Source: Podarcis bocagei
Taxonomy: Eukaryota
Assembly (NCBI GenBank): GCA_964188305.1
Contig: OZ076894.1
Reading direction: 5' to 3' (one strand)
Length of the DNA stretch: 64,000 bases
The position numbers were made by a program, and so were the translations under genes. This document shows positions 1 to 64,000 of this stretch, piece by piece. Under the pieces are notes generated by a model. That model made no database searches. It was not told the DNA's origin and saw nothing but the letters and a program-made list of their open reading frames with translations. How positions within the stretch are numbered: position 1 is the stretch's first letter; each line of letters starts with the position of its first letter.

Positions 1-1994
1 TTTCCTGTTTAACTGCATTGTGAAGTTTTGTTGAAGCTGTCAGCATTGTTGTATCAGGCTGATTTTTTGTGTGTGGCTGAAGTTTACAACAGATTTTACA
101 ATCATTTTAAAGCACCTGGCACCTGCGTGCAGTTTTTGAGCAGCAAAGATACAAGTTGGCTCCCTGCTGATCTCACAGGGACTGGTGTATGTGCTTATGC
201 GGTTTCACAGGTGTATATGATTCCAGACAACCCCAGGTCAGTTTGCTGTACTGTTTCAGCAGTTGTAAAGATCTGCTCTGTATCTTTCCAAGGAGCTACA
301 AAAGCAGTTCTGAAATAGTATCTTCCCCTTTTTAAATTCTGGGAAATTGTCCTGCTACTCTCGCAACAAAATAAACTCTTATCTAATTACTGCCCCTTTC
401 CTTCACAACCACATAACCTATATTGCATACACAAATATAGTTCTGGGCCTATATTCAGAACTGTGGCCATTGCTCATGAGTTTGCTGTTTCCTGTTGAGC
501 TCAGATGGGTTGTTGCAGAAAATTGAAACTTTTCACCTTTGGGATTCCCCCCTCATGGAATGCTGCAATGATATCACATTGCAAGACCAAGTGATAACCA
601 AAGCTATTATTTACAGAAGTTTAACAGAAGGAAGGGAGCAGTTTGAGCTCTGGATGTGAGTCTGATTGGCTGATTGAATCGGGATCTGATCCAGCTGCGT
701 GTCTCCTGGCTTTGTAAACAAAAAACCAAATACTTGCAGACAGGGATCATAGAGATTTGCCACCTCCATGATTTCTGGCTGCAACCTCTGTGCCAGGAGA
801 TGTCCTGTAATGCTGTCATGGAACTGGGTGGATGGGAGCAGAATAAGCCAGGAATTATTTCTGCTATGTGTGTGTATAGATGCTAAAATGGGACTCTAGT
901 CCATAATGGAAAATTGGGGTGCTATTGCACAGCATCTTGGTGGTTTTTTCTTTGTTATGAGTACATGTGAATATAGGGAAATTTGCACAAGGTTTTGCTT
1001 GTTGGGTCTCTTTGCTACAATAGGATGCTGCTTCAGTTGCAGTAGCAACAGACTCTGTTTATTCCACAACAGCTAACACAAACTTGTAGGAATGGGGTAT
1101 CAGTAAATAACCCTTTGCATTTTATATTCAGATCCTCAATAATTAAATGCAGTCAGCTATTGCCACTCCCGCTGTCCAGAACCTTTCCCATTGGCAGTAA
1201 TAGATGTGCTGATAAGATCTTGTTCTCTTTTAATGCAGATCAGCATGGGATCATAGTAAATCTGTATGTTGCATACATGGTTTTCCAGAAGAAACAAGCC
1301 AAAAAGTTTTATGTGATCAGATGTGCATGAAAGGCCAGAGTGAGAAAATGTCTCTGTGTTAATAATTACACTGTTCCTTAAGTGCTCTGAGTGAAATGAA
1401 TCTTAACCTCAAATCATTTTTTTTACACTTGTGAAGAGTTTCTTTTTTATATTGCATGACCTCATCTCAAGTGAGCAATGTTCTGCAGAGCACCACGCAG
1501 TTGTAAATTATCAATATCTCTGCAATCCTGAACAAAGACTCCAAAATTCTAGTTTTTCTACTGTTGAAAATGAGAGGCTCTTTAGCTGGAAAAATTAGCA
1601 CCACAATGATTCACATAAAGCTGACGCAATTATCTTCTTAAAAACCAGGCATTTGCTGCTTGGCAAGTTTTCTTCTATGGGCCAGATGATCTTGAGTAAA
1701 AGATTAAGTGCAAGCATATGGACATCAACAAACTGATCCATCCTCAAGAAAGAATTCTGAAGGCAATTTTTATAGTGTTGGCCGGCCAGTTTCTATCCTT
1801 GAGTTCATTTTAGCTAAGGGATGTGCACTGGGTCTTTGTCAAAGAAGAATTTGAAGTTTAGTCTACTCCATTTCAGACACTTTTCAGACGCTTACTCTCA
1901 ATATATGTATATGGGTAGAAATGCGCATATGGGAATATCTCTATTTCCTTAAGAGCATGCAAACCATGTAAACTAAGTTGACGGTGAGCTTGGG

Positions 1995-2190
1995 CTAGCG
2001 TAGCTCAATAGCATTAGAATGTTGGCCTGAGACTAGGTTGAGAGGACTAGATCTCTGCTCAATGAAGACTTTATTACCGTATATGGCCTTCAGCAAACTC
2101 ATCCCCTTCAGCCTCAGTTCCCCAGTTTAAAAGTGGAATATTAGTGACTGCAGGGATGTTGTGAGAATGAGTGAGGTTACTACTAAGAAG
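1995..2190 (+). mobile_element. Old MIR/CORE-like SINE remnant
   Basis: Degenerate tRNA-like head (gtagctcaatagcattagaatg) followed by CORE-like 'cagcctcagttcccca...gttgtgagaatga'. Confidence 0.4.
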
Positions 2191-2197
2191 CACACAA

Positions 2198-2198
<1 letters not shown>

Positions 2199-2250
<52 letters not shown>

Positions 2251-2253
2251 TGT
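2199..2253. repeat. (TG)n microsatellite
   Basis: Directly visible. Confidence 0.97.
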
Positions 2254-2254
2254 T

Positions 2255-2378
2255 TCATAGAATCATATAATTGTAGAGCTGGAGGGACCCTGGGGATCAT
2301 TTAGTCCCATACAGTGATCAAACTATCAACCTTGGCATTATCAGTACCATGCTCTAATGGTACTGAACTTTCCAGGCT
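2255..2378 (-). mobile_element. tRNA-derived SINE with CR1-type tail (POM-SINE-like), internally deleted
   Basis: Minus strand reads ...ttagagcatggtactgataatgccaaggttg... (tRNA-Ile-like) and ends in a CR1-type 'ccctccagctctacaattatatgattctatga' tail; same family as 31827-31943. Confidence 0.65.
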
Positions 2379-2487
2379 GACACATCCACATACCGGGTAT
2401 ATACTCAGGGCAGACCCACACCATACATTTAAAGCACATTCAACATACATTCAAAGCTCATGTCTCCCACAAAAAATCCTGGGAATG

Positions 2488-2702
2488 CAGGCTGGATTAC
2501 TGCAGTGCAATCAATGTGGGGCTGCCTTTGAGGATGACCCATAAACTGCAGCTAGTGCAAAACTCAGCAGCTCAACTGCTTACTGGGGCACAATATTATC
2601 ATCCGATTATGCCACTTCTGGGGGGGAAACTGCACTGGCTGCCAGTTGGCTATAATCAAGGTGCAGGAAGTAGTAGTGGTGGTGGTGATGATGATGATGA
2701 TG

Positions 2703-2747
<45 letters not shown>

Positions 2748-3110
2748 GTATTCCACCCAACTGGCTAGGTTGCCCCAGCCACTTTGGGCAGCTTCCAACA
2801 AATATAAAAGCACAATAAAACATCAAACATTAAAAACTTCCCTATACAGGTGTCTTCTAAAAGTTCATGTACAAAGCTCTATGCATCTTGGAACAAGGAT
2901 ACCAGAGATCATCTCATCCCCTACATACCCAACCAATTACTACAGATAACATCCTATTAGGTGGCCCATTCTGCATGACATTGGAATCAAATCTTTAGTG
3001 TGATGGCACCTTCCCTTTGAAACCACCTTCCATTGCATATCAGACAGGGACTCTCTCCATTGTCTTTACAGCAACTGCTAAATATGTTCTTCTTTCAACA
3101 AGCCTTCTAA
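2488..3110 (+). mobile_element. L2-clade LINE 3' fragment, interrupted by a microsatellite and an inverted L2-tail fragment
   Basis: ORF 2516-2818 begins GLPLRMTHKLQLVQNSAAQLLTG...LHWLPV, typical of the L2 ORF2 C-terminus; 2750-2860 is an inverted L2-type tail. Confidence 0.75.
2669..2749. repeat. Compound (GTA)(GGT)(GAT)(AAT)n microsatellite
   Basis: Directly visible. Confidence 0.95.
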
Positions 3111-5199
3111 AATTCTTATCTGAGTTAGGTTCTGCCTTGGAACTGAACTGATTTTATGTATGCGCTGTTATTTTAAATTGACTTTTATATTTACAATTGC
3201 TTTTTTTAAAAATAGGATTTCATATGTGCAATCATTTCAAATGTTGTTTATATATGCAACTGCATATATCTTTATATTGTTAATCATTTTTAAAAATGAA
3301 TTATTATTAATATCGCATTGGGAGATGAGCAGGTGGATGAACCTCCAGTGTTGTGGGTGACATTATTAAAGTTCTATAATACTGTTGTCAGAATAGACAT
3401 TGGGATGGAATTGGCATCTGCGTCTGCCACCAGTAGAGGGGTAGGGCAGTATTGGTACCCTCCTAGAAGCAGTACTGCACTTCCAGGGTGGTAGAGTTCT
3501 GCACTGGCAGTGGCAATGCTGGTATGCATGTGCCTGTGTGGCCACCAACAACCCAAAGTTCCCTCCCAACCTGACTGCTACCATATCCTACTCTGTCCTG
3601 GTAAACACAGTGCTGCCACTAGGAGGGCAGCCATTCTGCCTGCCTTGTACATTGCTGCTGTCTGCTGCTGGGTCTGCTCCTTGTGTTTTGGATGTTGTGG
3701 CCTGTTTTTGCTAATAGGTGGAGAGAAGGCTTCTTGTAAGCAAATAAGGGGCTGCCACCTGCAAGGCAAATGTGATATTGTCCAGGATGAACTGTAGATC
3801 ACTGATGCTATGTTTGAGTGGACTTAACTGGGCATTGTAGTGGTCTGTAGTTTGCTCTTCTAGATCTGTCCCGTAATAGGTTGGTACCAATATGGATTTG
3901 TTTATCCCCCCTCCCCCCGCCTACACACACATTGTTGGGTGGCTACTACAGTCTGAGGAATACCCGAAGTAGATTTTTTAGTTGTGAGTCTCCGGCAAGT
4001 TTAAACAGATTAGGTTGTATTGTAGGACTTGGCAGGAGACAATGAAGTTTGTGTTGCGTGCAGCGGTGGAAGTTTGTCATTCCAAACAATGTTTATTAAG
4101 GAGTCACAGGAGGAGTTCTATGGTTAAGGTGTGTCACATTCTTGGTTAAAAAACATGATGATTCTATTCCTTATTTAGTGATATCACTGTTAAATTTGTT
4201 GTGGAAGATGTCTTGAGTGAGGAAAGTACACACTTTTCACATTTCATAAAATCTGAATGAAGGGCAGCTGAGCTGCAGCAGTTTAAAACTGGACATATTT
4301 TAATGCCGCATAAACAGTGCCAGCTGCAATTAGAGAGTAAAACTATTATTAGGGGGTGCCATCCTATCTGATTCTGCCAAACTTCTCCCAAGTCCTGCAG
4401 CCTACCTCCAATGCTTAATTAACTGTAATTAATAAAGACAACCAGAAGCCGCCTGCTGCAAATATTCTGTGGGTGTCTGCACCTCCAGGCTGCACAGATG
4501 CAAAAAAACAAGCATTGCTCAGGGATCCCCCCCCCCCACTTTGAGCACATTCAATGATAAAGCATATGGAAGGCCCTTTGCAGGTAAAAGCACAGGTTCT
4601 CACCAGCTGTTGAAATGAGTGTGCAAATATTGGGGACAGAGCCAATCATCACACTTTCAATACCTCCTGCACAGCAGCTATTTTTTCACAGATGAAATAT
4701 TTACAAAAAGCTAGGGAATAGATGTGGTAGTAGCAATGATTAGAATTTTTTGTACCAATGCAGGGAAGTGAGAGCCTTTCATATGCATTACGGATGGTGG
4801 CTTAGTTTTAGGACTTTAAATCAGGGTAGCCAATGTGGTGCTCCCCGTCCTGCAATGCAGCTTCCATTATTCCTTGCTGTTGGCCATGCTGTCTGAGAAC
4901 TGGAGGGCACTGGAGTCTAATAATATCTGAGGGCATTAATTTGACTATCACTGGTCTAAGTCTTTCCCCAACAAAACAATACTAGAATGCCATTCTTTAG
5001 CCTTTAACCCTATACCCACTTACCGGTAAGCCCCATTGATCTGAGTAGAAAAATATGAGATCACACTGTTAATATTTTGCAGTGGGTGTGGAACCTCCAG
5101 ATGCTATTTGACTCCCCACTCCCAGCCAGGATAGTCAATGGTTGAAGATGATGGAAGCTGCAGTCCAACAACATCTGTAGGACCACAGGTTCTCCAATA

Positions 5200-5441
5200 C
5201 AGTGGTACCTCGGGTTAAGAACTTAATTCGTTCTGGAGGTCCATTCTTAACCTGAAACTGTTCTTAACCTGAAGCACCACTTTAGCTAATGGGGCCTCCC
5301 GCTGCCGCTGCACTGCCACCATGCGATTTCTGTTCTCATCCTGAAGCAAAGTTCTTAACCCGAGGTACTATTTCTGGGTTAGTAGAGTCTGTAACCTGAA
5401 GTGTCTGTAACCTGAAGCATCTGTAACCCGAGGTACCACTG
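5200..5441 (+). mobile_element. pogo/Tigger-type MITE, family A (242 bp)
   Basis: TIR cagtggtacctcgggtta / taacccgaggtaccactg flanked by TA on both sides; three more copies in the window. Confidence 0.92.
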
Positions 5442-8400
5442 TATATGAATCTCATCTATGAAGCACATGCTGTTCCTCACAAAATCCACAATGCTTGAAA
5501 CCTATTTCATCCCAGAGTAGGAGTTTAGAAGTAGGGGAGCAATAAGTCTGCATGATAGACAACAATATAGTGCCCAAACAAGTGGAACAACCATAAACAC
5601 CCATCCCATTATACCTGAAGCAAAACTGATATGAATGAGTGTTTGAGATTTAAATGCAGTGACAGACTTTACTTTTAGCAGACAATGCCCATCCATTTTG
5701 CCAAACCTTTTGCAACCATGACCTAGGATTTACATTGGCAACTTGGAAATAAGCAAATTATTAGTTCCAAGTACTTCAGTGGTTGAAGTAAAATGCTTTG
5801 TCCCTTAGCCACAATTGTTTGAAATGAAGTAAGGCAAAGAGAAGATCTTGAACTGATTGTTGAGTTTGAGATACTTTTACTGTTGTCATCTTGGAGCTCA
5901 ACATTTCATTGTGCACTATGCAAGTATAATAATTTCTGCTTGTAGATTAAATCAAAGTGACAAAGCAGTCACACTGTCAATTGAAGGGGCAGTGTAGTGT
6001 TTCCCTCCCTTTCAGATAGCAATCTGGTATGAATTACCTAGGATACTAGGGCATGTTACCATGATCCTTACAATGTTCCTGTATGGTAGTTACTGTTGAC
6101 AATTCTGTGAAATAATGGAAGAACAGAAACAAGAGGAATAATAGCCACTTTGGCATTCGGGATGAGGCAGGCTGGAAAGTATGAAAGTGAAGGGATGTAT
6201 CTGGCTACATTTTTAAAAAATGGAAGCTCTCCTAGTAAAATGAGCAGTAAAGACATTTCTTTACATTCTCTATCACCAAGATTGCCTAAAAGTTACTAAC
6301 ACATTGCCAGGTACATCATGCTGTTTCACTTGAATGCCAACAGCACAGCAATAAAGAAATTCATAACAGCTGCATGGTAATTTTATACCGACTCTTTCGG
6401 TACAAGTTTAGGTATGTGCATTTCCTGCCAGGTACCTGGGGAACCTCAGTATTAAAACTCCACTTAACAAGAAACTCTATCTTTATTGTGAAAAGACAAT
6501 GGGAGCCAAAAGTTTAGGATAGAGCAGTATATGGTGGGGGAGTTAGGAAAGGATAAGAACACACTGTTGCAAAACCAATGGCTGCGAGAAGCCAACCTCT
6601 CTGACACAATGACTTTTGAAGAAGAGTGAAAAGTTCCAAAGTCATGTAAGATGACATATAAAACCCAATTCCAGCACTGCATCTTTTGGTATGTCAGGGG
6701 GATTGAAAAAGTGAAACTTTTATTCCCATACTACAATACTGTACTGCTTTTACTATGTAGCCTAAGGAACCTGTAATGACCCCCAGATCTGAGAATCTGC
6801 CCATCTTCTCTTCCTTAACTGATTTGCCTTTGGCATTGTATCATCCTTCCATGCCCATGACTCTTTGTATCCTGGACAATGTCTTCTGGACTTAATTGTA
6901 ATAAATAATATAACTTGTAGCATATCAATTTTTTCTTTGCAACAACTGTTCAGAGCTAACTTAGGTTGTGATCACATTGTAGCTTGCTAAAATTCAGGGC
7001 ACTGTTTAACCATGAGCTAGCTATGTTTTGGGTTCTTTGTAACCTTTAAACACAGTTTGGATTGTAACAATGAGACATGTATGCTTAACATGCAGCTATA
7101 ATCTTGGAAATGTTAAGTTACTAAGCTTTTATGGTACCTATTTAGCTGGAGTGATGTTTGAATGCTCACCGGTTTCTTCCTTGTCTTTCAAGATAAAACA
7201 GGTAGCCTAATGATTAAGTGAGGAAAATAGTAGAAAGTAATATTTCAAGTTTATTCTCTTTTTATCAGACAGGCTTTAAAAAGCAGGATACATCAAACAC
7301 AAATGCTTTTAATGGTAGAGGTGTGAAAACCCCAAAGATTTCTTAGGGAACAGTTAGTACAGAGCTTGATGTTTTAATAATCCATTTTTTTTACTAGTGA
7401 GCTGGAACTGGTGATATTTTTTAAAAAACACACACACATTACTTTCGAATTGTGATAAACAGTAGTTCTCGTTCTTCTTTCATTTTCCTGTCTTGTCTAT
7501 TTAGAGTTCTCTTTAAAAAAACAAAACAAAAAAACAACGCACATTCTCTCTCAACTTTTTATTCTATAATACTTTATTATTCCTAGAACTGATTTGTAAC
7601 TTGACTGAAAAATGTCCCTGACAACCTGTCACACAAATATCAGGTGCCCCTACTTGTGTGAGCAGTACACTCCATTTATGTAAGGCCTCCACTGAATACA
7701 TCCTAGTGTTTGTTGTTTTTATACACCATTTCTATACTTTAAAAGTATCAAAGTAGAATACATTAAAATGAATAATTTAACTGTAAAATACTACAGTATA
7801 ATAAAATTCATAATCTAATCCAGTTTCCTAAAACAAACTGAAAACAATGAGCCATACTAAAAATGGCACATTTGCAATCCCCATATGAAAGCTGATCTCA
7901 CACCAATGAAATTGAAACAAAACCCTTCCGAAATAGAAATAACTTCTGCAGGTGTCATATTTGATAAGGAAGGTAACCAGGCAAATTTCCCTTGGGACCA
8001 AGCTCTACACTGTGGGTGCCACAACAAAGAAGACTGCACTTCTTCCCTTCTCAGACTGGTAAAAACTTGATTCAAAGGCAGAACGCAAAGCATTGCCTTC
8101 TTGACAGTTATCACATGGTGGGGAATAACATATGGGAGAACTTGTTTCGTCAAATACAAAGGCTATTTTTAACAACCCTTTGAAATGTACACAGAAACAT
8201 AGCAGCAGCCAGTACAGTTCAACTAAGATTAACAAGCTTTGGTCATTTCACCCTCTAGAAAATGTGCAGCAGAATTGTCTTCAAGCCACAGTATCTGGAT
8301 CACTTTCACATGTCACCACATTGCAGCAGTCTACCTAGAAGGTTATCTGTGTCCGGTGGCCAGTGGCTGGTGGATCTGATTACAAAAATGGGAATCGTAC

Positions 8401-9471
8401 CAGTTAAATCTTTTGAAGATGGAAAAAGGGAACCAAATATATTCAATAAAAAAATTGCCACAAAAGGGGGCGGGGGGAACACACTATGGAGACTAGATTT
8501 TGATGCTGGAAAATCCATTTATGAAATGTGTTTAATTAATTTTCCCATCAAAAACTATGGGTTGCTATTGTTCAGTTTTGAGATCTTTTGCAAACGGATA
8601 TCAAATGTTCTGAGAAGGGTCCCAAATAATTTGTTTGCTATAGTCCTACATATGTTTAATGGTTCTGGGTTAAAACGTTAACCCCACACTATACAAGTTG
8701 TTGGACTGGAACATGGATACATAGAATTCTAACAAAGACCATGTGAATTTACTCCGTAAGAAGTTGACCATTTTCAGTGCTGCATACATTACATGCTCTT
8801 ATTGATGGCTGTTTTCCAGAAGTCCATTAGTTTTCTGGAAAATAATACTGTGTTAATGCAACGGATCTTTATGATGTGATATCGTAGAGCACATCAGGAT
8901 TCAATGACGTAAGGAAAACAGTGACCCTCAAGCTAAACAATCTGTTTTGCTGATTTAAAAAATAAATAAATCTAAAAATGTTACCTTGTTTCCCCTAATA
9001 ATGCTTTAAGGACATGAGATTGGTTCATTTCAGAATCCACCAATTGAAATGCCTACTTAGGAATTGCCAACATGGCAGCCGCATGTGCTCATCAGTGCTT
9101 GCTTTTGCAGAAGAGGCACACTGTACCTTCAAAAAGAGGCTTTTCACTCTTCCATGCTCTCATAGGCTGAAAACTTCTTCTTGCCCTGCTCAGTCCTGAT
9201 TGGGTGGGATAAATATTTGATGTTGCCCCTTCATTCTGTTCTGGATGCAACATAGGCAAGAGGAAGTGTCTTCCACAGAGCAAAGAATGGTGGTTTTGAT
9301 TTGTATGCCATTCTTCTGTGTAATTTCACAGACACTTCACTAGACGTAACAATCGCAGGATGTTTTTCCTTTTATATCCCCTTTTTATTAAAACCTTCCA
9401 TATTTGCATGATTTTGAGGTCCTGTCTCTTTTGTGATATAGCACATCCACACAGCAGCCATTTTGTGACTG

Positions 9472-9512
9472 GCACCCAGAGGCTCATAATTGCACCCAGA
9501 GGCTCATAATTG
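9472..9512. repeat. Exact 20-bp tandem duplication (gcacccagaggctcataatt x2)
   Basis: Directly visible. Confidence 0.9.
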
Positions 9513-11521
9513 TAATTGCTACGGTCTTAAAAATGTCCTAACAGGTTCTGGATTGTTGTTACTTTTTCTTTTTTGGATGTACTTTGAAAATGTAACATGA
9601 CCAATCCTCTCTATTTTGCTTCTTATTATGGGAAATTTTATATTGTGTTGATACTTTTATGTCAAAAGCAAAATGACATAAAAAAGTAGGTTCGAAATTT
9701 TGTTCTCAATAGCTCTGGGGTATTCTAAAAGCATTGACACCAGGATTCTGGTATATATCCTTGGTTGCAGGAAATGCAGCAACACATTGCCACTTCATGG
9801 AGGAAGTACACTAGTTGGTACTGTACTGTGTGAGTAAGAACAGGGTATTTACAGAGTTACTTGGATAACACACTGCTAGTGCCTAGAATATTTCCTGATA
9901 ACACTTGCAAGGAGTGTGAACAAGCATAGGCATTTGACAGGTAGACTAAGTTTCGGTAGTCAGTTTCAACTTGGATAGGAATGAGTTGAAGGCACTGATG
10001 AAGTTCAAGAAGGTCAAACTGGGGTGACAATGCAATAACCTTTCTCCATTCCAGAAACCATGCTGTTAAATGATAGAAAGGTACAGTTCCTGGAAAGGTG
10101 TGCCAACTGAATGTGCGATTGATGACTGGTACATAGGAATTGGAGGTGCATTCAGGTGGAGATGCTGACTTTACAGGAACAGGGAAGAGTCTCAGTTTGG
10201 GATATGAAGGAGTTGCTCTCATTAAACAGTTCATTGACAGAGAGGTTGCAGGCATAGATAGATAGGTGTCCACAATATTTTACATTGGGTTTCATTACAT
10301 CCACTTTTTCTTTTTTTAACAGTTGCTTTTGTTTGCTGCCACCACCATGGCAGTGCAGGCACAGGTAATTTTGGGCAGCCACTTTCTGGCAACGGAACAT
10401 TCTGGGGTTGGGTGTTTATGGCCAGTATTCCCCCACCTATCAGAATGTTCTTGAAGAACACAAATTCTAGCACATTCTAAGAAAATAAAATGGCAACCTC
10501 CAGGACAAAACTGCTGAAATTAGCTGCTTCTGCAAGAGAAAATGAACCCCACAACACCAGTGGGCCACATTTGGTTGACTTTACCATTCCTTATTAAATT
10601 CATGCATATCTCTAATATATAGCAGGCATTCTGGGATGTGAGCTTCTTGTGCAGGCAGTAACACTAATAAAAACTGATAGCTGCCATTTAGCAATGAATA
10701 GTTGCATAACTGGTATAGCTTGACTTTTGCCTCTGAACAGTTTAGGGCCCATTGCAAGTGAATTCTCATAATCACTCTGACCATATACATCACAGTAGCA
10801 GAAGCCAGATTTGTAGGGACATATTTGTTTTGATTTCATTACCTATCATATTGAAAATAAAAGTACACACTGAATTTAATAGAGTTTGCTTATGATTCTT
10901 AGTCTAGAGATGGCATTACACAGAGTCACGCTAGGTGCTCTCTAAAATTACAAGGAACCAGGAATAATTGGGTGTGCATGTTGGTTCTAGCTGGCTGCTG
11001 AAGCATTTCAAAGATGATTGTTTCATGTTATTTACTTGCATAATGGAAAACTGAGACACTATTTTTTTGTTTATGTAATTTTAAGCATCTAATTGAGTGA
11101 ATGGACCAGTGATGACTCAACTTTAAGAATGCAAACTTGGAGCGTGCAGCTTTTCTGATGAGTCAAATACTCATGTCTTGAAACATAGTGTGTGTTGATG
11201 TCTCTCCGTTTGGCTGGCATGGTGCCTGCATGGATGCTAATCACATTTTGCCTTGAGACATGGAATCTATGTGGTGTTTGTTTATGTCATGGATTAAAAA
11301 AAAAAAGATAGGACTGCCAACCAAGTTATTTTGTCTTATTATTTCTGCCTCCCAGCTGTCATTTTGTTTTCTTTATGTAAATGTGTGTAACAACTTACTT
11401 TCTATGGTTGGTCTCTTATAATTCCCTATGAATCCCCCTCTTAAGTTCACTGACATAAGGAGAAGAAGAATTCTACTACATCAAATTCAGGATACATCTA
11501 GTTCAAATCTTCTTTCTAATA

Positions 11522-11747
11522 CAGTGGTACCTTGGTTCACAAACTTCATCTGTTCCGGAAGTCTGTTCCAAAACCAAAGCGTTCGAAAACCAAGGCGTGC
11601 TTTCCCGTAAAAAGTAATGTAAAAATGGATTAATCACTTCCAGACTTTTAAAAACAACCCCTAAAACAGCAGTTTAACATGAATTTTACTATCTAACAAG
11701 ACCATTGATCCATACAATGAAAGCAACAAACAATGTACTGCAGTCAC

Positions 11748-11778
<31 letters not shown>

Positions 11779-12064
11779 CTCAATCAATCAATCAATCAGT
11801 AGCTGAACTGGGTTACACACAGTCACAAAAACAAAAAAGGAGCAGCAAAAACAAAAATGCAAAATAAACAGCAAAAACAGACAGAACTCAGCGTAACACT
11901 CAAAACGGAAGTGTGGCACTCAAAACAGAAGCGTAACACTCAAAACGGAGTATATTTGGCTTCCGGAAAAAAGTTTGCAAACCGAAACACTTATTTCCGG
12001 GTTTGCAGTGTTTGGGTTCCAAGTTGTTTGAGTACCAAAGCGTTTGAGAACCAAGGTACCACTG
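11522..12064. mobile_element. pogo/Tigger-type MITE, family B (543 bp), with an internal (CAAT)n tract
   Basis: TIR cagtggtaccttggttc / gaaccaaggtaccactg with TA TSD; internal (caat)n at ~11749-11797 and duplicated 'gcgtaacactcaaaacgga'. Confidence 0.9.
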
Positions 12065-12714
12065 TAGTGGCCAACACAGTACTGACTAAGACTTACAATG
12101 GGCAAAAGTGGAGCTCCTTCCTAGCCATCCTGCCTGAAATCCTAACTGGAGATGCTGGGGGAACCTTAGAAAGGACCAGCACACTTAAGTTAAAATCCTA
12201 TTTATACATTTACCTGGAATAAAGTTCCATTGACTAAGTAGACTTGTATAGCACTGCAGTGTTAGGAACGTCCTTTTGTTTAATTTCTTAATTGTCTCCT
12301 AGAGAAAACAAGAAGGTAATAACCTTCTAACATAGCACATATCTTTGAATATACATTGTGGTTCTTCATTGTCAGGTAGAGGTTGAGGTGTCATATTCAG
12401 GCCAAAGACCAAGTAACATGTTGATTGTAGATGAGGACTTTGGTGATAACCTGGTAAAGCATTAATGAAACCATGGTATTAACTACAGCAATGGCTTGGC
12501 CAGTAGACCTATTGAAATTAAGGGACCTAACTTAGGCATGTTCCTTAATTTCTATGCCTTTACTTAAACATAATTGAGTGCCCCCCACCATCATGGAAAA
12601 GGCATTGTTAACTCCCACTGAAAGGAAATCAAATTGTAGTGACAAGATTGTACAACTTTTTAAACATTCTATTTATGGGGGGCCCTTATAAGAACAAGCA
12701 GCCCTGGATTATAG

Positions 12715-12817
12715 CAAAGTTTTCCAAACTTAGGTCCCTGGCTAGCAGGATCAGTGGCCAGGGATGATGAGAATTGTAGTCCAAAAACAGCTGGAGACCC
12801 AAGTTTGGGAAACCTTG
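12715..12817. mobile_element. Short hAT MITE (internally deleted)
   Basis: Perfect 8-bp TSD gattatag (12707-12714, 12818-12825); imperfect TIRs; interior related to the copies at 16080 and 41102. Confidence 0.8.
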
Positions 12818-12851
12818 GATTATAGGGTTCGGTTCTTTTTACCTTAAGGTT

Positions 12852-13257
12852 TTGTTGTTGTTTGTCGTTTAGTCGTGTCCGACTCTTCGTGACCCCATGG
12901 ACCAGAGCACGCCAGGCACTCCTGTTTTCCACTGCCTCCCGCAGTTTGGTCAGGCTCATGTTTGTAGCTTCGAAAACACCGTCCAACCATCTCGTCCTCT
13001 GTCGTCCCCTTCTCCTTGTGCCCTCCATCTTTCCCAACATCAGGGTCTTTTCCAGGGAGTCTTCTCTTCTCCTGAGGTGGCCAAAGTATTGGAGCCTCAG
13101 CTTCACGATCTGTCATTCCATTGAGAACTCAGGGCGGATTTCCTTAAGAATGGATGTGTTTGATCTTCTTGCAGTCCATGGGACTCTCAAGAGTCTCCTC
13201 CAGCACCATAATTCAAAAGCATCAATTCTTCGGCGATCAGCCTTCTTTATGGTCCAG
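12852..13257 (-). mobile_element. 5'-truncated RTE-BovB LINE
   Basis: Minus-strand frame SWTIKKADRRRIDAFELWCWRRLLRVPWTARRSN...YFGHLRRREDSLEKTLMLGKMEGTRRRGRQRTRWLD...AWRALVHGVTKSRTRLND with one in-frame stop; (CAA)n tail; 9-bp TSD cttaaggtt (12843-12851, 13258-13266). Confidence 0.95.
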
Positions 13258-13391
13258 CTTAAGGTTAGGATCATCTTTTTAAAAAAGGAGGAGGAGGAGG
13301 AGGAAGAGGAGGCAGCGCCCATGATTCTCCAAGTTGCAAAAGAGTATTTTACTGGATGGGAGGTCTGCTCACCTTTTTAGGTGGGCGGTGT

Positions 13392-14105
13392 TGTGACCAG
13401 GCATCTGGGCCCCTGCAGTTATCCGGCATGGGGACGAGGAGTTGACGCCCCCACATGTCGTCCCACCCATGTCACTGGTGCTAGGCAGGGCCGAGTGTAG
13501 CCCCACTGGGCAATCAGTGCTGGTAGGGAGTGTGGCCGTGGGAAATTTAGCCCTTTTGCCGGATCTCCCAACTCACCCATCCTCTTTTTATGCTTTGCTA
13601 TGACATGACCTTGCTATGGACAAATGTCGGCTGCCATATTGTTGGGGCTGGGTAGGATTTTTTTCCACTTGGCAAATTAGCACCAGCCATTTGGTTTTTG
13701 CCTACCTTGTAGCAATCGCCACAACTTTGTGAGGTTAGGCATTGTGTAAGCCTTTGTTTGGATGGAGAGGAGGTTGTAGCCTCTGCCTGCCCCTCTTCAT
13801 TAAGGGTATCCTGTTAAAGGGATCTGGGGGTGTGGATCCTGTCCGATGCCTGGACGTGGGCTAGGGCCATGCCACGACCCCAACAGGGACCCCTCGGGGT
13901 GCTCCTATTTGATGTAAGTCGCAGGGTTCCCCCTACTGGTGGAGTCCCTGAAGACGGGCAGGAGACGAGATATAGCCTGGCTTCACCCAGTGTCTAGGCC
14001 AAACTGCTCACATCTGTAACCAATAAAGTTGTGGCCTATTTGAACCCTTAACCCTAAATACTCGTGTCCGTGTGTTTATTAATCACTAGGGGACAGAAGG
14101 TCACA
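13392..14105 (+). mobile_element. Unclassified GC-richer repeat; possibly the terminal repeat of an LTR or DIRS/Ngaro-type retroelement
   Basis: Composition shift; ends tgtgacc...ggtcaca are inverted; AATAAA ('caataaagttgtggcc') near the 3' end; no TSD seen. Confidence 0.35.
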
Positions 14106-16079
14106 GGGCCCTGGCACAAAAGTAGTAGCAGTGGTGTGTCCAGTTGCTTCACTGTGCAGCTGCTATATGCTCTGCTTGCCCACACTTGACTTACCACGAC
14201 TTTTCCCCGCTAGTCTCTTGTTTCTTCCTGAGTAACTGCTGGGACATTGCCACAAACTCCATCAGCCTCCCAACTGGAACAAGGGAATGATAATACTGAC
14301 CTGCATTATAAGATGTAAGATTTTACGGAATAATATAATCAAAGTAATCTGAACATTCACAGGAAGCACTCTAAAAATGCTAAATAATATCATTACTAGA
14401 GAAGAATTTTACTGCTCCCACCCATCCCAGAAATGTTCACTAAGAAGGTACTGTGCACAGTTCTTATATTCAGCTTCATGATCCAAGTAAATTCTTTGTC
14501 ACTTCTTTTCTTACACAATAGACAAAGAAGAGGTTCCCATGGAATCCTATGGACCTTGGATTAGGGAGTTGGTATTTTGCCTTTTCAGTTTAAAATGGTA
14601 TGGAAATAATCTTTCAGTTCCTTTCTATTGACTTTGGCAGAATATAGTCATAATATGGCATACGCTCAGAAATCTAGCATAAGTCTAACTTAGTCTAAAC
14701 TTATGAGACATCTCATGTTTTTAATCTTACTGAATACTTACGGATTTACAATTATTATTTATAAGGTAATATAATCTGCCATGTTATTGAATGTAAAAAT
14801 GGTTTCCAACTCTGGAAGGAGGTTTTGATTTCACCATGTAGTTTATAGCTCTCTCCAATGAGGTACATATTGACTGTAAATTCTCCAGTCAGCTGCTTCT
14901 TTAAAGGAAGATGCAGTTCTGATTTGTGGAGGGTTTTCTCATTATTATTCTCTTTGTGTCAGTGCAATTGATCACTTAGCACAAACAGGGCAACAGCCAT
15001 AAATTTTCACTGATGCCGGTCACTGAAACCAAAGCCACACATATCTGAAAAATATAAAAGAGGTCAGCCTATTAGCAGAAATAATATTGGTACAGTTTGA
15101 CAGTCAAATCATAGTCAACAGCATAGTCTGCTCTTAGTTCAAGACATAATGATGTGAAAAAAGAGCCCCTTAATGTGTTATGACTACATCATAGGGTTGC
15201 TGAGGCTGTCCCTGTGTTCACTGGAATGCTGATGTGGTCTTTATGTAATGATAACTCAAAATAAGTTATTAATAACTACTATGCAGAGAGCAAATGGAGA
15301 CTGTCTGAACTAGATTGCAGATTGATATCAGGGAGCTAGATGCATTAATATGCTTTTGAATTACATGGTTTAAAGTGGATTTCCATGTTTAGCCATGACC
15401 CTGGGTTTGCTTTGCTCCCTTTTCTCCGCCTCTTAGATCTTAAATTGACTTTCCTTCCATCTCTTCTTTGCTCAGCTCAAAGCAGAGGTTTGCTGATGCT
15501 GCCTCTGATCTGTTTCCATGCTTCAGTGAATGAGGGCAGGGGAGTGGAAGGAGCACCTTCAGGCCAGATAGACCCCCAAGCCAGATATATGTCCTCCTCC
15601 CTCCACATGAATTGGGGGTCCCCACCTTGGACTGAAATCCACTAATCTCTTCCAAAACAATCAGTGGAAACCATTCATTATAATGGAAGTAAGTAAATGT
15701 AGCTCATTATTGGCAATTACCAATTACCAATATTTCCATTTTGCTAGCTATTTAATATCAAGGGGTATTGAAGTCCCTAAACAACTTGGGACCTGGATAC
15801 TTGCGTCTCTCCCTATGTAGACTTGCCCTGTCACTGCAATTGCCAGAAGAAGCCCTGCAGACATCCATCTGGTGACAATCAGGAAACACCTTTTCTGTGT
15901 TGATTCCTATAAACTGGAATGACCTCTCCCTGAAAATAAAGCATATTCTGCTCTGCTGCAGTTTAGGCACTTCTGACCCACCTTTGATGACTCCTTATTA
16001 TAGTCACTATGTTTTTAAGCTTTTGGCTACCGATTATGTTGTATTGCTCTGTTTTTGTGTAGTGTATATCTTTTTATTG

Positions 16080-16215
16080 CAGGCATAGGCAAACTTGGCC
16101 CCCCAGATGTTTTGAGACTACAGTTCCCATCACCCCTGACCACTGGTCCTGTTAGCTAGGGATGATGGGAGTTGTAGTCCCAAAACATTTGGAGGGCCGA
16201 GTTTGCCTATGCCTG
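16080..16215. mobile_element. Palindromic hAT MITE (136 bp)
   Basis: TIR caggcataggcaaact / agtttgcctatgcctg; 8-bp TSD ttttattg/gtttattg; inverted sibling at 41102. Confidence 0.9.
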
Positions 16216-16263
16216 GTTTATTGTATTGTAATTTATATTTTTACACTACCTGAATACGTTTTA

Positions 16264-16340
16264 CATAGAATCATAGAATCATAGAATCATAGAGTTGGAA
16301 GAGACCACAAGGGCCATCGAGTCCAACCCCCTGCCAAGCA
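16264..16340 (-). mobile_element. CR1 LINE 3' end
   Basis: (catagaat)n tail followed by 'gagttggaagagaccacaagggccatcgagtccaacccc'. Confidence 0.85.
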
Positions 16341-17485
16341 TATAATAGGTGGCATATAAATATTTTTAAATAACTAGGGGCAGCCCACCTGCTTGCTTCC
16401 AGTCATCAATCCCTCACCATTTCCCTCATGGCAATGCCCTAGAGCGTCACCTTACCTGCCCACATAATGACTAAGCTCCCTTTTCATCTTCCCATCCCCA
16501 TTTCTGAAGCAACTAATTTCTTCTGTTCCTTCTTCCACCCACCAAAGGAAAGGGGAGCCTTACATGGCTACCTCTAATAACACAGCTGCCCCTGGCATCT
16601 TGGCAAGAAGGTTGGTTGCAGGCAGACAGGCTCTCCTCAGACCACCTTGGCTCACTTGTTTGCCTCTCCCACTGACTCTCACACACATGCATATGCTGCC
16701 CCCTCCTCTGCCAACTGTGCCTGTGCATAAGAGTACTAGCATGATGATAGTCTTGCATTTTTATCTATATAGGAAAAAATAAATAAGGGTCAAGTGTAGA
16801 GAATTGCCTCATAATTTTTCAAATATATTGCAAATGAATGCTTCATGATTGTTTTCAAAGAGATCTCATTGGTATTTTCAGCAGGTACATTGTAGTCTTC
16901 TTTTTCAAGTTCGGTATTTTAAACAAATTCCAAGCAAACACCAACTGGCAAAATACTAACTTTTAGTTTCCCCATAGACTTTTAGTTTAATGGGAGGAGG
17001 GGTAGATCTGGGAGGAGATGTGTTAACATTCAAGCTAAACAAAAATCTAGCATCCATAACAATATGTTCAGCAATATTTTTAATTTTACTATTAATTTTA
17101 ATAAATCATGCCAATTATTATTATTTTTAAAGAAATGTTCAAGAACTGTTCTATTTGGCTGCTTTTGCCTATATCCTTAATACTTCAGCCTCTGTATCTC
17201 TGAAACATTTCTCCAGCAATTTCAACCTTATGTAAAAGTGAATCTAGCTTAGAGCCTTTGGGTCCTCTTATGAGTCTTTTTTATGTAGTCAATCATGAAC
17301 ACTTGTCCACTGATTACAATAGAGATAAGAAGGTGAGCAAAGAAAAAGGTAGGGAAGAAGGAAATATAAAAGAAGGAGGAAAGCACCAGGGGTTCCTCAA
17401 TATTGCCTCTTTTTCACACTGTGTATTTCTCTACAAAAATTGCTTGTAATATTTATGTTTCACTTGCACAAATTGACTTTTATAC

Positions 17486-17608
17486 TAAGGTTACCAGATG
17501 TCCCCATTTCCCAGGGACAGTCCCCGGATTTTCATATCAGTCCCCATGCAAAATCCATTGAAGTTGAAAAGTGTCCCCAGATTCATTGAAAAAAATCTGG
17601 TAACCTTA
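17486..17608. mobile_element. hAT (Tip100-like) MITE, 123 bp
   Basis: TIR taaggttaccaga / tctggtaacctta; perfect 8-bp TSD ttttatac. Confidence 0.9.
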
Positions 17609-18764
17609 TTTTATACATTACTTTTTCCTTGGTGCTAATTGTATCATCTAAGTATCTATGGCTGTTTGGGCCTTATCTTTCCATTTACACAGTATCTGCC
17701 TCTTAGCAGTTAATGTGTGGGAAGAAATAAAAACAAGTGATGAAATGGATTACTTTAAATGTTTTTTTCCAAAAACAAAACACATACCATTTTGGGAAAA
17801 TCCATATGGATATAATTTAATGCAGCAGCAAAAGATGAAAACTAGTGGTAATTGAGCCACAATGACTTATTTCTCCTTGTTCATTCTTTGGGCCTGCAGG
17901 TGGTGTAAAAGTACCTTTTTGCAGTTGTGCAGCTAAAATGCTATCCCCTTTATATTCTGCTGAAGCTAATGTTCAGTGCCTTTTAAGATTTGTCTTTTTT
18001 AGAATCCTAGAGCGAAGCAGAAATGTTATCAGAATCAAGTCATGAACACCTTGAACAGAGCTAGGGTCAACTCTGTTCATTTTCAGTTAATGTGAAGTGC
18101 ACACACATTGTTAGTTGCAATGTGTGCTTGATGCTATGGCTGAAATACTTGAAAAGCCTTTTTTTTTTGCTCTAGAAATAAACAGTTGATTAGAAGAAGA
18201 TATCATTCCTCTCTAGAACAGAGACCTACTATGCGTACAAGGTCCAAGTCAAATTATATCACATCCAATCCTTTATCTATAGTTTCTTTAAGAAAAATGT
18301 CATTTCTTTGTAACGCATGTGAACAGTCATAATAGCATGAACCTGAAGGATTACAGTGGCTTTCCTTGTATTTACATTAGAAAGCCATGGGCTCTCTGCT
18401 GTTTGTGTAGCCAGTCAATTAATGTCACAAACGTCAATTTACATCTCAGATTAGCTTATCACAGAAGGCTGGATTCACTTACGTTGTTATCAGGCTGCAT
18501 CAGAACCTGATTTGCTTCTTGGGGTGTTGCAGACATTTTAAATATATTCTGCCACTTACAGGAATCCATCTGAAATTCTAAATATAATATTCAGCCTTAT
18601 TTCTCTAGAATGTTGTGCTTTTTATTACATTGCACCAATATTCAAATACTCTTTCTAAAAGAAAAGCATGTTTATAAAGGCCTTGCCAGAAGGGGCACTG
18701 TGGCTTAAAGCAAGTACAATTACTGAGAGCAGTGACATCCTTATGATGTTTTGTCATGATTATC

Positions 18765-19310
18765 ACAGAACATCCAAGTGTCCCTATTTTCCAGGGACAT
18801 CCCTGATTTACAGAAGCCATCCCAGTTTCTGAATTGATCTCATAATGTCCTACTTTTCCTTAGCACACCCCTGTTTTCATCAGATAAATTTTGGAGGGTA
18901 TGGTAAAGGTAAAGGGACCCCTGACCATTAGGTCCAGTCGTGGCCGACTCTGGAGTTCCGGCGCTCATTTTGCTTTATTGGTCGAGGGAGTCAGCATACA
19001 GCTTCCGGGTCATATGGCCAGCATGACTAAGCCGCTTCTGGCAAACCAGAGCAGTGCATGGAAACGCTATTTACCTTCCTGCTGGAGCGGTACCTATTTA
19101 TCTACTTGCACTTTGACGTGCTTTCAAACTGCTAGGTTGGCAGGAGCAGGGACCGAGCAATGGGAGCTCACCCCGTCGTGAGGATTCAAACCGCCGACCT
19201 TCTGATCGGCAAGTCCTAGGCTTTGTGGTTTTACCCACAGCGCCAACCGCGTCCCTATGGAGGGTATGGTAGGATGTCCCTATTTTCATCAGAGAAATGT
19301 TGGAGGGTAT
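18765..19310. mobile_element. hAT-like MITE with tgtccc subterminal motifs, split by a Sauria SINE
   Basis: Repeated 'gtccctatttt' and 'ttggagggtat' motifs on both sides of the SINE. Confidence 0.5.
18906..19257 (-). mobile_element. Full-length Sauria SINE (Squam1)
   Basis: Minus strand begins gggacgcggttggcgctgtgggtaaaacc with a B-box-like 'ggtttgaatcc' and ends in an (ACCTTT)n tail; 14-bp TSD tggagggtatggta (18892-18905, 19258-19271). Confidence 0.92.
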
Positions 19311-19566
19311 ATTATCATAATGTGGCTCTCCTTAATACCCATGTTCAGGTGGTTGCCCTCATCATCCTGACTTCATTGTTATCAGTTTTATGTCCCCTGC
19401 CCCTCTCTATAGTGATTGTCTTTCCTCTCAAGATTCTAAGTAGTCATTGAAGTCCCTGCCAGCTATATTGCTAATGCCCTGATTTTCTTAAAAAGTTCAG
19501 CAGCTGTTATTCGCAGGTCCTTTTGTTTCCTCTCTGTGGTGTCACTTGGAACACAAATGGTATCTT

Positions 19567-19702
19567 CAGTGCTATTTTTCTAGAAAAAGAGGTGCCTGAT
19601 CTCACCATGAACTTCTCCCTTGTTCTCTTAGAATGGCAATGGTACCCATCTGATAGGTGCCACTGAGCTCTGGTGAGCTCTGGTAGGGGGGGGGGAGTCC
19701 TG
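19567..19702. mobile_element. hAT MITE with decayed TIRs
   Basis: Perfect 8-bp TSD ggtatctt (19559-19566, 19703-19710); CAG...CTG ends. Confidence 0.7.
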
Positions 19703-19899
19703 GGTATCTTCAGTCCAAAACTTTGATCTATGGCCCTCCAGGTGTTACTGGACTACAACTCCCATCAGCTTTGACCCTGGGGCTGATGGGAGGTGGAGTA
19801 CATCATCCTCTGTTGGGCCATATTTTCCCCTCCCCCTGATGTACAGCAATATCTTGCCTTCATCCTAAGTACTTTGTGCAGGTTGTGACAGGAAGAGCA

Positions 19900-20078
19900 T
19901 TTGGGGAGGAGCTATAGCTTGCATAAAGCCTCTGGTTTGATGTCTGACGTCTCCAGTTACAGTAAAAGGAAGTGGTAGCAGATGAAGACTTCTACTCGAC
20001 TTCTACAGTTGTCGGTCTGAGTAGTGAATACTGGGCTAGATTGAGAAATATTCTGACCTGCTATAAGGCAGCTTCCAC
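19900..20078 (+). mobile_element. Degenerate Squam3-like SINE
   Basis: Similar to 42331-42501 (tactgggctagat...taaggcagcttcc tail). Confidence 0.45.
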
Positions 20079-20859
20079 AAACAGACTAAGGCATTTGGCA
20101 GTAGTAATAGAGATGTAGGTTGCAGCCCACAAAGAAACATCATCTCAAGTATGTTGCCATAGATTTGCAATGTAGAACCACTTTTAAGACGGCGGTTAAA
20201 ACTCTGCAATCCATTTGTCATCACAGCCCTTTGCTATTATCTTGTTAGGAGTACATGATAGAGGCACTGAATTCAATGAGCTGGCATTTAATTTCTATGT
20301 GCTTTTCATCAACTTACACAACAATCGTACACAGATCTCTTCAGAAGTAAGTCCTGTTGAGTACAATGGTTCTTCCTTCCAGGTAAACGCATGTAGCTTT
20401 GCAGCCTTAAATTATTTTGTTTACCTGTAACATGATGCTGAGGCTTACAGGTTTCTTGAAACTCTCTTGACTTCTTGAATTTGCCAACAACTTCTGACCT
20501 TACCACCTTGTCTGATGATAACACCGATAACATCTAAGTACACGGAGGAGCAACAAGGCTTTTTCTCACCGGAGCCTTTTTCATTTGTTCATATTGAACA
20601 GTGATAGACAAAACTTTGCATCTTGATACAGACAGGGCTGGGTCTTTCTGAGCCATCATAAATTCTCAGAAAATGCTTGCACTTTTGCCAGGAATTGCCG
20701 AAAGACGATAAAGACTCGGCCCAGAGTCTTTGGCTCCTGCATGCCCTTTAGTTTTAACATGAAACTAGTGAAGGAGGCCATCCATAGATATGCAGTAAAA
20801 TGCTCTGAGTCAGTGCACTGAGGACACACAGTTCTAGTTCTCTTTTTCATCAAGTAGTG

Positions 20860-20950
20860 GTGTGAGTCAATGGATATCCTGAACAAGTGTCTGGTGCTGG
20901 ACTGGCTGAGAGCCAATAAACTGAGGCTTGATCCAGATGAAACTGAGGCA
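20860..20950 (+). mobile_element. L2 RT fragment
   Basis: Encodes WLRANKLRLDPDETE, resembling the LINE RT motif W..N.LKLNP.KTE. Confidence 0.55.
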
Positions 20951-21689
20951 GAAGCAGCTTGACCAGAGGGGGCAAAGCTGCAATGTTACTGCTGCTTACT
21001 GGGAGGGAGATGGGCATGGTGAGGCAAGGTGGTGGGGACGTTGGCATGATGATACTGGTGAAGCCAATCTGGTGATCCCACTGCTCTACCCAACTACTTC
21101 GTACCTGTGCCTACCTGCCCCAGCCAGCTCACCCTTGTCCCTCCCAGTAAGTAACATCTACACACCTGCTGAGAAGGTACCATTATGGCTCTGCTCCACT
21201 GGGCAAGCCATTTCTGGAGTTAACAAACAAACAGGGAGCATGGGAACTGCCATGCCTAAAGATTTATTTCTTACAAATCTGGATCAAATATCTAACGTAG
21301 CAATGCCTGCAGTTTGAAGAGGTTGCGTGTGCAAACTCAGTGTGCCAGTGTAAGGAACATACTGAGTTAATTCTCCACTTCAGAAAATAGTTCTGTGAGG
21401 ATCTCTGTAATTCAGTCAGTAACAGAATTCTCAGTTTCCTTGCCAAGATGAAATATCCTGGATTTTGGGAGGGAAATGATGACAGATAAACTTGCATAAA
21501 ACTGATATGCACTCATAGTGTACATATACACTTAAGAGTCATTAACAGTACAATCCTATGCATGTCTACTCAGAAGTAAGTCCCATTGAGCTCAATGGCG
21601 CTTACAGATGTGATTATAGTATTGTAGTCTAAAGATGGGGGGGGGGTGGAACGCGATGACCCTTATGTTGCTTAGGCTGCAATCCTATA

Positions 21690-21931
21690 CAGTGGTACCT
21701 TGGGTTACAGTCACTTCAGGTTACAGACGCTTCAGGTTACAGACTCCGCTAACCCAGAAATAGTACCTCGGGTTAAGAACTTTGCTTCAGGATGAGAAAA
21801 GAAATCGTGCAGTGGCGGCGTGGCGGCAGTGGGAGGCCCCATTAGCTAAAGTGGTGCTTTAGGTTAAGAACAGTTTCAGGTTAAGAACGGACCTCCGGAA
21901 CGAATTAAGTTCTTAACCCGAGGTACCACTG
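21690..21931 (-). mobile_element. pogo/Tigger-type MITE, family A (242 bp)
   Basis: Inverted near-copy of 5200-5441 with TA TSD; inserted inside a short palindromic gctgcaatcc...ggattgtagc element. Confidence 0.92.
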
Positions 21932-22229
21932 TATTGCTAACTTCTGAATAGCCATGCATGGGATTGTAGCATTACAAGAGTACACCACTCCTTAGGTTGT
22001 TACAATGCTTTAAACTCTCTCCCCATCCTATAGTTACAAAAACTTAAAGCTATTTCTGAAGTGGGTCCCCCCCCCCATATTTCTGTGCCATTTCTTTTAA
22101 ATGTGAATGGTCTCAAGGTTGCTTACATGCAATGAAACAACTTAAGCTCTTTATAGATGAATTAGAATAATTTAATAAAATTACTCAAAAGCAAAACAAA
22201 AACAACAACCCACAAAACACTAAAAGCAT

Positions 22230-22735
22230 AGCTCCAGTTAAATGCTAAAATGCCTGGTAGAACAGAGATGTTTTCTCTTGTCTCTAAAAGGAACACAAGG
22301 AAGAACGTAAATGAGCCTTTCCAAAGATTGTGTTTCGCAGCTCGAAAGGGCTCTGCTCCTAGGAGAAGCTAATCTTACTCAAGAAAGAGGGCGCTCAGAG
22401 AAGAACCTCATCAGCAGATCTTAACACCTTTGGGGACTCATATGGAAGAACGTGTTTGCTGAGTTCCCGTCAGTGGCCAGGCTTCACAGGGCTTTGAAAG
22501 GTCAAAACCCATTTTTGAATCAGGCTTAAGGGGAAAAACTTGGTAACCAAGACAGATGTTTCAGAACTAGCGTGATACGTTGTTCTCGCCAGCGCACACT
22601 CAATAACAAGTGTACCAGTTGAAGTCTCTGGACCATTTTCAAAGCATTTCTGGCATTGTGTACCAGTTGTAATTTCTGGACCACATTCAAAGGCAGCCTC
22701 ACAAAGAGTGCATTACCATAGTCCAGTCTTTAGGT
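22230..22735 (-). mobile_element. Degenerate L2 LINE 3' region
   Basis: Reverse complement of 'aaaggcagcctcacaaagagtgcattaccatagtccagtct' gives RLDYGNALFVRLPL, matching the L2 RLDYCNAL..GLP motif. Confidence 0.65.
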
Positions 22736-23844
22736 CAGCAACACTTGCTCACACGGGAAATCCAGCTGCACACATTAAACTCCAGTGCATACATGAACCC
22801 CACTGGATCAGTATCTCTATATGTATCTCTCTAGGGTTGTTTGGAGCTACACGTTATGAATATAAATTACATCATTCCTTTGTTTAGTGCATTGGAAAAA
22901 AACAATAACACATATTGGACAGATTTTTGTAAGGCATAAATAGAAATGTTTCAAAAATGCAGATACATGAAACTGTTCCTCCTCACTTAGACTTTCACTT
23001 GATTTACCTGTGCAAAGTGAACATCATGGCTATTTCTGAATATGCTGTTTGAATATGCTATCAAACACAAAGAAATAGGCAAAGGAAGAGGAACAGTTAA
23101 CTGTGTGGCTTTGCCTCTTGGCATGAACTAGCAGTCAAAAGTGCATATTTATCACAGTGTATAAAAAGCATGTACTTCAGTATGAAAGATGGTAGAGGGG
23201 AAGGTTTCTGCCAAGAAAACATTGATATATGGAGCTGTCCAATGGCACAGATCCCAAGGTCAAGCCACCAGATGTGGGCTGAATGATGAAATGAAGAACA
23301 CTGAGGAAAGATGTCCAACATGACTGCTGCATACTCAGAGCAAAGGGGGAAAATATGAGCAAATCATCTTTTTTTATAGAACCAGGGAGAATGGATAATT
23401 TTAGGAATATAAATTTTGTAGAGGAATACTTGTTCTCAGGTGGTCTGAAAGGAATACACTTGAGAGAAATCTGTCTACGTCACTAAAGAATGCCATACAA
23501 AGCCTCAAAGTGTTATGACCATTGAGATTATTACTCTGTCTAGAAAACCATTTCAGCTGAGTAGATTTTATATTAACCCACTTAAGAATGATAAACAAAA
23601 GGAAACTTTTGCCAAGTACCCATTTCTTTTCATCCTAAAACTTCATGGATCCAAAAATTAAACAATTTTATCTTCTGTTTCTGAACTATAAAATAATTAT
23701 TCTGTGATAAAAATCAACAAAAACAGCCATGGCATAATTATATATCTCTGTTTTCATGCCCAGCCCTCCCCTCCCCACAAAAAATATTGGGTATAGAAAA
23801 CAATTAACACATTAGAAGATGAACTGTCATGTTTTCAATGCCAA

Positions 23845-24275
23845 TTAGTTTCCAGGCCAAAATAAAAGTTCTTCTTTTGATGTATAAAGCCTTAAATGGC
23901 TCAGGGCTGCAATAACTCAAGGACCACCCCTCCACATATGAACCAACCCAGACCCTTCAATCATCATCTGAGACCCTTCTTCTTGTGCTCCCTCCATGAG
24001 AGGTCAGGAGGGTAGAAACACGGGTACAGGTCTTTTCCGAGGTGGCTCTCAGCTTGCGGAATGTTCTCTCCAGCGAGGCTCACCAGGCAAAAACATTCCT
24101 CTTCCCCCAGGCCTTTGGCTACTTAAACAAACTATGATATTTTAAACTGGGGTTGGTGGTATTGTTTTTTGTTTATTAGTGTGTTATGCATTTTTGTGTT
24201 TTTATATTGCAAACCGAGCTGCGACCCTCAGATGATATTTAATAGAAATTTAGTAAGTAAATTAATAAATATATA
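23845..24275 (+). mobile_element. L2 LINE 3' end
   Basis: 'tataaagccttaaatggctcaggg...' (YKALNGSG) followed by a T-rich 3' UTR and A-rich tail. Confidence 0.6.
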
Positions 24276-24697
24276 CATACATTTTGGTTTATTACTAGAC
24301 ACAGGGTCAGCTCCAGGCTTTAGAGACCGCCGGCTCCTTCCTACAACAGGTCTCCTTCCTGGGCTTTCCTGCTGGTGGGACAGGCAGAAGCAGCATGATC
24401 TGCAGCAGATGGCTGCGAGCTGCCCACCATTTTAATAACACAAGTGTTGCTCTGGGTTGGGATATCATAGGCTATTAAAGTAGTTGATGGCTCACAACCC
24501 CAGCCACCCAGTGTAGTGGGTCCTGGAGATAGACTAGGGCCTTAACAACTGCCTGAAGATGCCAATCGCTGATTCTGGCCTTGATTGTATTACATCCAAC
24601 CTCACATTTCTGCTTTTTCTCTTAGTGGAAATCTGTTCTCAAAAACGTATCTGGGCAGACCTACTTCACAGACTTGCAGACATGAATGGGATTGCAG

Positions 24698-24698
<1 letters not shown>

Positions 24699-24756
<58 letters not shown>
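24699..24756. repeat. (ATT)n microsatellite
   Basis: Directly visible. Confidence 0.97.
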
Positions 24757-24757
<1 letters not shown>

Positions 24758-24813
24758 TTTGCTCTAAGGTATATTGAAAGAACTGTAGACTTTACACACT
24801 TTACACTCCAGAT

Positions 24814-25266
24814 CAGCGGCGTAGCGTGAGTTGTCAGCACCCGGGGCAACGCAAGTAATTTGCGCCCCCTAACCCGGGGCAAGGCAAGTAATTTGCGCCC
24901 CCCCTAACCCCTAACCTGCGAGTTGCCGCTGGCGCTGCCGCCCAAACGACGCCGCTTGCCTGGAGGAGGAGGGGGGCAGAGAGGCGAGGAAAATGCAACG
25001 GCCCAGCAGCTGCAGCAGCAGCGGTGGAGGCGGGGCTGTGAGGAGGGGCTGCCTGGCGCGTCCTCCGCGGCGAGCGCTGAGAGCCGCTGCCTGCCGGGCG
25101 CCTTCAGCCCGGACGCGCGCACAGCTCGTCGGTTCCGCGAGACATGCGGCTCCGCTACAGCCTGCGCCCGAGGCTCTTCGGCGACTCCGGAGGCAGCGAG
25201 CGCGCCCCCCCAGATGTTGCGCCCGGTGCGGCCGGCACCCCTGGCACCCCCCACGCTACGCCACTG
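24814..25266. mobile_element. Young non-autonomous hAT element (453 bp) with a CpG-rich interior
   Basis: 15-bp TIR cagcggcgtagcgtg / cacgctacgccactg (one mismatch); perfect 8-bp TSD ctccagat (24806-24813, 25267-25274); duplicated subterminal 'cccggggcaa.gcaagtaatttgcgccccc'. Confidence 0.93.
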
Positions 25267-28081
25267 CTCCAGATAGACTACAGCTCTTTATACACCCAAA
25301 CGATGTCAATAATCACTGTGCCGTTGATCATTATTTGATGCTGACATATGAATGCTCAAGCTTCTGCAAGATCAAATATGGTAATCAAACCAAAATAGTA
25401 AAACATATGTCTATACAAGGCCAGAAACAATCATCAAGGGTTTTCCCCAGATATCTTGTACTGACAGACAAGAGTGCTTTAGAGCAGCTCTTCAGTTTTT
25501 GTAGATCTGTCATTAGAGTTCACTGTGTAGAAATTGCCAGTCATACAAAAATGCTTCTTTAGCAATTAGGTCTCTGAAGAGCAGTTTGCTTCGTCTAAAA
25601 AAATAAAAGCCCACACATCCATCTTCCTTTCAGACAGTTGCGAGGAACCCAGCAATATAATGTGACATGCCGCTGTTTTCCATCAGGCACCAAACACAGT
25701 GTCACTTTCCAGCCAGTACTGAAACTACTGTGCTGAACATACTGAATATGCTTTTCTGGGGTTGTGTTCTATTGTTCTTGGAAGTGTTAGAGTGGGTCAC
25801 TTCCGTTTTCTTTTCTTTTTTTAAAGAGACTTATTAATAAAATAAATGATTTTCCATTTACTGTGACTTGGAGTGTATTCTCCATATTTGTCCCATTGGA
25901 TACTGTTTTCCACACCGTAAATGCTACAAAAATATTTTGTTGCGCATAAAATTTTGAAAAGCCCAGTTAATTACACCATTTAAAAACCTTGCTTTGTAGG
26001 GTTGCCAACCTGGGAAGAGGGAATGGTTTCCTGTTTTGCCATTCAAGAGCAGCCTGATTCATAGAAATTGGGAGTTGAAGCTTTTGCCACTTGCTGATAT
26101 CTGCCAATCAGATCTCTATTAAAGGCAAGCTGCAAAGGCCAATACAAATGTTGGCATTCCTGCTGCCTAGATATCCCTAACCCAGATGTACTTTTATGTC
26201 ACTAGGTCCCTTCGTCTTGGGAATACAAATTATGATTTTCAACCCTCTCCATTTCAGTTTCCTAAAATTAGCAGGGATTAAGCCTGCCAGCAACCCTTCC
26301 ATTCTCGATAAGATTGCCAAGTACTGGACACATTTTGCAAGGGAAAGCAGCTACTGTTATGACGCTCCAAATGCCATCTGGAAGTCTGATTAGTAAATGC
26401 TCACGTCCCTGCATTTCCTTCCTATATTTTCTCCCTTGAGTTTTAAGGAGAATTAAAAGAGGAGGTGCTGCAAGCCACACCCAACCAATTGGCTTTTTAG
26501 AGAACTTTGAAGGAAATGACATTCAATTTGTGTTGCATCTGAGCATTACGAGCTAGGCAGTTTCATAAACAAAGTAATTATGAGTTTGGGTGACATTATT
26601 ATCTATGACACTTTGGATTAGACCCAGCCTGGGAGGGGGTGCGCAACTCAGAAGGTTGTTATGTTATATAAGGCCAGCTTTTCCTTTAGTTTGGGACAGA
26701 TAGGAAAGAGCAAAAACAAAAAACCATTTGGTCTGTGCTTAATGGATTGTTTGGTTGTATATGTGGTTTAATTGGTGTTCTGAGTTTTAAATGTTGCAGT
26801 GCAGCATCAAAATTACATTGGTCAAGCTAAATTGTTAGCTAACTTTTGTTTTGAGCAATGGAGGCTTCTGACTGTATCCTTCTGGTCTCCAGAGAAGTTT
26901 GAGGGTGAAGAAAGGACATGATGTATGACCACTGGCAGCCTTCAAACATCAAACAGAATTGGGGCCGTATTCAGCCATGTTTCTATCCAGAGTAAGTAAG
27001 CCATGTCCATTAATTGCAATGGGCATGACTAACACTGGCTATGACCTGTGGTTGTTTCACAGACCAATCTTATGTTTAGTATGCCACAACAGGACTTTGT
27101 GAGGGAGTGAGAGGAAAGTGAATTGTGCCACCTCAATGTACAGCTCATGGCTCAGCCTTCCCTCACTCACAACAATTAGTAGGGAAGGGAAGACTTGTTG
27201 TGACTGTAATCTTCACTTCCCACTTGCAGGTGAACACCATGTATTCAGTGACTATTAATTCTGCTCCATGGATCCAGCAGAACATGTGCATTCAGGAAGG
27301 ACTGGAGTGACTGGCATTTGCCAACAGAGAGCTTATTTGTGTGCACAGATGAGTCCATTTTCCCTGGATATGAGAGCTGTTTCACCCCACTGTTGAGAGA
27401 TGGGGAGTTTGAGAACAATGCAGTTATGTTGAGATGAAGTGTTCACATATAGCAGCAGTGGCTAACCTGTGGCCCACAGGCCAGATCCAGCCCACCAAAC
27501 CACATAAGGTGTCCCACCAGCCTTTGCAACTTTATCTTGCAATCTCATTGGGTGATAAAGTTTTCTGTTCTTTAGAGAGTGATTTTTAAAGAACAGGCAG
27601 ATTTCTTTGTCTCCCAGTCATAAAAAGTATTCTAGCTGCCCTTGAACATTCCTCTCTAAAGGGCAGCCAGAGGGATCATCTATCTACAATCTCAGCACTA
27701 ATCACCACAGTGCTGAGATATGAGAGAAGTCCAATCAGGAACTAAAAGATGCTTCTGGCAGCCCTTTAGAGAGGAACTCTAAAGGGCAGTCAGGGGGTTC
27801 TTTTATCATCAATTTTAGAAGCACAACAGTACTAAGATCAGATAAAACAACAACCCATCTACTCCTTAAGAGTAAAGAACATGCACATGCTTCTGCATGG
27901 GTGCTTGTGTCTGAGAGTGTAAATATGAGTGTTGCTGGCACTGTGTGCGCGCATGTAAGATAGAGAGTTCTGTGAAACTATATGTGCTCTGTTTGTGTGT
28001 GCTGCATGTGTTGTGAATGTGCAACTATTGTGAGTGTGAAAAATGTTTAGAAGTAAGGCACTGGAGAGAGCAGCAGCTATT

Positions 28082-28702
28082 TGTTATGTGTCGGAATGCC
28101 AGAGTTTTGTGGGTACAAGGCACTCATAAGTCTTAGAAAGAGTAAAAGTCAAAATTAAAGTTTTATTAAACTGTGCCAAACATGGAAATTCCTGAGTTTA
28201 CCTTATGCTAGCAAATCTAGCCAGGCTGGCAGGGCTAGCTGAGTGCAAGCCATTAAGAAACAAAGAACAGTGATGGCCCATCATGGAACCCATTAAGAGA
28301 GAGTGAAGACAAGGAGGGGAGGGGTTCCTCCTCCAGCTGTGTGTTGGTGGGCAGAGACAGGGTGGATGACATTAGTGAACAGGAGGGAAGGTGTCAGTTT
28401 TGCAAGCGGTTTGGCAAGCAGAGAAGAGAGGGCTGTAGAGACTGACAGTGGCAGGCTGTGGAAAAGGAGGCAGAAACATGGCTTTTTGCCATTCTTTGAA
28501 TCCAATGCTGCGCTTATGGAGGACTCCATACCTGCTTTGGTTGTGAATGCTCTGCAAGCCCTTCATCTTGGCTCAGGTTGTATACGAGAGTAAATAAACC
28601 ATAAAGACACCACAGTCTTTATGCCTCATTGTCCCAAAGCAATTCAGGTGTTCTGTGGATTGCCATTTGCTCTGATTCAATAGTAAAGAGCGGGTTTTCA
28701 CA
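28082..28702 (+). mobile_element. Probable solo LTR
   Basis: TG...CA ends, purine-rich middle, 'taaataaacc' polyA signal near the 3' end; no TSD, so boundaries are approximate. Confidence 0.35.
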
Positions 28703-30509
28703 GGGACCTGAGCCTAGAAACAGGGCACAAAGGGAAGTCTGGATGAGCCCTTGGTGCTGAGTTACACCACATTCTATGAGTCTATCCTCTATCATGGTGA
28801 CATGGGCAATGTGAGACTAACTAATTCCAACCCCACTTTTGAAGTGAATGGGTGGAAGATGTCCTCTTCTTGGCCTGGCGCTGTGCAGTCAAGCTGCACT
28901 GTTGATGGGAATGTGGTCAGTGATTGAAGTTGTATTGTGTACACCTCTCCTGTGCCACCATGCCCCTGCTGATATCTCTGCACTTTTTCAGCCATTCTTC
29001 CAGTGCCTCTTTGCTTACAGAACAGCCCTGGCAGTGAAGTGCTCTGCCAGTATATCTAGAGCATTCCACCATGTTTCTGGGGCTTTGTCAGCGAAGCAGG
29101 GCTTCCTCCAAACCCTGCAACTCCTCAGCCAGCAAATCTTCAGTATGTGATTGCTCCCTTAGAGAAGCGAAGTTTTACTACATTGTTACTGCAGCATGAG
29201 CTCTCTCAGGAGGAGAATCCATGATTAATCACAATGAAAGTTGATTCCTTAAGTTGGCGATAGTAAATGTGTATTATATACGCTTTTGTTATCTTACATG
29301 TCAGTTTACAGTATATAGGCCTCTCCTGAGTACCCAATAATTAAATTTTCTTTTCTTTTTTTACACATAAAGCGCCCAAGAGACACTGGGCAGCTGAAAA
29401 TCATTTGAGAAAGTAATCAAATTTATTTTAACTTCCCATTATTCAATCTACTATGGGATTCGAATTTGTTCCAAGGCTGAAACAGACAAGAGACAAGCAG
29501 AATATCCTGCTGAATGAGTTCTAAAGAATGGATCTTGCACCAGTAAGAGCCTTTGGAGGACTGGAGTCAGATGCTTTAGCTTGATGACATTCACAGTGTT
29601 TGTGTCAATGATGGATACATTCTTTTAACCACCTGCAGGTGATGAAGCTCCCAAATCAGGAACCTTGTTTTTCATCGCCAAACCTATATGTGTGTATTTT
29701 GGAGCCCAGCCTAATTGTAGCTTTCATCGCTTTCACACTATTTCAGTGGTGCTGAGAGTAAATTTGTTATGGCTGGCACCCAAAGGATTTTACACTGTAA
29801 ATCTTGAACTCATTTATTAAAGACCTGCTTTGCCTTTCATTAGGGCCTTGTTTGCTTATGCTGAAGTACAAATATAGACAATGGTTTGGAATGATTGTGA
29901 TCTTGGGATGCCTCAGATTTTGTGATCCATGCCTAGTGAATTCACCCTTAGTTTTGCGCTCAGCTTGCGGAACAAGCAACACAAAGCATGGCAGCTGTCT
30001 GGAGCAACAGCACAAAATGTGTTGCACCATTTGTGTGGGCAAGTTGATCCTGGCTTGAGTGTCGGCAAAGGAAACCAAGTACTGTAGGAGGTTCAGACAT
30101 GGAGCAAAAAGCTATCATTGGCTGCTAGTGGTGATTGCGGTTTACTACATGCACTATCAGAAACAGCATGCCTCTTAATACTAGTTTCTGCAGAACATTA
30201 GTGGTAAGAGTCCTGTTTGTGGGCTTCAGTAGGTATCTGATCAGCCACTGTGAACTTAACACAACAGTGAACTTAATGCAACCTGTTGGATTGCTCTGGA
30301 GGAAAAAATCCACTGCCTTACCGTTGTTTAATAGTGGGGCAGTTGCATCACTTAAGAACATGTTATAATGATTTTAGTGTGCCAATTCTTCCCTCATTAT
30401 ACACCTTGATGGTCTTCCCTTGCAGTGCTGGGGAAAAGGATCCATGCCACAAGAAATGTGTGACCCCAGCATTGTAACCTTCTACAAGAACAGAGGTGAG
30501 CACCATGAT

Positions 30510-31030
30510 TGTGACAATTACCTTATGTCCTGAACCCCTGGCTTAGCTGGCAGCAAGTCAGTATGTCAGGTCCAAAGTTTTAAGCCCGGAGTTCAGTCCA
30601 CACAAGCAAAGTCCAAAATCCAAAGGTCAGGAAACACAGTCCAAGGTCAATACAAACGGCCAAGTCTGAAGTCCATCAGTCCAGAATCAAACCGAAAGCA
30701 CAGTCCCATAGAGGTTTAGGTGCATCCAAGCCCAAGGTCCACCAACATGGGCAGTTGAGCAGACACAGCACCTCAGCTGTACTTTGCATGCTGATTGCAG
30801 CATCTGGGCTTGTGAGGCATGAGACCTTCACCTGTTCAAAGCCTTCTCCAGTTGAGTAATTACACACTTTCTCCCAGAGCTAGCGATCCTCACCTGGCCA
30901 GCTAGAGAGCTGGGCTGTGGGCCCTTGACTGCCTCAGCCTCCTAGAGTGCCACTCCCTACACCTCAGAGTCGACCATGTTCATGGGGACTGGGGCCCCTC
31001 TGGCTCTGGTGATGGGTCCTGCTGCTCTGG
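30510..31030 (-). mobile_element. Possible Gypsy-type LTR remnant
   Basis: Iterated agtcc/aggtc motifs like those of reptile Gypsy LTRs read antisense; boundaries uncertain. Confidence 0.3.
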
Positions 31031-31826
31031 TTCCTGTGCATGTACACCATCTTTAGCTCCTTGGATAAAAAGGTGAGATAGAAATTCAAACAAAAAAACA
31101 AACAGTCGTACCTACCATGTAGCAGAAAAGGCAGAAAAGAGGCCCCACTTTCTGTTTCCATCACACTCTTATGTGGCTGTTGAGCAGAACTGTCATGAGT
31201 GAGGAAGGACCTGTTGTCACTGGTCCTGGCCAGTGCAAGGTTGGAAAACTCAGACACTTGATATGATACATTTGCAAGTATCAATTGCAAAATCAAAGGA
31301 TTTGTATGCTCAATGTTTGTTCTGCAGTTCAGTTGTTATAATATGCTCCAATCTTATTTTATGCTGCTGTTTTTAATTCTAATTGGTAGTATCAATTACA
31401 TTCTCATTATTTTTTATTATATAATGGTTATTGTTTAAATTGCCGTAAGGTGCTTTGAGTGGAGTTACGGAGGAAAGTGTTGTATCAATGAAATAAGCAG
31501 GAAAAGTGCCTTTCCCTTCAAAATATTTGCATGTGGAAGCTTGAACCTCTCTTGGCCTTTGCTTGCAAGTAGTTTGAAGGAGAAGCCATGTATGAAACAT
31601 GTGTGCCCTTCAGATCTGATGTGATACATGTTGTGTACTTGCTCGGTAAGTACTTGCTTACAGAATATACCCTGAGAAGTGGCCCTTAATGTTCAGATTT
31701 ACCAGTACATGATAGAAAGTAGGGTGGAATTTAGCCATTGGCCAAAGGCACTTGGGGACTCCTGAACTTTTTTGGTAAAGAAAGAAAATACATTTTCTAG
31801 TACATCTGGGATAAACTTCTTATATC

Positions 31827-31943
31827 AGCCTGCATAGCCCAGTTGGTTAGAGTGTGGTGCTGATAATGCCAAGTGAATATTCCTGCCTTGCAGGGGGTTG
31901 GACTAGATAATCCTCAGGGTCCCTTCCAACTCTATGATTCTAT
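31827..31943 (+). mobile_element. tRNA-Ile-derived SINE with CR1 tail (POM-SINE-like), B-box deleted
   Basis: Head 'tagcccagttggttagagtgtggtgctgataatgccaag' and tail 'gggggttggactagat...ggtcccttccaactctatgattctat'. Confidence 0.75.
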
Positions 31944-33239
31944 CTTTGTTCTGCCCAGATACCAACAGCCCTCAGGAAAGTGGATGTGTGTTTAGGTGGA
32001 TGCACAGAAGCTTTTAGGAGCCACGGAACAATTTTCCTGGTGATGCTCACGTAGGGGTGGTAATGTTTAAAGCAGCCCTCAGTTGCTGTCATATTCTCAA
32101 CTGTACTTGTTGAAGTAGCCTTGTGGAATTTTCTTCTTGGAAGCCTGATATTTCCCCTCCTGCAGGACTTGTTCTTGGTGATTGTATAACCAAGCACACT
32201 GGCAGTTTAAGGCACAAAGTTGTGGGTTGCTGGTGAGTGGAAGTAAAATAAAAAAAAACCACCACCCTGGAATTCAATATATAGTGCAAGACTGAGCTGC
32301 CTGAGAGGAATGAATGGAGACCATGTCCAAACCAAAAGTATCTGGACCCTCGGAGGCCTTTGGAGAAGAGATTATCCTCATTATAGTTCTTTGCTGGAGC
32401 CAACAATTTCCTCTACGCTAGATTGAGATGTGCAAGATGACCCCCATAAATCTGGCAAAGAGTTACAAAAGACCTGCCAAAGGGTAACTGGAAGGAACAA
32501 AGTAGGAAATATAATTACTATTACCTTCAAATCACAGAAACAGATTTTAAGCAGTTACTGGTATAAAAAACAACTTTCAAAGGAAGCACTTTTTTGAAGA
32601 AGGGAAAAAAAGAAAAAGATTATAAGGTCACCACATGTTCCTAAGAACTTAATTTATCATCTTTCACAGCATAATTTAACATGGGTTAGTTAACTTAAAC
32701 CACACTCATAACTACACTCGTGCTCTTAAAACAGGGTAGTTACAAATGTGGTTGAAAGGACACTGTTTTTTACTCTTCCTAAGCCCATAAAGACGGAGTG
32801 GAGGGGGGATGGCTTTAATATATGTGAGTGAAACAAGCTTCATTGATCAGAAGAGCAAACTGCATCAGCCTGGGACTGTGAGAATCCTCTCCAACATCCA
32901 CTCATGTAGGGAAATGGTCCGCCTTACGCGAACAAAAAGGATGCATAAATTAGTATTCAGAACTGACCTTGAAGAATAGTGTGTGAGCAGTTGCCAAACT
33001 TCCTAAGGCTCATGCTCACATGAGCAAATGTAATATATGAATTGAGCAATTAGAGATTAAGCTGGCAACAATTACTGTGCTCACAGCAGGTATTTTTCCA
33101 GATGCCATGATCCAAGAATTGCACTGGACATATCCATGATTGCTCAATTAGCACATTTTAGTCTGCGCAAATGCATACTAAAACAAAAGGCTGCTTAAGC
33201 AAGAAAAAAAAAGTGAGCTGGCTCTGAGTGATTTGAGAT

Positions 33240-34000
33240 GGTGAATCATATTTATGATTCAGATATTTATATAAAATTAAAACAGGATGGAAAATGACCT
33301 CCTAAATGAAAGAACTGATGGAAGTTAGAACTTTATTTTTTAAAGGAAGGAAGGAAGACTGTGGTAGTCATTACAAGTAAATTTACAGAGGGATTTATGG
33401 GGTGCTATTAATCCCCCAACATTTTCACCATTATAGTTGACATAGCAATGCATGATTTCCCCTGTTATTGGGGCAGCTGCTAGAAAGTTTAATCCTCAGG
33501 TAGGTGGCTTCAGCCTTATAAATGGAAGATATGACGGAAGGTTTCTGCAAAATAATGTTGCAGTCATTGTGCCAATTCGAGTTCTCGTGGCAGGGGAGGA
33601 TTTCAACATGAAGGCATTTCCATGTTTTAAATTATTAGGATCTGGTAGATAAGCCGAGTTACAGTTTGGCACATAGACAGATTTATTTAGGATGATAACC
33701 ATATATTATGAAGGCAATAAATGTTGCATTAAACCAAGGAAAATAGTTTATCTTGGGACTGAGGTGTAAAAATAAATCATCTTAAGCATATCAGTAGCGT
33801 TTTTGCCAAGGGGATTTATAGATGATAAGGTCGTAAGACTTTTAAAAAATGTTTTATTTATTGCTAGTACAATAGACTCTCAAAAGACCGTGGTTTTGCA
33901 ATAGTAAATTATTTCCTTCACACTGAGATCTTGGAAATTTTTAAAAAGAATTTGCTCGCAGGGCGCTCTGCCTTTTTCATTTGACAATTGCCATTAAAAA
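33240..34000. promoter_or_regulatory. Candidate conserved enhancer with clustered homeodomain motifs
   Basis: TE-free block containing GGATTTATGG (33391), TAATCC (33409, 33490), CAATAAA (33715), GGATTTAT (33812), GATAAG and GTCGTAA (33824-33836), TGACA and CCATTAA (~33982-33997). Function is inferred only. Confidence 0.4.
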
Positions 34001-37000
34001 TAGAAGATTTGAAAGCATAGGCATTTGGACAGAAATGTCTTATTTTGCTCAAAACAGCAGGAATCTCCAGTCACCCTTGGCTGTAATCCAAAGTCCTGTT
34101 CCTCGGGTTGTGGATTCACTGCTGCAACCAACTCCCTGATGCTTGCAATGGTCAGGGCAGAAGGTGAGGTGGAGGGTGGATACTTTTAACTTGTTTTGCT
34201 ACTCTGTTTCTAGGTTGGCACAGCAGAGGTGTCCACATCAGGTCACACTCTGGAAAATGGGCTGGTTTGGATCCAGTAGCTCCATAACCAGGCCTGATCC
34301 ACCCATACCCAGTAACCCCTCATTTGGTGGGCTTGCATTGATTACCACCAGCGGTAGCACGTGGTTCACCATGCTTTCATCATGCATGGCATTATAACCA
34401 AACCAAGAATTATGGTTTACCACGCTGTGAAGTTTTTTAAGTTGGCTTCCTGGTCATGGTTTGAGTGAAACTAACCATAGTCTCTGGCCTGGATGTAACA
34501 CTAAGCCAGGAATTGTGGGTTGTTGCTCATACTAGGGAAGCAGCCATTATGTTCAGTAAACAACTGGTTATGGTGAATGCACTCAATGTGTACTGCAGGT
34601 GTGGACATTTTGCCTCTAGCAGCCAAAATGGGGGGGGGGGTAACCCCGATATAATGCATACTGTGCTGCTAGGATGTGCCTTGCATTGTTTCCGACATCT
34701 CTTTCATATGAGGCATAAAACTGTTCTGTACACCCAGGAATTTCTTTCTTGGATCCTCCAAACAGCCATTTCTATGAAATGGAATCCCAGCATCAAGGGG
34801 TTTATGTGTGAAAATAGGTTTCACTGCCAAAGGGAAATTCCTTGGAGGATTTTGTGTGCTTTACAGAGCTCTAGTTTGGGTTATAAAGTGACCTGTGCTA
34901 AATCAACAATTTTGATTGGAGGACCCATATTCAATACAGTTCATTTCTTGTTGCTCCAGACTAAGTAATTTCAAGGGCCGGATTTTGTGTGTGGGTTTCT
35001 GTTAGAATATATTGTTAGAGTATTGTTTGTCCTGATTCTAGTGCCTGAGCAGAATAGGGCAATGCAGAGGATAGATTTACACAAATATCTTGCTTTATGT
35101 TGAAGGCACACATTTGGCAAAACTTCAGACGCTGGCCAGGAACCTTTCTTACATTGCATTTTCATGCATTTTTAGCATCAGTTTACACATTACAGCTGTG
35201 AAGAGGAGGTTGTGCTAAATTGTTCCATATGGTGGCTGTCATCATGTGGTGAGCCATTTGTAAGCATTGTTTATCCATGCAGATGCAGACCCATTTGCAG
35301 TGGCATGGCTGCAACCAAATACCAAAATAGCGGTGGAGTTATTTGCACAGTTGCAAATGATGTGCCTAGTTTAAATATATATATTAAATAGCAGCCTCAC
35401 CCCTTCCCCAGTTAAGATCAGCACTGTGACAAGTATCAACCATTTTTGCCAAACAGTGGTATAGTAATGGAAATTTTCTCTCAACCCCACCCCTGCCACA
35501 AAGGCTGCTCTTTGCTCCAGGGAAGAAGACTCCATTGGTGGACACATACATAGTACTCCAATTCTCTTGCTTACCTGCTGACAGTGTCATAAGTAGCAGA
35601 GCATTTGAACCCAGGAAAGCTGTCAAATCCAGCTTGAGTGTCATTGAACCAGTTCTTTCAACAACTAAGGAGAAAATTGTGATCTGTTCCCCCTGCCCTG
35701 CTTCACCTCCCATAGATGAAAAACAGTATCATTGGCCACACAAACTATTTAAACAACCAGATCCCAGCCACACACAGAATATGAATGCTATACTGTGGAT
35801 ACTGCTTTCCAGATGGCTTCCAGTATATGTTTTTGTCCACATTTTGCTTCCTTTCCCCCAGTCCTTCATTCTTGTCAGCTGCACACTGCGTAAGATAAGT
35901 CTGCCACATCTGTATTAGATAAAAGCAGTGGAAACAGAAACAATGCTGTATCATTCTCACGAATGTGTAAAGCATAAGACATATGACTTAGAGTTATCAA
36001 AACGGGCAAATTCTTATCACATTTATTTATGATTTACCACCTATCCAACAACATAAATGAGAGCATTGCCACATAAATATTTTTCACAGGGAGATGCTAT
36101 CACATAATGATTTCTATTACATTTCCTCATGTTGTAGACCAGGAATTGCCAGTGTTATGTCCACAGGTGCCAGTGTGCAAACCAGTACTTCCGATGGCAC
36201 CTGCAAAAGGTCTCAGTAGATATACCTTCAAAATAAGCAATATATAAAATACTAACAAATAAAATCAACTTAAAACCAAAAAATAAATAAAAGAATAAAC
36301 TCCTAAGATATCCATCTAACAACACAATAAGAAGGGCAAGCCCTACCCCACCCCCTAAAAGATGAGCATCACATTAAAGGCTAGCTTAGCTACCAACAGT
36401 CTGAGTCAATGAAATGTCTTAGCCTGGCATCTAAAGACGGACGACGATTGTGGCAGGTTTGTTTGACTGAGAAGCGCATTCAATAAATAGGGAGCCACCA
36501 GTGTAAAGGCCCATTCTCACCCTCTGCACTTCCCTCAACTGAGGGAAGGGACTGTGATGAAGACCACAGGATTTGGGCTGGTTTATGTGGTGAGGGAAGG
36601 TACTTGAGGGGGTTTGGGGGTTTTTTTGCTTTGTTTTTTGCTTTTTTAGTGCCTATTTGAATGGGAGGGAACAAGATAAATCTAGCTGTGTTGGAAGAGT
36701 AGGATTTGTTTGTTTGTTTCTTTGTTTATATACTCTGCCTTTTCCCCTGATGGGACTCAAGGTGGTTTACAGATAAAGCCAAGGACTGCTAAAAGGATAC
36801 AAATTATTATAATGGGACCTCATGAGTCCTGAGAATTCACAGTAGTTACAGGACCCAGAATCTTATAGGTATGTGACACTGCCACCTCCTTCCTGCTTTC
36901 TGCCCCCCACAACACAGCTGGATATGTTTGGAGAACCCTGGTGGCTAATGTGGCTTCCTGGAATTGAATGACTTTCTCCCATGGACTGTAATACACCTGC

Positions 37001-38634
37001 CTCTCCTACCCCATGTGCAAATAGGCTGACTTGTGCCTTTCTAAAGGATGGCTGTGTTGGGATTTTTGGGTTTTTGAAACCTCAAAGAATTCAGATTTAG
37101 TTTCCACCAGCACACAATCACCCGTTCATTCAATTTGGATGGGCAGCTAGTCTGCATGTTAAGAAGCAGCAAAAGGTGGGTGGGTGAGTCACTCTTGCTC
37201 CTCCTATCTGCACTTGTAGTCAACACATTCATGGGTCTGCACCACACAATATGCACTAGATCTCACTGTGTGTAGGACTCATCCTCCTTGCCATGGGGAG
37301 AGATTTACAAGCCTACCTTCGCAAGTTGCCCAGAAGCACAAAAAGGAACTGTCAGTAAATCACACACCTGCCTATTGCTCCAGTTATCACAGTGTAAATA
37401 TAAAACCTGTCTATGTAATGAACGTGTTATCAGATGTTGTGCTTACCCTAGCCAGGCAGTTCAATGAGAGACCTTCTAATTATCTATAGTAAAGCATGCA
37501 CTGTTGAAAAGTCTGAACAAAACAGATTATAGAGTATAATAAGGTGAGCCAAATTCTAATCCCTGTAAAGCCATCAACACAATTCCCATGAACTTTACTG
37601 GGACCATAATGATATAAGTATGGCAAGCATCCAGATGCACTACTGATGGAGTGTATTGACAATTGACCTCTGTGGTACAGAAACATCTCTGTTTCTATGA
37701 AGCATAGAAACATGGCAGCTGTATTGTAAATAATGCATTCCCTATGTACAGACACTGTCAATATTGGCGTTCCTGTTGGACCCTCTTGGAATTCGAGGCA
37801 ATGAATTATAATTTATAAAAGTGCAGAAGATGACACTTGGCAGTGGACAACGGTGTATTGCTGTTATTTTCCACAGTTCATTGGAAAAATATCTATAATG
37901 TGTTTGACCCAATGTAACTTTACCCAAAATATAAACACACTTTGTTGTCATGGGGAACATTTTTCATTCACAAGGATGAAAAGCACATGGAACAAAAGAT
38001 ACACCAGTTTAAAAGTAAGCACAAAAATGCTATAACAAACACTATTTCATTCAATAAATCAAGCAAATTGCCAGACAGACAAACCTATTCCTTTCTGGGT
38101 ACTTCAATGAAAGCAAGCGAGTTTTGCAAGGAAGCTCTTTTTTTGTTTCTCTTATTTCTCATCCAGCTGGCAATAAGGCCAACTGTAAGTGGTATGCAAA
38201 CAGAAAGCTCAGATGAGCTAGTTCCAGCCAGAGTCGACCACTGGCAATGTTATGCCTTTTATTTTACTCGGTGATTCTTTGACATTCCTACATTTAGAAA
38301 TGTATACTGCATCCTGCCCAAATATTTGGTAGGCTTTCCTGGGATGTGTGCCTGGCATTCAATTGTAGGACATCATCAAGCCAAAGTTAAGCACGTTTTA
38401 GTCAAAGTTAGTCACACTGATTTCAGCGGAAGAGATTTAGGCACATGCGTAAATCTCTTTGTTAAACAAATAGGATTTTTGAAGGTTATCCATTTGTCTA
38501 AATTGTGCCCCATATTTGCACTTTGCTATTAATGCACAGTTGATGAGTGTGAGGATCTTCCCATTTTTTCAACTTGGAGTGGGGGTGTCACGCTAGGTTT
38601 GCAGAGCGTAGATGATGTCATTCTGTAGAGGGCC

Positions 38635-38712
38635 ACGTTTAATGTTTTATTATGTATGTAGGAAGTAGCCCAGAGTGGCTGGGACAACACAGTCAGATGG
38701 GTGAGGGTATAA

Positions 38713-38762
<50 letters not shown>
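38635..38762 (+). mobile_element. L2-type 3' tail ending in (AAT)n
   Basis: 'gcccagagtggctgggacaacacagtcagatgggtgagggtataaaataataat...'; same family as the inverted fragment at 2750-2860. Confidence 0.7.
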
Positions 38763-38763
<1 letters not shown>

Positions 38764-40019
38764 TCAAAAGAAATCCAAAGTGCTAACAGTTCTGAAAGGA
38801 AGATATGACTCTGTGCTCTGAGCATAGCAATTCCTCTCTCTTTTGTTCACTCCTCACCTTCCACACACCTTGGAGAACTGCTTCATAGTTCTCTCCAATA
38901 TCTTCTTTGTGATTGCATTTTTTATTATTGTAAGTTTTAAAACACTGTTTTTAATGCATTTCAAATTGTTATAGCCTGCCTTGGGACCTTAGGGTGAAAT
39001 CATCTCCATCCTTTCTTTTCTCCAAGCCAAGGTTAACCATTGTCTGGCACAATGGGCTGATTTGTTCCATCTCAGCTATTTTCTTTCTTTGATGTGGACA
39101 CCTAAATTAGATCCCTTGAAGAAAAAGGTAACTGATGGGTCAGGTTTTTATAAAGAGTCCCGAGTATCAACAGTTCTTAAAGGTAAAACCACCTCGCAGA
39201 TTGCATCTGTTTCCACCCATTTAAGGTGTAGTACAAACTAAACATTCCTTTGTAAGCATGCCCAGAATGCTAGATTAACTGCAAAGGTCCTGACCTTTAG
39301 CGACGTTTGGTGGCTGAGCACTTTCATTGAAGTCACTAGAAACTAAGCCTGCGTCTCATTGCCACACAATTGCTGTGCACCTGGCAGGAAAACAAGGCAT
39401 AGCAAAAAGACAACATGTGTTTTCCAGGTTATCAATGCCTCATTAACACCCACAAGAAGGTCCTAAGAGTTCAGGTTTATTAAAGCTTTTGTATGCTTCA
39501 TTATGCATCTCACAATCAAAGCCAATTTCATGCATTCCGGGGATTTGGTTGTTTTGTTTGCTGTATACAGTGAAACTAATGTGAGAATTTAAACTTGTGA
39601 CTCAAGCAAAAAGAAGTCATTGCTGGCTCTAACTAGTGGAGTGTTTTTTGGGTTCATTAGCTAATCCCTCGTCACAAAAACTGGGAAGTCAAGTTTAAAT
39701 CTCTGCCTTTAAAAGCAGCCATTCAAAACCCACTTGCCAGATTACCCTCTGAATGAAATATTTGTACAATCTATTCTAGGACATTTGTTAGAATCATAAC
39801 AGACTCAGCTTCTTTTATTTGCGTTTTGTGTGTGCGCGCATGTGTGCATGTGTGGACACATGCACACATGTACGAGGGATGTGCATCTGATTGTGACAAA
39901 TCCTGAGGTGAAGTGGAATCTGTATGAGGTTTCACAGGTCTAGGTATTACCAAACTTAAAACCATGGAGAGACCTGGTCTGAATAGAGACGTTGGATTCT
40001 TATCTCATTATACATGATA

Positions 40020-40319
40020 AAGCTATTTATAGCCATCTGACCCCTTGCTTTTTCCTGTAAGACCAATTGCCATCAACAGGTTTACCACACCTATCAGCCA
40101 ATCACCCATTCCCACCACCCTTCTGAGTAATACCCCTCCCCACCCTCTCACTATATATAAGGGTCTGGTGACTTCTATTTCAGTGTATCTGGAAAAGTGT
40201 GCATGCACACAAAAACCCATACCAATAGCAAACTTAGTTGATCTCTAAAGTGCTACTGGAAGGAATTTTTTTATTTTGTTTCGACTATGGCAGACCAACA
40301 CGGCTACCTACCTGTAACT
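40020..40319 (+). mobile_element. Penelope-like element (Neptune-type) 3' end/pLTR with a decayed hammerhead
   Basis: TATA-like ctatatataag, then gtat-CTGGAAA-a-gtgtgcatgcacac-AAAA-accc-atac, then 'ttagttgatctctaaagtgctac...cagaccaacacggctacc', the layout I recall for reptile Neptune pLTRs. Confidence 0.7.
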
Positions 40320-41101
40320 AGGTCTAAGTATGTCCCCCAAAGTGTTACATGGCACTTTCGTGATTCAAACATCATGCAATTAATACAGGTAACAAAAAAT
40401 GGAAAGACAAATTGCATGTTTCTTTTTTAAAGCACACTTAAATTGGCCATTTTTATTTCAAAGAGAAAGCAAGCCAGAGAAGCCAGATCAAAACTTTGCT
40501 CTGGGTTTGGATTGAGCCTGAAAATGCTGCCATTGCTATTTGCTCCTGAAAAATGCTATTTCTATCCTGCACTTCCTCAAAAAGAGCCCGGAGCAATGAA
40601 CTACAATACAATTTAACATAAAATAAGGAAAAACATTTAAAAGCATTAGCAATGTTACATATTGTTAGATGCATCCCCCGCCCCAATTCTTTGCCTAGCA
40701 GTGCATGAAATTCCTGCAGCATTGGCCTCCACTGGGGTCTGTGTTCCTTTGGAGAAATTAAATGTATCTTAATGATATAAGGTCTATATTATACACATAT
40801 ACAACTTTTGGTTGTATAATAAGGCACAATATGGTTGATAAGACTCTGGGGCCAATTTTAGCCCTTTGAAAGTAGTTTTGCACCTTAATCTTGAATATTT
40901 GTGTCTTGTGTTATCTTAAAGCAGTATTAGAGCAGCATCTGTATAATAACAGGGAGGCCATGGTTATTGGCATTGCATTGGCAATGTGTAAAGCACATCT
41001 TCATTGATTGTGAGATGGAGCAAGTCATAGGATCAAGCTGCTGGTCTTCCTCTCGCCGCCCCCTTCTCCCGCAACAAAACCATGAAAGTGACAATCTAGC
41101 A

Positions 41102-41237
41102 CAGGCATAGGCAAACTCGGCCCTCCAGATGTTTTGGGACTACAACTCCAATGATCCCCAGCTAACAGGACCAGTGCTCAGGGATGATGGGAATTGTAGT
41201 CCCAGAACATCTGGAGGTCCAAGTTTGCCTATGCTTT
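41102..41237. mobile_element. Palindromic hAT MITE (136 bp)
   Basis: Inverted sibling of 16080-16215; TSD atctagca/gtctagca. Confidence 0.9.
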
Positions 41238-42279
41238 GTCTAGCAGTTTCATATTCAGTTACCGGTATTTTGAGAAAGGGAGAATATACGCACTTAACTT
41301 TCTTATTTTATATGGAGAAAGGTAGCAAAAGGGCATGTCAGATTGATGGTACTAGTGACATCTTAAATTCAATCTAAAGTCTAGAACAGTTATTAAAACA
41401 ATAAAAAGCAGTGCAGACTGTTGAGCTCCACCCAAGTACTCCATCTGATTTTATTTTTTTATTTTTTAATGTCAGAAAGCTCCAGAGAAATGCCAGAAAC
41501 GAAGAATTCATAATCCTGTGCTCAAGTATATTGAAGTGTAATGGTACTGCTGGAACATGATTAAGACAAAAATAGAAGTTACATAAACAACACATCGTGA
41601 CCTCTTTTTAACTTGATTAGAGTTTACTAGAATACCATCCTTCAGCAAAGGGCCCATCAAGCCAAAAAGAAATGACTAAAGCTATGACTTTCATGAAAAA
41701 TATGTGGCTTCGAGAAGATAACCAGAGATGGATTAAAACTAGATTGTGCACCAAGATAGTTAAACACAACTAGATTAATGTGTAAGCAGAAATTTAAGAT
41801 CTTTTTTTTAAAAAAAATAGAGTGTATTCAGGTCTACTGGGAATTTTGTGGACAGACTGACAATGAGGCTGTGTCTAGACACATCAAAGAAGTGTTTCGG
41901 TTTAAAGTGTAAATTTAAACAGGGAAAACAGGCAGAGAAAAATGGGATTCCACACGGCACAGTGTTATGTCGCACATACAACACATATAAATCGCTTTTT
42001 CTTTACCAGTCTAGCTGAGTCCTGGGAGAAAGTAGAAGGGATAGGTATAGACCACTGAGATCTTCTCGTGTGCATGTAGATTTGGAGCAACATCTGTTGT
42101 AAAGGAAAGGTTTTCAGTGGATTGTGACCATTATCTAGATCAAAGATTCTAGTTAAGCTTTTTTTTCCTGATTCCTTGTTGCTCAGAAGTCAACAGGGAA
42201 CACATTTCTGTTGATTCTTCAGAAGTTTTCCTAAAGGCAGGTCTTGGCATCCCAGGGCCCCATTATGGCAAACACTCTT

Positions 42280-42975
42280 GGATGAAATGGATTGTCCTCA
42301 CCCATTTCAATCTGGGCTTCCAGTCTGCTTAGGAAAAGGCCATAGCTCACCAGTAGAGCATCTGCTTTGCATGCAGAAGGTCCCAGATTCAATACTCACC
42401 ATCTGCAGTTAGGATTGGGAGTCTTCTGCCTCCCAGGATTGCCACTGCCAGTTAGCATAGAAAATTCTGAGCTAGATGGACCAATACAAGTCAGCTTCCT
42501 ACAAGTCAATCCTGTGTTATAGGACTAAATTGACATTGGTTGCCCTGATGGATTACCTTAATCCGGAATAGGTCGGGGGAGTGCAACCCTGTTGTCTTTA
42601 TTTGATTTCTCAGTGGCTTTGAGACTATTGACTAGGCTATCCTCCTGAACCAACTAGGTGAGATGAGTATTGGAGACTCTGTTTTATTATTATTCCAGTC
42701 CTATCTCGGGGGTCAGTTTCTGGAGCCATCTCTAGACTAGAGTCCCGGGTGACCTCAGTGTACAGGAGTGCCTTTTACAAGCTTCATATAGTAAGTCAGC
42801 TACGGCTGTGGGGCTACTCCTGGTTGGTCCATAAGCTGCAAGTTACAGCTAATGAAAAACAGAGTGGCTTAGCTGCTCGCTGGGATGGGTAATCACCATA
42901 TCATGTTAAACCACTGATGAAAGAATTGAACTGACTGCTTATTAGCCACCTAGCTAAGGTCAGGATGCTGGTACT
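42280..42975 (+). mobile_element. Fragmented L2 LINE RT region, interrupted by a SINE
   Basis: 'ctgttgtctttatttgatttctcagtggcttt...actattgac' resembles LLVLLDLSAAFDTID. Confidence 0.55.
42331..42501 (+). mobile_element. Squam3-like tRNA-derived SINE
   Basis: 'ggccatagctca...gtagagcatctgctttgcatgcagaaggtcccagattcaat' head and 'ctgagctagatggaccaat...cagcttcct' tail. Confidence 0.75.
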
Positions 42976-42981
42976 GGTATA

Positions 42982-43122
42982 CAGGCATACCCCGGGGATA
43001 TTGCAGGTTTGGTTACAGACCACTGCAATAAAATGAAGATCGCAAGAAAGCGAGTCACACAATTCTTTTGTTTCCCAGTGCATATAAAAGTTATGTTTAC
43101 ACTATACTGTAGTCTGTTAAGT
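42982..43122 (-). mobile_element. Tigger1-like transposon terminal fragment
   Basis: TA, then caggcatacc..ggggatattgcaggtttggttacagaccactgcaataaa...gcgagtcacac...tttcccagtgcatataaaagttatgtttacactatactgtagtct, closely resembling the Tigger1 terminus as I recall it. Confidence 0.8.
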
Positions 43123-43899
43123 CATGCCCCCCTGGCACAGGGATGGTCAGGGGGAAATCCAACCCTAGCATGCTCCTCTCTCATGTCCAGGAGAAGGGGG
43201 CCAGCTTGCCTGCAGCTGCAGCTGCATCCTTATAAGGAGCAATATCCTGTGAAGCACAATAAAGCCTCTCCCACCCTAAACTCTCAGCTTCATTCCCTGA
43301 AAAAGCAGAGTCTGATCCCAGGGTCATGATACACTATCCATCTTCCGTTGCCTGACTAGGCTCCCTTGTAAAGGTGAATACTAATTAATGGTAGAATATA
43401 TAGGAGGGGGGAAGACTAATAAAAGTAACTTAAAATGTCATATAACTGGTGAGGTTTTTAAAATACAGTGAAGAATTATGTACCAACTTTGCTCCCAAGA
43501 TAACAGTTAGATAAACATGCATATTTATACAACCCTGGGAAAAAATATAGATGCCAACTTCCCACTGAATGTCTGGTGTAGTCTCTGGCCAACAGTGTCA
43601 CTAAGGTTTACAGACAGTGCAACTATGGAAATCAGAGTTTCCCAATGTCCCAAACTCAAATCATTTTGCTATTTCTCTGATGATGAAAGCCTGCAGGCCA
43701 AAGATCATTGCCAGGATTTTGGCTAAGAGACATAAAAAACTCATGTGTTAGAAATGCCATCCTTAAGTGATTTTGAAGTGCATCATGATACTAATACTTA
43801 ATCTGGGCTTTGGGCCTAATACCTATATTTCACAAGGGAGATTTTTTTAGCCCCAGTTTCACATTTAACCCTCAATAGCTGCAGTCTCAGTCCTTTGTA

Positions 43900-44141
43900 C
43901 AGTGGTACCTCAGGTTACATACTCTTCAGGTTACATATGCTTCAGGTTACAGACTCCACTAACCCAGAAATATTACCTTGGATTAAGAACTTTGCTTCAG
44001 CATGAGAACAGAAATTGTGCTCTAGTGGCGCGGTGGCAGTGGGAGGCCCCATTAGCTAAAGTAGTGCTTCAGGTGAAGAACAGTTTCAGGTTAAGAACGG
44101 ACCTCCGGAACAAATTAAGTACTTAACCCGAGGTACCACTG
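43900..44141 (-). mobile_element. pogo/Tigger-type MITE, family A (242 bp)
   Basis: Near-copy of 21690-21931; TA TSD. Confidence 0.92.
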
Positions 44142-45878
44142 TATATTGGACAGAAGGTCTGAAGGGGGATTCTTCACAAATACATGTAGTCTTCTCCCTG
44201 CCGATGGGAACCCCAATTACAGAGTCCCCCAATCATGGGGACTTTTCTAAGCATACAACCTCTGCCAGCCACTTCCACTCCAAATGGCAAAGTTGGGGCA
44301 GCAGCCAGCAGCGCCAGAGCATGCATTCCCCATATGCTCTACCCACCCACCCCAATCTGTTCTTTGAATGCCCCAAGAGGGCTATGATTGGCAATTATTC
44401 AAGTGAAAGGCAACCACTTGAACACGATCCAGCCAAAATGAAGAACATTTCAGCTCCCTTTGTTTCAGTGGGGGAACATGCTTAATTCTCACATTTACTC
44501 AATAGGAATTAAAAGTGCATTGCTTTAGTTGAACTATGACCGTTGTATTTTGTAAAAGCATAAAAGAAAGAAAGAAAAAAGCAAGTTTAGAGCACAATTC
44601 ACTGGGAAGCCTTCCTGCACAAGCACATTTGAAATGAATGTGGCCTTCATAACACCACAAATCCTGTTTATTCCCATGGAATAAATATATACCTTTATAT
44701 ATATTTATATATTTGGATATTTTTCATATATTTAAGGCATTCATGCAAACATTGCAAAACTCTACAGCATTAAAGCCACCAGTTTTGAACTACAGTGCTT
44801 GAATTCTCTTAATCATTACATTCAGAATCTGCTACTATTGTTTTATGGTTGTACCCAAAATTAATAGAACGCTTGTTTTCCCCACACATGCATAAGCACA
44901 ACATGAAACTAAACATCTGGGACTAGGTAGTGAAGTTCTTTCAAGATACTGAAATTCTAATGGTCCCCAGTAGTTATAAATCAGCTCATTACTTTAATGC
45001 CTTTTCATCACGTTACCAAGAGGACTTCTACTCTGATTACTACAGCAAGAGGTTCCCCCTCCCCGTTAGAGATTGTTGATTGATTCTGCAACATAAAGAG
45101 TAATGAATTTGCGTGCACTGTGAGATGAGTGATTTACTAGTCACACAGTACTGTGTGGCATTGGTTTTCATGTTGGATATTTGTAATATTTAACCTTAGT
45201 AGCCCTCATGAGGTCAGACCAGAATGATGGATGGAATTGAACAGAGGCTTTTAACATAAATTGTAACATGGGACAATATTAAGAGATGCAAGATATGTAC
45301 ACCATATTCATTGGTATCTGAACTATGGAGTACCTGTGCTGTCAAATAATCACTGAACAATTTGAACAATCTTATACTCAAAGTAGAGGATATGGAGAAA
45401 TAGATTTCATAACAATTGATAATATTAAGAGTGGTTGATTTGTTTTGGCCAGCTGTAATTGAGGAATGCTCATCTGCTGCTTGTTTTGGCTTTATTTTAA
45501 TCTTGTTTTAATTTCTTATACTGTGTTTTTATTGTTTTAATGTAGAAGCAGCTGTGGTTGTAAACTGCTCTGAAATAACCTGGGATAAAGGGTGGCATAG
45601 ACATCTAATAAATAAACTATATGGCCAGTCCGATTTCAGCTTGCTTGGGTTACAGTTCTGCTTTATCCCTTCAGTTCTTCCAGTAAGATTCCAGTCAGGC
45701 TCTGATTAAAGGGAAAGCCTGGTAGAGAAAGGTCCCAAAAATATTTGCATTATTTGAGTGAATCGCTCAGAGGACTGTCCCATGGATTCTTGGAAAGGAT
45801 TGCTGATATAACCTAGGAACTTTGGGGAAGAATTTGTGCTTTTGAAACCCTGACATACAGAATATCACAACAATATGT

Positions 45879-46137
45879 AGAAGAAGAAGAAGAAAGAAGA
45901 GTTTGGATTTGATATCCCGCCTTTCACTCCCCTTCAGGAGTCTCAAAGCGGCTAACAATCTCCTTTCCCTTCCTCCCCCACAACAAACACTCTGTGAGGT
46001 GAGTGGGGCTGAGAGACTTCAAAGAAGTGTGACTGGCCCAAGGTCACCCAGCAGCTGCATGTGGAGGAACGGAGACGCGAACCCGGTTACCCAGATTACG
46101 TGACTACCGCTCTTAACCACTACACCACACTGGCTCT
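45879..46137 (-). mobile_element. Squam2/Anolis-SINE2-like CORE SINE, full length
   Basis: Minus strand begins agagccagtgtggtgtagtggttaagagcgg with a B-box-like 'ccgggttcgcgtctcc' and 'gggtgaccttgggccagtcac', and ends in a (TCT)n tail; TSD caatatgt/caatgtgt. Confidence 0.85.
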
Positions 46138-47442
46138 CAATGTGTGGGTGGGGACTCCTATCATCATGTTTCCTTTTATAGAAACTAATCTCTACCTCAG
46201 CAGCCAGTTTCAATCAAAGAAGATATGTTCATAGGGGAAAAGAACGTAAATCTGTATATGACTTATATACATGCACGTGTGTGTGTGTGTGTGTGCGCGC
46301 GCATGTTGATATAAATATAATCCCTATATTAGCATGATGACTAAGAATGCAGTTTGAAAGGTGATTGTATAACTACCTACATTTTGAATTATCACTGGTG
46401 GCTGTTTTTGCTTTTGCTTTTTGCTTTTTCATCACTGTGTTCTTATGATAATGTCAGAAGTGCGTTGGGCAAATTATGTGTTTGTCTCTCAGCAGAACCC
46501 ATGGGTTTTAAAGGATTTTGAAACTTGTATTTCCTTCTTCCTCTGTAATAGTTTTTGACAAAACGTTATGGGTACAGTCAACATGTAATTGACACACATA
46601 CAAGTTCTGAAACAGATGTGAACAATCCTATTATATTAGTATGGAATTGCAAGATATGCCTACAAAATATAAATATTGCTATATAATTCTCAGTATCACT
46701 CCTTGAAAAATTCCACAGTGGTTTTTATAGGGGGACAGGATGGTAGTTGTTTCATGGATTGTCTTTTTTGCTGGACATCTGTAGATAGTATTCATGTTTC
46801 TTTCCTTTCAAACGCTATATTCAGTACATCATCTTCTTCATTATGAAAATACAAATATCAATAGAAGTTTCAAATTTATCTCCCATCCCTATGTCCAACA
46901 GGTGTATGTGTGGAGGGAACATGCAAAGATGTTTGAGTATCATTTCCAAATCCAAGTGCATGTGTGTATACAACTGCAGGCCTACACAAGAAGAAAACCA
47001 GTGATCAGTATTGTAACTGGACTTTTCTTGTGATAAAGGGTATATCAAGGAATAATCCTTCTAGAGGCACTCTGTGCTCTTTCATTGTCCTCTACATTTA
47101 TGGTACATCTGACATACCTATGTCAGAAAGGTACCCTGCCTTTCATTTCTACTACCCTTTACGTTACAATTAAACATGAGGATTATTATTTGTAAACAGA
47201 CTGTAAGACTGAGAAAACGGTGACATGAAATACTACCTTCATTGTTCTCTGATAAGGTCAGTAGTTCAAATGACACACGCATTGGAGCAGCTTTTAAAGC
47301 AGAGTTTAATATACAAACCCATATGTACCCATTGTGATGGGTTCTCTTATGTACACGGCTATCAGGTGCCCTTTCAGAATATAATTGGGTTGAAGTGATT
47401 TATATCACAATTTCATTAAAAATGTATCAAACTGGGTGAAGA

Positions 47443-47496
<54 letters not shown>

Positions 47497-47518
47497 TACT
47501 ACTACTACTACTACTACA
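47443..47518. repeat. (ATT)n(ACT)n microsatellite
   Basis: Directly visible. Confidence 0.97.
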
Positions 47519-47842
47519 TTCTATTTTGGTCCAGAAAAGGTTAAAGGGGAGAGAAGGGTTTGCAAGCAAGGGTTTGTGTAGGAATACTTTTTCTTTCTTT
47601 TTTTCTCAGTCTCACTCAGTTTTATTGCACATAGCCAAAGGCTGCCGCAATGTACACAGAATTATTTGACAATTAAAAGAAAATATGCTGAATTCATAAG
47701 ACTTTAAACATTTATATTATTAAATACAAAGATTTTTGTTGTTACTGCTGACAGCCCACTTATTTAAAACCAGAAACATCAAATTTATACAGCACAGTTA
47801 ATAACAAGGTGGTAGATAAATGCAGCATTAATATTTTCTAAA

Positions 47843-48030
47843 GTCATGCCTGCAGAAGGAAAGATGGCAGGAACCCCAAAGACATGCTCTATGGGGGGCT
47901 GGCTTTGGGCACCAGGCCCATTGGCAGACCAACTTTGTCTTACAAAGATGTCTGCAAACATGACATGAAGGCTGGCAACGTTAACCCCGCCTGTGGGAAT
48001 CCCTTGATCACAGTGCCTGGAGACAATCAA
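47843..48030 (+). mobile_element. RTE-clade LINE fragment (distinct from the BovB copy)
   Basis: Manual translation HACRRKDGRNPKDMLYGGLALGTRPIGRPTLSYKDVCKHDMK...DHSAWRQ matches the RTE ORF C-terminal motif. Confidence 0.85.
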
Positions 48031-48096
48031 GTTGTGTATCCATAACTTTCGTGTTTCACCTCACGAGGCCACCCCTGAGTAGGACTGAGTGAACAC

Positions 48097-48097
<1 letters not shown>

Positions 48098-48142
<45 letters not shown>
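48098..48142. repeat. (AT)n microsatellite
   Basis: Directly visible. Confidence 0.97.
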
Positions 48143-48146
<4 letters not shown>

Positions 48147-48875
48147 TTCCATTTTACAATATACGTTCACATCATAACACTCCATTTTATGTCCCCATCT
48201 CTTTAGAGCCTGTCAACTTCTTTCCCTCCCACCTCATGGCTTTCACAGTTAACCTTTATATCATTGTGATTTGCACGTTTTCCAATTCAAGTTACACACA
48301 TTACAAAATAACTCAAAATTTAAATAAATATAAAGGTAAAGGGACCCCTGGCCATTAGGTCAAGTCGCAGACAATTCTGGAGTTGTGGCACTCATCTCAC
48401 TTTACTGGCTGAGGGAGCTTCCAGGTCATGTGGCCAGCATGACTAAGTTGCTTATGGCAAACCAAAGCAGCGCACAGAAATGCCCCTGACCTTCCCGCCA
48501 GAGTGATACCTATTTATCTACTTGTACTTTGTGTTTTTGAACTGCTAGGTTGGCAGGAGCAGGGACCGAGCAATAGGAGCTCACCCCGTCGCTCATGACA
48601 AGTCTTCAGACAACCCTGCTAGTGATGTTAATTGCTTACAATGATCTTTCAGATATCGTATAAATTTACTCCAGTCCTTTTGGAATGCTTGATCTTGCTG
48701 GTTTCGGATTTTTCCTGTCAGCTTCACCAGTTCTGCAAAGTCCATCATCTTCATCTGTCACTCTTCTTTCGTTGGTACTTCTTCTTGTTTCCATTTTGGG
48801 GCTAAAATAATTTTTGCCACAGTTGTTGCATACATAAACAGACTTTTATCTTCCCTTGGTATCTCTTCACCCCAT
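48143..48875 (-). mobile_element. L1 LINE 3' end, interrupted by a Sauria SINE
   Basis: Manual minus-strand translation of 48872-48662: GEEIPREDKSLFMYATTVAKIILAPKWKQEEVPTKEE*QMKMMDFAELVKLTGKIRNQQDQAFQKDWSKF, typical of a squamate L1 ORF2 C-terminus. Confidence 0.8.
48331..48591 (-). mobile_element. 5'-truncated Sauria SINE
   Basis: Colinear with the copy at 18906-19257; (ACCTTT)n tail. Confidence 0.9.
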
Positions 48876-49308
48876 GAACGCAGCAGTTTCATCTAGATTC
48901 TGATTCCCCATTCTTCAATGTCTACCCATTTTTGCCTTTTCTGTTGGCAATGCTCATGTAACAGCTTGTTTCATCAGTTCAGGAGAATTTAGCAGCAGTC
49001 TTATCCTACCCAGTGGGTGCAACTCAAGGACTATAAATTAATTTCCACCTGGGAAAAAGTCTACTCTTTGGCAAAGTGAATAGATTATATATTTAGGTTC
49101 TAAATATAACCAGAATCTGTTTCATGCCAGTTTTCCCTTGTAATCTAAACTATAAATGAGTGTTTGATGATTGCCTTATAGACTGTTAAAACAAGTATAA
49201 TTGCCACATTCCTTTCACAGGACACGTGCCTTGAATGCCTATTTTCACAGGGCAGGCTCAAAAAGGAAATCGAAAGAGGACAGATCATTCCAAAACTAAA
49301 TACATTCA

Positions 49309-49462
49309 AAGTAAATTAAATACACTCACAGAACAACATTAATAATCCCACCATTCAGGGCTTTGATGCCTTGTGCTCACTAATGGGTGAATGGAGAAGC
49401 TTGCTCAAAGTCCTGAATGGTGGGATTATTATTGTTATCCTATGAGTGTATTTAATTTACTT
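49309..49462. repeat. Long imperfect inverted repeat (~58-bp arms, 38-bp loop)
   Basis: aagtaaattaaatacactca...aataatcccaccattcagggctttga pairs with tcaaagtcctgaatggtgggattatt...tgagtgtatttaatttactt. Confidence 0.85.
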
Positions 49463-49859
49463 GAGCCCTTTTCATGCATGGATCAAATGCCTTTTTCACT
49501 GTGCTATTGCCCTCATACAATTTGACAAGTGAGGTTCTTATAGTTTCTAAATATAATGCTTAACACTAGACAGTTATAGTTTTTGCAGGCATACTTTGTG
49601 AATGACCCAGTTTATGGCATAGCTCTAGTTACTGCTTTACTTTTTTTTTTTTTTTTTGAACTCCAAGTAAGCAGTAATTAATATAAATTATGGAAAATAA
49701 ATTGTCTACTCCTGCCAAAAGCAATTTTCACATTAATGGAAATATGCAATAGCTTGACAAAGTAGCTCATCATAAATAGAACTATGATAAGATGCTAGTT
49801 GTGTTGTCTTTATGTGCACATACATGCAAAAACAGCCAATGGAGCTGCCATCTTTACAT

Positions 49860-50220
49860 TTTTATTATTTTATTTTTATTTTTATTTATTAAGTTTGTCA
49901 GTTGCTTTGTCTTGCCCAGGACAACCCAAAGCAATTCACAACCAACCAAATAGACAATAAACCCCACATAGGTACATTAAAAGCAAGAGGCAAAAGAAAT
50001 ACATTTAAAACATCCCACCCACTTCTAAAATGCCACAGATAGTTAAAGGCCAGAGGCCTGATTATAGAGGAAAGTTGGCACCTAAAGTTATATAATGTTG
50101 GCCCCTGGTGAGCCTCCCTAATGGAGAACATTCCACAAATTGGAAGCCACTGCAGAAAAGACTTGTTCTCATGTTGTCACCCTCTGGACTTCTCATGGAG
50201 GGGGCACATAAAGAAGGGTA
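49860..50220 (-). mobile_element. Degenerate L2 3' end
   Basis: (TTTTTA)n tail followed by L2-like 'ttccacaaattggaagccactgcagaaaag'. Confidence 0.5.
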
Positions 50221-51492
50221 TCAATGAACAAGGCTACGTTATGATGCAGTGTGTTTCCCACACAGCATTTTGCAAGTAAATATGGGTGCCATTGGGTCAT
50301 TCAGGCTGTTCCCCTCTCCTTTCATATGGCAGCAAAGCTTTTCTTTTGTTTTAAAAAGCAAAAGGGAGATTACCTCAGTCAATGGTAAGCCACCGTCACC
50401 ACCCTAAAAAAATTCACCTCTGAAAGTCGTCAAAGATCCCCCATACTCAATCATCAGGGCAGAAATTATTCAAGAGGAACTCTTTTTGCTACAGGAATTA
50501 ATATTTGAATACAAAATATTATTTTTCTGTGTACTCAAGTTTATACATGTCTGCCAAATGATTTGGGGTGGCATGGGGACATCCTCTGCACGTCTTCAAG
50601 GGAGCACCAAATTCTTTGTTGACTAACAGGACAACCCCTCTGGAAGTTGCTTCCCATCCCCACCCCCAGTAGCTGTCTGCAAGTATTCAAAGTTTGAGTT
50701 TATTTTGCATCACCCGATGCATGTGCTATGATGTGGCTTATTGCCTTTGGTAGAAGGACAGATCTCGTGTTCTATTACCTTTCCCTGCTACTCACACCTG
50801 AGACAACTGCAACACAAGAAAATAAATAAAAATGTGCTACATATGCAATTGGGCGACCAATACTGTTTCCAAGATTGAAATAAAACCAATCACAGACTGT
50901 ATTGTATGTTTTTAAAGTTGTTCATATTATAACACCGGATGAAAATGTTTAGTGACGCATGCAAACATTTCATTTAGATTTATTTGTTAGAAGGGAGGTG
51001 GGGAAGCTTGATTAATTGTAGTGTCACCTGAAAAAAGTGACCACTCCACTTACTACAAGCATTCAAATTGCTGGTTGCCAGGAGTGGAAGATTAATGTCA
51101 TCATGTTTCCTGTGTATTACAGAGAGAAAATACATGCTCTGCATTCTTTTAAGTTTTATTGTATATGTTGCAATGGCCATAGATATCACACACTGCTGCA
51201 GCATGGGGTTTTCATTACCAGGCTTCACAAGGCTTCTACTGTGTTGTGTTCAGAATATTCTTTTAAAATTTGCAAGGCAATTTAGATGTCTTTCGCACGT
51301 TAGTGACAGTGTGGTTAGTGAATGGACAAACAGGCCTGTGATATTCAAGAAAGAAGTCACATGCCCAATAATAGTATTATATTTACTGAGTATCACTCTC
51401 CTCTGTCTTTTTCCCTGCTTGAAACGGTAACAACATATTGACCATAAACTATACAACGTGAATCATCGTAACATGCAATGTTGTATCTAATG

Positions 51493-51615
51493 CAGACCCG
51501 GAAAGTTGTCTGTGGACAAACGCTGGCTCCCTCAGCCTGAAGCAAGATGAGCACCCCATAGTCGCCTTTGACTGGACTTAACTGTCCAGAGGTCCTTTAC
51601 CTTTACCTTTTACCT
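51493..51615 (+). mobile_element. Sauria-type SINE 3' fragment
   Basis: 'ggctccctcagcctgaagcaagatgagcacccc...tcctttacctttaccttt'. Confidence 0.7.
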
Positions 51616-53064
51616 ACAGCGTTGAATCTAATACTGGCTTGTGCAGAATGATTTCCATAACTTCCTCTCCTTTTCCTCCCCCTCATCTGCTCGGGGAGGT
51701 CCACCAAATTCTCTAGAGCAGATTTGGGGTGGCATGGGGACATCCTCTGGTGCCATGCAGGTTTGATAAAATGGGAGGTCGCATCAAGTGCAATTGTGTT
51801 GACATTCTCCTGGCAATAATTACTTAATTATGTACCCGTTTGCTGCATCTAATTTGAACATGTAGCATTTAAATAATGTTTCTCTTAAGGAATGTGCCAT
51901 TTTTCCAGCACTAGAAAATGATAGCTTGTACCAGGGTAACATTCTTCCGCTGTTATTACTGTGTAGTTACAAAAGCACCATGGGCATAGGAGCCAACTCT
52001 TATCTATTTGATGGGACTGCCCCCACCAAGTTGATAGGCATTGCCATTCAAATGGTGTCCGTGCACTGTGTCATGCGATCGAATATGCAGCACAGGGCTT
52101 ACTTGCACACACACACAATATTTTATTCAAGTTGGCACTGCTGACCATGGGCATCTCTTGGATATTGCTTATGATACTGATGGAGGTGCATTATTTAACT
52201 CCCTCCAATGTCAAGTGAACTTTATTATTGCTTATGATGAGGTTGAATGCTCCTCCCCACTGAACTAGAAGTTTGCCTCTAAATGCAGATGTTTTTGACT
52301 ATTATGAGTGTGCAAAATTGCAATGGTGTTGCTCAGTCCCTTATCATCTGGACACAACCCATAATTCTCTACAAGTGTCATTTGGGAGACCGAATGCTGT
52401 CCAGTACCTCTGGATGGTGCTCAGAGTCAGACTTTGGTAAATGCATAGAGAAAGGAATCTACCAAAGAAAGATTTCTATAGCAACGTCTGAGAATGCATG
52501 TCTGTGTACCCTTGTCCCTCCATGAATGGCAGCAGGAAGCCCCAAGATTAGAAGATTAACTGCTCATTGTTTGTTCAACATTTCAGAGAACTCTCAGAAA
52601 TACATGCTGCAATGTCTTAGTGACAAACAGTTACCTTTATTAATTTGTGGCATTAATAAATGAATTGATATATAGCGTCTGAGATATATTGCTTGATTTG
52701 GCAAGGGAAGTTTTGATAAGATGGAATGGAATCTGTGCCTTAATACTACTTTTAAGGTGTCACTGCCTGTCACATCTCCATAGTGGCCTCATAATTCTAA
52801 CAAGCTGCCAAGCGAATTGTATAAAAGCCAGAATACACTGTTTTGATAGCACAGTGAATTGGCAGTTGCAATGGTGCCAGACATTGTACCTTACTGTGAG
52901 CTATACTTTCTGGAGACTTTCATCCTGTAGTTTTGCCAATGTAGAACTCTTTGTTACTTTGGTAGAAATGTTAAAAAGCAAGCCCTTCATTAGTAGCTCC
53001 ACTGGTTACTCTCTCCCCTGTTGGAGACAGTGTGTCTCTGAATATCACTTGCAAGGAATCACAA

Positions 53065-53175
53065 TATTGCTCTCAGGTTCTGCTTGCTTCCCATAGGCAT
53101 CTGATTAGACACTTTGTGAACAGGATGCTGGACTAGATGGACTTCTAGCCTGATCCACTAATGCCCGTCTTACAT
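53065..53175 (+). mobile_element. CR1 3' end fragment
   Basis: 'aacaggatgctggactagatggacttctagcctgatcca'. Confidence 0.6.
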
Positions 53176-53754
53176 ACTAATGCCCTAAACTACCCTTATT
53201 TGCTGCCTTTGAGAGCAGGCACTGACCATTCCTAGAGTCTTTTGAGTGACAGGAACACACGGTGCTCCTTCCAAGAACTGCTGTGTGTTTCCTGTGTTAG
53301 CCTCCCTTTGGCCAGAATGAATGCCCCTAAGGCTGACCTCACTAGCTCAGCTCTGTTGTCTACTCAACAGCAAAAAGATATTGCACTCAAGAGAATGCCT
53401 TTCACAATACTGCTGTGTTTAGTGAATAAAACTACAAATATGCATACAATCCAGATATGTAAGTGGTCATGACAGCTGTTTGTATCCCTTAGCCTTTTCA
53501 GTGACTATGTAATGGATTGTGACACTTTTACAGCTGTGAAGTAATTCTGCACTAAAAGCTTTTGTAGAACAAGGCCATGAGTGGCCCAGAGCAGTTCCGT
53601 ACCTTGCTGTACAAAGCACACAGGACAAGAGCTGGGGTGGTGTAATGGCTGAGATTGGGAGCCGAGAGCCAGGAAGTCCTCGGTTCACATCTTGCTTCAG
53701 CCAAGAACTGACTCTGGATTCACTCTCATAGATCCAGAGTGTGGTCAGCACACC

Positions 53755-54075
53755 CTTGTGGGAAGGAGAGGTTGCAGCCATCTTGAAAGAGGTGGAGATG
53801 CAAGCACTCCTGAAAAAGCCCATCCTGGACCCAGTGATTTCTGATAAACTACTGTCCAGTTGCAAGTGCACCTTCTGGGGAAGGTGATCAAGTGGGCTGT
53901 AGCAAGACTCTTGGGTGAAAATGATTTTCTTGGCCTATTACAGTTGAGGTTTAGATCTGGTTATGACACTGAATTGGCCTTGGTAGCCCTGTTGAAAGTC
54001 CTCTATTGGGAGAAGGACCGGGGTGTGTGACCCTGACTTGACCTTTCAGCAGCTTTTGATACCTTTGGCCATGGT
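53755..54075 (+). mobile_element. Degenerate L2 RT fragment
   Basis: Frameshifted pieces LLKKPILDP, FWGKVI-like and LDLSAAFDT. Confidence 0.65.
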
Positions 54076-54469
54076 ACCCCTGGTACCCTGTCCAGGCACC
54101 TACAGGGCTCCTTCTCCTGCTGAAATTAGGCTTGAAAGTTGCATTCTGTTGTAACTAATAGAACAGTTTCTGGTGTGTGCTTGGTTGAGGGAGTGTATGT
54201 GCCCACAACAGCTTCTCCTGTTCTCAAATGTGCCCACTCCCCCAAAGGTTTGGTGGCCCCTTTTATAAATACTTACACCAAGAATAGCCAGTTGCATGAG
54301 CTTCCATTCCATTTTCTGTAGCAGATACAGTTAGTCGCTACTTGTTGATGTACAGGGCAGGTAAGTTCTGTTTCTTCAAATGGAGAACTACAAGGATTAG
54401 ATTCAAAAAAATAAAAAGCGGCAGAATCTAGAATATAAGAAGCCCCAATATCAGACTCAACTCTGGTTT

Positions 54470-54472
<3 letters not shown>

Positions 54473-54518
<46 letters not shown>
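54473..54518. repeat. (TA)n, left part of the PLE target microsatellite
   Basis: Directly visible; further (TA)n tracts at 54694-54731 and 56056-56074. Confidence 0.97.
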
Positions 54519-54521
<3 letters not shown>

Positions 54522-54691
54522 GGTTTTGGTGTCTTCGGGTGTCTTCCCGTGTAAGAGTTGGGGTGTCTAGGCGACGTTTCGACGAGGTCTCACTCGTCAT
54601 CGAAACGTCGCCTAGACACCCCAACTCTTACACGGGAAGACACCCGAAGACACCAAAACCTGCATTCCTGTACCCGTGAAAATCTACGAAA

Positions 54692-54693
<2 letters not shown>
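54519..54693. mobile_element. Short fold-back PLE insertion: minus-strand 3' end joined to plus-strand 3' end
   Basis: 54517-54582 is the reverse complement of 54600-54665; the sequence is essentially identical to the termini of the larger insertion; (TA)n on both sides. Confidence 0.85.
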
Positions 54694-54733
<40 letters not shown>

Positions 54734-54810
54734 TTTCGTAGATTTTCACGGGTACAGGAATGTAGGTTTTGGTGTCTTCGGGTGTCTTCCCGTGTAAGAG
54801 TTGGGGTGTC

Positions 54811-54854
54811 TAGGCGACGTTTCGACGAGGTCTCACTCGTCATCTTCAGGCTGG
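54811..54854 (-). ncRNA. Minimal hammerhead ribozyme motif, mirror copy
   Basis: Exact reverse complement of 55967-56010. Confidence 0.75.
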
Positions 54855-55370
54855 TGCTTTCGGCTTCTTGTTACTGGAACAGAGCAGGATCTCAGTGTTT
54901 GAGTTCCTATAAATACTGTTGAGGGGGTGTGGTGCAGAGAAGAAGTTCCCAGGTTATTGTGCCTTTTCTTCTTTTGTTCTTTAATTACTTGGGGGATATC
55001 TTGAGTGATATCTTGAGTGGTATTCTGAGTACCACTTAGGTGGGTCATTAAGTGTGGATTAGTTGCTATAGCTTTCGTGTCTTGACCTTTTGAGCTAGTG
55101 AAGAGATTTTTCTGAGAAGATGGCTGTACTGCACTTAGTTGTGCTCTGGCTTGGCTTCGTGTATAGGGGCGAGCTGTGGTTTTGTGCCCTGTGCCAGCCA
55201 GATCTGTGTAGGGATTGCAGGGGGGTGCAGCATCCGGAGGTGCCACTATGGTTTGGCTACCGGATGGAGTCTGTAATTTATCTGTGGAGAGGGTCTGGGT
55301 TTGGGTCTGGTGTGGTTGATAGGTGATGGCGTTCTGTGTGCCTCTGGTCCTGGTGTCGGTTTTTGTGGGG

Positions 55371-55988
55371 ATAGAGATAGAGAAACACCCTCACAACATG
55401 AACAAGCGTGACGACACGTCCCGCCTGCCAGACATCTGGAAATTAGCCCTCCCCACAAAAACCGACACCAGGACCAGAGGCACACAGAACGCCATCACCT
55501 ATCAACCACACCAGACCCAAACCCAGACCCTCTCCACAGATAAATTACAGACTCCATCCGGTAGCCAAACCATAGTGGCACCTCCGGATGCTGCACCCCC
55601 CTGCAATCCCTACACAGATCTGGCTGGCACAGGGCACAAAACCACAGCTCGCCCCTATACACGAAGCCAAGCCAGAGCACAACTAAGTGCAGTACAGCCA
55701 TCTTCTCAGAAAAATCTCTTCACTAGCTCAAAAGGTCAAGACACGAAAGCTATAGCAACTAATCCACACTTAATGACCCACCTAAGTGGTACTCAGAATA
55801 CCACTCAAGATATCACTCAAGATATCCCCCAAGTAATTAAAGAACAAAAGAAGAAAAGGCACAATAACCTGGGAACTTCTTCTCTGCACCACACCCCCTC
55901 AACAGTATTTATAGGAACTCAAACACTGAGATCCTGCTCTGTTCCAGTAACAAGAAGCCGAAAGCACCAGCCTGAAGATGACGAGTGA
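55371..55988 (+). pseudogene. C-terminal 205 codons of the PLE ORF (end of GIY-YIG domain plus T/P/Q-rich tail); no native start
   Basis: Part of ORF 55323-55988; its first 16 aa come from the inverted arm. Open without interruption to ...QPEDDE*. Confidence 0.75.
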
Positions 55989-56010
55989 GACCTCGTCGAA
56001 ACGTCGCCTA
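55967..56010 (+). ncRNA. Minimal type I hammerhead ribozyme motif (PLE-associated)
   Basis: CTGAAGA 55972-55978, extra T, stem II GACGAG/CTCGTC (55980-55985/55992-55997), GAAA 55998-56001, palindromic ACGT as stem III, predicted cleavage after GTC at 56005. Stem I is weak (2 clear bp). Confidence 0.75.
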
Positions 56011-57214
56011 GACACCCCAACTCTTACACGGGAAGACACCCGAAGACACCAAAACATATATATATATATATATACATGCTTCAATATAAAATTTTCAAAT
56101 CACTTAGAGAAGACACTCAAGTTCAAGGTTTTGCCTGCTTCATACTTTAAGCTAGTGGCATATTTGCTGCTAAAAAAAGCAAAACACATATTCACCCATC
56201 CATAGTAAGTTGTTTGCCTGAAGGTTGCATGGGTCAGATAGTCTGCATTGGGGGGCAAAAATCCTTATGAAGAAAAATCCTATGTTTCTTCAGCCCACAA
56301 ACAGATTGCAAATATGCCAAATAATATGAACAACAAAATAGATAATGCAGGTACAAACTCTTTTGGGGGGGCATGGCCATTTTTCACAATTCTCTTATTC
56401 TTCACAATATTTTACTGTGATGTGCAGGTCTCCATGAATCCAAAAATAACACATAATTCATAAATACAAATTAGTGGAAACAAAATATAACAAGCTGACT
56501 TAGGCTAGGGTGTTGCTGTGCAGTTGTAATGACTCAGTTCTGCTCAGTTAGAAACACTGAGGTTACATACACCAGACTATGAGGGAAAGGGTGTTGTTTC
56601 ATTTCCTGACCCCAGCAGGAACTGCAGGGATGGGCATTGCATGAGTGGTCTTGCCTAATATGCTGCTCCTAGAACTCTTACCCTGTTCCGTCTTTGATTC
56701 TCAATTCAGTAATATAAAGCTTACAATGGCTGTTGGCCATTCCTTTCTTTTTCTTTAAAGTTTCTTCAAAGCTACATACACCACACCAAACAGTGCTCAA
56801 AACTTGTAACAACACCATGAGTTTCTTCCAGGAAAGTGTCCTCGTTAGAGGTGCTGTCTTGTGCCCAAGATTGGGAGGGGGGTGGCCTGCAAGACCCACA
56901 CATGACATCATGTGCCCAGTTTGTATTGCATGCATGTGACATCGTGCATGCGATGCATACAGCACATGCAACGTCACATCATTGGAAGGAGGCCAAGCAT
57001 GTAGTCCAGCATGGTGCGGCTTCCCCTCTCACACTCAGGAGGAACCAACCACTGAACCATGTTGTGCTTCACTCAGTGATCAGCCTTCATCCACTTAGGG
57101 GACCCAGCCTTGTGCCAGCAGATTTTGAGGGGGCCAAAGACACCTCCGCCCCTAGAAGTTGGCATGCCTGGTCCTTGCCATGAAGCAGGAGGGAAAAAAA
57201 AGGAAGGAGGAGGA

Positions 57215-57380
57215 GGAGGAGACACAACATATCTCAGTTTACATTTGATAAGACTATGTGCTTTGCATTCATCTCCAGGCAGAGAAGTTCTCTGTCTGAA
57301 ACTCTGCTGCCAGTCAGTATAGAGAATGCTGAGATAAGCCAGACCAATGATTTGACTCAAAAAAGGCAGTTTTCTATGTT
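57215..57380 (+). mobile_element. Degenerate Squam3-like SINE
   Basis: 'ctgctgccagtcagtatagagaatgctgag...gaccaatg...tgactc...aaggcagttttctatgtt'. Confidence 0.5.
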
Positions 57381-58679
57381 TGGAATTTGAGAAGACAGCT
57401 CTATAATTCCAAGTCTTACAATCGTTAAATCTTCAACAATTCTCCCTGGAAATGAGAGATTGCTAGAAATTGTGTAAGTGCAGGAGAAGAGACTCACAAA
57501 CTGGCAGTGCTCCACTGCAACCCAGTTGCTTTGATAAACTGAGCATCCAAGCTAGACTAGACATTTCTAAGTGGAAATGAGATTGATCCTATTGATCTCT
57601 TCTTTTCAAGTTAGTTAATCTTCCAGGTATCATTGGTTGCAACAGTTAAAAGGACACTTGAATATTCAGCAGTCTTTCTTTTTCTTTTCTCCCCCTTTTT
57701 GGTCTTTGCAAAAGTTCTTCAACTGTAATACAAGGAAGAAGGCTGTTCATGAAAGTGAAATGCATATTCAGCCAGGGAAAAACAAACAAACAAAAACAAT
57801 TGACAGGTGGCAGAGGAAGCACTAATGAAATTATAGCACAAAGCAGAGGTTAAAGACCGACAGGAGCACATAGCCCTATTTATTAGCCCTGCAGGGGGGG
57901 AAAACATCTTTGTTTTCAAAAGCACCAGACATTTCAATTATGCCATGCCCATAAGCCTTTGCAAAAGGCTGCATTAATCACATTATTTTGCTTCATGGGG
58001 CCAAATCGAAATGCTGCTGGGTTTTCAGCTGTCCCTAATACAGTTATTCTTCAACAAATGCTCATTAACATAGTGGCAATAACTAATATGCTGGAAGGCA
58101 AGACCTCTGCACTTGTGAACAGCTAGCTAATCCGACAGTTCAACAGTGTGATGTTATTAATGCTTCACTGACATCATGGGAGTAGTCTTGAACATATGAA
58201 GGATGCTGACACATTTGGCAACAATTTCTGGGAAAATGCCTGATAAGCCTTTCATTGCAGCCACGATCCGAGAATCTGATTTTGAATTACAATTGCAGTA
58301 AGACTGAAATCTGTTGCTTGTTACCCAAAAATGTAACCCTATACCATGAAAGCGCAACCAAGTTCTAACTAACTTAGGGACTGTTTTCTAGCTTCTCTAA
58401 ATGAGCCAACAACACAACACATCAGTGTCAAGTTGTTTTATCCTCCACATTTCTCCTTCATAATTTTATTTCATTCTCTTGAGCTGTCTTGCAAGGTAGT
58501 TTAAGCCCCGTAATTCCTGAGAGTAGAATGTGTTTTACTGAAACAGTCCATCTTGCCCAATTTCCTCGATCTTTTCAATATTTCTGAATACAGATATGGA
58601 TAGGTATAAAGAAAAATGTGAACAGAATTAGCACTTTGTGTTTGTAAACCTCACTGAAGTGCTGGCATAAGTCATGGTT

Positions 58680-59122
58680 TGTAGTTATCAGGGAACTGCC
58701 ATCAGAGGCACGGGAGAAGGAGAGGGTCTCTGATTCTGCAGGGGAAGGTCCGAGCACTAGAGGGAGACTTAGCCGGGAAGAAGGGGAAGAGAATGAGTGT
58801 AACACCAGGGATCCAGGAGAGCAACGGGACAGGGAGGTGCAGGGGCTCCAGGACTCTTCGTTGGAAGTTAGCGAGGAGAGCCCAAGCACCCCGCTGCCCA
58901 CGCCCACCCTGCGCAGGAGACTCCCGCGCAGTGAGAGGCGGAAACGATTGGGCGTCAAACAACTCTTATGTTGGCAACGCTTTAAGAAACGCCCACAGAC
59001 AGATTCTACGAGTGACTAAGGGCAGCCACGCAAATATGGGCTGCGTAGTCCGGAGGGTTTAACCAGGCAATCCGATGCTCAAACGGAGCAGGATTACGCA
59101 CGAGTAACTCCCAACCACTACA
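58680..59122 (+). mobile_element. Probable solo LTR (Gypsy-like), CpG-rich
   Basis: Termini tgtagt...actaca are perfect inverted repeats and the composition shifts sharply; flanks (tggtt/gtggt) are not a clean TSD. Confidence 0.6.
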
Positions 59123-60508
59123 GTGGTGTTTCTTCTTAATTATTTTGTTAGGGGTATTAGGATATGCTTCATTCTAATCACTTGTGTGAGGATGACTCAA
59201 GATGGTTCATGTAACCGTTCCTATATGTCAATAACATGGTGATATTAACTTACAGACTTTCCCCTGCTTTTTCTTTTCTTTTTCTTTTTTGTTGTTGTTT
59301 ATGCTGGTCATGTGAAGTCTCCCATATGTATCGAGATCATGGCTCACGTCTTCCTTGAAAACTTTAAAGCAGCTGACAAAAATAGTTTTGTTGAATACAC
59401 ATCACTTGCTGGATATCCTATATCAGGCTTGCTCAATGTGCAACCAGCCAACCATTAGCCATGTATCATCCATGGTTGCTTGCTTGGCTGGGACTGCAAG
59501 AACAGAGAAGGTTGCGATGCAATTGGAAAGGCCAAAACATGCTTTGTGGGCTGTATTTGGCTCAGTGGATCACAAATTATACATTGATTTAGGTGCCCAG
59601 TGATCTGATATTAAACGAAAGCTTGCCACCATCTTCCAGACACTAATCACATCTATTCTATGGTGGTCATGACTATGAGACTACAGAGTAAATGACATTA
59701 TTGTTTCATCCGCAGGGAGTTCTGTCTTCATTACCTCTTTCAGAAAAAGATTCACAATTCTATGTAATATGTGCTTTCTTAATATTCCCTTTCGAAAGCA
59801 CATTACTTCACAGATGTGCTCCCAGTCCTTCTTCACCAAATATGAAATCAGTTTGCTTCACTGAAATAAGCCTTGAAATGATATTGCTCCCCACCCACCT
59901 TCCATCCCTGACCATGTTTTCTTGTTTATTTTCACATATAAAGCGTTTACTCTCTTGGTATGTGACATATTTGAAAGTTGACTGACAAAATGCTCTTTTA
60001 CTGCTTGAAGGTTAATAGCATTAGTCTGCCCCTTGACTATAGGAAGCTGTCAATCTAACTTGAACTGGCAGATGTGCTTTTACAGCTGGAGCTCTATCAG
60101 CAATATTTATGTTTTTGCCACACTGGGAGCAAAATAATGCATCAGACAACAAGGTATTTCACTGGATAACTTTCGGCACAGTCTTACAGAAGCCTGGGAA
60201 GTCTCCTTTCCCCTGAAGACACGGGAGTCCTCAGATGTTTCTCCAGAAACAAGGAACCAATGGGATGCCTAAGAATTCAAAAGATTTCTTGAGGAGTGTC
60301 TTTTGAGGATTATTGAAAACAGAGTGACGCAGGGACAACAACCCTGAAATCTCTGTGTAGAAAATTCATGGGGAGTAAGTACTTTCCCTTTTTTCTTCTG
60401 TGGGGGAGAAATGTCCATCACCATTTTACCAGCAGTGACTTCTGCTGTCAGCCAAAAGCTGCTGTTCAACTCCACCCGACAATTCCTCTTCCTTGGGTTG
60501 AAATACTA

Positions 60509-60734
60509 CAGTGGTACCTCAGTTTAAGTACTTAATTTGTTCCGGAGGTCCGTTCTTAACCTGAAACTGTTCTTAACCTGAAGCACCACTTTAGCTAATG
60601 CGGCCTTCTGCTGCCGCCACGCTGCCGGAGCCCGATTTCTGTTCTTATCCTGAAGCAAAGTTCTTAACCTGAAGCACTATTTCTGGGTTAGTGGAGTGTG
60701 TAACCTGAAGCGTATGTAACCCGAGGTACCACTG
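60509..60734 (+). mobile_element. pogo/Tigger-type MITE, family A variant (226 bp)
   Basis: Near-copy of 5200-5441 lacking one internal 'taacctgaag' unit; TA TSD. Confidence 0.92.
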
Positions 60735-62105
60735 TATAGCATTTTCCTCTGCATGAAAAGCCATAGGAAGGCCCTGGTTACGTACATTTCAGATGTTCAA
60801 AATCATGGTTCCTAGGTTTATACAAAATGTGGGGTACACAGTACCAACGATGGGGAACTTGTGACTCTCCCCAGCTGTTTTTTCTCCTACTTACCCCAGT
60901 CAGGACTGAAATTAGGGTGGATGGAAAGGAGCATCCTGTAAGAAAGGCAGTTGGTGAGGGGAGAGTTAAGCACCCGCTTATTATTTCCACTTTCAAATTC
61001 CACTTCCCATCCCTGCCTTGCAGGCTCATTAGGGAAACAGACGTCTTCTGAGGTAACATGCTATTCCACCTTCATCTCACAGCAGATTTTATTTGGGTAA
61101 ATATAAACCATTTGGCAATGGAATTCTACAGTTGTTTACACACTGAGGAATGGAAGTTGCTTCTGACGTGACCTTTTAAATACTTATTCTTGCTGTATGC
61201 TGATATATTGAAACACCTCATCATGAACCAGATGTTTGGAACTATCTAAATGATCGAGTGGAAGGAGAGCTGTGCAAGATATCTTAGGCAGGGAAGGCCT
61301 CCTGTTAGCCAAGTACGAAACTGCTCGGCAAATGAAGTGCTACCAAATGATTAGCTGGAAGGGTCACTTCCCTATGAAAGTCATTCCTTATAGAAAGTGG
61401 TGCCGAAAGCGCTACTGTTGATCTCTGAGGGTTAGAGCTGAAGCCTCCCGAGACAACACATAGATAACATCTGAACGTTTGTTTGGAGTAGAAACAAACT
61501 GAGGTCACTCTTGAAGACAACAAACCGTCTGCTGCATTCCCTGACCCTGAAAGGTTAGAGTTGAGGAATTTCCTGACGGGATTCTGTTTGGTCTAACTTT
61601 TTTCTTTCTTTCTTTTTTTATAAAAGTATCAGGGGAACAGTGAGAGAAAATGAACGATTATTTGCAACAGGCTTGTAAAACCCTGTTATCTTTTCAAAAT
61701 ATTCACAGGGCTGATGCTACACAAATTGGTGGCGTCTTTCCTTTGCTTTCCCTCTTGGAAATTAATGATTATTTTCATAAACCTTCTGGCAATAACCTTT
61801 GGATCCTATATGTATTTAGGACATGCTAAAAATGGGAACCAAATGCTTTGAACATTCAAGCAGTCTAAAGTAGCTGAGTGATTATTCTAGCGGGAGTGTT
61901 CTGAATTCAGTCAGCGCCAAATGCCTTTCTCTATAAAAAGAAAAGAGCAAAATTAGGGAGGGACAAATGTATGTATGCATGTACATGCGCAATAACAAAA
62001 TAATCCTCAGTATAGTTCTTCCATATGAACACATATCAGGAAGCATTAAAGATATGCCTGCCCTTTCACATTTTTTGCTGCAGTTGATCAATCTTCTTTG
62101 AAGTA

Positions 62106-62384
62106 CAGTGGTACCTCGCAAGACGAATGCCTCGCAAGACGAAAAACGCGCAAGACGAAAGAGTTTTCCGTTTTTTGAGTCGTTCCGCAAGACAAATTTC
62201 CCTATGGGCTTGCTTCGCAAGACGAAACGTCTTGCGAGTTCTTGCGAGTTTGTTTCCTTTTTCTTAAAGCCGCTAAGCCGTTAATAGCCGCTAAGCTGCT
62301 AATAGCCGTGCTTCGCAAGACGAAAAAACCACAAGACGAAGAGACTCGCGGAACGGATTAATTTCGTCTTGCGAGGCACCACTG
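62106..62384. mobile_element. pogo/Tigger-type MITE, family C (279 bp)
   Basis: TIR cagtggtacctcgcaagacgaa / ttcgtcttgcgaggcaccactg; TA TSD; about 10 internal cgcaagacg motifs in both orientations. Confidence 0.92.
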
Positions 62385-63039
62385 TACATGAAATTAACTG
62401 TATTTGAGTTTGTTAAGGCTCATAAGGATTCCAGGCTTTGCGTATATTATTATACTTATACAATCATGTATGATGTATTCCAGATAGTCATTTGTAACTA
62501 TACCTAAATTCTAAACAACTTCTAGGCAAGCTAGAAAGGTAAAATGTGGCACGTTTTTTATTCTGAGGAGAAACGCCCATCCTAAATTTCTGCAACCATG
62601 TTGCTCAGCAGGGTTTCATTCAGTTCCACACTGGAGGGAAAGGCTCAACTACAGGATCTTCAAATGTGCAAAAAGTATTTTGTTTATTTTTCAGAAAATG
62701 AGGGGTACACACTCCCAATTTGGAGAGGAATAGCACTGAATATGTACTGGCAAGAAGATAGTCAAATGTTCAAAATTTGGGGAAATGTCACCTTGATATT
62801 TCCAAAACCTAAAACATTTCTTTGAAAAAAGGGGTACATGGTCATCACTGGTGTGATTCTAATGTTTACAACTGCACATCACAAAACTTGATGAAGTCCT
62901 ATATTATCATTATATCTTTCCTTTGTTTCATGGGTACCGAAATCTGTGCCATCGTCTCCTCTGCCCTCAACCATTCAGCATCAGCTTCCATCCCATACTG
63001 CTCAAACGTGTATAAATCTGATCCACCAGAAATTCAAGT

Positions 63040-63109
63040 GGTGAGATACTGATCTCACCTGCTGTCAAATCCATGTGTCCCAGAAACCATTCTGGGACAC
63101 AGATCTGAC
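63040..63109. repeat. Two adjacent short hairpins
   Basis: ggtgagat-actg-atctcacc (63040-63059), then gtcaaatc-ca-tgtgtcccagaa-acca-ttctgggacaca-gatctgac (63064-63109). Confidence 0.8.
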
Positions 63110-64000
63110 CTGTAAATAAGATCCAAATGTTTACATTTTTGCAGTGACTTTTTCTTCTTTGAGAAAAATACAAGCAACTTCTGTATCTGCATCCCGTGCT
63201 CCCAATGTAAAGTTCAATCCAGTCAATGTGATGAGGGAAAGGAAAGGGGTGGAAATGTAGTAAATAGTTTCACAAAGTTTATACTCTTACATGCATTTTC
63301 CATTGTGCATAACTCTCTCTTTTTTTCTTCTTGCCCTATAGGTACATTAGACAAAGTACAAATAAAAAAAACTGAAATGAAGATTAATTATATGCCTCAA
63401 AGCCATAATTTAGTGTTTAAATTAATATTTTCATGCAAAGTGTCACATAATAAAGGAAAAATTAAACCCATATGGGCTGCAGATTGGAAAGAAATTAGCA
63501 ATTTGTCTCAAGCCTGGGGATGTACTCTTGTTTTGTAAATGAAATATGTTATATTTCTGGTTTAGGCATGAAAACTATTTTTATAATTGCACTATGATTT
63601 TGAAAAAGGAAATGCTTTTAGTGTAATTATTGACTGGGGGCAAGGAACACAAGCAAGAGCTATCTTGGCTGTCTGAGACGGTTTAACAACAACCATTTAA
63701 TGGGCAGTAAAGCTGGGTCACTAATGCAATGTGCTGGGTGGCCTGCTGAACTCTCCAAGCCATGTCTTGAACTCCCGTTGATAATGGTGCACCTCCGTCA
63801 CATGCAAGTGGGCTTCCTTGATGTTTCCAGGAGAGCTGATATGATTTAACATATGGGATCATTTAGGAAGGCTCCATGTATTACCGTCTGTACACAATTT
63901 CTATTTGGGGCAAACACCATGAGTAACCATTTCGAAAGAGGAGATCCCAGGGAGATACTAGTAGTTATGTATAGTATTTTCTTTCTAAGCACACACAAGA

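Follow-up and report, generated by a model that had tools for sequence, protein, structure and literature searches.

The window analysed here, a stretch of 64,000 nt from Podarcis bocagei, carries at positions 54473-56074 four copies of the 3' end of a Penelope-like element (PLE), arranged as two head-to-head pairs in a single (TA)n microsatellite. Sequence reading and a repeat search gave the order (TA)23, A (minus), B (plus), (TA)19, C (minus), D (plus), (TA)9, with TA tracts facing the 3' ends of all four copies. The left portion of the target microsatellite (54473-54518, 23 units) is followed by copy A (54519-54601, minus strand), an 83-nt PLE 3' end that is 5' truncated within hammerhead stem II, and by copy B (54600-54693, plus strand), a PLE 3' end of about 94 nt with a 34-nt tail at 54660-54693. 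Nineteen TA units (54694-54731) separate this insertion from the second one, in which copy C (54732-55371, minus strand) spans 640 nt, including a tail at 54732-54765, and copy D (55371-56055, plus strand) spans about 685 nt and is tail-less. The right portion of the target microsatellite, about 9.5 units, occupies 56056-56074. At the inner junctions, A and B overlap by 2 nt (TC) and C and D by 1 nt (A), and C differs from B by a single G>A change in the tail. A repeat and sequence search of the 64-kb window found no element copies besides A to D, and none of these forms a direct tandem (pseudo-LTR); the window holds inverted copies only.

This arrangement generates three inverted repeats. The outermost on the left, formed by A and B (I4), has arms of 69 nt (54517-54585 and 54597-54665) that are 99% identical and separated by an 11-nt spacer. 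The second (I2) is centered on the middle TA tract and has 116-nt arms (54597-54712 and 54713-54828), 98% identical, with zero spacer; we do not regard it as an independent feature, because two head-to-head pairs lying side by side necessarily create such a palindrome. The third, formed by C and D (I1), is much longer, with arms of 612 nt (54760-55371 and 55450-56061) around a 78-nt spacer. Its two mismatches both fall among the six outermost bases, that is, beyond the element, and the element arms proper (54766-55371 and 55450-56055) are 100% identical over 606 nt in the assembled sequence. A perfect inverted repeat of this length cannot arise by chance. The 78-nt spacer (55372-55449) corresponds to extra 5' sequence of copy D and encodes the end of the GIY-YIG domain.

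The four copies stop at three different points. Copy D ends in ...ccaaaac/(AT)n, at +78 counted from the ORF ATG, and copy A in ...ccaaaacctgc/(AT)n, at +82 to +84, where the final AT is ambiguous with the repeat; the latter is the short reverse transcription (RT) start site. Copies B and C both end in ...ctacgaaagc/(AT)n, at +112. The 34-nt stretch between the short and the long sites is the tail that is present in B and C and missing from A and D. The same two end classes were found again in the related loci L003, L005, L006, and L007, where they read ...catgcat/(AT)n and ...ctacgaaaac/(AT)n. PLE insertions are known to carry an optional tail of 30-40 bp at their end (PMC8557442), and Poseidon_Ac was shown to start RT at a pair of internal sites with the tail between them, the distal site lying 111-118 nt into the ORF (PMC11167929). 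In a by-eye alignment, the +112 end of the window element, at LRK/H, matches the position of LRQ/H of Poseidon_Ac at its mapped 111-118 RT start (PMC11167929). The three stops correspond to the known RT start sites with and without tail. The sequence-only reading that preceded this analysis had described the layout as (TA)n-[minus/plus]-(TA)n-[minus/plus]-(TA)n with three overlapping palindromes. Sequence reading and repeat search bore out this layout, all three palindromes were recovered (as I4, I2, and I1, the long arms running over 606 nt without a mismatch), and the three 3' stop points that it had quoted proved exact (D; A; B and C).

The coding content of the longer pair identifies the element. 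An ORF remnant on the plus strand (55371-55988) starts with IEIEKHPHNMNKRDDTSRLPDIWKLAL, the C-terminal end of a PLE GIY-YIG endonuclease, continues past the endonuclease end as a low-complexity extension of about 180 amino acids, and terminates in PEDDE-stop; its frame is mirrored on the minus strand of copy C (54833-55246). Only the last 26 or so residues of the GIY-YIG domain remain in the window copies. Pfam found no match in the window ORF by itself and none in the long ORFs elsewhere in the window. The assignment comes from homologs. An exhaustive profile-free search with the window ORF returned six relatives, and the residues IEIEKHPHNMNKRDD... align with the GIY-YIG domain end of the proteins P0033 and P0005. 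P0033, a Phrynocephalus GIY-YIG protein found in a second search, matches the window ORF with an E value of 1e-20 and 67% identity and itself scores 25 bits against the Pfam GIY-YIG model (cut-off, 22.6). In P0005, the block IEIEKHP..N.RDD forms the end of a GIY-YIG domain whose core is present (GVYEIPC...YIGQT...R..EH). The closest protein match, a TSNAX gene model of Podarcis muralis, consists of element sequence over its last 100 or so residues (89% identity). A 223-amino-acid ORF of metagenome origin matches the window ORF over its full length and likewise ends in PEDDE, and P0002 matches it over the whole length.

The reverse transcriptase domain was found in longer homologs, outside the 5'-truncated window copies, which reach at most 685 nt. 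Relatives of P0005 combine RVT_1, HTH_animal, and GIY-YIG, and RVT_1 is present in P0007, P0024, and others. A genomic copy from Phrynocephalus (L003, 6117-7922) contains an RT segment with YVDD, the GIY-YIG core, and the same C-terminal extension, as well as the same hammerhead motif and the element tail; RVT_1 is recognized at 6001-6564 of this locus with an E value of 4.6e-10 and a score above the cut-off. By reading, the roughly 45 residues that precede GVYEIPC in the L003 ORF (6739-7113) and in P0005 contain no CX2-5CxxC motif. Because this motif is missing, we place the family with Penelope/Poseidon and not with Neptune/Nematis. On sequence grounds, the element is an EN+ PLE of canonical Penelope/Poseidon type, and the window copies retain just the final 83-685 nt of it.

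Near its end the element carries a predicted minimal type I hammerhead ribozyme, located within the terminal repeat region. A pattern search located a complete motif at 55972-56005 on the plus strand (CTGAAGA-T-GACGAG-TGAGAC-CTCGTC-GAAA-CG-TC) and its mirror in copy C at 54816-54849 on the minus strand, so that there are two complete motifs, one on each strand, both of the form CTGAAGA-T-helix II-GAAACGTC. Copies A and B hold partial motifs, cut within the motif. Cleavage is predicted after position 56005. The ATG of the next-unit ORF, at 55978 (in copy C at 54843, minus strand), marks where stem II begins, the PEDDE codons form the ribozyme core, and the ORF stop codon sits within loop II. 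Helix II is 93% paired and shows compensatory changes at three of its six pairs among eight distinct relatives, and helix I contains one covarying pair among eight distinct sequences. The minimal hammerheads of metazoan PLEs are described as having an additional base between A9 and 10.1, pairing of G10.1 with C11.1, an extended helix II, and the palindrome ACGU in the place of helix III (PMC4209133), and the window motif carries all of these traits. Neither an Rfam scan of the region at E<=1 nor one of the whole window at gathering thresholds detected a hammerhead, and the matches that they gave were all spurious, with miRNA hairpins falling on the palindromes and on the TA tract; such a miss is expected because the motif is without helix III. 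A non-LTR retrozyme was considered and rejected, as the copies are inverted rather than in direct tandem and hold the end of a PLE ORF.

The Penelope-like identity that had been proposed from the letters is thus upheld by the link between the window ORF and GIY-YIG proteins, by the occurrence of RT and GIY-YIG in longer relatives, and by the minimal hammerhead with its covariation. The search for a parent carrying both domains succeeded in part: longer relatives with RT and GIY-YIG were recovered, but they are partial copies (those of L003 and L008 are the longest, at about 1.8 and 1.7 kb, with L001 and L002 partial on short contigs), and a full-length parent of the exact family was not among them.

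The architecture of the locus recurs in relatives. Six genomic loci were taken from the protein matches, blind to their structure, and represent three species, none of them P. bocagei (four loci from Phrynocephalus forsythii and one each from Pituophis and Ahaetulla); two short contigs were added. Fourteen of 15 readable 3' junctions, the four of the window included, adjoin (TA)n, and the remaining one adjoins (AGAT)n. All four sampled Phrynocephalus copies end in (TA)n, and three of them (L003, L006, and L007) form head-to-head pairs in which each 3' end meets (TA)n, the arms are 95.6-98.1% identical, and the inner junction has an overlap of 0-3 nt. The fourth, L005, has an inverted internal piece of the RT region at its 5' side, and its TA tract also holds a miniature head-to-head pair that resembles the small A/B pair. 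The snake copies L004 and L008 are simple truncated copies with no inverted partner; pairing is therefore not obligatory. Both window insertions, as well as L003, L006, and L007, combine 5' truncation with an adjoining inverted copy that is 5' truncated in turn. The sequence-only reading had expected TA targeting and inversion in other copies as well, and both were indeed found, in Phrynocephalus rather than in P. bocagei. Three of the five pairs have discordant 3' end points on their two arms (A/B, short and long; C/D, long and shortest; L006, long and short). The arms are near-equal in length in both window pairs (83/94 and 640/685 nt) and not so in the Phrynocephalus pairs; a model with two independent cDNAs does not predict the near-equality seen in the window.

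We consider it probable that the locus records two separate recent insertions of one Poseidon-type PLE family into a single (TA)n, each joined head-to-head after priming on both strands. In this mechanism, the element RNP, probably a dimer, would introduce a nick into each strand of the target, which is AT-rich and self-complementary, by means of its GIY-YIG endonuclease, and every freed 3'-OH would then prime reverse transcription on element RNA. Priming would take place not at the RNA end but at either of two internal sites about 30 nt apart (+78 to +84 and +112), the choice of start site giving a copy with or without the 34-nt tail. The cDNAs of the first pair would have halted at 83 and 94 nt, those of the second at 640 and 685 nt, and either a template switch of the RT or end joining may have linked the 3' ends within each pair through a microhomology of 1-2 nt. 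Fill-in synthesis would finally yield minus/plus pairs with both 3' ends toward the TA repeat. Independent priming on each strand is favored because the end classes differ between the arms in three of the five pairs. Purified Poseidon_Ac cleaves and extends both strands in vitro, prefers AT-rich DNA, starts RT from a pair of internal sites on either side of the tail, and is a predicted dimer (PMC11167929). The present analysis shows how the locus is built, that it consists of PLE copies, where these copies end, and that the pattern returns in relatives; we infer that both-strand priming and joining of the cDNAs produced these loci in vivo; this proposal, made already in the sequence-only reading, stands as the best explanation in light of the discordant arm ends and of the in vitro activity of Poseidon_Ac (PMC11167929).

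A stricter form of this scheme, to which we lend only tentative belief, is a symmetric insertion in which a dimeric RNP nicks both (TA)n strands, two cDNAs are made simultaneously and joined head-to-head, and the near-equal arms of the youngest pairs reflect polymerases that moved in step. To our knowledge, the joining of two cDNAs has never been demonstrated directly for any PLE. If the symmetric two-primer reading is true, these young palindromic copies would document, for the first time in vivo, target-primed reverse transcription (TPRT) of both strands by a PLE.

It is unlikely, in our judgment, that each insertion arose from a single priming event, be it by snap-back of the RT onto its nascent cDNA or by an L1-like twin priming, in which the second nick primes inside the RNA. 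Template switches would give just the inner junction overlaps of 0-3 nt that we observe, snap-back would naturally explain the near-equal arms of both window pairs, and the inverted RT-region piece beside the TA tract of L005 resembles twin priming. However, snap-back predicts the same stop on both arms, yet in three of the five pairs only one arm carries the tail, and the 78-nt unique stretch of the larger pair belongs to one arm alone. L1-type twin priming, for its part, would yield different parts of the RNA, whereas both arms here represent the element 3' end at recognized RT start sites.

The palindromes might also have formed at the DNA level, from single insertions that were later duplicated in inverted orientation by replication template switching or a hairpin-mediated event at (TA)n. 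Tracts of (TA)n are self-complementary and promote fold-back rearrangements, and a cruciform-prone target flanking perfectly identical arms would suit such an origin. We nevertheless judge it very improbable. An inverted duplication of DNA, like snap-back, is disfavored because either would reproduce an identical end on both arms, whereas the outer end points differ. Moreover, independent loci in another species repeat the architecture, with arms ending at canonical RT start sites, and it is this regularity across loci that argues for an insertion mechanism and against sporadic rearrangement.

That the assembly folded one single copy back on itself seems more improbable still, even though the tandem and inverted structures of PLEs are said to trouble assembly (PMC8557442): the two flanks are unique and not inverted copies of one another, the arm end points differ, the 78-nt center is unique, and an independent Phrynocephalus assembly shows the architecture three times. 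Finally, we give practically no credence to a TIR DNA transposon or MITE with a TA target-site duplication (Tc1/mariner-like), which TA-flanked inverted arms resemble superficially, given that the arms hold the last part of an endonuclease ORF and a hammerhead, both of PLE type, that there are three different outer stops with variably truncated inner ends, and that ORF and Pfam inspection of the window revealed no transposase.

With respect to age, the arms of C and D show no differences in 606 aligned bases, compared with 2-4% in the Phrynocephalus pairs. The insertions accordingly look recent; if neutral rates typical of vertebrates apply, a rough estimate puts them in the past one to a few million years, although gene conversion between palindrome arms could be an alternative way to keep them identical. 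The proposed youth of the insertions is thereby upheld, with 0/606 differences between C and D and a single base between B and C, and ongoing activity of the element family is plausible. In contrast, the novelty implied by the sequence-only reading was overstated, as every ingredient had been published before, namely truncated copies in inverted orientation, tails, the targeting of AT-rich DNA or microsatellites, and the extension of both strands (PMC8557442, PMC11167929). The locus illustrates published PLE properties and reveals no new one. Three modest points may nonetheless be new: a squamate Poseidon family whose long C-terminal ORF extension runs into the ribozyme, strict (TA)n flanks in the absence of the Zn-finger-like motif earlier proposed to mediate this bias, and a discordance of genomic end points that may lend in vivo support to both-strand priming. 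How the inverted repeats of PLEs arise has been described as undefined (PMC8557442), and extension of both strands by a PLE has so far been observed in vitro only (PMC11167929). The PLE transposition cycle is still poorly understood, and young unmutated pairs preserve the outer RT start points together with the inner junctions. A perfect 606-bp palindrome amid AT repeats may also be an unstable site and, if transcribed, could yield a hairpin RNA; otherwise it is an ordinary transposon insertion.

In L1 twin priming, a nick in the second strand provides a second primer, and microhomology joins the two cDNAs to leave an inverted 5' segment. The second primer anneals inside the RNA, with the result that a different part of the element is inverted and no palindrome is formed. 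The window pairs are unlike this, as both primers would sit at start sites dedicated to the element 3' end, so that each pair is a true palindrome and has a 3' end on either side. Among the traits described as general for PLEs are inverted copies with 5' truncation, tails, and a bias toward (TA)n (PMC8557442). EN+ PLEs such as Penelope, Neptune, and Naiad have in common with the window element strong 5' truncation, an abutting inverted copy, an optional tail, and a microsatellite bias that includes (TA)n, and a partial direct tandem (pLTR) is common among PLEs without being a requirement (PMC8557442). The (TA)n bias was published for Naiad and Neptune, which have an extra CX2-5CxxC motif in their EN (PMC8557442), whereas the relatives of the window element are without the motif.

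The closest comparison is with Poseidon_Ac of Anolis carolinensis. The L003 RT aligns closely by eye with that of Poseidon_Ac (…MGSPLSPV.AN.YME.FE…YVDDTF.IW…; PMC11167929 supplement), as does its EN (LPYIKGTTD…GVY.IPC…YIG.T). Both elements have an ATG at the start of stem II (PMC11167929) and two internal RT start sites around a tail of about 30 nt, at about +80 and about +112. The insertion sites of both are AT-rich, with strict (TA)n flanks in the window versus an ATT motif for Poseidon_Ac. The window element nevertheless belongs to a sequence family of the squamate lineage that is distinct from Poseidon_Ac. Its ORF continues for about 180 amino acids past the endonuclease and stops in loop II, whereas the Poseidon_Ac ORF stops about 125 nt before the unit end. 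The genomic copies of Poseidon_Ac have been reported chiefly as tandems, whereas those of the window are inverted pairs.

The open reading frame (ORF) of this Penelope-like element (PLE) family extends about 180 aa past the endonuclease, both in the window, where it ends at 55971-55988, and in the related copies of L001 and L003 (the latter from Phrynocephalus forsythii). Its final codons in the window, CCT GAA GAT GAC GAG TGA (P-E-D-D-E-stop), are at the same time the hammerhead core and stem II, and the ATG of the next PLE unit overlaps them out of frame. The PEDDE end is conserved in P0002, a protein relative at 46% identity, and, because these codons serve both functions, this conservation is probably enforced by the ribozyme.

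Complete hammerhead motifs number only two in window 54573-56010, one on each strand, whereas those of copies A and B are incomplete, with at least the CTGA core missing. Any one transcript therefore carries one complete motif, not four that could dimerize within it.

The (TA)n tract of L005 (P. forsythii JAPFRF010000012.1) that houses a 1.5-kb PLE copy also contains, at 6706-6806, a miniature head-to-head pair, which consists of a minus tail piece of about 30 nt and a plus piece of 63 nt. The plus piece starts exactly where the hammerhead is predicted to cleave (GTC^GCCAAAAC), as would be expected from reverse transcriptase run-off on self-cleaved RNA, although with a single case this could be chance. 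A comparable target in the window, the (AT)22 tract at 48099-48142, 6 kb upstream of the PLE insertions, is unoccupied.

Among the protein relatives, P0001 (UniRef A0A670HLY4) is a Podarcis muralis gene model for TSNAX (translin-associated factor X). About 100 residues of the PLE C-terminal extension, 89% identical to the window, form its C-terminal end, which is either an exonized PLE fragment or an annotation error. The endonuclease (EN) region of P0005, which holds the GIY-YIG core, matches beetle (Aquatica, Anoplophora, Leptinotarsa, and Pyrocoelia) and squamate (Phrynocephalus and Ahaetulla) proteins among P0008-P0045 about equally well, at 52-61% aa identity. This patchy distribution, judged by identity levels, could hint at horizontal transfer.

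In L004, from Pituophis catenifer, the PLE copy is flanked 3' by (AGAT)n, not (TA)n. About 5 kb from it, on the minus strand at 11507-11890, three canonical hammerheads (CTGATGATGTCCCCTAGTTGGGTCATGAAAC) stand in tandem at a spacing of 165-190 nt and form a retrozyme-like array.

Follow-up and report, generated by a model that had tools for sequence, protein, structure and literature searches.

Hammerhead ribozyme motifs stand in mirror image to each other, on both strands, in one part of a 64,000-nucleotide stretch of Podarcis bocagei DNA (assembly GCA_964188305.1, contig OZ076894.1; hereafter the window), and we asked what these motifs are, how they came to be arranged in this way, and whether RNA read through them could cleave itself. 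The original prediction, which was made from the letters of the sequence, held that two complete and two partial minimal motifs are so arranged that dimeric cleavage could occur within one transcript.

Organization of the locus

The motifs were found to lie in four copies, A to D, of one repeat (Table 1). This element is a young, very high-copy Penelope-like retrotransposon (PLE) of the Penelope/Poseidon type, and its copies form the pairs A-/B+ and C-/D+ within (TA)n. The 3' ends of all four copies point outward, each adjoining a TA tract, and the truncated 5' ends meet head-to-head.

Table 1. Features of the PLE locus, in window coordinates
Feature	Position	Strand	Remarks	Evidence
(TA)n microsatellite	54473-54518	.	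left part of the insertion target	sequence, repeat families
PLE copy A, about 83 nt	54519-54601	-	5'-truncated within the hammerhead core	sequence, repeat families
PLE copy B, about 92 nt	54602-54693	+	5'-truncated at G12	sequence, repeat families
(AT)n tract	54694-54731	.	separates the two head-to-head pairs	sequence
PLE copy C, 640 nt	54732-55371	-		repeat families, sequence
Complete minimal hammerhead, copy C	54816-54849	-	ATG 54843-54841; putative cut after 54816	
Two filler bases	55372-55373			
PLE copy D, 682 nt	55374-56055	+	short form, 78 nt after the ATG, beside (AT)n	
3' end of the PLE ORF	55374-55988	+	endonuclease end and low-complexity C-terminal extension of about 175 aa	
Complete minimal hammerhead, copy D	55972-56005	+		sequence, motif search, descriptor
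C3-A9, copy D	55972-55978	+		
Bulged U, copy D	55979	+		
Helix II, copy D	55980-55997	+		
GAA, copy D	55998-56000	+		
ACGU, copy D	56001-56004	+		
C17, copy D	56005	+		
ATG of copy D (A9-U-G10.1)	55978-55980	+	putative cut between 56005 and 56006	
(AT)n microsatellite	56056-56075	.	right part of the insertion target	sequence

The copies differ in how much of the element they retain. Copy A keeps GA-U-helix II-GAAACGUC and the first 83 or so nucleotides after the ATG, with a putative cut after 54573, and its 3' end (..CCTGC) adjoins the (TA)n. Copy B, to which copy A is joined head-to-head, has GAAACGUC only, followed by the ORF start region and a long tail that ends in ..CGAAAGC beside the (AT)n. 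In copy C the 3' end of the ORF and a complete minimal hammerhead are preserved, and the sequence continues to 112 nt past the ATG, long tail included. The 5' truncation of copy D falls within the final conserved block of the GIY-YIG endonuclease (EIEKHPHNMNKRDD..). Copies C and D showed 100% identity over 612 nt, and the smaller arms, A/B and B/C, 98-99%. Both A and B carry a G in CCTGCAT where copy C has an A, suggesting that there were two insertion events, each of which left one head-to-head pair. Counted from the ATG, the copies end at +78 (D), about +83 (A) and +112 (B and C), and the difference of 34 nt matches the optional tail of 30-40 bp published for PLEs, which lies between two internal start sites of reverse transcription. 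AT-rich or microsatellite targets were also seen in related contigs, L002 ending in (AT)n and L003 in (TAGA)n.

Hammerhead motifs

The 34-nt motif CUGAAGA-U-GACGAG-(6-nt loop)-CUCGUC-GAAACGUC matched the window exactly twice, at the two places given for it by the original prediction (the complete hammerheads of Table 1), whereas 0.01 matches were expected by chance. Because the two are copies of one repeat, they do not count as independent events, and the statistics show a real repeat. A structural descriptor (CUGANGA, an optional bulge, helix II of at least 4 bp, and GAA) found no hammerhead-like motif beyond these two in the 64 kb. The partial motifs were likewise where they had been placed: the reverse complement of 54573-54601 reads GA-U-helix II-GAAACGUC without CUGAA, GAAACGTC follows directly at 54602-54609 (+), and the two meet at 54601/54602. 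The proposed spacing of 243 nt on the minus strand was confirmed by the repeat-family analysis. A chance motif was ruled out by the expected number of matches together with the conservation in relatives described below.

The catalytic core (C3 U4 G5 A6 N7 G8 A9...G12 A13 A14...U16.1 H17) is exact in both complete copies, and in both helix II has 6 bp and is closed by G10.1-C11.1. An unpaired U stands between A9 and G10.1, as it does in the related contigs L001 and L002 and in PAc, the Poseidon_Ac element of Anolis carolinensis. There is no loop III, and in all copies a palindromic ACGU takes the place of helix III. Helix I consists of only 2 bp here (G1.1-C2.1 and C1.2-G2.2), which bears out the weak stem I noted earlier. 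The assignment to the minimal hammerheads of PLEs, which have nothing but the ACGU palindrome for a helix III and are believed to work as dimers, also proved right (PMC4209133). Taken together, these motifs are real, conserved PLE minimal hammerheads of the standard kind for their class, and their cleavage is putative.

A search with Rfam models in Infernal, which had been suggested as a check, returned no hammerhead match at the gathering score or at E<=10 in 54300-56300. We give this result little weight, since a canonical-looking type-I hammerhead in L003 was likewise missed at E<=1. The same search matched miRNA-precursor models (MIR7723, mir-5014 and others) to 54603-54822 and 54654-54771 with up to 102 bits; all of these matches are below their gathering scores and are artefacts of the perfect hairpin formed by B, the (AT)n tract and C, with its TA loop.

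The open reading frame of the element

In copy D the ORF is open from the truncation point, where it reads EIEKHPHNMNKRDD.. in frame, to a UGA stop codon (55986-55988) in loop II. Contigs of other genomic copies extend upstream of 55374 in frame with ..IIMEAI. A protein search returned six short representatives and, though it was exhaustive, no full-length PLE protein among them. One of them, P0005 (encoded on contig L002), includes the complete GIY-YIG endonuclease region, followed by the same block, with a Pfam GIY-YIG match below threshold (E = 0.008). Another, P0002 (contig L001), is 46% identical across the whole C-terminal extension and has the same HQPEDDE end. Pfam assigned no family to the window's ORFs of 221 and 71 aa, and no reverse-transcriptase sequence was found in the window; membership in the PLEs thus rests on the endonuclease end, the layout of hammerhead and ATG, and the insertion signature. 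Since the 5' ends of the copies are truncated, no more of the endonuclease than its last block remains. Among 126 metagenome matches, themselves truncated scars, there was no ORF of at least 300 aa after the hammerhead ATG.

The PLE ORF lacks a 3' UTR, its stop codon lying within the next unit's hammerhead, both in the window and in its relatives (L001, 59-730; L002, 155-907). The stop is the UGA in loop II in the window and in L001, and the core's own U4-G5-A6 in L002. The end of the ORF overlaps the putative ATG of the next ORF. An ORF that both starts, at this putative ATG, and stops inside the hammerhead means that ribozyme and coding constraints overlap with no untranslated spacer between them. 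The C-terminal extension is rich in Thr, Gln and Pro and has a dN/dS of about 0.5 against L001. In a separate observation, a 268-aa protein (P0001) has a Translin domain (Pfam E = 1e-28) fused to the last 100 or so aa of the PLE ORF at 89% identity, and is probably a gene model with an exonised PLE fragment.

Conservation in related elements

In L001, all 34 nt of the hammerhead are identical to those of the window, and 61% of the aligned codons of the preceding ORF are identical. Between the window ORF and L001, dN and dS were 0.04 and 1.13 at the endonuclease end, 0.62 and 1.17 in the C-terminal extension, and 0.39 and 0.31 in the last 25 codons, which run into the ribozyme. Such a drop in dS, from 1.17 to 0.31 towards the ribozyme, is what constraint at the RNA or DNA level would predict. 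L002 keeps both core boxes, and its helix II has changed from GACGAG/CUCGUC to GGCAAG/UUUGCC, that is, by two double compensatory changes and one change of G-C to G-U. Helix I of L002 has 3 bp, with the pair 1.2/2.2 changed from C-G to U-A.

Whether the core is conserved across the family's copies had been named as decisive for the prediction. The catalytic core was invariant in L001 and L002, and in thousands of contigs from reads of the same and related genomes no variant reached 10% at 55802-56055, as against 17 such variants at 55418-55801. L003 contains an old, decayed copy, set in a (TAGA)n tract, in which the core (now CUAAAGA, G5 to A) and part of helix II have been lost. A scan of metagenomes in which the core was fixed and helix II was left free yielded 106 distinct motifs; 44 of these had at least 4 contiguous bp of helix II counted from G10.1-C11.1, compared with about 6% of shuffles.

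Abundance and recurrence of the head-to-head layout

In one read run (X1), the summed word depth, which is not a copy number, was 1e5-1e6 on the element and 54-86 on the unique flanks, indicating a PLE family of very high copy number. Dozens of contigs assembled from the same genome's reads pass from antisense to sense at other break points and thus represent other head-to-head joints. Individual joints of this sort may be contig chimeras; that there are many of them, with differing break points, fits the view that insertion routinely produces this layout. Four contigs of host-associated metagenomes (L011, L040, L054 and L077) likewise contain two hammerheads of this type on opposite strands, at distances of 60-730 nt, and these are the same head-to-head PLE scar in other animals. 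Similarly, Cervera and De la Pena (2014) described pairs of minimal hammerheads 100-700 bp apart on opposite strands (PMC4209133), and head-to-head, 5'-truncated scars with their tails outward are usual for PLE insertions (PMC8557442, PMC11167929). The layout had been predicted to be an arrangement for cleavage within one transcript; it is the usual PLE scar, recurring with other break points and in unrelated contigs.

A further point concerns position 55887 (mirror position 54934), upstream of which many contigs in all four runs diverge into a common other sequence, ..CCAGAAC.TTGGAGGC.A.A. This divergence suggests a second subfamily, or a non-autonomous element, that has just the terminal 170 or so nt, the hammerhead and the tail, in common with the present element.

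Origin of the locus

We consider it very probable that 54519-56055 consists of two head-to-head pairs of PLE insertion scars, and that the minimal hammerheads, a conserved part of the PLE, are passengers here and not a self-cleavage device. Each copy would be the 3'-terminal module of a tandem PLE unit, which runs from the end of the reverse transcriptase-endonuclease ORF through a minimal type-I hammerhead into the ORF of the following unit. Of this second ORF the module includes the first 78-112 nt, and the putative ATG would be formed by A9, the bulged U and G10.1. In the proposed course of insertion, the PLE endonuclease would nick both strands of AT-rich DNA, and reverse transcription would begin within the RNA, at either of two sites separated by about 34 nt, giving short or long tails. 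The two converging cDNAs would stop early and be joined in the middle, and the result would be a palindrome with its tails outward and one hammerhead on each strand. By analogy with relatives that have been tested, any cleavage would be weak and confined to sense transcripts of full-length copies in tandem, where two hammerheads would act together or the element's protein would help. In read-through RNA at this locus the long perfect hairpins would bury the hammerheads.

The original prediction proposed instead that in read-through RNA a complete core (copy D on the plus strand, copy C on the minus strand) pairs through ACGU with a substrate half (copy B or copy A, respectively) and cleaves in cis. 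Its structural logic is sound: on each strand a complete motif is indeed accompanied by a partial one that has GAAACGUC, the geometry of a double hammerhead permits a composite active site (PMC4209133), and the PLE protein is able to assist cleavage (PMC11167929). In a double hammerhead, however, the active site is composed of the 5' helix-I strand, core, helix II and GAAAC of one copy and the GUC and 3' helix-I strand of the other. Only the partial copies could therefore be cut, after 54609 (+) or 54573 (-), and not the complete ones, at 56005 and 54816, where cuts had been expected. Energetics also speak against cleavage in cis. With helix I at just 2 bp, the 4-bp intermolecular helix III was computed to add -3.1 kcal/mol to the two helices II, whereas the minimum free energy of the RNA from 54440 to 56110 was -1549 (+) or -1557 (-) kcal/mol, with individual hairpins of -143, -214 and -1306 kcal/mol. 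In this fold both complete motifs are base-paired to their antisense copies along their entire 34 nt, the half-site on the plus strand is paired at 8 of 8 nt, in the A/B hairpin, and the partial motif on the minus strand has 20 of its 29 bases paired with antisense. During transcription of the second arm the hairpin would zip outward from the center, so that the hammerhead of that arm would meet its partner on emerging. That the layout recurs elsewhere with arbitrary break points argues that it was not selected. As weaker evidence, from contigs alone, the flanks of the locus had zero depth in two runs that we guessed to be RNA, and one contig from a guessed-RNA run spans the family's cut site uncut. 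Self-cleavage of a read-through transcript in cis thus appears exceedingly improbable. We give scarcely more credence to a wider form of cleavage, in which truncated scars that carry a substrate half (GAAACGUC and the downstream strand) would be cut in trans or in cis by cores of the family with the help of the element's protein; if this were true, the thousands of scar remnants that host transcripts contain would serve as sites of conditional RNA cleavage.

Two other readings concern the palindromes themselves. The mirror-image structure might be an assembly artefact, in which a chimeric fold-back read duplicated a single truncated copy; the arms, after all, match at 100% for 612 nt, assembly is known to go wrong at PLE arrays, and none of the short-read contigs spans the structure, as contigs break at repeats. 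The structure nevertheless has the asymmetry typical of PLEs, namely the unique 76-nt extension of copy D, unequal tails, and the G/A difference between A/B and C, and many independent head-to-head joints occur in read-derived and unrelated contigs, which makes an artefact very unlikely. Somewhat less unlikely, though still improbable, is that the palindromes matter as a source of long dsRNA, their hairpins being diced into small RNAs that silence the PLE family and the hammerheads having no role. The predicted folds of either strand include perfect hairpins of 69-612 bp and the family is highly abundant and young, but neither of the two runs guessed to be RNA had any depth on the flanks, and a role of this kind would be a consequence of the scar and says nothing of its nature. 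Insertion scars with hammerheads as passengers remain our preferred reading.

Comparison with known elements

The marks of metazoan PLE minimal hammerheads are a nucleotide between A9 and G10.1, the pair G10.1-C11.1, a long helix II and a palindromic 15.2-16.2 (PMC4209133). The motifs of the window resemble these ribozymes in their CUGANGA and GAAA boxes, extra nucleotide, G10.1-C11.1 pair and long helix II (6 bp here), and also in the lack of a loop III, the palindromic A-C-G-U, the weak helix I and the location at a unit junction (pLTR). They differ in that helix I is usually 4-5 bp and has 2 bp here, a length shared with the PLE hammerhead of D. virilis. Minimal hammerhead ribozymes of metazoan PLEs were reportedly also the subject of work by Lunse et al. 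in 2017.

A close parallel in layout is offered by PAc. In its Repbase consensus the endonuclease ends in ..REAIEIHKH.DNFN.., the hammerhead reads CUGAGGA-U-G...C-GAAACGUC, and the ATG is A9-U-G10.1 (PMC11167929 supplement); the start codon precedes the cut by 26 bp (Frangieh et al. 2024, PMC11167929), and in RNA-seq not one read begins or finishes at that cut (PMC11167929). The window family likewise has an ATG formed by A9-U-G10.1 with the putative cut 26 nt after it, and an endonuclease end of the form ..EAIEI.KH..N.N. AT-rich targets, two internal start sites of reverse transcription, an optional tail of 30-40 bp, and cutting and extension of both DNA strands are shared as well. Reverse transcription starts at +111-118 in PAc and at about +78 and +112 in the window family. 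The two differ in that 126 untranslated nt separate the PAc stop from the hammerhead, whereas the ORF of the window runs on and stops in loop II.

Two features are only mildly new, namely the stop of the ORF inside the hammerhead and the extension of the PAc layout, in which the start lies in the ribozyme, to the window family with its putative ATG. The Anolis layout, with a putative start codon inside the ribozyme, thus extends to another reptile PLE family, and the overlap of stop codon and hammerhead, together with the falling synonymous divergence, provides a small handle on constraint at the RNA level. As a discovery the locus is of little weight, being a known kind of element and scar. 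It is a clean example of the PLE signature, with internal starts of reverse transcription, two tail lengths, extension of both strands into palindromes, and a (TA)n target, and paired hammerheads on opposite strands in the Podarcis bocagei genome are to be read as PLE scars.

Animal non-LTR retrozymes also have type-I hammerheads with a short palindromic helix III, two copies of which hammerheads are needed for activity (PMC7229834; Li et al. 2026 preprint), and their derivation from PLE pLTRs has been proposed (Cervera and De la Pena 2020, PMC7229834; Li et al. 2026 preprint). Retrozymes, however, consist of head-to-tail repeats of 170-400 nt with canonical hammerheads and circular RNAs, unlike the head-to-head pairs and minimal hammerheads of this locus. 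We rejected a retrozyme here, as the repeat analysis found no head-to-tail tandem and the direct repeats are only pieces of the inverted pairs. Another animal genome contained a different arrangement. In L003 (GCA_029215685.1), the canonical-looking type-I hammerhead mentioned above lies at 3890-3940 (-) beside the decayed PLE tail and has CUGAUGA, a 5-bp helix II with a 4-nt loop, GAA, and a 10-nt palindromic helix III. It sits between two direct repeats of about 60 nt (near 3725-3800 and 3985-4050), which are about 260 nt apart, and the hammerhead and repeats together may represent a retrozyme-like tandem.
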